From Antedon mediterranea (taxonomy: Eukaryota; Animalia; Echinodermata), in assembly GCF_964355755.1 (NCBI RefSeq), contig NC_092671.1, forward strand, positions 36,714,304 through 36,778,303: a DNA stretch of 64,000 nucleotides, written 5' to 3'. Made by a program: the position numbers and the translations under genes. The notes beneath the pieces are model-generated. The model did no database searches. It worked only from the letters and a program-made list of their open reading frames with translations, and was not told where the DNA came from. Positions 1 through 64,000 of the stretch are shown piece by piece (positions within the stretch are counted from its first letter, which is position 1; each line of letters starts with the position of its first letter).

Positions 1-538
1 AAGATTTGTCATCAGTACCAGCCACTGTGGTTACGGCCTTCAATTTGAATTAATAAATCGGTCAATTTAAAAACTTCTTTCTTCTGGTATCACTTAAATA
101 ATAATGTATATATGTGACTCAATTTAAATAGATTAATGTTGTCAAATGGGTCACATTACGAATAATAAATATAATTTCAATCATTTTTTTCACTTATAAG
201 ATGTTTAATAAAATATATATTACAAATATATGACATTTACAGTTCAGACATTTTTGTAATTTAAATTAATTGTTTTGATCCTTGAACAAAAAAATTGAAA
301 AGCATCAAATAGAAAAAGACATCCAAAGTACGGAAAAGCTAAAGCTTAAGTTGTCATGGAAATATGTGACAAGGCTAATGTTGTACGTTGAACTGTAATG
401 TACTACAATGTGTCAGCATTATTCCATACAGGAATTCAGTAAGTTTACTAACTTGAATCAAAGATTGAAATAAATATACTTTGTTCATCATAAATGTGAA
501 CATTTACAATCATTTCTTGGCAAGATAAAACATGTTAA

Positions 539-926
539 CCCTTTCTCTGCGTATACCCGGTACTACCGGGTATAAACAGACGTCGTTGAAATACGTATAC
601 TCGGTAAAACCGGGTATGGGCAAAACAATGATTTAAGCGTATTTGCGTATAATATATAGCACCCTCTGTATTTTTTCGATGAACTTGAATATTTTTGCAA
701 GTCATTAAATTACATACCTGTAATGACGTCACATGACGTCATCAATATGCAAATTACTTTTTTTTTTATACCTAACTGTAAACTAACCCTTTGCCCATCA
801 CACACCACAAAAATAATTACACAATTATCTCAATTAGTATTTTTTTGCAATTAATTAAAATATCATAGGTTTTTCTTAAATATATATTACGCACAGAGGT
901 GGGAATAATGCTCCGCAGTGAAAGGG
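539..926. mobile_element. Non-autonomous piggyBac-like element (388 bp)
   Basis: TTAA at 535-538 and 927-930 flank TIRs CCCTTTCTCTGCG / CGCAGTGAAAGGG (1 mismatch); CCC termini with TTAA TSD. Confidence 0.75.
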
Positions 927-1830
927 TTAATATACTTTTAATTTACTTATATAAACAAATATTTAATGGCAACATTTAAAAGTACTAGTCTAAACTTAAG
1001 ATTATCACTTTAAACTGTAACTTTAATCCGTAAAAGAATAGCCATCATACCCATATGAGACATTTCTGAGAAGCTCAAACAAATGATGTCATACAATTTG
1101 AGTGATTTGTATATATCACTGGTATATTTTATTCAATTATTAAATTGTATACATAAAAAATACGTTCATAAAATTTAGCAGCAGAAAAAAATAAAAATTT
1201 TTCAGCTGAATTGCACTTTATGTTAACAGAAGAGGATTACAATAAAAAAAAAACACATTACAAATTTAACTCCTTAAGTAACTGTACTAAAATAAGGGAC
1301 TAGTCTTGTAAATTTGTGGTGTGTGCAATTGTGCTTTATGATTTAATGTACCACAACATACATGAAGGGGTGGATGTCATGTGATGTCACTCGGATCGTA
1401 GATGACAGAACGCAAGCCAAATGGCGCAAAGGAACCCAAGCATTCCAAGTTCATAGGCCATCAAAATGACTTGAATTAAACATGACAGACAGTGGTTGTT
1501 TTATTGGCAGTTCTAAGCAAGTCAGTTAGGATTTTCGCAACATTTTAGCAAACTTTCATTTAGATACAGTCATCCTGTAGATAAGTCCACTCAACGTGTC
1601 ATACTGGTGTCTAAGCTAATTATCTGTTTTATGATGAGAACTGCCTATTGACGTTTATTACCTTACACAAACTTCCTATTCTGATACATGTTTTGCACTT
1701 ATTGTTTAAACACTATCAAATTCTACCTACTAAAAATAATGAGATTAAACTTTTTTATGGGAAGAAAAAGTACTCCAACTCCTATGGTTATGGTTTTGTC
1801 TATTAGGAATTTTCTCAGTCGTAAATAAAT

Positions 1831-2228
1831 CTATCATGATTAACTTGCTAAATATGATTTACTCTATCATGATTAACTTTATCATGATTTACTCTATCAT
1901 GATTTACTCTATCATGATTAACTTGCTAAATATGATTTACTTTATCATGATTTACTCTATCATGATTTACTCTATCATGAATAAAATGATTATCTATATC
2001 ATGGTTAACTCTTTCTTCATTTACGTTATCATGATTATCTCTATCATGATTACCTCTATCATGATTAACTCTATCATGAATAAAATGATTATCTATATCA
2101 TGCTTAACTCTTTCTTCATTTACGTTATCATGATATCTCTATCATGATTATCTCTATCATGATTACCTCTATCATGATTACCTCTATCATGATTATCTCT
2201 ATCATGATTACCTCTATCATGATTAACT
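1831..2228. repeat. ~15-bp minisatellite (CTCTATCATGATTAN) in the last MCC intron
   Basis: About 20 or more degenerate units around the palindrome TCATGA; explains the repetitive ORF 1836-2147. Confidence 0.95.
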
Positions 2229-2250
2229 TAAATGTTTTGTTGCTTTTCAG

Positions 2251-2334
2251 GTACGAATGTTAAAGCAAAGGATTGCATTGTTGGAAGAAGAAAATCAATC
2301 ATCTAGACGTCCACACAATGAAACATCACTATGA
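2251..2334 (+). CDS. MCC: Last coding exon of an MCC (mutated in colorectal cancer) homolog: VRMLKQRIALLEEENQSSRRPHNETSL*
   Basis: Acceptor tgttgcttttcAG at 2249-2250, phase 0, TGA 2332-2334; matches the recalled vertebrate MCC C-terminus (VRMLKQRIALLEEENSRPHTNETSL) with class I PDZ-binding ETSL; upstream exons not found in the window. Confidence 0.9.
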   Translation, partial: VRMLKQRIALLEEENQSSRRPHNETSL

Positions 2335-2504
2335 CATTGCATGGTAACCTCTCTATGATCATATGGATTACATGATCATTTCACTATGACATTGCATGGT
2401 AACCTCTCTATGATCATATGGATTACATGATCATTTCACTATGACATTGCATGGTAACCTCTCTATGATCATATGGATTACATGATCATTTCACTATGAC
2501 ATTG
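2326..2504 (+). repeat. 55-bp tandem repeat (3 copies + partial) starting in the last MCC codons
   Basis: CACTATGACATTG recurs at 2327, 2382, 2437, 2492. Confidence 0.95.
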
Positions 2505-3224
2505 AATTCCTGTAAACCATTGACATCTAGGAAATTAAATGAACATTTTTTCCACTTGTCATCAAAGACGACTGATTATTATACTATAAATTACTGTAAA
2601 TATTGTTGATTTGCCGAGCGGTTTTATTTATATAGATTATATAAATAATTTAGGAAGCTCACCTACAGAATGTTTTATATATTTATTCGCTTTGATGTTA
2701 AGTACAACATTCATTTACTACAACTTTGATCAAAATTATCCAGTTGTATCACAGGAAATGACTTCTAGAATAAATAAAAATACCAGCGAAACAAAACCCC
2801 TTCCATTTTAACATTCTGCGAGCCTTTGTATTAAATACACATTGTATCTATTTATAGAATTGTAAAATATGTAAATATATTGCAAAGTACATGAGTAGGT
2901 CATAGGTTAAACATGGCATCAGCTGTTTATGACTTAAATGAACAAATTTATTAAAATATTTTATTTGTAAAATATAAAAGATTTATTTATAAAACCTAAA
3001 ATGCCATGAATGATACAATGAAATGTAGTTAACATGAAGAAATAAGCATAGAACAATATATTGCAGTTTGTATAACAATTAGTACACTATTGAAATAAGT
3101 GCATATAGCAAAGGAAGAATAGACTACCTGCTACATGTTCAATTTGTAGACTTTTGAAAGTATATGTGAAAATGCGCTCTATTCAAACTGTTCTTCTCAA
3201 GATTGTTTAGTTTTTGCTTTAAGT

Positions 3225-3478
3225 TTACGTTCTCGGATAAGGACTATAAACCGTAGGTCCAGTGTACATCTGGCTCATGTGCACTTTAAAGAACCTAGTA
3301 CATCTTTTGAGACGATTATTGGGTTACCCCGGTGTACTAGTTCATTCATACACACACACTGTTGTGGACAGACGTATTGGCGCCGTAGTTGGCTGCCGAT
3401 GTCACAATGGGACCCTTAGTGGAGCAGTAGCCTTTAACTATGAAGTTTGCTCCTTAAAATAGAAGAAGAAGAAGAAGA
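3225..3478 (+). mobile_element. 5'-truncated SINE with Deu/Nin-type core and (GAA)n tail
   Basis: GATAAGGACTATAAACCGTAGGTCC...GCACTTTAAAGAACC...CCCCGGTGT resembles the recalled Deu/Nin SINE core; ends in GAA repeats. Confidence 0.6.
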
Positions 3479-3669
3479 CATGTTTAATTTTCAATTTAAG
3501 CTTTAGTTTAACTCATAACAATGAAGATAATAATGTATTGTACAATATCTTTACTGTATTCATTTTGTAAAAGAAATCTTTGACATGATAACAAAATATA
3601 AATGCATAAACTGTATAGCAATGTTGGTCTCATTAATTTGCTATTTTTTGTAAAATCCTCAATTATGAT

Positions 3670-4950
3670 GGCAATATTATTGCATAATAATTGAATTTAA
3701 AAAAGTGAATATTTTCGCCATTTAAAAAAAAATCCCTGTACTATAAGTACAGGTAAATTTTCGAATACTGACCTATAAGATGATAACACAATATATGCGC
3801 ATAGAGAGCAACATTATTGCATAATAACTGAATTTTAAAAAGTCGATATTTTGGCAATTTTTGAAAAAATCCCTGAACACAGGGAAATTTTCGAAACTGA
3901 CCAAATTTCGACCCTTTTAATTTTGACATAAATAGTTGACCAAATTTTGACACTTTTTTTGACATAACTGGTTACTATGACTCTATAAGATGATGATAAC
4001 GCAATATATAGCAATATTATTGCATAATAATTGAATTTGAAAAAGTCGATATTTTGGCCATTTTTTAAAAAAATCCATGTACTATAATACAGGAAAATTT
4101 TCGAAAAATTAACAAATTTCGACCCTTTTATTTTTCGACATAAGTCGACTCTATAAGATGATAACGCAATATATGATCATATTATACAGCAATATTATTG
4201 CATAATAAATGAATTTGAAAAAGTCGATATTTTGGCCATTTTTGAAAAAATCCCTGTACAGGGAAATTTTTGAAAAATTACCAAATTTTGACCCTTTTAT
4301 TTTTCGACATAACTGGTTACTATGACTCTTAAGATGATGATAACGCAATATATGATCATATATAGCAATATTATTGCATAATAAATTTGAAAAAGTCAAT
4401 ATTTTGGCCATTTTTGAAAAAATCCCTGTACTATATAGTACAGGGAAATTTTCGAAAAATTACCAAATTTCGACCCTTATATTTTTCGACATAAGTCGAC
4501 TCTATAAGATGATGATAACACAATATATAGCAATATTATTGCATAATAATTGAATTTTAAAAAGTCTATGTTTTGGCCATTTAAACAAAAATCCATGTAC
4601 AATAGTACAGGAAAATTTTCCAACTGACCAAATGTTGACACTTATTTTTTACATAACTGGTTACTATGACTCTATATAAGATGATGATAACGCAATATAT
4701 GCGCATATATAGGCCTAGTAATATTTTTGCATAATAATTAAATTTTAAAGTCGATATTTTGGCAATTTAAAAAAAAATCATGTACTATAGTACAGGAAAA
4801 TTTTCCAAAACTGACCAAATTTTGACCCTTTTATTTTTGACATAACTGGTTACTATGACTCTATAAGATGATGATAACGCAATATATGCGCATATATAGC
4901 AATATTATTGCATAATAATTGAATTTTAAAAAGTCGATATTTTGGCAAAC
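3670..4950. repeat. ~180-bp satellite-like tandem array (7-8 units)
   Basis: GCAA(T/C)ATTATTGCATAATAA-like motif near 3671, 3808, 4011, 4189, 4365, 4530, 4718, 4899; A/T-tract rich. Confidence 0.95.
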
Positions 4951-6112
4951 ATTTGAAGGAATAAAAAACACAATTTTTCTGTTGTTACAAAGATGGCACA
5001 TTTAATTTCTAACAGCTGACTATTTACAGTGATTCTATGGGAGCGCTATCCCACAGATAAACGCTAACAAAATGATCAAGGCTTGTGCCAAAACCTACAC
5101 AGTGCAAGAAACAAATCCCTCTTAGTCCCTTTTACTCCCAACAGGACTAAAAAAATACAATGATTACCTGACAATAAATTACAATTTCATTAGTAGCAAG
5201 TCAATTAGTACACAATCTGGTGCCATAAAGGGTCAGAGAGGGGTCAAAGTGACCAGAGGGGTCAAAGTGACCAGAGACCTCAAATAATTAATTAGAAGAC
5301 ATCATAATAATAACAAAAGGTATTTTCCACATCAACAGGAAAAAGAAAATCCCTGACTGGTGCTCCTAGGCAACGTATTATGAAAAAAATCTAAGCTACA
5401 CTTAAAGAACAAATGAAAATAAAATATATAAAACTATTCTACAACCAGAATGCAAGTGACAATGCTGATAAAGAGTGTCACATGTGATGTCACACGTGAT
5501 AAACATTTCTGGAATGATCAGATGACTAAGATAATATTCTATAAAGGTAACAAGGTATCCGTCAATCAAATGACTCGTTCACCACGGTTCTCATTAAAAT
5601 TCAACAATTAACAAAACAATGATAAAATGTGCTCAGATTTTAAATTCTTCAAAATTAAGAATCAAATGATATAATATCTATCTTATTAAATGTCTATAAA
5701 TAAGTAAATCTGTCACAAATGTTGATATAATCTTTAGTTTTTTACCAATTTAAGGGCACTATAAAATGCCATGTCACAGTATGAGGTCAAAGGTAAGTGA
5801 CATTGGGTAAATGAGTCGTTCACCCTTACACGACAACAAGTGGTAAAATTAAGTTTTAAAATCAAGTTGTACTGAAACAAATAAAATTTGGGCTCATTTA
5901 GTACTTAATAGTTATTTACAATCTTTAAACCATTGTTAACACTATTTGTTAAAAAAATTCATGATAAACGTAATCAATTTCTAGAGTCATCAATGGAAAT
6001 CTAAATAAAGTAAAGGGAAGACAAATGTATTTTACAACAAAAGGCATTATGGAATTGTGTTCCCCAAAGATTCAAGTTTATTGATTGTAAAGCTTAACCA
6101 AATTATACACGG

Positions 6113-6218
6113 GTGGTAAAACCAGGGGGTGGGGGTGTAATCTTAATCCTGCTCCCCTCAGTAAAAAGTAAAACCATGGGGTGGGGGTGTAATCTTAATT
6201 CTCTCCACCTCGGTAAAA
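6113..6218. repeat. Two-copy ~53-bp direct repeat in the presumed E-protein 3' UTR
   Basis: GTAAAACCANGGGGTGGGG..TGTAATCTTAAT occurs twice. Confidence 0.8.
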
Positions 6219-6875
6219 CTAAGTAAACACTACTGAACATTGAAAGCTTCCTAATGTGGTAGGTTGAAAGACGTACACTCCTAAATAATAAACAAATTTA
6301 TTTTACGTTCCAGTGTTGAATAAAAAAGAGTTACGTAAACTCTCTTACTAAAAACATACCATTTTTTTTAATCAAGAAAAAATATTTTAAATCGATACAT
6401 TTGATATACATTTTTGTTTGAAAATTATTCAAAATATAAACAGAGAGTGTAGCAATGAATGGCGGCAGTCATCAGACGTCTGATCCGACTACCGACATTA
6501 TTCCAAAAAAAAATGGGGGGAGAAACAAACAAAAATGACAAACACCACGAATAATTATCAGCAAACGCTGACCACTGGTGGCGGGATAACGATCCAGAAG
6601 ATAAAAACAATTTTAGTTTTTTTTTTTTGTAAATTTAATTATAAAAAGAGCATCCATAGTAGAAATGCCAACGGCATCTCTGAGCAGCACCAACAATGCT
6701 GTCCTCATCGACTCAAATTTCATCTTTAGAAAATAAGTTTGAAACGAGTGAATTCACGACGCGTCCCCATTCGTGTCATCCTCAAGTATTTATTAATATC
6801 TACATGTTTTCAAAACCAGTGAACATCCCTCGTAAAATGGCTACAAAATCTTTAATAAATAAGTCTTGTTCATGC

Positions 6876-7132
6876 TTATAAGTTGTCTTCGGGTGATATT
6901 TGATTAACGGACGTCTGCATAGGTTCACTGGTGCGGAGCAACTCCAGTGATCCTGCAGGCGGCATATTAGTGACTGTTGCTGAGGATGATGGAGGTATCG
7001 TTGATAGATCGAGGCCATGGTGAATGCCGTATTCGTTGAGTTGTTGTTGTAGATGGCTTGATGGCTGATGTCCTAGATTGTCCATGAGTTCATTATAACC
7101 TCTCATTAAGCTACTTACAAGACTAGAAGAAC
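6876..7132 (-). CDS. TCF12: E-protein last coding exon (long C-terminus): GSSSLVSSLMRGYNELMDN...QISPEDNL*
   Basis: Acceptor ttttttCAG 7135-7133, phase 1, in frame with ORF 6876-7106. Confidence 0.8.
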
Positions 7133-7656
7133 CTGAAAAACAAAGTACTATATTTAAATATGCATGAATCCAAAGAGGTGATATTAATTATTTAAAATAA
7201 GTAGCTACTAACAAAACTGTAAAAAAAAACCACTGGATCTGTCTGTATCTAGTGGTAGATGTACCCCCTAGCCTCAATAGCTAGCAGGCACTGCTTTACT
7301 ACTTGTCAATATTTTAACCTTTATATGACATTTTAATATTAATTTTGCATTGTATTTTATAATCTTATGTCATACTGTTTGTATTATTATTATATTATTA
7401 TTTTAATTTCATTTTTATATTGATATCTGTGACAAGCAAGAGACATTTCAAACCACTATGTTTGACCAAATATATATATAAAAATAACATCTTTACCACA
7501 ACATACCATATAAAAAAGTATTTAAAATCAGTTCCAACATTTTTTTTTCATGTATCTTTTACTACTATATTTATCTTTTATGTATTTTCTATATATCCTT
7601 GAATATATACTACATACTAAAAGAAAAATAGAGAGAAAAGCTTGGAACTTACCTAC

Positions 7657-7779
7657 CTTGGAGGCCATGCTGGGGTCCAAGGTGGTCACTGGTTGGCCCT
7701 AGACCACGATTTGGCAATTCATCTACTTTTTCTTCTTCTCGTCTTTTAAGGCACGCTGCTTTGGGGTTTAAATTGCGAT
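7657..7779 (-). CDS. TCF12: E-protein exon (C domain): [41 protein letters not shown]
   Basis: Acceptor CAG 7782-7780; donor GTAGGT (end 7657) or GTAAGT (end 7653); invariant [17 protein letters not shown]. Confidence 0.97.
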
Positions 7780-7964
7780 CTGGGGAGAACAATTGTTAGA
7801 ATAAATTGTTGAACTGAAATTAACAATGCTTTAAAAAAGGGATAAGAATTAAGAGCTGGATTAAACTCTGAGCCATGTATACAAAGTTAACTTTTGATCG
7901 GACAACTTTTAAAAAAATACTTCAAATGTATAATGATCCTTTAGTCATCAACAGAGCAATCTTA

Positions 7965-8099
7965 AGCCCTGTCTACACTAGTTTGATGTGCCCAAATATG
8001 GTAGTAATATGCTTAAATATGGTATGTGGTATGGTATGACATCATCATATGGGCACATCACATTTTTTTCACATAAAGTTTATTAGTGTAAACAGAGCT
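7965..8099. mobile_element. Harbinger/Tourist-type MITE, family A, copy 1
   Basis: Family TIR consensus AGCTCTGTCTACACTATCAAACT; TTA on both flanks; internal CAAATATGGTAGTGATATG-type subrepeats. Confidence 0.85.
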
Positions 8100-8147
8100 T
8101 TAGGGAAAAAATGGTAATTTATAGGTAATATGTATTTATAAATTTAC

Positions 8148-8374
8148 CTCTAACTTGTGTTTCTAGGCTGGTTATAACATTGACAGCTTGGTGAAGTATT
8201 AGGAGCTTTGTTTGTGCCTTATCTGTATTTAGGTGTAACTGACACATGCGACCCAACTCTTTGAATGCTTCATTAATATCTCGAACTCGGATTCTTTCTC
8301 TAGCGTTGTTTGCGCTTCTTCGCTCTTTTTCCTTCTCTTGCTTCGGGGGTGCTTCTTCCAGATCATCCGTAGTT
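8148..8374 (-). CDS. TCF12: E-protein bHLH exon (227 nt): [76 protein letters not shown]
   Basis: Acceptor (T)n-cgTAG 8377-8375, donor GTAAAT 8147-8142; unmistakable class I bHLH. Confidence 0.99.
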
Positions 8375-8742
8375 CTACGAAAAAAAAAATAATGGAATGT
8401 TACTGATATGCAGGTATTCCTACCTATACATTGTTTCATACTGTACTCTTACTCTTATACTTGTGTATCATACTAAAGTATAGCCATCCTGTTAACATGT
8501 AGTTATTGTTCTAATATGAACCGGAAAACCATTCATATTTATTTTATTTATTATTTAATTTGGATTTATATAGCGCTTTTCCAAGTGACCAAAGCGCTGT
8601 ACAATTGATAATACTATATACCCAACTAATACTTACAAAAACAAATATAGAAAAAGAAACGAAAATACAAAAATATATATATATATATATAAAAACTATG
8701 AGGGCCTATAAAAAAAGTTACCATAAATAACACCTCTCTTTA

Positions 8743-8901
8743 AGCTCTGTCTACACTATCAAACTTTATGCGACAAAAAATATGATGTGCCCATATATGG
8801 ACATGATGATGTCATATCACTACCATATTTTGGCATATCGCTACCATAGTTGGGTACATCACACTTTTTTGTCAAACCAGTTTGATAGTGTAGACAGAGC
8901 T
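8743..8901. mobile_element. MITE family A, copy 2 (inverted relative to copy 1)
   Basis: Both TIRs intact; internal GGACATGATGATGTCATATCACTACCAT orientation. Confidence 0.9.
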
Positions 8902-8948
8902 TAAGGGTTTTTTTTCCTTAAACAATATTTCATACTAGAATATCTTAC

Positions 8949-9123
8949 CGTTTTTTTGTTTTTCCTGAATTACTTGAACGACCATTATCACTTTTATTGT
9001 CGTCTGGTTTGGTTATATCCATTTTTTCCTCTTTCTTGGGTTTGGCGCCAATTGATTTCGTTTTTACCTTCTCAATCTTTAATCCGTCTCCTTGGTCATG
9101 TCCCATCAAGTCATTCTGTACTG
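8949..9123 (-). CDS. TCF12: E-protein exon: SVQNDLMGHDQGDGLKIEKVKTKSIGAKPKKEEKMDITKPDDNKSDNGRSSNSGKTKKR
   Basis: CAGCAG acceptor 9126-9121, donor GTAAGA, phases 1 to 2 fit both neighbours. Confidence 0.9.
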
Positions 9124-10236
9124 CTGCAAATAATCACATATAGACATTCATTAAATATTTACCGACTGATTTCATTGACGCCAACATAACATAAAGGATT
9201 TAAAACAATTTAAAAATGTATACATGTATACTAAAATAAAATTGTCATAATTTTATTTTACCATTTTTAGAAGAAAAAAAAACAACACCAGCTTTTAATT
9301 CAATTACATTTTCCAAATGTTAAATAAGTTAAAACCAATTAGATTCAATGTAGAAAAAGCGAATTCATATAATATTCTACATACATTCTGGAACCATATA
9401 AAAGGTATGATAGAGAGGTGAAAAATTCTCGATTTGATTGACAGCTACCTGAGAATATTAAATCACCTGCTGTAGTCTAGGTTAATGGCTTTAGATGAAA
9501 GAAGCCTACCAACGCAGGTAAGAAAAAGAGCATCACCATTAGGATGGGTATGTCATCCCCGTGCCTAACCTTATCACCTTTCTCATTCCAATCAAGCCCA
9601 CATTTCTACCCTATCACACTCAATTGGCATATAATGATGCTGGTAATCTTGAATTTAGGACGCACCTTCGTCATCGACTACTCATTAAAGTCTTTAAACT
9701 CATCGTGCGCTTTGCAAGTGAGTTGACCGCTGTTTAGTGACGTTTATATGACACATGTCCAGGTTATTATCCTCTGCCCAGGAGTTTTAACTTCTATATT
9801 AGGAAGATGCTATTGCAAAGGTTGCCATGCCAACTTAACTCTACCTTCAAATCTAACTTACAACTCATCTCGGGTACATCAGTGGGATTATCGCCCGACC
9901 TATATTAAGAGTTTTTTTTTTCGCTCCAAGAGGAATATGTACATTTAATTATTATTTTGAAATAAAACAGAAAGTGATAAGTAGACCACCATTTTGACCC
10001 ATGAGTCAGCTGTCCACTAAGGTCCTACTGTATTACATTGACCGCTGACCTAATTCTAACCCAGGGAGAAGCAGGGGAATGAAGATATGGGCAAATTAAT
10101 CCACAATTAGGCTACTGAACCCAGCCAAGATGAAATTGCAAATTTAATTTTATACAACATGGTATACAGTGGGTAAATGACTATAGGTCCACTGATGGAA
10201 CTTAAAGTATAGTAACAAAACTGCAGTACAGTATGA

Positions 10237-10395
10237 AGCTCACAAAAAATGTGATATGCCCATATATGGACATGATGATGTCATATCACTACCATATTTG
10301 GGTATACTGTATCACTACCATATTTGGGTATACTACTACCATATTTGGCCACATCACACTTTTTGTCAAACTAGTTTGACAGTGTAGACAGAGCT
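10237..10395. mobile_element. MITE family A, copy 3 (left TIR mostly deleted)
   Basis: Same interior and right TIR. Confidence 0.8.
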
Positions 10396-12592
10396 TTACT
10401 AATCTTTATTCTATAGATCCATATTACAAGAGGCATCCTAGATATCAAGATATTTGAATGTCAAACATAAAAAACCATGCATGTTACAAGTCAATACTGT
10501 AGTTTCAATTTGGAACTTTTTTTTCTAATGTGAGGACATTTTAATAGGTTTACTCAAAGGATATGCCTAATTTGAGCTTAATTTAATTTTCAAGTGACTG
10601 ATAACCAAGTAGATTGGAAAAAGAATCTTTTAACACCTATCAAAGGCAGACCTGCTGACTTCATTTCGTTAATTTTACTCAATGACTGCAGATTAAAAGG
10701 TGAATTTTGTAGTAGTACTTCCAAAGAAATGTACACAATAACAGGAATATTCAGTTTAAATCTTCACTTAATATTTAATTTAGTTTTGGGGAAAACAGCT
10801 AAAATATAAATTTTCTAAGAAAAAGTTTAGTGTTTAAATGAATCGCATGTTACTGTTACTATTTGCCTTGAACTTAGAGGATGTAATATTAAGTACATTT
10901 TGTAGTTTACATTAAAAAAAACATTGTTTATAAATCTAAAAAAGTATTGAAAAATAATCATTTTTTTGGGTTATTTAATTTACAAGTACTGTATCTCTAC
11001 AAAGCATAAACATGAAAAATACAGATTAATAAAATCAGACTTTAAATATATTTCTTTTTGTAGTTTTAATGAAGTAAATTTTCCAATTTCTGTTGAAAGT
11101 GGATACCGTAACTATTAGGTGACATTAGAATGGCTTATTAAAAAAAAATGTTGAGAATTATTTTTTCAGGGGCACAATACATCTTTAATGACAATATAAA
11201 TTATCTTAGATGATGACACTTCATCAATTTAAAAACAATCATGTTCTTTTGTGTCCTTTACAACATCCAATTATTTTATTTTATCTATTGTGCGATATTA
11301 ACACAACACGTCTTTTACTGAGTACTGCTACTAAAGAAACAGTTTGTTTTGAAAGCAGCAAGGATTAAAAGCATCGCTAGAATTCAAACGTGTTATAAAA
11401 ATAAACTATCGAGCTTCAACATATCTCAAGTAATGTAAATCCTTATCAACAGGCTAATTAAACTCGTCACTGATATACAATAAAACCTCAAAATAAATCA
11501 TCCCGTTGGAGGACAAGATAAGAACAAAGGCGGTTACGGTTTTACAACATTTTTCCATCATTATTTTTCGATGTGCAAATGAAATTGTTCTCAGAAAAAG
11601 ATGATCATATACACGCTTGCCATAAACAGCTAGTATTGGGGATTATATATAAATTGAAACTTAAAGGATGTGATGATTTTTACTTTTTACTAGTGATATC
11701 TTTGGGGCAGGACACCCACCATGCACTGACCAGCTGGACAACATATGACCGCTGGAATTAGACCAAAAGATCATGGAGTGCACTAGATATTAAATGGTTT
11801 GATCTATATAGGATTAATTTCATCCCATGATATGGTCTGTGTATGTACATACACGTATGGATTACATTGCTAAAATAACAGATGATAGATAGAACTACCA
11901 AAGACCAAGAATACTATTTTATAGGTTAAAGATAATTTAATATAGAACAATAGGTTTGGTTTAAATCTGTCTGATACCTACTGAACGGTACCCACAAAAC
12001 AAATTGACCAACTTTGAGTAATAATTTAAATTATGATATTCAAAAATTTAAAGATTCATGTAATTTATTTTTTAGGATCTAAGATTTCGTTTAAGCATTA
12101 ATTCAATTACAGAGGAACTTTCATTTTTATGGATATGTAATTTGAGAACTCCATCAACGTTTTCCATCAATATATAAAAGCTTTCCGGAGAACCATCCAT
12201 TTAAAACCAATCATTTCCTTATTGCTAGTAAAATGAAAGATTCCCAGGCTACAGTACTGACTGACCTCTATCGTGTAAACATAACATTCATATCAAATAA
12301 TTATGTTCATTTTATAAACATGTCCGCAATGAACAAATATGTAGTACTGTACAGTAATACGGAGTTGTACAAGCATAATTCAATGTCACTAAGATATACA
12401 TATTAAAAGATTTCCAAGATATTTTAAAATAGATATCAGAAAGTAGGTCATAATTTAATTTTAGCTGCCAAAAAAGGTGGGGGGAGGGGGCAGCGCATGT
12501 GCCCCTAGCACACCCCTTGGATCCATCCCTGATTTTTAAGAATTTGATTGAGAACGCCATTCTAACCTACACTCTGAATTATAAAAATCTAA

Positions 12593-12730
12593 AGCTCTGT
12601 CTACACTATCAAACTAGTGTGACAAAAGAAGTGTGCCCAAATATGGTAGTGATATGCCCAAATATGACATCATCATATCCATATATGGGCACATCACATT
12701 TTTGTTGTCACAGAAAGTGTAGACAAGGCT
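12593..12730. mobile_element. MITE family A, copy 4
   Basis: Both TIRs recognisable. Confidence 0.85.
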
Positions 12731-12779
12731 TTAGAATTAATTTAACGATCAGTGAATTTCAAGTAATACAGTAGAGTTT

Positions 12780-12811
12780 CAGGGAGTTGTTATTAGAATA
12801 ACAACTCCCTG
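12780..12811. mobile_element. 32-bp perfect hairpin flanked by a 7-bp direct repeat
   Basis: AGAGTTT-CAGGGAGTTGTTATT-AG-AATAACAACTCCCTG-AGAGTTT. Confidence 0.6.
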
Positions 12812-12951
12812 AGAGTTTATAGCGTTTTAATAATCACATTAGACTAATCATCGAATCATCTGTCATAATTCTTAATTAATCAGCCAAACGAAATGTGTCT
12901 GAAATAAACAAACACTTGCAAGAGATAAATTAATAGACATAATATACTTAC

Positions 12952-13051
12952 AGCTGAATGGTTGTTGAGGTTGTGCTATTTCTGATGGTGGGAGAGGAGC
13001 GCCAGACATTGCATTGCGATGATTGTCGGGTACAGATGAAGGAGGTCCACC
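12952..13051 (-). CDS. TCF12: E-protein exon: GGPPSSVPDNHRNAMSGAPLPPSEIAQPQQPFS
   Basis: Acceptor CAG 13054-13052, donor GTAAGT, 100 nt, phases 0 to 1. Confidence 0.88.
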
Positions 13052-14373
13052 CTGTCAATAAACAAAACAACAAATTAGCATAAAATGTATTATGTTCATT
13101 TCATTGATATGCTTTTTTGTTAGCTCCAATTTTCTATTGGTAAATAAAGAAAGAATTAATGAGAATGTTGTCAGTTTTAAAAACTAACTAATCAAAGCAA
13201 CAATTATTAATGACACATTTCATAAGAAATATGTAAATTTGAGAAAAAAAATTTATAAAAGTGACTGATTATGTGACAACCTGAAATGTGCATTGACTTG
13301 TCACATGTCAGCGATAAATATCAGTCCAAATCAAAAATGAAATATCACATTGAATGGTCAATAAGAGTTTTAATTTCCATCAGATAAAATTTGAAATCTC
13401 GGAAGAATTTAAGTATGAAACCTAATAACTTTTAAAACTTCATTATTTTATGATAACATAATTATTCTACATTATATAAAATGACTGACATAACTATATT
13501 TCTAATTGGTGCATTTTTTAACTTGCATAATTAAAGGAGATTGTCATAGACTTGGACATGGCAGATGATAAAGACAAGACAAGGTAGGTAGATAATAAAG
13601 AAATAAAGCAGAACAACGTTAAATAGAAAGCTAAGGAATAACAGAAAGATTTGTAAAGTAATTCTTACAACAAAATTATACATCTTATGAGGAAGATTTG
13701 CACTCTGTTCACTTCGCCAAGTCCTACCCTCCACATTCAAAACAATCAATAAATTACCTTTTAACATTTTACATATTTTAGTGTAGACTGTAAGAAGATG
13801 CTGGTAACAAATTGGGCAGAGCTATGACTGCAGGAATGCTAAATGTTTAGCAATTTTTTACAAAACTTTAAACAAGTACACTTGATAAAATAACCAAAAG
13901 ACAATTTAAGTGCATTACTGGGAATCATCCGAGTAATAAAGCATCGTTGAACTTTGGAAAAAAAGGTATGCAAGCAAATTTATTTATAGCTTGAACTTAA
14001 ACAGGCTTTATACAATTTTGTTAAAAGTATTTTTTTAATTTGGCTGTAGCAACAACAATAAGATTCACATTCTAAAAATATAGTTCCTAAATTTTTGACA
14101 AAATGACTCTTATATACAAATAGTGTAGTGATTGTTTGGCATCCTTACAAGCACGTAGAGCATAGGGGAAGCTAACAAGAAGAAACTTATTTAAAACAAT
14201 CAATTTGTAGATATTACAGACAAATATACAGCTTGACAGGATGAAATCACTAATACATGCAGCTGAAGAGATTTCAAAATCTTCTGCTAACAGCTCGCAA
14301 AAACAGCTGAAAAGAACATCTGAAATCCAGACAAGTATTTAAAATTAGAATGATAGAATAGCAGGTGGATTAC

Positions 14374-14460
14374 CATCATCTCAGGATAGAAGCTGTAATA
14401 GTGCGTCTCTGCAGGTGTCATGCCGTATGGGCTTGCGTACAAATGGTTTGGGTTCCACAT
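14374..14460 (-). CDS. TCF12: Predicted alternative first coding exon: MWNPNHLYASPYGMTPAETHYYSFYPEMM
   Basis: ATG at 14460 (A at -3), 29 codons, ATG|GTAATC phase-0 donor matching the next exon (13051); ATG-free ~200-nt leader after TATA/Inr. Confidence 0.65.
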
Positions 14461-14639
14461 ACTGTCTGCTTGATACTCGGATATCGTATATCAAAATGCT
14501 GCTACCCGGCGGTTCTTCGTGGCTACCCTCGTCGCTCACTCTTTACTTCGACTTCCACGAGAACTAGCAATCGTAGACAGGACCACAAAACAGTAAAAAT
14601 CGTACTAAATCCTTTGCAAACTAGCAGCGTGTAATATCT

Positions 14640-14880
14640 CCCAAGGCGGAAGTCGAATTGGAGAGAGCATGCTAGAGAATCGCTCTTATACTGGCGTGGA
14701 AGAACGTGATGTCACGTCGAGCGTATGGTGTATATTCAAATAATTCACATTAGACAGCTGGGTACGTGTTGAAAGCAGTGTTCAAGAGACGAACAAGAAA
14801 AGTTGACAGCGACGTAAAAGGCAAATTTGACAGCATGTGCTTGGTATCTATCCGCAGACTGTTAGCCGAGTTTGACAAAC
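14640..14880 (-). promoter_or_regulatory. Predicted internal promoter
   Basis: TATAAGA 14690-14684; Inr-like CCAATTC with A at 14659 (31 nt spacing); CpG-rich; CRE-like TGACATCA, ETS GCGGAAGT, CAGCTG 14755-14760, TTGACAG motifs. Confidence 0.6.
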
Positions 14881-16321
14881 CCCAGTCGTCCTTTTTTTTT
14901 GCCTACATTCAAGTGTGAAACCGTTTTCCTACTACTCTACTGTTGAAGTATTGCTATTTCCCTGGCGGATCTTACCAGAAATGAAGGCTCGAAAACAAAC
15001 CCAACGATTTAGTAGTAATTTCCTGCCTTTGCTGGCCTTCAACCACGATCTTAGATATATTCACCTACAACTTTCTTTAAAGGAAGTACTCTGCTAGTAA
15101 TCATATGAATCTAACCTAGCGACCACATAGCCAGCATTCATTAATGAACTCTAATATCGGCTAATTCAAATCTAAAAAACATTATCGTTCTATTTTCTAT
15201 TTTACATTCAACCAAAATAGTAAACTTTCTTTTGTTCTGAGAAAAGACATAATCTTAGCAAATTCGTATTAAATTAAATTTAAAAGACGCTAAATATTGT
15301 TTCTATATTGTTTTTGTTATTTTTGTTAATATCCAACAATTTAATCTTTGTTTTACATAATTATATTGATGGCCTTGTGTGGCCAAGATGTATGTACCAA
15401 TTTCAAACTAACCAATCAGAACGGTTCTAACACTTTAATATCAATGGCATCCTCAATGCTATTGAATCAAGTACAAACCAAATTTATTTCCGATTGCTGT
15501 TCTTCTAACTGCAACCACATGGTCTAGTACCTGACGTAACTATGGTTAAAGGTCTATTAATTGGGATTCGGTAATTAATGACAGAATACACTGAGCTGGC
15601 TTAAGAAGCCGACTTTACAAATTAGCCCTGATAAATCCGCAAGGATCAGTCAATTCAATATGATGTCAAGGGTTATTGTAAACACATGGATATGTTTGGA
15701 AATTGCTCAATAAAATAACTATATTGTACTACCACCTTGTATACTGTATAATGTATTGTAAATAGATAGATAATACCATGTAATCTGACAATATAATGTA
15801 AATGTTGTCACCGATAATAACGTAATATAGATAACATTTTTTCATAAAGTTATTGTGATTTTTAGGATTAACTATTGACTGCAGGAGGTGAATCTATCCA
15901 TAGTATACTAACACCATCAATTGAAAAAATACTTGCAGGCAGCAGGGGGTAATTCAGTAAAGTGAATGATGGAAGGGCAAAATAACAGCAGGGGTAATTC
16001 TGTCTAGCAAATGATAGAATAGCAAAGCAGCATGAAGGTACTGGGTGTTTGATACGATCATGCCCACAGCAGTCGTCGGATCACAAAAACTGATTCATAC
16101 GTTTAAGTTCATTCGCCTATGGTTTCGTCGTCGTACTAAAAATATTTTGATATATAATTTTTAATATTACAAAAATGGTTTAATGTAACAACCAAAACAA
16201 TTTAAGGAATATTTAAATCGATTTTAGTTGATACAATCTGTTATAAAAGGTTCATGATATTTAGAGAGACTCAGCACAATCTGTGAAAGCACACAAAGTG
16301 ACATCCACCAGGTTGACTTAC

Positions 16322-16525
16322 CATGTGAGGATGGTCAACACCATATTGTGCCGGATGACCGTAAGGATGGGAAATGCCGGGTGGCAGACCAGAACTGGAA
16401 TGTGGGGGTAATCCGTTCATCATTTCCGGTGGCATGCCGGGTGCCATTGGATTCATCCCTTGTCCTTGTGTTGCGTGTCTTTGTAAAACATGAATAGCAT
16501 CATTTAAGCATTCTTCCATTCGACT
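16322..16525 (-). CDS. TCF12: E-protein exon with AD2 helix: SRMEECLNDAIHVLQRHA...HPYGHPAQYGVDHPHM
   Basis: Acceptor CAG 16528-16526, donor GTAAGT, 204 nt, phase 0-0; matches recalled [21 protein letters not shown]. Confidence 0.96.
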
Positions 16526-16955
16526 CTGAAAAATATAATTTGATAATTAAATTTAACTAAATTCTAATTATGCTTTTAAGTGTGTTTTATAAATCATTAT
16601 TTTGTATGTTTGTTAAACCACATTTTACAATTTAGGTTTTGTGAAATAATGTGTTTGTACTATTATATATAAATTTTTGTTATTGCTATTTACCAATCTT
16701 CTAGAAAATTTTATCTGTTGTTATTTTATGATGATGATGATGGTGATAATTGAGAAATAAAGTATTTCAGAATTGAGTATTATCAAAACATTAGCAATCT
16801 GTATCTTCATGTCCATGTGTTTAATTTAAATCAACAACATTGTTTTAAATAATTTCATCATTTTGACAGTTAATTATCACAATCATTAAATGTTTTTTTT
16901 GTTAAAATTTGATTGTGGTAATTTTGATCAATTTCCAATGCCTTCAGGCTGTATA

Positions 16956-17340
16956 CAGATGGCATGTAACAACCAGCTATGGTGTCAAAGCAATTGACAA
17001 ACACACACTTAAAACAGAATGCACCCCTTACACCAGTTCACACCTGTTAATTCCCCCCTCATACCATTTGATAGCGCCTGTCACATTGCCCCTTCACGCC
17101 GTTGGTTAACGCCACCTGTTAATCCACCACACTACTATCTGTTAATGTTCGGTGACGAATTGTAAATGCGTGAACTGTCGGCACGTGTTGTTCAACACTT
17201 ACGCACTTGTGAATTTTCACATGTAAAAATTGACAGTGTGTATAATCTATTTATACTAACTACAGCGGCCTTATAACCTGTTAGAGGACAGGCCGCAGTA
17301 CATCATAGCTTACTTATACCAAACCTGCTGACCTGTTAAC
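16956..17340. promoter_or_regulatory. Candidate intronic enhancer with E-boxes and repeated CTGTTA
   Basis: CAGATG 16956, CACCTGTTAA 17041 and 17113, CACGTG 17182, further CTGTTA near 17139, 17278, 17333. Confidence 0.4.
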
Positions 17341-20300
17341 CCAATAAAAATAATCTCTGAATCATGTTTCTAATAATTCCAGAGCAAAGTATTCCAGTCA
17401 TTTCAATTTGTTTTATTTATTGACGATAAAACGTCAGAAGAAATGAGTTTGCGACAAAAAGAAAGCCATAAAAAAGCGTAACATTAATAAACATAATAAT
17501 ACGAATATAACATTAAGCGTCATAAACAAAAGGATTATCTTTTACTGTTATGAGTTGAATTGTTTATAAAAACCAAATAAAGAATCCAAATAGAAAGGAA
17601 CATTGTTTAAACATCTTTTATAATGCTTTGTGACTTGCCGAAATTTATAGGCCATTTTCAAACAAAGTAAAATATAATTTTATAGGCCTAATATTGCTTT
17701 TTAATATTGAATATTTGTAAATATTTTAAATATTATACTGTACAACCAGAGTTAATATATTAATAAATGTATTGTACATTTATCTGTAAAATTTGTTTTT
17801 CAACAATTTATAAGAAATACTACTAGTTACCCTAATCAGATTATACACTGATGTAGAAGTACCAAACGAATATACTTCATTGGAAGCCATGGATAGCTAG
17901 CCCTTGGCTGTTTGCATCTTATAAAGGATCCAAAGCTTGTTTTTATTACTAGCGTAGGGCCTAGTAGAGTCCATTCTAATAACTAGCAGCCCAGCATGAA
18001 GTAGGCTGGCCAAACCTAGCAAACACGGCCATCCTTCCCTTTGGGTTTTAGCCCAGACAGGTGTCAAAATAGCCAGCAGCCTGGGAAATGAGTATAGGGT
18101 ATAGAATAGCCAATATTTATCTGCTAGAAATACTCTCATGTGACTTCCAGTAGTAAATAGAGCAGAGAGTGAAAGTACTATTATTTCTATGTGTTTGTAA
18201 CATTCTACAATTCTACCTTAAAATCCTTTTACTCACAATTTGTTTTAAAAAGTATTGTTGTTTAGACTATTTTATTATAGATGATTATGATACTATCTAA
18301 AAACTGGCAAAGCTACAGTTCAACAATTAGATGAATTATGGGTAAATTTGGAATTTATAAATCACGTCAATATGGTCTTATGGAACAGCATCTGCATAAT
18401 TAGCAGAAAAAGTTACGACTTCATTGACAAATTTCCTAAACATTTACTGTAAGTATTTAAATATTATAAAATGGTTATTAAAATTGAGGGTTTAATATGA
18501 AGAGGTATTATATTTTCAGATTTATGCCCTAAATAATAATTTATTAAGATCGTCGGTTTCCTTTTTGCTAATTGAAAATGAAATATAAAGTTTACGATCC
18601 TTGAAATGAAGGTAGAATTCAATGGCAGAGGAAACACTAAATTAACACTAAATCATAAAATATGTGATGTTGATAAATTTCAAGCTAAACTTTATTTCAA
18701 GTTCAATATTTAATTGATATCATTTAGTATTCCGTCTTAAATAGTTTTGATTTCAACATAAAGTTGAAGGATCGATCAATAAATTTCCATTTTTTTTTAA
18801 GTTTCTTTTTAATTTTAATTCCATAAACTCTTTCAAGACCCAGTTAAAGTCTTTCCTTTTCAAACAAGTTTTTCATTAATTTAAATTATTGCCACATCTC
18901 GCCTATTTTAATTTATGTACAGCGCATTGAGAGCTTGCTTATATGCACTATATAAGAATGGACTATTATTATAAAATGACTTTTGAAGCAAGTAGCATTC
19001 TTCTTTGTATTATTAAACACTGAAATAAAATTATCTAAACTGTTTGAACTTTGATTTTTTCAAGAGATCTTGAAAATGTGCCAACAAAAAGCTATGACAA
19101 ATTGTCTTAAAATGTTGGCCACTTCTTCTTCAAAAGCCACATGCTAATATTCATTATCCTTTGTTTACTCTTCTTCGATAGTCATGAAAGGTAGAAAATT
19201 GAGTGAAGACAAATAAATTAATGTGGACAGTTGGACTGGGGTACTTGATTCGTCCGTACCTGGTCTTTTTCACGCATCCTGTCACAGACTCATGTGATTA
19301 ATATCTCGTATATAGTTCTTGACAAGTTTTCACTCGATGGGGTCAGTTTTAGGGGACGGTAAACTTTCCAACCCCTCGGGACAATAACCACTATCACCTT
19401 TTTAAATCCCTTGGGACGAAAAGCACTCTCAAAATTCTCACCCTTTGTTCTCTAGGGACATCCCATTTTACTCTTTATTTCTGTGCTTAGATGTTCTTCT
19501 TTGCAATTAATTTCAAGTTTTAATATCTTATCTGTGCTATTATAGCCTTCAAATTTAATACCATATCATAGTAAGTTGTTAAAATCACAGTTTTCCACCA
19601 ATGTATAACATCCTTGCTAATAGCAGAAAAATTATAAATATTTTGACAATGATACAATCATATAAAGACCAGACTTATCATCAATATTTAGGATTCAAGC
19701 GATCATTTAACCAATTAACAAATGTGTATACTTAATTAGAACAATCTTTGCGAACTGGCAGTCTAAGAACATTAACTGTACCCCATACCAGGAGACTAAT
19801 AACAAACTCTTGCATTTAAGCATGTACCATATGTAACAAATTAAACTTATACAAAAGTATTGTTCATTGTGTGGAGAAAGACAAATAATAGCGGTTAATT
19901 AAAACAAGTTTGTTGGTGTTTTAAAAGTTAAAGATAGCTCACAATTCAAGGTTCTGACTGTGGAACCAACCGACAAGGTCTTGAACTATGGCGGTATTCT
20001 TTTAAAAATTTGTTGACATTTTTCTTCAATTCAAGAAGATAAGGTAATTTGGTAAATTAATCAGTTCATAATTTATAAGCTTTTAAATAGCACCCTCTAA
20101 GTTTGGATGTATTTTGTAAAAATGTTAGCACCCTCTATGGTTTAGCGATGCTTTATAAATGTACCGATATTCCATTTTTTTAACTTGGGACCTCTTTAGA
20201 TTGTAATAATATTTGTTATTAAACTTATACAGTTGTTTGATCTGTTTTGGAAATTTCTAAAAGATTTTTTACAAAATTATTTTATTTTCATAATTTTGAA

Positions 20301-22097
20301 AAGTAGTAAACTTAAAGTTCAATTTTTGGTGTCAGGAAGTTTTTAATAAGCAAATTGTTAGATTTATTATCAAACAAGTGTTGTTCTTCCTTAAAAGGTA
20401 ACCTCCTGAGTGTAGGCCTAGAACAACCAGATATACAGCACCCGGGGGATACTGTACAAGCATGCAAAGAACACATAAGCTCTGCTTGGCTTAAAATATT
20501 CCACAACACCCTGGAAACAGGCATTCAGAAGGGAGCAAGATTTCAAGAGCAAAGTACACAAGACCTCATCTTTGACATGTTGATGGAAATGAAGAATTGA
20601 AAAACAGCTGCCACTTGAGAAATTGTCATGTGTCAAAGGTCATTGTAAGCCAAAAATGTGTTGTGTACTCAATGAACAGTTTAGTTAAATCTACCTACGC
20701 AAATGAACGTGCTTATAAATCTTAATTAGATATTAATTAGTTGATACCAACGCAGGTTAAAGTATGACTACTGTTATTAACTTTCGGTTGTCGTACATCT
20801 TCTATTATCCATTGAAATAAAGTACTTCTTAGTTTTATCTTTTAAATATTTTTAAATTTATTTACTATGGTATAAAACATAAACTAAATTGTATACTAAA
20901 ATATGCCTATTTCTGATGATAATAAATAGATAAATCAAGATTTAAACATGGAAATATAAAGACCCCACTTTTTTGTTTAGTTTGTTTTATATTGTCAGTG
21001 ATCACAAACTTATTAGTGGAATCTCTGGTTTATACTACTGTATAATTTGTTGTGGCATTATATTTATTTAATTGTTTCAACATTATTTTTATTTTTTATT
21101 TCAGCAATATTTTACGAGGGTGGTCCACCCAGCCAAAGCTGATCATTAGGGGACCCTCACACTTTCCCAATAATTAAAAAGAAATCTTTTTCCATTTTAC
21201 ACTTTTCTTAATTTGAACTCTTATAATAGCCATAATCACTTTGTAACAGGTATTGTTTTTGTTTTTTGCTACTTGTCACATTAATTTAAAATTCTGAAAA
21301 GACAGGAACTAGTACACATTAGTTTTCTGAACTATATTTACCATTAAAACTGTTAAATATCAAACTGAAACCAACTGAGAACAAATGCCAAATAACAGGA
21401 ACAATAAATAAAGTACAAATAATTAGCAAGCAAAATGAAAATTATTTTTCACAATTTCAAGTATGACTTTTATGTTCCTCATCTCCAACTGGAGCCAAGA
21501 CTTCCATAAAGTTTTTGTATGAATAAATGCAGCATTGGCATGACCCATAGATATGATATATTACATATGTGAGCTTCCCTGACAGGTATTGGGCCGGTGG
21601 CGTCTACTAAGTTAGACTTGTGCTTTTAACAATTCTTTTAATGTAGAATAGTTTATAGTACATTACGGTAAATTGGTTGAAATAACGTAGAATAAACATT
21701 GTTTACAAAATTTTTTTTTACCAAAATGACACACATATTTATTAATTGTATTTAAATATTACTTTCATTTCATTTTCATTTCATTTCATTATTTATTCGG
21801 TCTATTTAAGTATATACAAAACAAAAAAAAACTGAAATAGGGGAGACCAGGGTCAACCTAAGTGAACTTAATCACTGTAGCTGAGCCGGTTGACCCAACC
21901 CCAAAGTCAGTTTACACATAAGACATAAAGACAAAATACAGTTACAGCAAATCAAAATGAATATGAACTTTTCTAATGAAAGCTGATGGGCTTTCTAGGA
22001 CTGCAGCATCTGTACACTAGGTGTATTTATATACAATCATTGGTAACTATTTCTATTATTGTTATTAAATAAATTCAGCTGGTTCCTAATAATTATA

Positions 22098-22198
22098 ATT
22101 AACAGGAAAATTATTACTTTTTTGTTGAACCAAACTTTATACCAATTGTGTATGTATTTTTTGGTTCGACAAAAAAGTAATAATTTTCCACAGTTAAC
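22098..22198. mobile_element. ~100-bp palindromic MITE-like repeat; second copy near 44869-44969
   Basis: GGAAAATTATTACTTTTTTGTTGAACCAAA...TTTGGTTCGACAAAAAAGTAATAATTTTCC fold-back, recurring elsewhere in the window. Confidence 0.6.
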
Positions 22199-22617
22199 TA
22201 GTATTATTTAGTTTTATCTTTCAGAAAAATGTACAAATAGTGCATGTTATTAAAAAAAAACAACTAAAGTAATGTTTTGCGTGTAGAACACAGAATGAGT
22301 AATGTAAAAATAAAATGTTGATGTCACTCCCCAATGAATAAAATTTAAGTAAAAATAAACTTTTAATGATCAATGATTTGACAGGTACTCAAGTTGAATC
22401 AATCTACAACTAATAGTATAAAATCCTTAATTGCTCTTTTTCCTGTATTTGGCAAGATATTGACAAGATCATCTCAAAGTTTTCAAGGATTTTATCTATA
22501 CCATCAATTAAATATGATTTTGCAAAATATCATGCAAGTAGCATGACATAATGTTGTTGTATTCGTTTCAAATTTAATCTATTAGATGATTCTAAAACTA
22601 ATTTTAGTAACATTTTA

Positions 22618-22770
22618 AGCTCTACACTATCAAACTAGTTTGACAAAAAAAATGTGATGTGCCCAAATATGGACATGATGATGTCATCACTACCATATTT
22701 AGGCATATCACTACCATATTTGGGCACATCACATTTTTTGTCAAACTAGTTTGATAGTGTAGACACAGCT
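22618..22770. mobile_element. MITE family A, copy 5
   Basis: TIRs with TTA on both flanks. Confidence 0.85.
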
Positions 22771-22835
22771 TTAAAGTAAATTTGACAGTGAATAAAAGTT
22801 TTATTATTAAGCAGTAATAATGGAACTTGTCTTAC

Positions 22836-22954
22836 CAATGAATGGAGGTTTTCTCCACTAGGGTTTGCAGATCCTGGTACTGAGCCAGGCCCAGCACCGC
22901 CATTGTAGCCTGGGCCAGCAGGTGACGGCTGGCTACCACTCCTAGGCCAAGGAC
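22836..22954 (-). CDS. TCF12: E-protein exon: GPWPRSGSQPSPAGPGYNGGAGPGSVPGSANPSGENLHSL
   Basis: Acceptor TAG 22957-22955, donor GTAAGA, phases 1 to 0; W.R...LHSL as in vertebrate E-proteins. Confidence 0.93.
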
Positions 22955-23044
22955 CTATGGATGAGATTATAATTATTTTGTTAATATAATGTTAATTAAA
23001 TGCTATTAAAAATATTATATTTAGACAAACATACGTAAAAAAGT

Positions 23045-24230
23045 TAAATCTTTGTTTTTCATGTTTCGATTGAGTTGTTTACCGTTTTATCAATAGTCTG
23101 CAAAACATACAGTAGGTTAAGTCTGCTCGGGAGACTTAACCAAAATACCCAACAATGTTTTACACTAAGTCTACATTTTTCATCACATATTCACATGTTC
23201 CCCTTGTTGCCGTTACTACATTGTACGCAATTAAAGGGACACCGGGGAGTGGGAAAAGCGTTCCTGCGAGGCGAGCATAGTGTCAAAATGATTGTTGATC
23301 GTTCACAATACAAGATCCTCTGGGAAGCGCGTGAATGCTTTCTATTAAGCGTATTCAGCCAAACGTTCACAGTAGTTTTCTTTCATTCTGAGTATAATTG
23401 GAGTTGTCACGCATTAATCTTTCTATCATCACCTCATAGATACATGGATAAAGAAGCTTGTAAGGTTCCATATAGGCTGTGATAGCATTTGCACACGACA
23501 AATCCAAGTTTCTTAACGTGTAAAAGGGAAATCAATAGCGACACTTTTCACTTCTGGCTGAAGAATACAATGCTATTTGCATCAAAGAAATTGAAATATA
23601 TCAAAGATGGGGCCGATTGAAAGTGGCGGACGAAGGAAATGTAAGGTAGTCCACTGGGACTGCTCAACCTCGCTTGCATTATCTACGGAGGGTCACGGAC
23701 AAAATAATCACTTAGACGATATTCGTAATGAAAGTCCAATTGTTGGCCTGCGTAGTCTGTGAGGCTAAGCAAAAGGTGAAATGACTGAATGACAAAGCAT
23801 ATTGGCTGCAAGTAGCGAGCAAATTGGCTTTGGCAGGCCGACAATGCTAGCCTAATTTTGTAAAAAGTTGTTGAGAGAATTAATATAGCTAGAATCGACG
23901 CTGACGGAAGCCTCTTGTCTGAAACGTTGGGCCTAGGAAATTGAGCCCGACTCACTGAGCTACAAGATGGCAGTAGGGAAATTAACACCGACTTAAGGTG
24001 AAAAGGTCGTCCCCATAACGCCTTATAACCAGTTGAGTCAGGGAGACAATAGCCTATATCAATCGCCACCTCGCATATTTTTATCAAACCGTTGTTGGGG
24101 TTACACCTCTACGTTGCATTATCACCTCAACAATTTACCACAATGGGAAAACGCCGGACACACGGGAGCACAAAATAAATGTACACACATTTTAGAAATT
24201 TCAACAGGTAGGGATAAATGGTAACTGCCA
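23045..24230 (-). mobile_element. Decayed non-LTR retrotransposon 3' fragment (L1/Tx1-like, tentative)
   Basis: GC-richer 1.2-kb block with broken frames; remnants KALWGRPFHLKSVL...PNVSDK and a degenerate Cys motif; A-rich end near 23045. Confidence 0.4.
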
Positions 24231-24958
24231 ACAAAAGATAACAAATCACAAACGAATTCATAACTAATATAGGCCAAGTTGAGGTCATAATATTCATAAC
24301 CTCATTTCAAGTTTTTGTAGTTAATTAGTCTGATAAATATTCCCATGTAGATTAGAACCCAAAAAAACTAATTTAATTAATAACTAATGAACCTCCTTTT
24401 ACCAAAATATCTCAACCTCAAGTTTAATCAATAGTTCAGGGTGGCAGACAAGATTGAAAATTAAGTTAAAGTGGACTTAGTAGATGAAATTATATAGAAT
24501 TAAATATGCCATCACAACATGATAAGTCCAGCAAATTAAATTAACACGTTGGTAACTTCAAAGATGCAAACTGATTACCATTGTAATGCTATCAAAACAA
24601 AACCCATGAAAATCTATCCTAGTGGTAAATTGGACAAGACAGCAAAAAACGAACAGGAAAATTAGAATGTGCGATGACAAAGACAACGCTGATGTAGAGG
24701 TTATGTTAGTGCGAAACGACTAGACAAGGTTTCTGGTGTCTAATTGCATCATCATAATGTATAGCTATGAGCCACCAAAACACTAAAATAAACAGTGTCG
24801 ATGAACTTTCACACTTTAGTAGGTATATAACTAGATGCTTCTAGCAACAAAGCAAATTTAATACTGCAGAAAGCCATACCTCACATAATACAATATCAAT
24901 TGGAGAACTAAGGTGAGGATAGTCTTCTTCCACATGTAGTAGGAACTAATGTATACAT

Positions 24959-25362
24959 TGAAAGCTCTGCTAATTTTTCTGGCTGTTTTACTTTATCGTT
25001 TTGATTTAGCTTTTTGCTGTATCTTCATTGAGATCCAGCCACTGATACCCACAGCATTGTCATTTTTCCAGTGCTCATTTTATTTTGTATCTCCATTGAG
25101 ATCCAGTCACTGATGCCCCTAGCATTATCATTTTTTCAGTGCTTATTTTATTTTGTATCTCCATTGAGATCCAGTCACTGATACCCACAGCATTGTCATT
25201 TTTTCAGTGCTCATTTTATTTTGTATCTCCATTGAGATACAGCCACTGATACCCACAGCATTGCAATTTTTTCAGTGCTTATTTTATTTTGTATCTTCAT
25301 TGAGATCCAGCCACTGATGCCCACAGCATTGTCATTATTTCAGTAATTTGTCTTTGGATTTA
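24959..25362 (+). mobile_element. Penelope-like terminal-repeat copy with internal 68-bp unit x5
   Basis: ATTGAGAT(C/A)CAG at 25027, 25095, 25163, 25231, 25299; flanks homologous to 30461-30625 and 61736-61907. Confidence 0.65.
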
Positions 25363-27635
25363 TATTACAAAAAGAAAACAACTTTGATTTTGCCCCCCCA
25401 AAAATGGAATTGCTATTAATCAAACGAATATAGGAATTCATTTGCATGCCTATATTGTCACTTCTTGTTCATCCAATAGCATGGCCACAAAACAAAAACT
25501 AAGTGGCAGTCCCCATGGAAATATATTTTCCTATGGAATCTGCATGGAAACAGGTCCCTATGGATAGCAGCATTTCCTCTAGTCCACTTGGCTCAAGGCT
25601 GTTTATGGTCTAATCACCCTACCCTACACATCTGCTTTACCCATTCATAGCAGCACACTATTTCCTTTATAGGGTTATACTACTACAAGTCTACAACATA
25701 CCACATTGTTATAATTAGAGAGTGTGAAGAATGGTAGGTGTGGAAACATGTACACAAGGCATGGTACTCAAATAGCTTGCTGGAATACCAGCATATTTTA
25801 CTTCAAAAAAATTAAGTAATTAGTTTATTACCAGTATTAATAATTATGGTAATTAAGTTTCTACCATCACCATTTAAGTAATGGAATAATTTAATGTTTA
25901 TGATCACTTTCAGTTTATTTAAAAAAAATGTTCTAGTCACAAATTATTAATCTTAGAAACTATTATGATTGATTTAAAAGTATGTAAATAAAATCTATGA
26001 ATCTATTTGATATACATAATATATATAGTATAAATTTCTTTGTTTTTTACTGTATCTTGTATGGGCTGTGTAACTTGTTCAAGTCCCAAATCCTATCAGT
26101 AAGTATAATCCGGTTTAGTGCGATTAAACTTTTCCGAAAGATTGTTATTATTTGCAGATGTTTTCTAGGTAATTGGATTTTTAAGATATATTTATAATTT
26201 GCCAGATTTCAACACTAATCAACAACAACAACAACTAGTCACTACTTTGTAAACAAATGTGTAAACAACCGCTTTGGTATACTAAATAATCTGTAGTTTT
26301 ATCATAATGACAGTGAACCTAGAAGTTACCTCATCTTAAAAACAAATTTATTTTGTATGTACTTTTAATGACAAAAATATTGTTTGAATATTGTACAGTA
26401 TATGATTTAAGTTTATCAATACAGTATTTATTAAGCTGCGCATTTAAAAAAAATTGGTTTTGGTTGTGTCCTGATTATAAATTGACAACCAATACCAAGT
26501 TTGTGAGAGTTTTAGTTTTTTAAATTTAACTTGCAGATAAAACAACTATATTTTCATACTAGGTTACTCATTTCATTAAAATTGACTTCAATTGCCCAGT
26601 ATGTGCCTCGAATACTGTAATCCAGCACCTAGAACGACCACATAAAATAAAGGTCAGAAACGACGACAGATAAAATATAATCCTGCTCTTCCTCTCAAAC
26701 TTTTCCCATAGAAATTCTCAAATCGACTGTCATGTTAGCGAATATTATATTTTAGCCATGTTGTTGTGTACAAGAGCTAACAAAGAGGTTCCTTTATGTA
26801 AAATGATCACATCTGATGTTCATTAATATCTCCAAGCCAAAGAAAACAAACAGTTACACTCAGAACATTAGTTTGGTACAAATTGATAAACTTGATATCA
26901 AAAAAATTGGACTGCATGTAGCTTATGTTACATTCTATTAAATCTAGTAAAGTATTATTTACCAATTTTTGTGGTAAAACCTCTTAAAAGTAATAACATA
27001 ATACACTATTAATAAATACCCAGTTATAGATGTAACAGAATATTATAGAAAACCAGTCAATTGTTGTGGTCAGACCAACACATTTAAAATCTCCACGACA
27101 ACCACAAACAACAAGAATTAAATGTTGCGGTCACTTTTGAGCGAGTGAACCCGATATGTCCGGACAAATAATTAGAGCGAATGACTGAGTGGGTAATTCT
27201 CGTTCTTCATGGTTCACCGTAGATTATAGACTTAATTACACGACTGATGATGAGTAGGTTTAAACAGTGCAGACTTTGTATAAAAAGTCAGTGTTGTTGA
27301 AGAATACTACTGGATCCTAGATTCTATGTTAGCGATTCTGACCAATGAAAAGCTCTAATATGGTAACTCCTCAAAACCACTAATTTAAGCATTTAAAATA
27401 TTACTTAGCCACTAATCGGTTTAAGCATGCACGTACAGTACCTCCATGGTTTAGAGAAACACAATACTTTAACAAACTGATAATTATTCTCTTATTTTGT
27501 TGTCTTCATGCCATTGGTATAACTATTGAGTTATGACCGGTTTGGCAGATACAGGGTACATTGGAACCAAAAAAAGGCTACAAGAACATTATTGATTATT
27601 AGCATGCACTTAAGTAAATTGTATAAAAGTCTTAC

Positions 27636-27717
27636 CTGTCATCGGTGGGGGTGAACTGACCGGCGTGGAGGGGTTGGAAGGGTAACTACTGTTGGTCTGT
27701 TCCGATGTTGAATAGAT
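27636..27717 (-). CDS. TCF12: E-protein exon: IYSTSEQTNSSYPSNPSTPVSSPPPMT
   Basis: Acceptor CAG 27720-27718, donor GTAAGA; matches recalled [23 protein letters not shown]. Confidence 0.97.
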
Positions 27718-30460
27718 CTGAAAAACAGAGTACAAAACATATTATTATTAGTCATATTAAAACAAGGCTGATGAGTGTAGTAAGCTTGTGTATCATCATT
27801 CTATTTCCTCGCGAGGATTTAGACCTTCCTTGAATCGCAATGGCGCTATTCTATCAAGGACGTCAAATTCAAAATATTTACCACATTCAAAAAGAAAATA
27901 ACGCATAAGAATGCAGATGATTTTTGCAGCAAAATGTGAAACTTAACTAACAAACTTATGTTAAATGTAACTTTATATTTAATAATCTTATTTTCAAAAC
28001 ATCAGTCAATCTAATAATATATTTTAATTGCTAATTGGTTTAATAGTAAAATTAAGGAATATATTTTTATAAATGATCATGTTTGTTTACAAAACATATT
28101 CAATTATTCCTTCTAAATCAAGATCAAGGATATAGGCCTAAGTTTGACGACAATATCATAAATTTATTGGTAGTAATTTTAGTGCTGTTAGCAAGAATAG
28201 TGTTTTTCATCAAGTGAGTTGACAGCTGTTTGGAAGGCAGGGCCTGGGGTGAGCATAATATCGCAGAGTACTGTACCGAGAGCAATGAACCTTTACTTTA
28301 CACACGCACTAATCATATTATTATTGGACGATGATGAGGTATGATGTAAGTGAAATATGACGTTGGAACTAAATAAACAATGGTCAATTATTAGAGGTAA
28401 TAAAGAATGATGATCAAAGTTTGGAAGTAGTAAAAAGTTACATGTAACATGCCCGGACTGAAGCAAAACATTCTACAAAAGAATTTAAGTTTGTCATAAA
28501 AGTTTCCAGTAATAATGATTGTTGATATCGTCACAGAACCATAACAACATTGCATAACAGAGTATGTTATTCTCTACTCTATTACCACTATAAACAGTTT
28601 ATACATTAATATATGCAAAGACTAAATCAACCAATACAATTTTAACTTAATAGAATAGTTAAATTATAATCATAAATGTGTAAAATAATTAGTACCCAAG
28701 AATATCGCGGATGTCCATAAGTTGTTGGTAAAAACATGTTGCTTTGGTTGCTAGGTATTATACGGGAAATGTTACAAAAATATCTTCAAAAAATACTAAA
28801 AAGTTTCTTGCAAAATCAACAGCAATTCCGGTTCATCATATAAACAAAATCAATTAAAAACAAATTAAAAGCAGATAAATGATAACTATTTTTATCTATC
28901 CAATAATTATTCCTCAATTATCTTCTATGATGTTCATCTTCTATAGTAAAACAATTTATTAAACGCGTCAAAACAATCCAACTGAAGATTTGAAGAAAAA
29001 AAAACAACTTCTGAAAAATCTTGCAGATCACAAAATTCCAAGTTTTTCTAGAATTAGACGCTTTGTTCTGATGAGTCACCTGGAAAAGCTGAGTCAGGAA
29101 TAATAGTCTCTGTTTAATATCTGTACCAATGCTGTATCTGCTGTATACCTGTTCGTGGCAAGTCAAAGAGTCCTGTTGTGTGCCTATCCGTAGGAGGAGG
29201 AGTCCTATACGTATTTATCAACAAAAAAGATGTTCAATGTATTTAGATAAAAGCTGTCATCGGCAAATGCTCTGGTATAGTCTTCTAAAAATCAATCCCA
29301 ATTTGTCTGTCTGCTTACTCTTCTAAAAGATCATCATCTGCTGACGTCGTTTACTTTCATAATATTCGTTAAAAAACTCTCATTTAGATAGTTGCTGATG
29401 AGTACAAAACTATGGAAGTTCCTACCAACACTAACAATACCTCATAAAACAATGAATGAATGAATTGATCAACAATAGAAATATGATAAGAGCCAAGTCA
29501 GATGGAAATGATTTGCTGTTTCCTGTGTCAACACATGAAGAAACCAAAATCAGTAGGCTAGCTTTTTCCAAGGAGAGATCCTAACTCAATGAATTCAACA
29601 GAAAACCAATCAATGTCTACGACATCTAAAGCCTGACTAAATTGGATGTTATCATTGCTGGTCCTCCTCCCTCTACTCTACATAGTTTAATATGGGATTC
29701 AGCAGGGCATGAATTAAGTAGCTGGAAGAGCTGTTGAGTGAGTTGCCATAGACAAATCTAACTGGTCCTTCCATTGGCCTCCTTTGAAGTGTAAATCTGG
29801 TTGTTGGAAAATGACAATGGGGATGTCCTATTCACAGTAAAATTAAAAGTAATAATAAAACAACCATAACTTGTAAACTTTTTAATTACATTCATACAAA
29901 TCTACTTTATTTTTATTTCTTTAATTTAAAAATAATAATCACTTTTTATCAGCTCACAAAATTATATCACCATTATCATAGTATAAGTAATTTTTAATTT
30001 AAATTAAATCATTATTTAAATGTTTTACTTAAAAATTCATGTAATTTTAGTAAAACTAAGCCAGAAAATATCAATTTTTATATAACATTTCTTGATTTAA
30101 ATTTAGATTTGATAAAAAACAAAATGACACTCCCTATTTGAAGAATGAAATAGTCCAATTTTTAAAACAACAGTTCAAAAGTTGCTATAAAGTGTCTGGA
30201 TATCTCATCAGAATTTTAGTGATCACTTTACTATTAAAACTCTAGGGACTCCAGATTACAACAACTAAATCAATGGCTACTGTATTGCTTGGAATAAACA
30301 TACCCTTTTGTTATATAATCACATTATTACATATGATAGACTGTAAACACTTTGAATAAAACCTATATATACAGTAACAAAATAATAAAGAAAATTAAAT
30401 TGGCTGTATATATTTTTTTTCTTTGATTTTTGAAAAATGTTATATTATTATATTATCATT

Positions 30461-30625
30461 AGCCCTGACGACGAAGGAATAGTGTTTTCCGAAAGCTTGC
30501 CTGTTTCTGGCCGTTTTACTTTATCGTTTTGATTTAACATTGTTCATTTGTATTGAGATACAGCCACTGATACCCATAGCATTATCAATTTTTCAGTAGT
30601 CTAGTAATTTGCCTTTAGATTTATT
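30461..30625 (+). mobile_element. Penelope-like terminal-repeat copy with degenerate hammerhead motif
   Basis: CTGACGA(CGA)A-GGAA-TAGTGTT-TTCC-GAAAGCT followed by the shared body. Confidence 0.6.
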
Positions 30626-30914
30626 TATTTGTATTATTTTATCTTATATATTCTATATCAAAATTCTTCAAAATATCTTGTTTGTGTGTTGAGTATATGT
30701 GATGATTTAATTTGAATGCCAAACCAAATCATGTGATATATCCCACTAAATCATCATACAAATGTTATTGGCAAGTTACTGTCAAACCGCAATTCAATCA
30801 AATATTTTTTTTCACATTTTCTTTAAATCAGTCAACCATAAATCGTTTAAAATGCACTATTAATTTAATCAAAATTCAAATCAGTTTTCAGTAACTATAT
30901 CTACTAAAACTAAA

Positions 30915-31012
30915 AGCTCTGTCTGTACTATCAATTGACAAAAAAAAGTGTGATGTGCCCAAATACGGTAGTGATATGACATCATCATGTCCATATATGG
31001 GCACATCACATT
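30915..31012. mobile_element. MITE family A, copy 6 (right end missing)
   Basis: Left TIR and interior. Confidence 0.75.
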
Positions 31013-31158
31013 TAGAATGAAGCAGAAACACAAGTCCAAAACTGATAAGGAAGTTTCTAAAATTTCTAGCCCCAAATTAATTTTCAAGTCATGCACATAA
31101 TGCATTTAGAGTCTGCTTATAATAATCTAAAATAGAAGAATTAATTAACTATCATTAA

Positions 31159-31197
31159 CATATCCATTAATTAAACTATATTTAATTAATGGATATG
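31159..31197. repeat. Perfect 17-bp inverted repeat with 5-nt loop
   Basis: CATATCCATTAATTAAA-CTATA-TTTAATTAATGGATATG. Confidence 0.8.
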
Positions 31198-34100
31198 CCG
31201 TCAGTACTTTACTATAATACAACAGTAAATAATATTTCAACAAGTGGAAGCCTAGGCCTATGTATGTGATTGCAAAAGAAAAGCACTAAAATAGATGAAA
31301 TCTAATGGGAAAAAAGTCTACCTGGGATCTACTACATTGTCTGTTCAATGTGCCTTTTAATTCAATTAAGTACATATGAACTTTCTCCAACTGTGCACTA
31401 GTTATCATTGTACAATAGTTCTTTTGGAACAATTACATTTCAAACAAAAAGGTTAAAAACAGAATTATTCAAATGACCTAACCTATCTATTCTTTAAAAA
31501 TTAGGTCACCCTAGTTCCACATTATGTCTTTATTCATGCTAACCAGTTTATTTATGGGTTTAGCAATTTATTCAATTGATACAGGGCGCCAATGCAAATA
31601 TTTATCACATTCAAATTTAGTGTTGGGGATAATTAACCCCGATGTTTGTGTACAGAACGCCGCAATTTTATTTCTATCATAGGTTAATTTAGTATTAATA
31701 AAAGTCAGAATGGAGTATACAAATAATACATTCAAATTCTCTGTTGTATTGCAGATGAATCAAAAAGTTGTGGTTGATACAAAAAAATCAGTGTGAGAAC
31801 GAGGGCAATATTTTGCTATAAAGGAAGTTGGGGGCAAGGAACTTGAACGCAACCCAGGGTGTCCGCCAGTTCAGTCCATCAACAGTGTACGCAGATAGGG
31901 TAAAGTTGCTCATGGTTTCTACCAATGTTTTATTATACTTTCAACGCGTCTCAGAAACTTCAGCAAACTGACTCCAGTTAAATTGAACATAATTTGGCCC
32001 CTTCAAGTCTCATTTGAAATCTTGCTAAAAGATACTTTATCCTTAATTTAAGTGGCCCTTTACCTTGGTTGTGGACCCCAACTTGCCCTTTTGTATCCTT
32101 GATTGTATTCATTAACACCTAGATTCTGTTTATGGGCTACTTGCTATACTCATGGTTTTTATACCTCCATGCTATACTCTACATGTTGACCTAAATTACT
32201 AATTCTAGTAATTTTATAATCCTATTTTGACCTAAATACCTAGATAATAAGCACAATGTATAAAAACGAAAGAGCAGGTATTAATTCACAAAGCACAATA
32301 TTCTATATCAAAGACATTTATATAAGTTACCATTACATTTATCAATTTATATTCATTTATACTTTCATTCAATAAATTATTTTATTTGTGAATTTGTGAA
32401 TGTTTGTAATAGAACAAATGTCTCAGTTTTTATTTTCCATTGTTTTTTTTAAAAAGTAATTGTGTAGTTTTTTGTTGTTGTTTTTTTTAAAGTAATTGTG
32501 TTGTTAAAATTCTGTATTTGTATGGACGCACCATCTACGCATGTGTGCCACTGTTAAAAAAGTGTTGATCCAAATAAATATTATTATTATTATCTACTTT
32601 GTAAACATTTTGTACGGGCCATACCTCCCGTTATTAGAGAGTTCTTCCGATGATAAATGAGAGAACCAATAAACAAAGCAATAATGAGTTAAAAGACAGG
32701 ATAAATGTATACTGAATACTAAATGCAATAATATAATAAGATAATACAAGTTGACCTAAAACTGTTGTATTGTACACATATTGTAACACAATATTATAAT
32801 TCAATAATTATTTTATAGTCCAGCTAGGAACAAACCTATAAATACTTAGCTATTAATCAGATAAATTAATAAATCCATCACAAGAATGGGGGGTGATTAC
32901 ATAAGAAGGAAGTGGGGACTTTTTTGGTTTTAAAATAGAACAAAGAACTGATGAAAGATTAGACATGGCCTGTAGCTGAAGATCTACTAAAGCCTGCTCA
33001 TAAGGGTGTAGTAAAAACACTAATCACTTCAACACCTGGTCGTTCACCTTTGATCATTAAGCCAAGGACATTTCCCAATTTTTAATTTTAAATTCAACCT
33101 CAATATACGTTTTATAACTATCAAGAATACGTTCATTCCTTTTTATTTTTAAGTTGCTAGTAGCAAGAAGGGATATTTAAACCCGTAGGGTGGTTCAAAA
33201 ATTTAAACGAACCTCTTTTTTCCTGATATGAAATTTTAAGAAGTGAACTTAAATAATATTAAACATCAATTTATTATGCTTAACTAGCCTAGCTTATGAT
33301 GATTGTTTTTCCTTTTTTGCAGGAAAAAAAAACACTCTGTAAAAATTCCTGGCTATGGGCTTGTTATTTTCATATATAAATGCTTCAATGAAATTGATTG
33401 GAATAATCAAAACAGTTACCAAAACTGTTACTTTTGTGGTTGGTAATTTCAGTTTCAATCTCTTGAACTAATTATTTCCACCAGCAGCTCAAAATAGTTT
33501 AAAAACAAGGTGATTAATGTGATTTCATTTCTGTTTGACTAACATTTAACCACTAAACTGATTCTCAGTTTAAAAAATGCATAAATCAAAACATAAATGG
33601 GGAAAAAAAAAAATTACTCCAACACAATTGAGACAAATATTTAAGTGACACAAACTGGAACCTAATAAAAAATAATTGTGACTGTTTGATGTTTATTTTC
33701 TTATGAAATGTTACCTCTGGAAGAAAAAAATCAAATATTTTGGAGGAAAATGCAAATAAAAAAGTACAGAAGGATGGTATATTACTTGGTGTTGGTCCTT
33801 GGGGATGAAAAAACTAACTAATGCAGTCTATGGCCTGGAGGATGGAGTCACAACGGCTCATCATAAACATATTAAAATAAAAACCTATGGCTCAGCTCCA
33901 ACTTTAATAATAATCTATTTTAAACAAACCATTTATGGTATATAAATTCTATGAATTAATAAATTTGATATAAAATTCTTATTTACGGGAAGCGCTTTAG
34001 TTTTGAATAGTTAATCAAAGATAAGCAGTAGATACTGTAAATAGGTACATTACCTTTTAAAAGTATAAATACATTGAATTTCCATTATCTATTACTTATT

Positions 34101-34346
34101 AAGTATGCTTATCTAGGTCACTATCAAATATCTATAAATTATTAATAAATACACCTAACTGTTATAATTTATTATTAATGACAAAGCCAATGGATACACT
34201 CATACAGCCTCAATAAAAAGAAAAAAAACAAAGAGAGCATCAATGTCAATGAAACAAACAATAGATGCGTTGTTTTCTCCGTCAGAGTTAAACACAGTGC
34301 TTCAATCGCACATGATCTGCGTTTCAACGTGTGTGGTATTGCGTAC

Positions 34347-34465
34347 AGCTCTGTGTACACTATCAAACTTTATGTGTTAAAAAATGTGATGCGCCCGTAT
34401 ATGGACATGATGATGTCATATCACTACCATATTTGAGCACATCACCAACATAATTTGGATGCACT
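34347..34465. mobile_element. MITE family A, copy 7 (truncated)
   Basis: Left TIR and interior, then other repeats. Confidence 0.75.
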
Positions 34466-34575
34466 GGACAACTATTATATCGGAGGTACATCAGAGTTTC
34501 AATCCGACATGATAAGGATGTATAAAAAAGAATTAACTGATGAAGGTACATCAGAATTTCAATCCGAGATGATAA

Positions 34576-34960
34576 AGGCCCATTTACACTAGGGCGATAA
34601 CGATCGACGATAAAAAGATAAATATGCATTTTTCATACTTTTAAAAAGTTTTCATCCTAGAACTAGTGGATTATCATCTATGCTGCCTTTGATGAAAATA
34701 ATATTTCCACACGTCCAATCAAATGACGTCATGATTAGTAAGAGCAATAATATCGTTACAATACAACGATTTTATTGTTTTCATTGATCATGACGTCATT
34801 TGATTGGTTTTTCAAAAATAATATTTTTATTAAATACAGCATATATGATTATCCTATAGTTCTAGAATGAAAAATGTTCTAATTTCTTTCGTTTTATCAA
34901 ACAAAAATCTATGTTTATCTATTTATCGTCGATCATTATCGCCCTAGTGTAAATGGGCCT
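34576..34960. mobile_element. Fold-back Harbinger-type MITE (385 bp), TAA TSD
   Basis: ~38-bp TIR AGGCCCATTTACACTAGGGCGATAA(C/T)GATCGACGATAAA; TAA at 34573-34575 and 34961-34963; interior largely palindromic. Confidence 0.9.
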
Positions 34961-35227
34961 TAAGGATGTGTAAAAAATAATTAACTGATGATCACACAGC
35001 ATTTACGTCAGATATAACTCTGATATGATTCGGATCAGCTTAAATCTGTTCCAAGCATGATTTACTCTGTGTTTGTGTGAACACAGCTATTTTTTTTTTT
35101 TTTTTATTCAAATAAAATGGACGCAAAACATTATTCAAGGTGTCTTCTTGTCGTTTGATTGGTTGATTCATTATCACATTGCGTACAATATGTTTTTCCT
35201 TTCTGTTCTATTTATGAAGGTCTATAA

Positions 35228-35403
35228 AGCTCTGTCTACACTATCAAACTAGTTTCACAAAAAAAAGTGTGATGTGCTCAAATATGGTAGTGATGTGCTC
35301 AAATATGGTAGTGATATGCCTAAATATGGTAGTGATATGACATGTCCATATATGGGCATATCACATTTTTTGTTGCAAAAAGGTTGATAGTGTGGACAGA
35401 GCT
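35228..35403. mobile_element. MITE family A, copy 8 (three internal subrepeats)
   Basis: Both TIRs; AAATATGGTAGTGAT x3. Confidence 0.9.
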
Positions 35404-36864
35404 TTAAGCAATATACCAAAAATTATGTACGGAGAACAAGAATATGTAAAATGTTTGCTGGAAGAGGTATGGAATAGATTGCTCACAGGAGACAAACTAG
35501 TTTTCAAAATCTATTTCCTGTAAAACAAATAACGTGCTCTTCTGGGAATTACCTGGCAACCTTTGTTGTAGCTGCCAGCCAAGGACACCATTTAGGAAGT
35601 CTAAAAACTTCTTAATTTTTTTAATGTTGTGGCTTACAAAGGCCTGTATAGTGAAAATCTTTACAATATGCGATTGATGTAGACGCTTGCTATTGTAATA
35701 GACTATTTTGAAATAATTATTTCTAAATATTTATTTACAAAAATTAGTTTGACTTTGTTACAATGTTTTTGCTTGATGTAAATACAATCAAATATTAAAG
35801 TTATACTTGGGGCAGATCCAGCATTATAGATTAGAAGGGCTAAATATTTCATAAATGATAAAAATGATGAAATAAAAAATAAATGAAAAAGTCCACGCCT
35901 AAATCCGTACCTGATACTGTATTATATATTATTCTACTACATCTATGACACTTGCACTACCTTCTAATTCTTCTCCTAATCTATTCATAAGTCTATGTTG
36001 TGATTTTACAAAATAAAATTGTGAAACAACTGAAATTTTGCTCTAATAACCATCAATAAACTAAAATTGCTGGAGTCAAAATATTCCCCAATGAAAAAAC
36101 AATTACATAATGCAGTAACCTCCATCAAGAATTTCTTTGCCAACTTCCTTGGGAAATCTTGAATACTATAGTTAACTTCCTAGCTGGCATCATCAACAAC
36201 CGATCATTGTCACCATTGGGAGTCATCACCATTGTTTCGTCAACTTCACATACAATGCTAGGGAATGTTCACTTTTCCGATATTTACCTCGGAGAAGTTG
36301 TTATTTCCTACGGAATGCGCCAAGTTTCTTTTTGATCTTGGTATATTCAATCACATGTTTACAATTACCGCAGTGCGAATGGACCTACTTTATGGGTTAT
36401 TTCCATTGTCATAGTGATGTTGCATTTAAGATATAAATCGTAGGAGATTCTGCACAATACAGTAATCTAGTTAGTAGCATTTTATTAACTACTATTTCTT
36501 TTTTGTCAACTGGTGTTACTTTCAATATGTAACCTGACATTTCAAATAATTTGAAAGTAGGTTAGTAACATGCTTTAGCGCAACCAATCAACACGTTTTA
36601 TTTTTCTGTTTCAATTTATTTATCATTAATTTTCAATAAAAAAAACAATCTTTTAAAATGTTGCTGTATATTAGAATGCCACATGTAACCACAAGAATGC
36701 TTCTCTTGATGTAACAGTCTTAGGGTATACCTAATAAAAATGCTGCCCTCAACTTTATAAATCTGAAGAGGGCAGCATTGCATATTTCTCATTAATGAAG
36801 ATGAAAGATTGAAAAAAAATACTAAAAGAGAAATTTGTGAAGGAAATAAAGACACTTGACTTAC

Positions 36865-36941
36865 AGATGCTAAAGCTTTTCCTAGCGTGACCCCAGTTTG
36901 TGAATTATCTGCTGCGCTAGCCGCCGTTGAACCTCGACCAG
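36865..36941 (-). CDS. TCF12: E-protein exon: AGRGSTAASAADNSQTGVTLGKALAS
   Basis: Acceptor (T)nTAG, donor GTAAGT; conserved SQTG..LGKALAS. Confidence 0.97.
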
Positions 36942-37344
36942 CTAAAAAAAATGTTTGAAATATTATATAAAAGAATATTAATGAGAAAATAATAATAATA
37001 AAAATAATCATAATCATCATTTATCACTTTTATGTTATAAAATATATGTAATGTGTTTTAATTAATGTGAAGGGACCGTTATTGCGTGCCATATTTATCA
37101 AGTTTTAAATTAAGATAATAATTATTGTTATTTTCACTGGTATGTGATAATGAGGATGATGTGAACAATTAAATTGCCAAGGATAACCATAAGCGAATTT
37201 ATTCACTATCCTTCTTAAAGTTGGCAATAATGTTCACAAGACAAACATATACACAAGATGCTGTACATAAATAAAGTCTTATTACAAGTCTTTGGGAGTG
37301 GAGTTATAAATTGTTATTGTCATAAGAAAAAATTCTGACATATG

Positions 37345-37410
37345 ACAGGACTTGAGCCCAGTACTCTTGAATTGGTAGCCAAGCATCATTACCACCAAGC
37401 CACCACTTGT
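37345..37410 (-). mobile_element. tRNA-derived SINE head fragment
   Basis: A-box-like TGGCTTGGTGG and B-box-like GGCTCAAGTCC at tRNA spacing; no complete cloverleaf. Confidence 0.4.
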
Positions 37411-37540
37411 CATTAACGAGTTAAATCCCATCTGAATGCTCAGCATGGTTTCAGTTTCTCTATGCTGATTCTTATTATTCATTATCAATTTAATTAATAC
37501 CAGTATAAAAAAACATGATAATGATGATTTTGAAACACAC

Positions 37541-37658
37541 CTAAGTTTGGTTCACTGCCGTTCAATGGTGACCTAGCACTGGGGTGGGCTTCGGGTCGAA
37601 AGCTGGTCATAGGGGGAAGACCTGAATTGGAATTCATCATTGCCTCTTGGCTGTAAGT
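37541..37658 (-). CDS. TCF12: E-protein exon: TYSQEAMMNSNSGLPPMTSFRPEAHPSARSPLNGSEPNL
   Basis: Acceptor CAG 37661-37659, donor GTGTGT; conserved LPPM(S/T)(T/S)F. Confidence 0.95.
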
Positions 37659-37972
37659 CTGTAAAATACAAAAACGAAAAGGTAACAAAAAAGCTTGTGT
37701 TCATCTGTAATGAAGTGAAATAATTGGAGACATCAATTTTGTTATATTTAAAGTTTATACTGATCACTTTTGACTTGTTGAAAGGTACCATGGAATTTAT
37801 ATGAAGATTACAACCTTTGCACATTAAAACAATATACATAAAGATACATGCCAATCAAATCAGTACCTCACATATAAAATAATCCAATCAAATTTTATGG
37901 CTCAGATGACACATGAGAAAAATACTTTTTTTTTTTAATTTGCTTTTTTATTTTGAGGAATGTGATCCTTAC

Positions 37973-38109
37973 CAGAGGATCTTGTGTATAATTAGTTGAC
38001 GTTTGTGAATGTGATGTTGAGTTGGTTAACAAGGTAGATGATGGATAATTTGATGCTGGTCCCATGCCATTACTCCATCCTCCTCCCTCATGACCACTAT
38101 GAGCGCCAT
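37973..38109 (-). CDS. TCF12: E-protein exon: DGAHSGHEGGGWSNGMGPASNYPSSTLLTNSTSHSQTSTNYTQDPL
   Basis: Acceptor TAG 38112-38110, donor GTAAGG, phases 1 to 0; DG.H...WS..GM pattern. Confidence 0.93.
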
Positions 38110-38186
38110 CTATAAGACAAAATAAGCATCTATTATTATTAGTCCTATTTGACAATATTTGAAATTTTCTTGGGAAAGATTACTAA

Positions 38187-38278
38187 AGCTCTGTCCACAC
38201 TTTCCAACTTTATGTGACAAATATTGTAGTTACATGACATCATCATGGGCACATAAAGTTTGATAGTGTAGACAGAGA
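38187..38278. mobile_element. MITE family A, copy 9 (internally deleted)
   Basis: Both TIRs, ~90 bp. Confidence 0.75.
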
Positions 38279-38292
38279 TTAATGCAGTAAAT

Positions 38293-38727
38293 AGTAGTAA
38301 CTCTCTGAATAGAACTGAAATACTGCATCCCCGAAGGTTTGGATGATGAATAACCTGAATTCCCAACGGAAGAGGAACTGGAAAATAACTTACCAAGGTA
38401 GTAACTCTCTAAATACTGCATTCCCGGAGGTTTGGGTGATGAATAACCTGAATTCCCAACGGAAGAGGAACTGGAAAATAACTTACCAAGGTAGTAACTC
38501 TCTAAATACTGCATCCCCGGAGGTTTGGGTGATGAATAACCTGAATTCCCAACGGAAGAGGAACTGGAAAATAACTTACCAAGGTAGTAACTTTCTAAAT
38601 ACTGCATCCCCGGAGGTTTGGGTGATGAATAACCTAAATTCCCGACGGAAGAGGAACTGGGATATCAACTTACCAAGGTAGTAACTCTCTGAATACTGCA
38701 TTCCCGGAGGTTTGGGTGATGAATAAC
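38293..38727 (-). repeat. 93-bp tandem repeat of an exon 3' half plus donor and intron start (~4.6 units)
   Basis: GTAAGT donors after 38674, 38580, 38487, 38394 (spacing 94, 93, 93). Confidence 0.97.
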
Positions 38728-38773
38728 TAGGTGATTCTGATTGGTAGTCGTCTGAACCGGCTGGTGAATAAAC
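38674..38773 (-). CDS. TCF12: E-protein exon: VYSPAGSDDYQSESPSYSSPKPPGMQYSESYYL
   Basis: Acceptor CAG 38776-38774, donor GTAAGT; matches recalled [23 protein letters not shown]. Confidence 0.96.
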
Positions 38774-39430
38774 CTGAAAGAAACACAATTATCAAATATG
38801 TTATTAAAATTAAGATTAAAGACAGAATTATGTTACCTGGAAATAGAGCAGTAAAAAATGGCGTATTAAAGGTAAGGTTCTTTTTTATAATATTAATATT
38901 ATTATGTTAAGAATTTTCTAATTCCTAGATCTGTTTCTGTTTTATATAACAATAAAATATGTAACTAACCTAACTAAATGTAAATAATGACTATAAATGA
39001 ATATTGGTGTCTAATCAATAAAGATAAAACAGTTTAAATGAGTTTGTAAGATTCAGACATATATTGATGAGGAATATTAACTTACTGTGTACTTTATGAG
39101 TCATCAATGTCTTTGTTTCTAAAACCAAACTCAATTGAATAAATCGACGTGCATGATTCTAAAGGTCTATTATTTTAATTTTTCACATTCTAGTAAATGA
39201 GATTTCCTGATTACATTTAAAATAGCATATAAACTAGGTTTTATAACATGATTTTAAAAAATATCACAACAGGGTTAACTGTTTAAAAGGGGGATATTCC
39301 TCGCCCAAATAGTTTGGACTAAGGCTAACTTGGGGTAGGTGTGGATATATAGGTATTACGTAAATTGTTTTATTCACTTTCCATCTCCATAAAAAAAAAA
39401 CACAATGTATCTCCTCTCCTTCCCTCCTTA

Positions 39431-39571
39431 AGCTCTGTCTACACAAAAATCAATCTTTATGTGATAAAAAATGTGTTGTGCCCATATATGGACATGATGT
39501 TGTCATATCACTACCATATTTGGGCATATCACCATTTTTTGTCAAACTAGTTTGATAGTGTAAACAGAGCT
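39431..39571. mobile_element. MITE family A, copy 10
   Basis: TIRs, TTA on both flanks. Confidence 0.85.
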
Positions 39572-39922
39572 TTAAATATATACCAAGATGTTATATAGGC
39601 TTATTGAAGTCTTAAAATCTATTTACTACAAACAAGAGAGGAACAATCTCCTCTTCTTCGATCTATACCCTAATTTGATTAAATTAATTTCCATTAAAAA
39701 ACAATCTGCAAGTAAAATTCATCTATTAAAAGACAATTATAGTAAATAATGACAAAAGCAGTACTAGCAACATTTGAAAATAAAAACTTAATATCAGTAA
39801 AAACCATACTGCAAATTATCATTATGTAAATGTTGGAACAATAAAAAATTCCCTATCAACAAATAAACATTAAAAACCTGGCAGAAAAAAAAAACCTATT
39901 CTCATTATATTAGCCAATGTAA

Positions 39923-40063
39923 AGCTCTGTCCCCACTATCAAATTAGTTCGACAAAAAAAGTGTGATGTGCCTAAATACGGTAGTGATATGCCCAAATAT
40001 GGTAGTGATATGATAAGTCCATATAAGGGCACATCACATTTTTTTTGCAGTGTAGACAGAGCT
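39923..40063. mobile_element. MITE family A, copy 11
   Basis: TIRs, TAA on both flanks. Confidence 0.85.
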
Positions 40064-40417
40064 TAAATCAAACAAAACAGAAACATGACAATATGTATCA
40101 AATAAGGAGTAAAGCATGCACTACAATGTAAAAGTAATTAGCTATTAAATAAAAACAATGGAATATGTTCACTAAGAAATGTCTTTGATCTAAACTATCT
40201 TATTTAAACAAACCTATTGTAGTCCAAACTGTAAAACGCTGCAACACTATTCACCAGACCTCTATGAATTGGCTGTCCAACGGTCATAATATATCCTAAG
40301 CCATCGTTAACTTTACCCATATAAAATAATGACTTACTCCTAGAATACAGTGTACCCTATCCTAGTGTATGTAACTTAATCTTCATCAGAGTATACTACA
40401 AGACAACAACTACTTAC

Positions 40418-40504
40418 TAGGCGGTGTGAATTTGAATAAAGATGATGATATGGATACATAAAAGCAGACTCTAGATCAATCTCGGATCGTCTTGGATCTA
40501 ACAT
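40418..40504 (-). CDS. TCF12: Predicted E-Alt first coding exon: MLDPRRSEIDLESAFMYPYHHLYSNSHRL
   Basis: ATG 40504 after an in-frame TAA (second ATG 40459), CTA|GTAAGT phase-0 donor, in the intron just before the VYSP exon as for HEBAlt/E2-2Alt. Confidence 0.65.
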
Positions 40505-41013
40505 CTCGTTTTACGATCAAAATGAAAAAATCTCAGCACAAAAGTATAAATTCAAACCATAGACTACCATCAACAAAATATCTGATATCTCTGTGTATAA
40601 TACTCTATGTACCCTTTTTTATTATTATAATGGTAAAAGTTTATGGATATGAAATCGACCAATGAATTTATAAGTACCTTATTATTTTAATATTAACTAG
40701 CACAGTAATACTCTCAACCACCAGCATAAAATCTATGTTATTTAAACAATTTAAATTATAAAAAAAAATCTTTTTACTTAAAATATAAAATAATATCTCA
40801 ACAACAAAGCTACTTTAGTATCGATTGTATCATTATACTACGTTTTTAGGATAAATTTGGTGTTGAAAGGAAATAGGGTTATATTGAGAAAAATAAAAAG
40901 TAAATTAATTTTACATCATACACAGTTTAAAAGAGAATGCCTTAATCCTTTTTAATTGTCTTTTTTTTTTAAATAAAAAATGTAATATAATGTGTTACAT
41001 TCAAAATACTTAC

Positions 41014-41045
41014 TCCAATTGTGGGTTTTCTCCTCTTACCAAGAC
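41014..41045 (-). CDS. TCF12: E-protein 32-nt NLS-type exon: GLGKRRKPTIG
   Basis: Acceptor ctttttatttccTAG, donor GTAAGT, phases 1 to 0 bridge the flanking exons; positional match to the vertebrate KKVRKVPPG exon. Confidence 0.88.
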
Positions 41046-41314
41046 CTAGGAAATAAAAAGGTTAAACAAAGTTGAATTCATTGTGCATAATTCAAACTGC
41101 TCTAGACAATATTCTAATATTCTGTTTGTCGCCCTCAACCTACAGTAAAAATGTGCAACAGATTTAACAAACTATTATATTATTATTAGCAGTAATTAAA
41201 TACCATTTAATCATAAAATAAAATGTTATCAAATTAACATTCAACAAATCCCTCAAATTTTTATAATACTAGATATTTGAAAAAAACATTTTAAGCTTAT
41301 CGTAGTTAATCTAA

Positions 41315-41673
41315 AGCTGTCTGCACTATCAAACTAGTTCGACAAAAACAAGTTTGATATGCCCATATATGGTAGTGATATTCCCAAAAATGGTAGTGAT
41401 ATGACATCATCATGTCCATATATAGGCACATCACATTTTTTTTTGTCACATAAAGTTCGATAGTGTAGACAAAGCTTTAGATATCTAATAAGAAGCTCAA
41501 AACAGAAATCATTAAGTAAACCTCTGTCTACACTATCAAACTAGTTTGACAAAAAAAGTAATAGTATGATGTACCCATATATAGTAGTGATATGCCCAAA
41601 TATGGTAGTGATATGACATCATCATGTCCATATATGGGCACATTACATAAAGTTTGATAGTGTAGACAGAGCT
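41315..41673. mobile_element. MITE family A, copies 12 and 13 (41315-41476, 41519-41673), tandem duplication
   Basis: Both followed by the same flank TAGATATCTAATAAGAAGCTCA, implying local duplication rather than two insertions. Confidence 0.85.
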
Positions 41674-42871
41674 TTAGATATCTAATAAGAAGCTCAGAAT
41701 ATAAATCGTTTGTAAGATCAAGCAAGATAAAGATCGTGGAGTTTCCGTGGTAGGGTGTCTACCAATACAGGTCAATATAGGAGATAGCGACCTATGATCA
41801 CTCTTAAGTATAAGCTATAGAGGAAGTACGAGTACACTAACTGCCGTGTGTAACCAAGAAAAGCGTGGCTCCTTAATCCTACCATGTATTCACCTGTTGT
41901 AAGATGACATTGCTGAAAAATGGTATTTACACCAACTACACTAGACTGATTAATAAATGAACGCGTGTATATTTCTAGGGTGAAAAATAAACATTATCTT
42001 TTCCTAAATCAGAAATACATTTATTACTTCCTTGATAAAAAAAAGATTCTATAAATAAAATTTAAACATTATATCTACTAGCTATATTGCTGTTAAATAA
42101 AATCATTTTATTCTTATTTTTATCTTGAACCTTCAATTATAGATACCAAACAAAGGTTATCTTTCTGTTTTAGCATAATGCTATTATTTCTGTTAATGTT
42201 CTTCTTGTACTGGAAGAGATATACTGTTCATATTGAAATATGTTGACGTCCAAATAAAGCTAACACAGCCACTGATTTAGTCCTAAAGCCAGATCCATAT
42301 TTTAAACTATTCATATATTCAAACAAAAGATTGAAGGCTTAAATTCATCTCCGAATATTAAGTTTAACTTGGTATCAGGTCTACAACTTTCACGTCGTAT
42401 TACCAACTTCCTGTCTTGCCTATCAAAAAGGTCACATATGTGTAAGTTGGCCTCTTTATGCATATTCTATACACAAATACGCATTATCAAGGCAAAACGC
42501 TAAATCTTTTGTTAATGATTTTAGTTTGATGGTTGATCCAAGTGGCTTCCTGTACCTAATACAGATATTATGATGATTGCTAATACAAGGACCTGGATAA
42601 AGAAGGAAGATAATCCCAGGGATGAGGCCTGCCAGGAAATACAGCACTATACAGTTATCAGTTGGCTTAAAAACAACGCTACTTTTTAACTTCTGTGTGT
42701 GTGTTATAATATGTATTGTACAACCGGATATTAATGTTTGATTATTATCAACATTAATGTCGATTTCTGGGAAAACATGTGATAGTTTACTCCTTTTTAA
42801 AATAACAGTATTAGATTGTTTCTTCCCTATTTCACTTTGAGTTAAGCTCAGGAATAGAAACCCATGTTTAA

Positions 42872-43496
42872 AGCCCCATTTCCTACGTTTTTTAGATCTA
42901 ATTTAAGATCACAAACTATATTTAATGTAAAAATAATACTATATGGTCCTATTGCGATAACTTTTTTCGTCTTTAAACGGTTAAAAATGTGAAAAATAAA
43001 TCGATTCTAATAATTATAGCGGCCCGCTATAAATCCCAAAATGCATTGTGCTATTGTGATATTTTTGTTTTTCACCTGTAATTCGCCCACTTTTCGATCG
43101 ATCGTGAAGCCAAAACAAATGGAAGACTCCTAACTTTTCAGCGAAAATACCGGGTTTTCCCCAATTTGTATCAACGGAGTGTGGCAAAAATAGAAAGACA
43201 ATTAATGTAGCAACTATACAACGTCAGCCTAGGTATATAGCTAGCGTACGATGTTCGTACGTTATCGATGTTTACCAGCTAGGCCTACAAAACTAAGCCT
43301 AGCTAGGCTAGGCCTAAGACCGTCCACGAGAGGTCGATCGCCGCGACCTACTTAGGTAGTGCATTGTTTCTCACTTTTTATCATAATTTACCATAAAACG
43401 TACATTTAAGACAAGGAATGACATGGTTTAATGTTTTTAAAGTGATATATATGTATTATTTTCCAAAAAACGTCCAAAATTGCAGGGAAGGGGTCT
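42872..43496. mobile_element. Non-autonomous Kolobok-like element
   Basis: TTAA at 42868-42871 and 43497-43500; imperfect TIRs AGCCCCATTTCCTAC vs AGACCCCTTCCCTGC (purine-purine termini); CpG-rich interior. Confidence 0.6.
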
Positions 43497-44254
43497 TTAA
43501 ATATATATATATATATAATAACTACTAGCTTAGAATTTGTCAGATAGTTGGTAGATAACATACATGAAGGAGATCAAGTTGCTCTCTTTGCCATAAGAAT
43601 ATTGTTATTTTTGGTCATACATTATAGACGGACTATAGATGCATAAATATTTAAAAGCTATATTGTTAGGCCAACAGGATGCTACTGAATTTGTAATTAT
43701 AATAATAGGTATACATAATTATATGAATACAAAATGTAACAGGTTTGTTTGTTTGTCTATTAATAGAGAGAACTCAATCTTATTAAATTATCTATAATAA
43801 TGTATTACCAAAAATTGTCCAAAATGTTACTTTTATTATTATTATACTGCAAAAACATTCAAAAACGATCTTAATATTTTTTAAGACGAAGGTTCTATGT
43901 TATACAATAATTTGTTTAATATAATACTAAATAAAAAAATACTATGCCTCTTTAATGTATATAATTATTGTATTACTATTACATATTTACATTGTTTTAT
44001 GTTTTAATGTATGCTTTGAGTGGTGGTGTGGCACGCCTTATGGCAACAGTGGTCCTTCGACCTCTTTTGCCACTCCTTGGCACACTCAAAGTTTATGTGT
44101 TGTTTTAATGTTGCTAAAATTAATAAAATAAATAAATAATAAATTATTATAATTCTATCAATTTACAAACTTAAATAATCATAAATATAATTATTCTAGT
44201 AATCTCAGATTAATTTAATAAAGACATAAAAATTGCTTTCATAATTTGCACTTA

Positions 44255-44404
44255 AGCTCTGTCTACACTATCAAACTGACAAAAAAATGTGATGTGCCCA
44301 TATATGGACATGATGATGTCATATCACTACCATATTTAGGCAGATCACTACCATATTTGGGTACACTTTTTTTGTTAAATTAGTTTGATAGTGTAACCAG
44401 ACCT
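44255..44404. mobile_element. MITE family A, copy 14
   Basis: Left TIR intact, right TIR degenerate. Confidence 0.8.
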
Positions 44405-46018
44405 TTTAAAGTCAATTGTTTTTGCACAAGCGCACCAAATCATTTACATCCCAAACAGCCCTTATTTCAATAGCATAATACAGATACTGACATTAATAAA
44501 TGTTACATTTTGAGAGAAAATAAATAAAATCTTATGGGAATTAGACGCTCAACTAGAAACATCAATCGTGGTAATCTGAATTACGAGAAGTGAGCAAAAG
44601 GCCACGATAGTTACATGTATTTCGTCTCTAGATTCTCGCTAAGTGTCTATACGTTTAGAAATTACACATTATATCTAGGCCTAGTAAAATATATATATAG
44701 GACGTTTGTCATGCTATATTCTTATGCCTCTTTTTCATATGCAGCTTATTAGTAAATAAAACCATGATAAAAAAAAATTAAAGATAGTTATTAAAAAAAA
44801 TAAAATGTACACATACTACAGACAAACAGGGGAAATATTATTAAATAAATTCATCTGATTCCGAATATAATTAACTGGACAATTATTACTTTTTTGTCAC
44901 TAAGGTATTTATACCATTTGTGTAGGTATTGTTTGGTTCAACAAAAAAGTAATTATATTTTCCTGTTAAGGGGAAATATATTTTAACACTAGTGGATATC
45001 CCTATTTTATGACACTTTATTGGGCCCCGAAGTTGTGCCTTTAGAGAGAGGTTACTTAAATACTAATTATATTTCATCCTTTATAGAAATTTGTTGTTTG
45101 TATGAAAAATTATTTTTCAGTTCTGTATATAAACAAAATATGTAATTTTGTTATTTTATATCTCTGTTTTAACAAGTTTTTTTTTATATTAAAATAAGAA
45201 AGCTTTTTCTTCAATGTTCTGTGTTTTTTAATTTGTTCTGAAGGAACGTGATGTGTTTATCTATGACCTGACTATGAAGTATATTATGTTTGCGATATTA
45301 GAAAACATCTTATGACATTTGTGGTGACATTCTTTAAAGTCTCATTCATCAAAAGTGACAAGTTGGGAGTGTCACCTGATCTTTTAAAAAAAGTTCACCC
45401 TATCAAGTAAGTCTTATCTATGGACTGCAAGATGGAATAAACATCTAGAATGATGATGACCTAGTCTGTTTATTACTGCCATGAGTAAGGGTAACTATTT
45501 AGAACAAGCCACCAAGCAGCAAACCGTTTTGTTCCTGGTCTCGGGCAAAAGGTATCAAATAAATCTATTATTAGTAATATCTAAGATTGCCACCCACCAA
45601 CTAATGTTTTATTTATTCATCCTATAGTTGTGGTCCTCTACGGACCCACGGCAGCAGTGCTTACTGTACCATGATCAGTACACTAGAAGATGAGGCAATG
45701 AGAGTGAATGTAATGACAAGCAATATGGCACAGACATCTCTCGAAACCCTTGCTCTTAAGGCTAACTCAGACAGCAATGTACAACGAAGCTTGACGAAAT
45801 GTCTTGACTCGTTGGTGCTGTCTGAATCCTGTCGATACATGTCGTATGGAAATAGCGCCGGGCGTAGTTTTTAGGTCATTGTGAGAACTTTAAACATGAT
45901 TAATTTTCTCTGGAATCTTTTCGGCCCTGGTCGTACGACGCTGTCTAAGTTGGCCTATACATGTCGGGTATAACATTCCGTTATCATTACCCCATACAGT
46001 ATCGCTCTCCAAACGCAC

Positions 46019-46074
46019 CTTATACCGTTTGCCGTTACTGTACATCGGGTATGAGAGGAGCGAATTCGGCACCT
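46019..46074 (-). CDS. TCF12: Candidate alternative exon: EVPNSLLSYPMYSNGKRYK
   Basis: TAG acceptor 46077-46075 (weak pyrimidine tract), AAG|GTGCGT donor, phases 1 to 0 as for the 32-nt exon. Confidence 0.45.
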
Positions 46075-46212
46075 CTATTTAAACGTCAACTTAAAACTTT
46101 TCTTTTTAATTAATTACTTAGTATTGTTAGGCGCTCTGTTTTTTGTAGGGCGTCATATAAAAACCTGAATAGAATAGAATAGATCGTGCAAGAAAACCAA
46201 AATGTGATTTAC

Positions 46213-46348
46213 CTGTTGCTGGTATTGGTGGTTGTTCTGGCATGGGCCGCCGTCTTGATGAGTTGTACATACTGTAATAAGATGCTGTTGATTTGCCATG
46301 AGGAGACAGGGAACCAGAGCTTGGCATTCCAAGCGCTAAAGCTGGCTG
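46213..46348 (-). CDS. TCF12: E-protein exon: (Q)PALALGMPSSGSLSPHGKSTASYYSMYNSSRRRPMPEQPPIPAT
   Basis: AAG-CAG tandem acceptor (start 46348 or 46345), donor GTAAAT; matches recalled [24 protein letters not shown]. Confidence 0.95.
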
Positions 46349-49300
46349 CTTTAAAAAAAAACAGAAAAAACATTCAAAGAAGAATGTAGCATGGAAAACA
46401 ATAATGGATTTACAATCAAATAAGAAAGCCTAAATATACAGTAGAAAATGTGTTACCAGTATTAGGAAACTAAAATTTCTGTAATTAAACTAACAAAATA
46501 TAATATATGTTTAGTTTTATGTTATTCCAGCACTTTACAACGAATTATAATATTTATATAAGCATTATTAACAATATTAAGTTGCCCATATAAAGTAACA
46601 CCCCTCCCTAATTAGATAATCTAATTGACATTATTAATATCATACAAGGCACCAGATAGTCTAACTTGAATACTGGAGATAATGAGGATTATGTATTCCC
46701 ATGACTATCAATAAATCTTGTAATTATTTAAACATTATTCTCAAATTATGATAAAAACTGTATGAAAAGAGAGGAACCTTAAATATGCTCAACAATATTT
46801 AAATAAATGGCAAGAAAAAAAAAACAAAAAAAAACCCCGAACTATGCTATTCTGTTTGAGACGCCATACCATTAAACCACTAGGGATTGGTTCAATATGA
46901 TAGCAACTTTCAATCTAGCCTTAATGTCATACTTAATATAGTGACAACAATATTCAATAAGGGGTTCAGTGTGTGGCATCAACCACACCCATTGTTGTTG
47001 ACATATTTTGAGAAGAACACAAGTCATTTTTTTCATAAACTGGATTTAAACAACTAGTTATAAAATATACCTATACATTATTAATTTTACACACAAATGT
47101 AGAAGCTGCTATAAGGAGAGGAATCTCTCAATCTGCATATGGTTATAGACTTCATTTTAGAATCAGGTTGCTTGGACAGTACTGAATTTTTTTATGAAAT
47201 AGATGTGATAATATTTTATCGTTCTGTTTAGGGAAATGATAGTGTTATATTTTATAGTACTATCTGAATCATTTAAGGCTCTTCACTAACAACAAGAAAA
47301 TCTAAAATATCCAAACTCATTAAATCAAATACATAAAATAAATCATAAACTTAGGAAATAACAACTTAAAAAAAACAACAGTGAAAGCATTCAAGAACAG
47401 ACAATTATAGTTAACGAGATTGCCACAAGCCATAAAGGGGTTTGTAACGTAATTGGCGAGCTTTCATTTACTTTGTAATTTCAATAACCAGAAGCATAAG
47501 ATAGTACAATAAATAGCTCGGCCAATCAGAGCGCTAACATCTGCTGGAGCACACTAACAAAAGACCTTACTAATTTACAATTCTTCTACTGTGGAGAATA
47601 ATTAAAAGAGATTCTAATCCAAGGTACGTCGGCCAAGATTCACTAGATGCTTCAGCCAAATATGCCAACTATTACATTCACAGTTTTTTATATATATTTA
47701 TAAATATATTATCAAATACATTCAAGTATATCAATCCTTTATATTTATAAATATGTTATCAAATACTTTACATTCAAGTATATCATATACCTTTATTTTT
47801 GCTTTGTATACTATGTATCAGCATGTTGAGCCTTCGTATTATATTTTAATATTTGATTTATTGAATTTTATGAAATCTCGAAGTGTTATCACAATTTTTA
47901 TATAAATATAGTAGTTTTTTATAATTATTTTTTTATGATAATGTATTTTCTTACTGTTTGTATTGTCGAGGGCCCCAATGATCAGCTTTGCTGGTGGGCT
48001 ACCCTCATGATACATGGTTCAATAACAAATTTTAAAAATGCATTTTTATTGTACAAAATTCAGACCTGTTATGAATGTTTTTACCAGAATAAATAAATAT
48101 ATCTACAATTTTACTAATAATTTCTTTCTTTATTTTTCAATCCATAAATAAATGTTATCAAAAATGTTTATTGTCTCAAGATTTGATTGTTAAATAATTT
48201 AAAATCTTTGTTTATACTATAAAACAGGAATCAGACGGAAAAATTATTGGTAATTTTGTACGTTTACGAGTAAACCAATTATGAAGATATTGAGAGTTGA
48301 TATTCTCTTTATGTTCCATGAAATCACGTACAATTGTGGAGACAGGAATATAAAAATCTTTAACTGCAGTAGGTCTAATATATTTTATATTACATGTAAT
48401 AAATTTTGTAACTATTATGAAATATAATGTAAGTTGATAATAAACTCAATTCTAAAGAATAAAAACCAAAATGAATATTTTAAAGCTACAAAATCTACAT
48501 CAAACTTAGCGGGAATCTTGAAATTCTTAATCTTAATTGTGGCTTTAACCATTTTTGTTTTACATAAAAGATTTATTTAAAAAATATTTGAATCTGTAAT
48601 GAATATTAATATACAGTTATTAACAATTTATTAACGATTTATTTTGAAAATATTTTAATCTGAAATGAATTGAAACTACATTGCCCTAATTCCAGATAGG
48701 GACAATTTAAAATTCAATAGTCAATATTAATAGGTAGTTATTAACAGTTAGCTCTTTTATATTAAAATTAATTTGATGGTATTTTGTATGTCTATAAATT
48801 AAATATTTCAATTTCAAATTATGAACACAATTTGAGTAAAATTACCAGTATGAAATAAATGTGTATATTAGATACTGTAGTCATCATTGATGTAGACATG
48901 TTAAGGTTTAAAATAATAATTTGTTAATGTTGTTAATTAATACAACTGTCAATCATAAATTAAATTGTTATGCCACATTCCGTAAACAAATTCTGTAATA
49001 CTTAACACAGAACTAGATTACAGTAAATTAAGTAACAAATTAATTGCAATATTATTTTAAGAAAATATTATCGTGAATGATTTAGATGATGGCTCAGGAA
49101 ATCAAACTTCAACAAGTGTATTGTGAAGCTGTGTTATTGATTTTGATCCAATCAATGTTTGTGGCAGGGCTCAGTTTAGCAGGATGCCGGACTGTATTCA
49201 ATGCAAACAGAGAACAAAAGAAATGGAATTACTGAACTCGCGTAGCTTACAGCCGAATCTAATTACGTCAATCCAAATATAACAGCAACAAAAATTGGAA

Positions 49301-49742
49301 TTCGCTAACTAGTATTTAAAGTTTAGTCAGAAAAAAAATAAAATGACTTTGTATCTAGCCATGGAATAAAATAATTTCTACACAATCTAACATGAAAAAC
49401 TCCTTACATAAAATAATTGCATTATTATCAATGAATGTTTTATTTATACTGTATTTAATTAAAATCACATTTTATTAAGCAATATGTATGTTTATAAGTT
49501 TGTAATCTAAAAAGGCAACATTGAGTTCTAAAGTTAAAAATCAAAATCTTTTCTTTTCAAAATAATTAGGTAATGTTTGATTGAACTACTCGGGTACACA
49601 CTTTTAGTAAACTACTATTAAGCCAAAAATTAATTGAAATTAAAAAGGGGAAGCTTATTTGTAAAGGAAATATGTAAATTAAATCATGAATTAACTTGTA
49701 TAAGAATGTTTTGACCTAGTTTGGTTAACTGGTACCATAACA

Positions 49743-50035
49743 CAGCTGCTTATAGTTGTATAGTAAAGGCAGATGTGATCATACCCAGCCACCTGCACCA
49801 ATCGTTCATAGGTTTAGCCTAAGCCAAGCAGGCGAAAGTCAGGGAACCACACAGGTGGCTTGCTAGCTGTCTACTAACTCAATTGGAGGTGTCAGCCTAG
49901 CCAACTATAGCTAGCCTAGAACACAGGTGGGACTTGGACCAGTCCTCACACCACAGGTGTATGCATAAGACCAGCTGTCTAGTGCCTTCTCTGCTATAAC
50001 ATCTGAAACCTATTACAGTATCTATAATGCACCTG
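49743..50035. promoter_or_regulatory. Homotypic E-box cluster (candidate enhancer)
   Basis: 9 sites in 293 bp: CAGCTG 49743, 49972; CAGATG/CATCTG 49770, 50000; CACCTG/CAGGTG 49790, 49852, 49924, 49954, 50030. Confidence 0.7.
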
Positions 50036-51088
50036 ACAATACATAAGTTTTATACATGAATTTCGTAATATTTCATTTACTTAACAGGCAGGTATCCTTA
50101 ACCCTAACACGGACATGATTTATTGCCAGCCTACGTTAAATGACAAACTAAAGCGCTTTTCAGTTTACCTATTAGTTTGTTGTTGTAACATGATTAAGAA
50201 ACATTATCCAATAAAAAAAATTCTTCAAATGTTTCCATACTTCAGTAGCGAACGCGCCGAATAAAAAAAATGATATTTGCACAGCAGCATAAATTCTAAT
50301 TTACTAGACACATTTTTTAATAAAAATACATTATTTCCATAACTAAATTGTAATCTTTATTTCTATCTACACGTAACATGTTTTATTATACTTATTAAAG
50401 ATAATAAAAAATAAAGCAGTACATAACACACATAGAGTAACGAGTCCCTTTAGTCTCGTAATAATTGCTCTAGCTATTTCAGATTACTAGAAAAAAGAAG
50501 ACGCGTAACTTTAAAATTGTTGAAGCTAATAACAATAAAAACACTCAAATAATATGTCCTAGTTAGGATAATTAGACATTGCTTCATACAATGTTCTACA
50601 AAACAATTCCAATGAAATAACAAGAAAACGCAAATTAAGATATAGGACCGACGATATCAATATTATTCAACGATTTCCTTTGTTACTATATAGTAAGATA
50701 AGGCACAAAAAATGGATACTAAAGTTAAGCGCGTAGTACGTTAGTATGTGTATACCACTTATTCTAGAAAATGGCGGTTTAGGTACACTTAACAGAGTCT
50801 GCCATTGGTAAATCATGATAAACCTTACATTTTGGTAATTTTAAGTTATACCTTTTCAACACATCCTTTACCAGGTAAAGGGCCGTAGCCATGAGTATGG
50901 TTGGTAAGGTTTCAACCACACAGGGGATTGTTCCCTTTTTTTGCAACCACCGCACTACTCTAATTTCTGTGACCACCACCTCTAATTTCCGTCACTACGA
51001 CACTGCTTACCGGGAGTATCAGTCAATGATTCATATGCATAAATCAAATCATCTTTTTTTTATTTATATTTTTATATTAATTTCTTAC

Positions 51089-51144
51089 CTGTGGTACTCC
51101 AGGTTCCCTTGGCATATAAGGCATTCCATATTCTTTTGATTTAC
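51089..51144 (-). CDS. TCF12: E-protein exon: GKSKEYGMPYMPREPGVPQ
   Basis: Acceptor (T)nCAG 51147-51145, donor CAG|GTAAGA, phases 1 to 0; positional match to recalled SKTERGSYSSYGRE exon. Confidence 0.85.
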
Positions 51145-54100
51145 CTGAAAAAATAATAAAATAATTCATTAATTCATTCCTTTATTTCGAATAGTACATC
51201 CATATACAAACATACAAAACAAAAAGAGAACAAATTTCACCAGAAAATTAACACAAAAATCAACCTAAAATATCCTAAAATATCAATTTGCTCCAATGCC
51301 GATGTAGGTTGGATTGTGGAAGTATGTTAACTAAGGTTTGAATCAGACTATTACAACTCTCCTGAATTCTGTTCTTAAAAAAATGTTCATAATGAGTAAA
51401 TAAGTACAGAACAAGTTTTTTGTTGGTTAATAGTTATTTTAAATTTCTCATTTCTTGACAATATTTTCTTATTAAAATCAATGGTTAAAACAATACAGAT
51501 CTTTTTCGTTATTTGTACGGATATAGATATACAAATAAAAAGAAATTGAACTGAAAATGAAAATGAAAATTGAATTATTAGAATATTAAAATACACAAAA
51601 GATTTATTTTAAATTCAAATTTTATATTCTTGGAAATACTGAATTAGAAATGAATTATTTTATTTTATTCATCCTATAAAAATACCCTTCAATTAGAAAA
51701 ACGTATTGTTAACTAAAACCACAAGATAGCTTCATATCAAACAAACGAAATAAAAATGAACAATTTCTGAACAAGTAATAAATTACCGGTAGGTAAAATC
51801 ATCGACACTTTCAGTACACGCTGTATATTGAGCATAATAGACGCAATTAACGCAACAATCAAGCAAATTAACCTTTCTTATGTGTCTTGATACAATCACA
51901 CCATTAAAATTTATTTTTTTATTATATTGAAGTCAAAATATGTTTTCATTTGGTCAAGAAAAAACGCTATGAATATCTTTCCAAACACAAAAACATGCAA
52001 TAACATATAAATTTCAAATGAGACATAATTATTTACATATTATACGTTTGTTGCGATTAGGAAACATTTTTCTACTCTCATCAACTTCAGAATACAAAAT
52101 TAAAATATTTCATAAAAAACAAACAAAATACATAATTTCACACATATCAAAAGATAAGTTTTGTGTTGAATTAAAATTTGCATTATAAAATTGAAATATT
52201 TTACAGAATAATAACAAAATATATACATTCCATACACTGATTAGTGTTATTGAATATCAAAAGCTTTAATTAGCATTCATAATTTAATAATCACTATAAT
52301 ATTGTGAAGTGAGTCAATAATCCATATTATTCGATTTTCTTTTTATATCAAATCTAACAATCATAATGTGAATTCCAATCATAATTTAATAATCAAAATT
52401 CAATTTGTAATCAGTTTAGCTTTTATCCGATAATTTAATCGTTTTCATTTTACATGCCATATACAGCGCTGAATGATGAACAAACACTTGACTATTGCTA
52501 CAGTACAACGCTGCTTAAAATCAATAAATGATTTTCTCTCCATCATTAAGCCTTTCTTGCATAAGTGTGAAAAGCCCACATTTAATAACCAACTCCCTAT
52601 TGGATTAGAATGGCTAACGACAAGGAGACGTACGCTGTTGAATATCGCAACGAGAACACGCCACTCTGCCACTAATCTATATTAAATTACGATACCGCCG
52701 TTTACAATTATCGCTAAAGCGTAGTTCATTAATATAGACATCTTACACTATTATGTAAAATTGTAAATTAATTGTCTGCAGTTTAGGAGAAATCAGATTC
52801 TAACAAGATGTATTCACCTTGGTTACGTAAACTAACAAAGAAATAGAGTAAATTACTTTTTACAAAGCATACAAGACTTCCTAATGCTTGTAAACATAAT
52901 ATACAAAAAATCACTGATTCACCATAAGTTCAAGTGAAAAATAAATACACAAATTAAGGAGTGATATCACAGTGATGTTATAGCTTACATTTCATAACAT
53001 TATGAATTCAATTTATTAATATTATAAAAGCACCAAACCAAATTATTTATTATTTTATACATCTACAAAAATATTGGACTGATACTGTTGCCATTTAGCA
53101 CCTTTTATTTATATATTATATATATTTTTTCCTTTTTCTACCCGGATCTACCTGAATTTTGAGACTAAGCATTGATGTTTCTGTGCCCCTCTTGACCAGA
53201 ACATATTCTTCTTTGATTCAGATTTTAATTTGAGTTTATTCTGTTTTTATAGATTTCCCACAAAGAAAGATTTATTAGATTAAGAATATCCTTTTTTTTT
53301 CCATTTTCCTTTTACAGTCAATTAATTAAAATTTATTATTATTATTTATCATAAAAAACTAAAAAATTTACTTGAAAATATTTAGTTATATAATTGCATA
53401 TTATATAATACTTTTTTAAATATAAAAATGTATTACCTGCAGAAAGTAAATTGAGCTTAACTGCTACAAATAATCTTGATTGAACATAAATAGTCAAGCT
53501 TCCAAATGAATTAACCTTTAAAATCTTTAATAGTGACTCAAATTGGTTTTCGAAAATTAGTAATTATGAGTAATTATCAGAAATTTCACAATTCATTATA
53601 AAGATTGTGTAATACGATGAAGCAGTGTTCAACAAAAGGTAGGTGAAACAGTCCTGAATTAATATCTGTTGAACAAAGGGTAGAGAAGAGATAGCCCCAA
53701 GGTAAAAATCGTCATAATTAATTATGCTACTAGAGTCTTACAATAGACATCAAAATCAATACTAAACAATATCAGTTTTTTTCACTATCTACACACATAC
53801 CTGGACTTTTGTTCATTTAATTAACTTCTTGAAAGAATTTATTTATGCAAAATTAATTTGTTACAATTATATTATAGTTAATTGTACTATAATAAAATAC
53901 TAAAACTAACTTATTTTATAGTTTATTATAGATAATAATGAAGGTATACTGTACCTCCATGGTTGTATTATATTCAGGTATATTTATTATTTTAAAAAAA
54001 GATCAATGATACAAATAGCCAAAAGGCTGAACCCTTAACATTTTATAATAAAAAAGTTAAAATCCACAAGAAAATATATGCATTATGTAAAAATGTATAG

Positions 54101-57100
54101 ATAATTAAATATATATTAAAATGATAATTACTGTATGTGAAATCAACAACTACTTGTTTTTTCTTATACTTTACTATCCTCGAAAGCTAAATTTTATTTT
54201 TATTTCATATGATGCATTATGCTTCTTAGAACAAAGAAATATTAAAAATAATGGTTTAGGCATTACACAAGTTACTGTATATGACGATATTACGAAGGTT
54301 GAAAACAAACAAACAAATGAAAAATAATGGTTTTATTGTATTCGTTTTAACATCTGGTTCTGAATCATATTGTGCACTTTGCGGAGTTGATTGAAACTGG
54401 TGAAGTTTTCACCGCATACCCAAAAATAGTGTCACAGTTGAGCTTCCATACCCGTGGGCTAATTTCCTAACAGTGTTAGCCTAATAACAAAATTTGAGAC
54501 TTTCACGCTGTGCAATCAAATTGCTACTTTCACCACCCCATACTACTAGTGTAAACCTCGTCATTACTTCATGTATTTTGATTGGTCGCCGGGTGACTTT
54601 AGGGCGGCCATGTGTCAATTCTGGTCAGATCTGTGTTCGTATGTAAAGGCGGCCCCTAGAGAGTGCACTGTTTATCGACGGTGAGGTCTTTGCTCTACTT
54701 TGCTTGCCGATATGGTTTTGTTTCAATCACAACATACATTCACCGTAACGGTATTTGGAATGTCCCTCTAGGAACGAAACATACATTGGATCTCTTTCAC
54801 CGCTGTTTGCTTCTCAGTCTTTACTATAACCTGAGGGAACTGACAGAAACATTCTCGCATAAAAACAAACGCTGTAGATTGTTGCCACGCACTTATGTCA
54901 AAATAATCAGAACCTATTTTCTAATACCAGCTATCATTATAATATCCTTATGTCACATGGCAAAATACAGTGGCTGAAAAGACATATCTACATACATTGT
55001 TTAAACAGTGTAAAAAAATAACTATTTGTACATTAATTTATCAAGTAAATATTAATATGCTTTCTTATTTTAATTGCATGATTATTTTTCTCATATTATT
55101 ATATACTATTAATATTAACAACAGTATGCATTTTGCTAAAATCTTTATATTTCAAAAAGTGCAATTCATCGTTATACTTTACTATGTACTTAAGTGAATT
55201 TTAAGTTATTAAATATGTGATATTGGGCCTGATGACTACACATCCCTAGAGTTGGTGGGTGTTGGCGCAATAAACACACCAGTCAACAAAATCAGTCTGT
55301 TAAACATGATGAAACGAACAAGGAGAAATATATATTTTAACACTGTACAGGCTGTATTAAGGGATTGGGGTGGGGGATGTGACTGTCATGAAATTTTATT
55401 TTATACAGTACCTTCTCATAATTGAATAATCAAACTAAAATATTTAAAACTTAAACTACATTGTTTACGGTTACAGTATATGCATTCTCAAATATCTTTT
55501 TTATTTATTTAAGCTATATTAATATAGTACAGTAGGTCAGTATACCGATATATAAAACATTATTATTGTTTAGTTCACACTACAGACTATTAGCAGGAAA
55601 TACTCGATAAAATGTGTCACATTAGGCCTAAATAAATGTAATTATCTGTGTTTGGTGTGGGTGGTAAATATACCTAAAAGGATACACACAACACAAGATG
55701 TTAAATCAGATAGCCTATCGTTTTTGCAAGTAAGCATTTCATACGAGAAGACGTACTCAGCTTTATCATTAGAATGTTTATCAAATGGTAATTTCTTCAA
55801 TTTAAACAGATTAATCTTTAGGAGGCTGGGGAAGAGTAAATCTCCCCCGAGTCAATTAAACATCGACCTGTGCTCGCTACTTGGCCTAAAAAATAATGTT
55901 TTTAACACATCCAGGGTTATAAGTCAGATTTGAACAAGCATACGATGTTGCGATCTGTTATGACGGTAAGATTTTCAAATCAACGTTGACGTGTATATCC
56001 ACGTAAGGTGAATCGTCTACAAATTAATGAAAACCTTTACAATTTAATTAAACTATTGGATTTCTTATTTAGACGGATAAGATGAATATAATCGGCTTTC
56101 TATTAGCAACAGAGAGTGCTTAAATGTGTTGCACACTGAATTAGTATCAGAATTCCTTTTATTAAAGTCTATTAAATAAATTCAATGTTTAATCTGCGTA
56201 GTTTTATTGGTTTATAATGTGCAATAATATATATATTTAAACAAATTCTACATTTGGTATCGTTAATTTACTAATCTTCTAAAATTTAGATTTAGAAAAC
56301 ATAATTTAAATTTAATCTACCCCTTTTTCCTAAACCTATATCCGTGTTAAATACACTAAACTCTCTTCATAAAGATCTATATTTTAATAAATGTTTTCTT
56401 TATTATTATTTTTATCTTTCGAAGAAGAGAAAGTTGGAACGTCATTAGAGATGAGAGGTATTATAGTCGCATCTATCTTTAATTTATCATCTTATTGAGT
56501 GCTTGTTTATTTTTGCATGTTAGAAGCATTACCAAATGATAATAAGTTACCTTTTAGAAGTGTTGTAAAAATAAATTGATTATTGTTGAGGTAAAAAGGA
56601 ATTTAAGGCATGACCACTCATAAAGTTTAAGGGTAATAAATAAGTGCAAAATGGTCAAAGGTCATTCGTTCTATCTAACTATGATCGCTGATCGCTATCT
56701 CTTTTTCTTCCTTAAAAATGTTCTGAATTAAATAAATAATCGCCTTGTATTAAGAACAAGCCTTAAAACAAGAATTTGTTTTTATTGGAACTAAATATAA
56801 TATTTTAAATCAAAATGTGTCAATGTTAATATTGAATATAAAATTTACATTAATAAACAATTACACAGCTGATTCATCATATGGTATGCTGAATAAATGA
56901 ATATATCTATTTATTATAAATTAATATTATTATTAAACTATTAATTCTTTACTTTTCCAAACATTCTAAAGTAAAATAATATGTTTTACCAATTATTAAT
57001 ATTATTTAACACAGTTTGTACTGCACAGTGTAAAAGTTCAAAATTGTTCTGTTAGATGTATCTTAACTGCATGAGGCCAATGAATATTACATGCGTAAAT

Positions 57101-59517
57101 ATCAAAGTGCATTAATGAACTATGGCTGTACCAAGCATTTATAGGGGTCAAATGTCTACCGGTAGAGGTCACCACTACCTGGTAGGGTCTACAGTAATAG
57201 AGCAGTTGTGAAGCTCCAACGTCAATCACAACCTCCTGGGTTCAATCCTTGAAAGATTAAATATATTTTTACGAAGATAAGAGCATGATGTTTGTCACCC
57301 AATTCCATTGGCTATTATGGTATAATATCAGTCAACTCTCAGACAAAATATCTTGGGTTCAATTCTTCACAAAGTCGCATACATCCGTAATTTGATTGGT
57401 TATACCAATGGACTAATTTCTTAAATAATTTTCATTTTCTTTTAATTTTCTAACTACAGTATGTTTCTTTATATCAGTTCTAACATTCCCTTTAATACTA
57501 TATTAATTGAATTTTCTCTCCAATCGAATACTAAATCTTATTCTAAGGAACTAGTTCACTAAAAGTCAGTCCTAGTTGATAAGACAAATTAGAATCATAA
57601 GTACCACACTATCAAAGTACGACTGTTTATTCCATTAAGTGTAACAGATTATCAAATCAAATACGTTACGACACGATGCGATGCGTCAATATTCCCCAAT
57701 TCAAGTTTTGATCAGCATGTGGGCTAGATGCAAGGATCAAAAGGACATTCACAACACAAAATAAATATAATTTCACAATAATGTCTTTTACAGGACATAT
57801 ACCTGAGTATCCCATATTCAAATATAATCCCACCCCCTAATTTAGAACCAAACACAAGAATTAAAAGTTCCATTGATAATGCAATATAACTCCACATTTT
57901 TGCTAAATTTTATATACAGGCTCCCTTTAAATGGTATACAGAATAAAGTGGGCATGTTACTCTGATTTTGATACTAAAAAATTACAAGCAAAAATATTAT
58001 ATTTTTATTTGGAGAATGTTGCACTAAAAAAGATTTAAAAAATGTAAATAAACTTGTTAAAATTTGGAACATGCATCATCAGAGAGTCAGCAAATGCCTG
58101 TAAAGTAATTGACCTAGAGGTCAAACTGTTGTCCACTTACTGTATGTTGCTGGAAATCTTATATTCTGTAGATTTTATCTTAAAAAATTATAATAGCAAA
58201 ACAGTTCAATAGGTCTTTAGCCTTGTCAATCTATGATACAGTAGGGTGCTAACAAGGTTTCAGAACTTATTTTATGGTATTATGTCTTGTAGGCTTGTCC
58301 TTACCGTTTGAATCAAATGCAACAAGCATGGGACTTGCTTAGGCCTCATGGGCTTATCCGCAGGGTCTAAAAACTTAATATCAGTATTAGCCAAGCTAAA
58401 CAACTTTACCTGATATTCTCTACATTCCTTGAGGGAGATCACTATTTTATATTAAATTTATACCTAGAAGTAAAGTAAATTAAACAAAATATCTTGTTTG
58501 CTGTTTACACTTTATGGTAGTGGTACTGTAGCATAGTGCCTGCCTTCATCACCAAAGCTCTGGGTTCAATTCTAATTAATTCCACATAACTGCAACCTAT
58601 AATTACTTTTCCTATTTGTCTACATTATATCTGAATTACGTGATACACTCAATAAAAATTAATATACAACAAACAAAATACATTGATCTCTGTATCAGCA
58701 TACTACATATTATTTTCAAAATGCCTTATTCTAATACATTTTTAATATCTGGTGAAATAATTTCAGTATTTTTTCTTTGATAATTAGTCAGCCAGCCCAA
58801 AGGGCATAGGTCATATAGCCTTCCAGGCAAAGACAACTGCAGGCTGTAATTAGATAGGCCTTTCTGAACAGCTAAAACGACTGCCTAGAAAAATTGAAAC
58901 TCGATATCATCATTCCATGAACATTTATGATTTATATAATATACAAATCAACAAACAATCGTCTCCTATCAATTTTAATATCTTATTATATCATATTTAA
59001 TGACTAAAGATTAGGAACACACTAAGAATGATCAAGTTCTGTTAGTATTTCTGATTTATATTGCATAGTAGCGCTTTCATTGTTTTCTTCGGCTTTTCGT
59101 ATGAGGTCATCCCTTGTGATTAATTGAAAACAGATGATGTTTCTGCCTTGATTTATTCTAAGTTTCCTTATAAAACAATTTTATTCTAACAATAAAATAT
59201 TAAACAATATTCATTTTAAGGAAAATATTTGATACTTGCGTTCCCAAAATGAACAATTAAAATTGGTTTTAAATTGCTTTTAAAATTACTGTAAATTCTT
59301 GTGCATGTTATTCCCAACAAAATTTAAATTAAATTTAAATACAGCACTTATTGTAAGCAATTATTAGACTACAAAATCTATGCTATGGGGGTCAAACAAA
59401 TTGTATCATTACTTCTTATAATTCTACAACTAACTTTTTTTTTTTTAACACCAGTCCTGTTTAGTTGATGTAACTGTAAAGTTAGGGTGGTATTATAACA
59501 ATTTTTGGAGGGGTTTA

Positions 59518-59692
59518 CAGGGAACATTTTCGCCAGTGTAGCGTAGCAAAAAGCTATACAAAACCACCTTATTGCTACACATTTTGAAAATTGTGTAGCA
59601 AAAAATACAATACAAAACTATGTTTCTCGACTTAAAAATCAGTTTGATTAGCAATATTGCTAAACAAAATTTTTAAATGAAAATTTTCCCTG
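59518..59692. mobile_element. Small TIR element
   Basis: CAGGGAACATTTTC...GAAAATTTTCCCTG with GTTTA on both flanks and internal TAGCA motifs. Confidence 0.5.
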
Positions 59693-60797
59693 GTTTATAT
59701 CTGCATAAGTTTTCTAATATAAAGTTACAACTGATCGACAGATCTAGGTTTGACAGTGAAACAAGTTGTAAAGAATAAACATGAACGGACATGAATTACG
59801 ACACAGAATCGTGAGGTAGAAACCTAAACTTGAATGTTGTCCTTTAAAAATAACCTAAGGGGCAAAGGAACAGCACAAACCTGTTAACCAACGAACAATA
59901 GGGATCCTATTACAGTAGGACATCAAAGAAAGGAAGCTAATTACTATGTATCCCATTTTGATATTAATTTAGCCGTTTTTACGCTGTCATGGAGCGTGCG
60001 GTTGTGACTGAGAATTGCTCTTGGTTATTCCATGCTGAGGTGCTAGGCCTACACATTCAAGGTTACCTTCTTGTTTTTTCCCAAGGCAGAACACAATAGA
60101 TTCTACTGGCTGGGTGCCGACAATTTCATCGTGGGAAGTTTCCATTTGAAAACGAGTTCCTCTCATGTAATACTATCTATTGTTCAAATTTTTTTTAAAG
60201 TGCAATTGTGAAATGAAATACCAACATGATTAATATACTTCTCTTCCAGGTAGTAACGTTTAAGATTTTCTCACAATCAAAAGTTGTTGAACTTTCTTTC
60301 GTTGTACCATAATATTCAAAAGTGTAATATAGTGTCATAGCCATGAGAAATAAAGTGGTGCGGTGATCGCAAAAAAAAGAACAATTTCTCATTGGGATGC
60401 AGAATTGTCGGAAATGTGGTCCAGAAAAAACCATACCAACGGTACTAGTGGCTACAGCCCTGTGATATTGTTTGTACTACCACAAATTTTGTTTTGTTTT
60501 TGTTTATAGAATTAAACAAATCTTGATATTTCTGTCAGCAATGTGATTTAAAGATGTGCGATTGTAAAAGGGAAAAAAACCCTAGCTGGGAAGGGGGTAC
60601 AGGGGGGCCCTCAAATGTTTGCAGTCAGGTATGGTTTTAATTCAATATTTAGATGCATTTAAATGATATCTTGTTGAAGAATCTAATAAATTAATAATAC
60701 ATTGATCTAATAATGGGTTTGGTCTATCAAAATCTGACCAACCATTCTGGTGGCTACAGCCGTGTTACCATGGTAACAACACACAACCAACACTTAC

Positions 60798-60855
60798 CTG
60801 CTACATAGTTACTTTCATTCATTCCTCCTCGTTCACTCATTTCATATTCATAATT
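60798..60855 (-). CDS. TCF12: E-protein exon (5'-most found): NYEYEMSERGGMNESNYVA
   Basis: Acceptor ttttCAG 60858-60856, donor CAG|GTAAGT; the only open frame ends in phase 1 and fits the next exon. Confidence 0.75.
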
Positions 60856-61735
60856 CTGAAAATATTAAAAGAAAAAAAAATTCCTTAAAACATTAAAGAA
60901 TTAAAATTATATAATACTAAAAAAATAATCCTAGATAACTAGATAAAAATCTTAAAAGTATGTGTACTTTGTTGAAAATAAATTACAGTACAGAAAAATA
61001 TGTTCGATGAAAAAAAATGTTTGATGATACAGTAATAAGTATGGTACCATTTTCAAGTAATACTTACCAAATGAAATTATATAATTTAACTACAAAGAAA
61101 CTATGTACAAATTTAACTATATACAGTAGCATATAAATCATATAGACCAAAAATCTTTAAAATTTATATCTGACTTTCTAAAATCTTCATAAAAAATAGC
61201 AAAAATCTGATAACGAACAATAGATCACAAAATCAATAAAGTTTGTAACGCATACAAAAATGATAATTACTGATGTAAGGAGAAACTAAGGATAATATTT
61301 GTAAGCAAATAAAAACGACTATAAATATTGATTAAGGTAGTATTGAATGCTATCAAATAGAAATCACAGGTAGAATCAAAGAATAAATGAAGACAAGCTA
61401 TTAAGCACTTTCTCAAGGGACACGAGTTCAGCAGAAAAATGATAAATTTATTGTCTCGCTATATGGTAATGGCGGAAATCAAATCCGAACGAACCTGTCA
61501 TTCGTTTCCTGGTGTTAAAGCTTCAAAGGATGTTAGTAGATTCAGGTGATGTAAAATTATCATCGCATTCATATCAAATAAAACTCCAAACAACAAAACA
61601 TGAGAAAAAAAACCTTAAAATTAGCTTAAAACCAACTCATTAAAAAGATTCAAATTAATTAATTAAATTTCAGTATATCACCGGGCGGTTTAGAATTAAT
61701 GTTCTTTGCCTGATTTGTTTATATATATATATATA

Positions 61736-61907
61736 TAAATCCAAAGGCAAATTACTGAAAAAATGACAATGCTGTGGGTATCAGTGGCTGGATCTCAATG
61801 GAGATACAAAAATAAAAAGCGAAAAGCTAAATCAAAACGATAAAGTAAACAGCCAGAAAAGTTAGCAGAGCGTTCGGGCAACACTAGCCCTTCATCAGTG
61901 CAAGTGA
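61736..61907 (-). mobile_element. Penelope-like terminal repeat with minimal hammerhead motif, inside a (TA)n tract
   Basis: Minus strand GCA-CTGATGA-A-GGGC-TAGTGTT-GCCC-GAAC-GC-TC-TGC (61901-61865); (TA)n on both sides. Confidence 0.7.
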
Positions 61908-62019
61908 TATATATATATATATATCCAAAACTACTGCATAAATTTTTCTCTTTCATTTACAATTTCTAATGGAAATATTCTAAATAAAATTTTACATAAT
62001 TTTTGACAATTTGCTAAAA

Positions 62020-62138
62020 TTGAAAAAAAAATGTGATGTGCCCATACATAGACATGATGATGTCATATCACTACTACAGTATATTTGAGTACACCACACT
62101 TTTTTTTGTCAAACTAATTTGATAGTGTGGACAGAACT
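62020..62138. mobile_element. MITE family A, copy 15 (left end missing)
   Basis: Interior and degenerate right TIR. Confidence 0.75.
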
Positions 62139-62454
62139 TAAGTCAGTAAATGAATCCACCATTCTGTCAACAAACTATCAGCGTAAAGACATCTAAACAA
62201 CTCAGTGAATCTTGTTTATTTTAACACCTAAGTGCAAGCGATCCTGGCGATTACAGTTTTTATCTGTCAACCAACGAGCTATTATTACTCTGACAGCGTA
62301 CTTATTAAAAGCCTTTTGTTTTAATGCAATCGCTTTAGGAAGTTGTTGCCAACCATTATATATCTTGTATTATCTTGATGATTACTTTTGATATTGCTCA
62401 ATACCTTTCACTATCATAATGTCAAGCACAATATATCTATTAACAACTATTATC

Positions 62455-62780
62455 ACAAGATTTTTATTACATATATTTTTAGTGCAAGTAGTTTTATATA
62501 ATGAAGAATAAAAATTAAATATTTATGGTAAAGAAACATATAGCATATTTGTTGAGGAAAGATCTGATACGTTTTTGCTGAGATACTGTAGGCTACTGTA
62601 TCTTTATTTATATCTCTTTTTAAATATCTAATTACAAGATTTTTATTACATATATTTCTTAAAGTTTTGTATGATGGAGTATAAATATTAAATTATTGTG
62701 GTAAAGAAACATATACTGTAGTATATTTGTTCAGGACAGAACAGATTGTTTTAAGATGAGATACTGTAGGCTATCTATAT
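62455..62780. repeat. Diverged two-copy ~180-bp tandem duplication
   Basis: ACAAGATTTTTATTACATATATT...GGTAAAGAAACATAT...GATACTGTAGGCTA twice. Confidence 0.8.
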
Positions 62781-63144
62781 TTATATTTGTTTTTAAAGAT
62801 ATTTAATTTCTTTTTATTTATATTAAATTAAAGGAGCCTTTTGGGCTATTATGGAAAATCTTTTATTTATTTAAAATGTAGTTTTTCTGTGCTGTCAGTA
62901 TAGTAGTTATAATGACTTTGTACAATACTGTATGTATTTAAAATAAATAATTTTATTTTTTAAAATTCTTTGATTATTGAAATATCAAATGATTTGTATA
63001 GTAACAAATTGCTCTCTTGCTTGGAAACTTTTTTGTTCCTGATTGTCGAAAGATTGAAAATAAAATAAAAATAAAATAAAACAATGTTTATTAGTGATTT
63101 AATGTATTAAAAGCAAACATTTTTTTGCCGATGGATTAGCTTAA

Positions 63145-63323
63145 AGCGTGGTTTCCACTAGCGACGCAACACAAGGACGTAACGCAACGCAAGTGAATTG
63201 ACCAATCACAAGCGATGGCTTATTCGCTTGTGATTGCTAACTGTCTATAACTTTGCTTGTCATTGGTTAAAATGCTTGCGTTGCGTTTACGTCCTTGCGT
63301 TACGTTCTAGTGGGAACCAAGTT
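63145..63323. mobile_element. Harbinger-type MITE, TAA TSD
   Basis: Imperfect TIRs AGCGTGGTTTCCACTAG / CTAGTGGGAACCAAGTT extended by palindromic CGCAA repeats; TAA on both flanks. Confidence 0.8.
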
Positions 63324-64000
63324 TAAATAAAGATGTTTCTTATTTACCATAGGCCTAATTATATTACTGCAAAATGAATCAACTACAGTATGGCATAAAC
63401 GGCAAACAAACAACAACAAAATCATTTATTTTACATATTTATAAATCCACATCTGTATGGAATAATTAACAATATAATCCAAAAAGGTGGCATTTGTCAA
63501 TAAGTAGTATTTTCCCCTCAATGAACACTTTCACTTCCATTTTTATCTGTGGGAATAATCTATCGTGCCAAATTAATTTGCTTCACATTCAACTGTCAAA
63601 TACTTGAATATACTTGTGTACTTCACCGGCGTTCACCAACATTTAAACTTTCTGAAGTAAATTTGAAACTTAAACTTACATAGCCATACTGTACAAACTT
63701 AGTGGGAAATAGCATTTCATTTTAGTATTATTAGAAATGGCATATCTATTATTTGGTTAAAATTGTATATCATATTATAGTACAACAAACTATAGGGTGG
63801 TGGGTACGGATTAGGGCACCTTCAGAACCAAACAAAAGTATCCCCTTAATATTGGTGTTCCCTGAATAGGTTGGTTGTAGTGTTACATGATTTCTCCTTG
63901 TTCATCTTACGAAAAAAGTGTCCCTTTAATGGGGATGTCCCTTGAATAGGAGTGCCAAAAAGATGGGGGTTTATTATAGGCCTTTATTATTTATAAGGGG

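Follow-up and report, generated by a model that had tools for sequence, protein, structure and literature searches.

An intron of the E-protein gene of the crinoid Antedon mediterranea contains a candidate coding first exon, which on the basis of sequence comparison probably represents a real and ancient third start of this gene, transcribed and spliced in Antedon. On balance, we lean slightly towards the explanation as a whole, namely that a conserved internal start makes a predicted DNA-binding brake on E-box activation. Proneural, myogenic and blood bHLH factors have E-proteins as their common partners, and all natural isoforms in the literature examined retain at least one activation domain. 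If the proposed reading is true, an isoform that is conserved and has neither AD1 nor the AD2 core would add a gene-encoded layer of control, and such an isoform would escape gene models as well as 5'-exon-directed knock-downs and probes in echinoderm, annelid and mollusc work.

Host gene and candidate first exon

The window, i.e., the whole 64-kb stretch of Antedon DNA that was analysed, comprises a TCF12-like E-protein gene on the minus strand. Over 75 aa, its bHLH exon (8373-8149) shows 100% identity to the Antedon TCF12-like protein XP_071943327.1, and the E-protein bHLH (PF00010 match) together with the C domain places the gene in class I of the bHLH family. The RefSeq isoforms form a cluster of six in Antedon (601-748 aa) and of three in Anneissia japonica (670-763 aa). 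All nine include the AD2-helix exon, and none (0/6 in Antedon, 0/3 in Anneissia) starts at a 14460-type position. The exons relevant to the candidate are:

40418-40504, minus strand: E-Alt first exon of the known type (RefSeq isoform X6), 29 codons, phase 0
16322-16525, minus strand: exon of the AD2 core helix (LNDAIHVL), skipped by the predicted short form; present in RefSeq isoforms X1-X6, spliced to 13051 in run X1
12952-13051, minus strand: acceptor exon (GGPPSS...), phase 0; from RefSeq, with joint 13050/16321 in run X1
8949-9123, minus strand: Lys-rich linker exon; RefSeq mapping and in silico splicing
8148-8374, minus strand: bHLH exon; identity to XP_071943327.1 and PF00010
7653-7779, minus strand: exon of the C domain; its donors at 7657 (long tail) and 7653 (short tail) are separated by 4 nt
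6876-7132, minus strand: last coding exon; RefSeq mapping and in silico splicing

The gene model itself offers some further observations. The donors at 7657 and 7653 select either a tail of 85 aa or the short one, and a CAGCAG acceptor at 9123/9120 leads to one-residue isoform variants. At 38664-38300, a 93-nt unit comprising the 3' end of the VYSP exon together with its donor is repeated in tandem, and RefSeq isoform X5 begins within these copies; this is probably due to a faulty model or to a recent duplication of the exon end.

The candidate exon is located in the intron 3' of the AD2-helix exon and 5' of the 13051 exon on the minus strand. Its anatomy, in the direction of transcription and followed by the surrounding elements, is:

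14970-14978, minus strand: strong donor CTG/GTAAGA (14976), upstream of the TATA-like box, 11.6 bits
14684-14690, minus strand: TATA-like box TATAAGA, read from the sequence; the counterpart in locus L044 (see below) is TATAAAA
14655-14661, minus strand: Inr-like CCAATTC with the A at 14659 as predicted start site, 31 nt from the first T of the TATA-like box
14461-14659, minus strand: predicted 5' leader, read from the sequence
14374-14460, minus strand: coding part of the first exon, 29 codons, Tyr-rich, starting MWNPNHLY; based on the codon score and on a start that resembles L044 and Elysia P0230
14368-14376, minus strand: weak phase-0 donor ATG/GTAATC, 1.7 bits
14251-15100, unstranded: CpG-rich single-copy patch, predicted promoter region; based on CpG o/e and copy checks
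14260-14760, unstranded: five E-protein-type E-boxes, CAGCTG at 14260, 14304 and 14755, CAGGTG at 14362 and 14412

Most of these elements had been proposed in an earlier, sequence-only reading, and TATAAGA at 14690, the Inr 31 nt further on, the ATG at 14460 and the 29 codons can all be read directly. The leader, put at about 200 nt without an ATG, measures 199 nt and is ATG-free; the start indeed lies 3' of the AD2-helix exon, the LNDAIHVL exon (16525-16322) being situated upstream. The claimed fit between donor and 13051 acceptor holds, as both are in phase 0, and the donor is weak. Five E-boxes are present as described, yet two of their positions were off by 1, the true ones being 14304 and 14412. 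The products of 322 aa and 241 aa were reproduced by in silico splicing to 13051 and onward, and their C-terminal parts are those of RefSeq isoforms X1 and X4. The acceptor (CAG/GGT at 13051, phase 0) is in use, since a run X1 contig contains the joint 13050/16321. Thus, the elements of an alternative coding first exon, i.e., a core promoter, an ATG, an open frame and an in-phase donor, are assembled at this site, the donor being weak. The strong donor at 14976 points to a possible second, non-coding first exon.

The patch, previously described as CpG-rich within an AT-rich intron, contains the most CpG-rich 500-mer of the window (14401-14900, 30 CpG). The CpG o/e amounts to 1.11 for 14374-14880 versus 0.59 for the whole window, and to 0.94 for 14251-15100 versus 0.30 and 0.71 in the remaining parts of the intron. 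A composite of TATA, Inr, ATG-free leader, at least 20 codons and a phase-0 GT, the criteria of which were chosen after the feature had been seen, occurs a single time on the minus strand of the window, at the candidate exon. Shuffled sequences yield this composite 0.45 times per 64 kb (block-shuffled strands), 0/40 times in CpG-rich DNA and in 5 of 3000 patch shuffles. Judged by the codon usage of the gene itself, the 29 codons reach 12.5 bits (p=0.011 against 884 open dinucleotide shuffles), while the 159 other intronic ATG-ORFs peak at 2.2 and the true E-Alt exon scores 0.5. CAGCTG/CAGGTG boxes number 5 at the patch versus 0.44 expected (0/2000 shuffles), and five E-boxes within any 600 nt were obtained in 0/60 shuffled whole windows. 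Each of the 15 true donors of the gene outscores the candidate donor (leave-one-out 2.6-11.1 bits), and the latter ranks only within the top 21% of 3584 minus-strand GT sites. Rfam yields 0 matches within the intron, and none of 20 variant sites falls inside 14374-14880 (p about 0.06), a result that was given no weight.

Run X1, a set of assembled contigs, is RNA-like in that it includes a spliced contig. It contains neither the 14374^13051 joint nor cover at 14374-14516, and one unspliced contig extends over 14517-15042, crossing the predicted start site. Because assembled contigs lose rare forms and cannot reveal starts or levels, this run was weighed neither for nor against the exon.

Elsewhere in the gene, CpG-rich intronic patches are found at 23000-24250, 42750-43500 and 45500-46250, none of them with the full first-exon composite. 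The end of a run X1 contig hinted at a second alternative first exon in the patch at 23.0-24.25 kb, which was dropped because this end fits an intron/exon branch at the 27636 donor. In an upstream intron, seven CAGCTG/CACCTG/CAGGTG boxes lie within about 290 nt (49743-50030; 0.51 expected, 0/1000 shuffles) and form a candidate autoregulatory or proneural enhancer. Runs X1 and X5 carry a 33-nt insertion allele at 15652-15655.

Counterparts at other E-protein loci

A scan of metagenome contigs yielded 80 of 149 loci with E-protein relatives. One of these, L044, has exons that among the proteins compared best match the annelid Lamellibrachia, and spans the same intron, its AD2-helix exon ending PESHQ/GT. 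In this intron, TATAAAA at 5087 is located 63 nt upstream of an ATG at 5150, from which an ORF of 83 codons with 13 Tyr extends (start MWNSHLQY, end SQYYW). Its donor TGG/GTAAGT corresponds to the consensus and is in phase 0, as is the next exon at 6491. A second counterpart, RRG08_010440 (P0230) of Elysia crispata, was found among the best 120 of 1,232 short E-protein matches and is a gene model on a 113-kb contig. It possesses a unique, His/Pro/Tyr-rich N-terminus of 121 aa (MYPSHTPY...SPYYW) joined at GSHHGM, where Elysia chlorotica has the AD2-helix exon ending GSHM. The P0230 junction is homologous to DHPHM/GGPP in Antedon.

With the first 12 aa of the Antedon leader as query, L044:5150 is joint best among 10,220 ATG-started 12-mers (2/10,220; 80 loci, both strands); the L044 intron holds 36 ATG starts of such kind. 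The Elysia start ranked 27th or lower in the 12-aa test against the Antedon and L044 starts. An anchored motif of all three starts, built after the three sequences had been seen, matches only 14460 of the window and L044:5150 among 11,439 ATG starts; of the 280 proteins compared, P0230 is the sole match. YYW before an in-frame GT was encountered at 1 of 15,723 donor-anchored ends, at L044:5398, and the Antedon leader is devoid of a YYW end. Tyr accounts for 5/29 residues of the leader in Antedon, 13/83 in L044 and 8/121 in P0230. When the three leaders are aligned locally without an anchor, none of the alignments reaches significance over shuffled sequence (p 0.36, 0.06 and 0.71), and the DNA of the counterparts gives no in-register alignment.

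Among nine genomic loci spanning the interval, the composite is present in L044 and absent from the other eight (L022, L025, L035, L045, L048, L049, L052 and L066), which by eye comprise one fish-like, five arthropod-like and two divergent loci. Two more loci are uninformative, as no AD2-helix exon is seen in L064 and L047 ends short of it. A looser composite occurs in 68/1000 shuffles of the L044 intron, which is CpG-poor (o/e 0.14) and shows no E-box excess at the exon. A leader search with a 40-codon query returned no candidate among protein representatives of 71-2000 aa, and across 1.84 billion representatives produced 1 match, an unrelated repeat protein. No crinoid protein is found among the best 120 of the 1,232 short E-protein matches. 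Odd N-termini at the equivalent junction in the vertebrate fragments P0130, P0132, P0162, P0222 and P0240 were discarded, as they are mutually unlike and look like model artefacts.

Counterparts in the orthologous intron are thus provided by L044 and P0230. From the sequences, we consider the link between annelid and gastropod to be strong and that to Antedon, which consists of the same intron, phase, TATA, start motif and Tyr richness, to be good. Because both counterparts lie at the same place, the candidate is probably a real, ancient start, and the exon has probably been conserved since the common ancestor with lophotrochozoans. The L044 intron and the P0230 junction also provide the main support for the initial claim that an internal promoter, together with a first exon that is coding, lies 3' of the AD2 helix.

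Other loci of the scan are of interest for different reasons. L007 (about 240-300) is a transcript-like, divergent E-protein contig, the N-terminus of which is short and unique and joins the VYSP exon in an E-Alt-like manner, and AD1-bearing forms of its type are L001, L004 and L008; judged from L007, E-Alt may be older than reported. L019, L020 and L021 are transcript-like E-protein contigs, the open frame of which is without a recognisable AD1 or AD2 helix. The Antedon gene contains a single bHLH exon, and lophotrochozoan-type genes (L044 8313-8965, L046, L047 7293-8927) contain 2 to 5 in tandem, an E12/E47-like choice.

Predicted product and rival explanations

The predicted short form loses AD1, AD3/DES, the KRRK stretch, the GKALAS region and the AD2 core, and it keeps the Pro/Ser linker, the Lys-rich linker, the bHLH, the C domain and either tail. 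Outside the bHLH, its hydrophobic motifs of LDEAI-like spacing are found in the leader and the long tail, and none in the linkers. To place the end of the human AD2 fragment, a length of 671 aa was assumed for TCF4-B+. The KIX-binding part of E2A AD2 is LDEAI (PMC4066744, excerpt), and its Antedon counterpart lies in the skipped exon. The AD2 fragment of human TCF4 employed by Sepp 2011 comprises G316-G496 (PMC3137626, excerpt) and extends about 45 residues beyond the equivalent junction, and therefore, the positional equivalent of the distal end of AD2 is retained. Accordingly, the designation of the product as “without AD2” in the sequence-only reading is appropriate for the KIX-binding core, but not for the whole of the broad human fragment.

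In the proposed mechanism, a TATA-driven internal promoter would give rise to the 29-codon first exon, the splicing of which to 13051 would yield an E-protein of 322 or 241 aa. By virtue of its unchanged bHLH and C domain, this protein would form dimers with class II partners, Id and full-length E-protein, and the short-form dimers would bind CAGCTG/CACCTG. Since the short form brings no KIX-binding motif of its own, dimers dependent on E-protein activation domains would be silent and compete with active ones. In Drosophila, the proneural activity of Sc is absolutely dependent on the TADs of Da, and Da without both TADs neither pulls down E(spl)m7 nor promotes Sc turnover (PMC4357701, excerpt). 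From the dependence of Sc on the Da activation domains, a DNA-binding competitor therefore appears to be the most likely role. Provided that the exon is real, we rate the function as a DNA-binding brake or competitor as its main role slightly better than even, and as fairly probable at the upper end of our estimate. Moreover, because five E-boxes cluster at the predicted promoter, we propose that E-protein activity might switch the start on and thereby establish a negative feedback loop. The Antedon E-boxes, taken by themselves, suggest this loop, which is the weakest step of the mechanism.

That the Tyr-rich leader is conserved speaks against a product that is merely passive, and the main rival to the brake role assigns the function to this leader: the exon would be real, and the leader itself an activation or interaction module, perhaps signal-regulated, that swaps AD1/AD2 for another switch. 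We consider this unlikely, even though Tyr richness is kept in all three leaders, the L044 leader presumably resembles Ser/Tyr/Gly/Gln-rich activation regions, and, among 1,218 other starts of the window, an internal Met of the E-Alt exon matches the first 12 aa best. Phosphorylation of YYY in the HEBAlt leader raises activity 10-fold in a JAK-dependent manner (PMC9385190, excerpt); HEBAlt, however, retains AD2, and the Antedon leader is short and poor in acidic residues (2/29). Furthermore, the likeness of the 29-mer to E2-2Alt (Tyr-rich, GMT-x5-YY; p=0.07) and to the Antedon E-Alt (p 0.29) is not significant against shuffles, and neither is homology of the leader to the Alt domain. It appears very improbable that the short form is a partner-dependent activator, which would serve as a DNA-binding half for partners with a strong activation domain and, being without AD1/DES, would escape E(spl)/ETO and stabilise the partner. 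This role would agree with the binding of ETO to AD1 and DES (PMC8283981, excerpt) and with the loss of E(spl)m7 pull-down and Sc turnover in Da without TADs, but it conflicts with the absolute need of Sc for these TADs (PMC4357701, excerpt).

Two further explanations dispense with the coding exon. The patch could be an intronic enhancer rich in E-boxes, or else a non-coding start with 14976 as its donor, the 29-codon ORF being unused in Antedon. The exon is missing from the RefSeq annotation, the donor is weak at 14374 and strong at 14976, and the seven-E-box cluster at 49743-50030 occurs in the same gene without first-exon anatomy; yet the codon score tops 159/159 other intronic ATG-ORFs and a similar start is present in the same intron of L044, and we regard this explanation as quite improbable. 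It seems extremely improbable that the patch is what remains of a transposon and that chance produced the composite. While the window holds several other CpG-rich patches and many repeats, it contains no second copy of this patch, and the exon has a cross-phylum counterpart. A match to a multicopy transposon, named at the outset as evidence against the exon, did not emerge: in DNA runs X3 and X4 a single contig spans the patch without a repeat pile-up at 90% identity, unlike neighbouring repeats, a threshold that old diverged copies may escape.

Under the preferred reading of a DNA-binding brake, a broader scenario can be tentatively outlined. The single E-protein gene of the bilaterian ancestor might have possessed a third, deep start for a Tyr-led, AD-free and self-induced DNA-binding brake beside Id/Emc, which was kept in crinoids, annelids and gastropods and maybe lost in vertebrates and arthropods; we consider this scenario possible, yet rather doubtful.

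Comparison with known E-protein isoforms and Id

Alternative N-termini of E-proteins are already known, and a start 3' of the AD2 core is apparently undescribed in the literature searched (titles and abstract starts, subscription papers being mostly outside), where we found no description of a natural isoform beginning 3' of AD2. HEBAlt, E2-2Alt (TCF4-A) and the sea urchin E-Alt, reportedly the subject of Schrankel et al. 2016 (Dev Biol 416:149), also employ an internal first exon, which encodes a short Tyr-containing leader replacing AD1 and joins in phase 0. As previously noted, the E-Alt start lies further upstream and AD2 is kept, which in Antedon corresponds to the first exon of RefSeq isoform X6 (40504-40418). 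In the Alt forms, the first exon is spliced to the VYSP/VYAP exon and AD2 is retained (PMC9385190, excerpt), whereas the candidate is situated 3' of a further six internal exons, joins at 13051 and leaves out the AD2 core. The candidate differs from the E-Alt (HEBAlt) type in the position of its join, which is not upstream of the VYSP/VYAP exon, and in the loss of the AD2 core.

The N-terminus of the short human TCF4 isoforms (down to TCF4-I) is likewise shortened by many alternative 5' exons. In the available excerpt on human TCF4, AD2 is part of all isoforms and the most 3' first exons precede exon 10 (PMC3137626), whereas the candidate product is without the AD2 core. In long reads from mouse cortex, the TCF4 isoforms were limited to B, C, D, A and I (PMC9666405, excerpt). 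Engineered Drosophila Da-deltaTADs also consists of the bHLH-containing C-terminal part without both activation domains, yet it is an artificial truncation (PMC4357701, excerpt), while the candidate features a predicted natural promoter and a conserved leader. Finally, the short form resembles Id/Emc in that it is predicted to lower E-protein output and, like Id, is possibly induced by E-proteins. Id is without a basic region and takes E-proteins off DNA; in contrast, the predicted short form keeps the basic region and is encoded by the E-protein gene itself.
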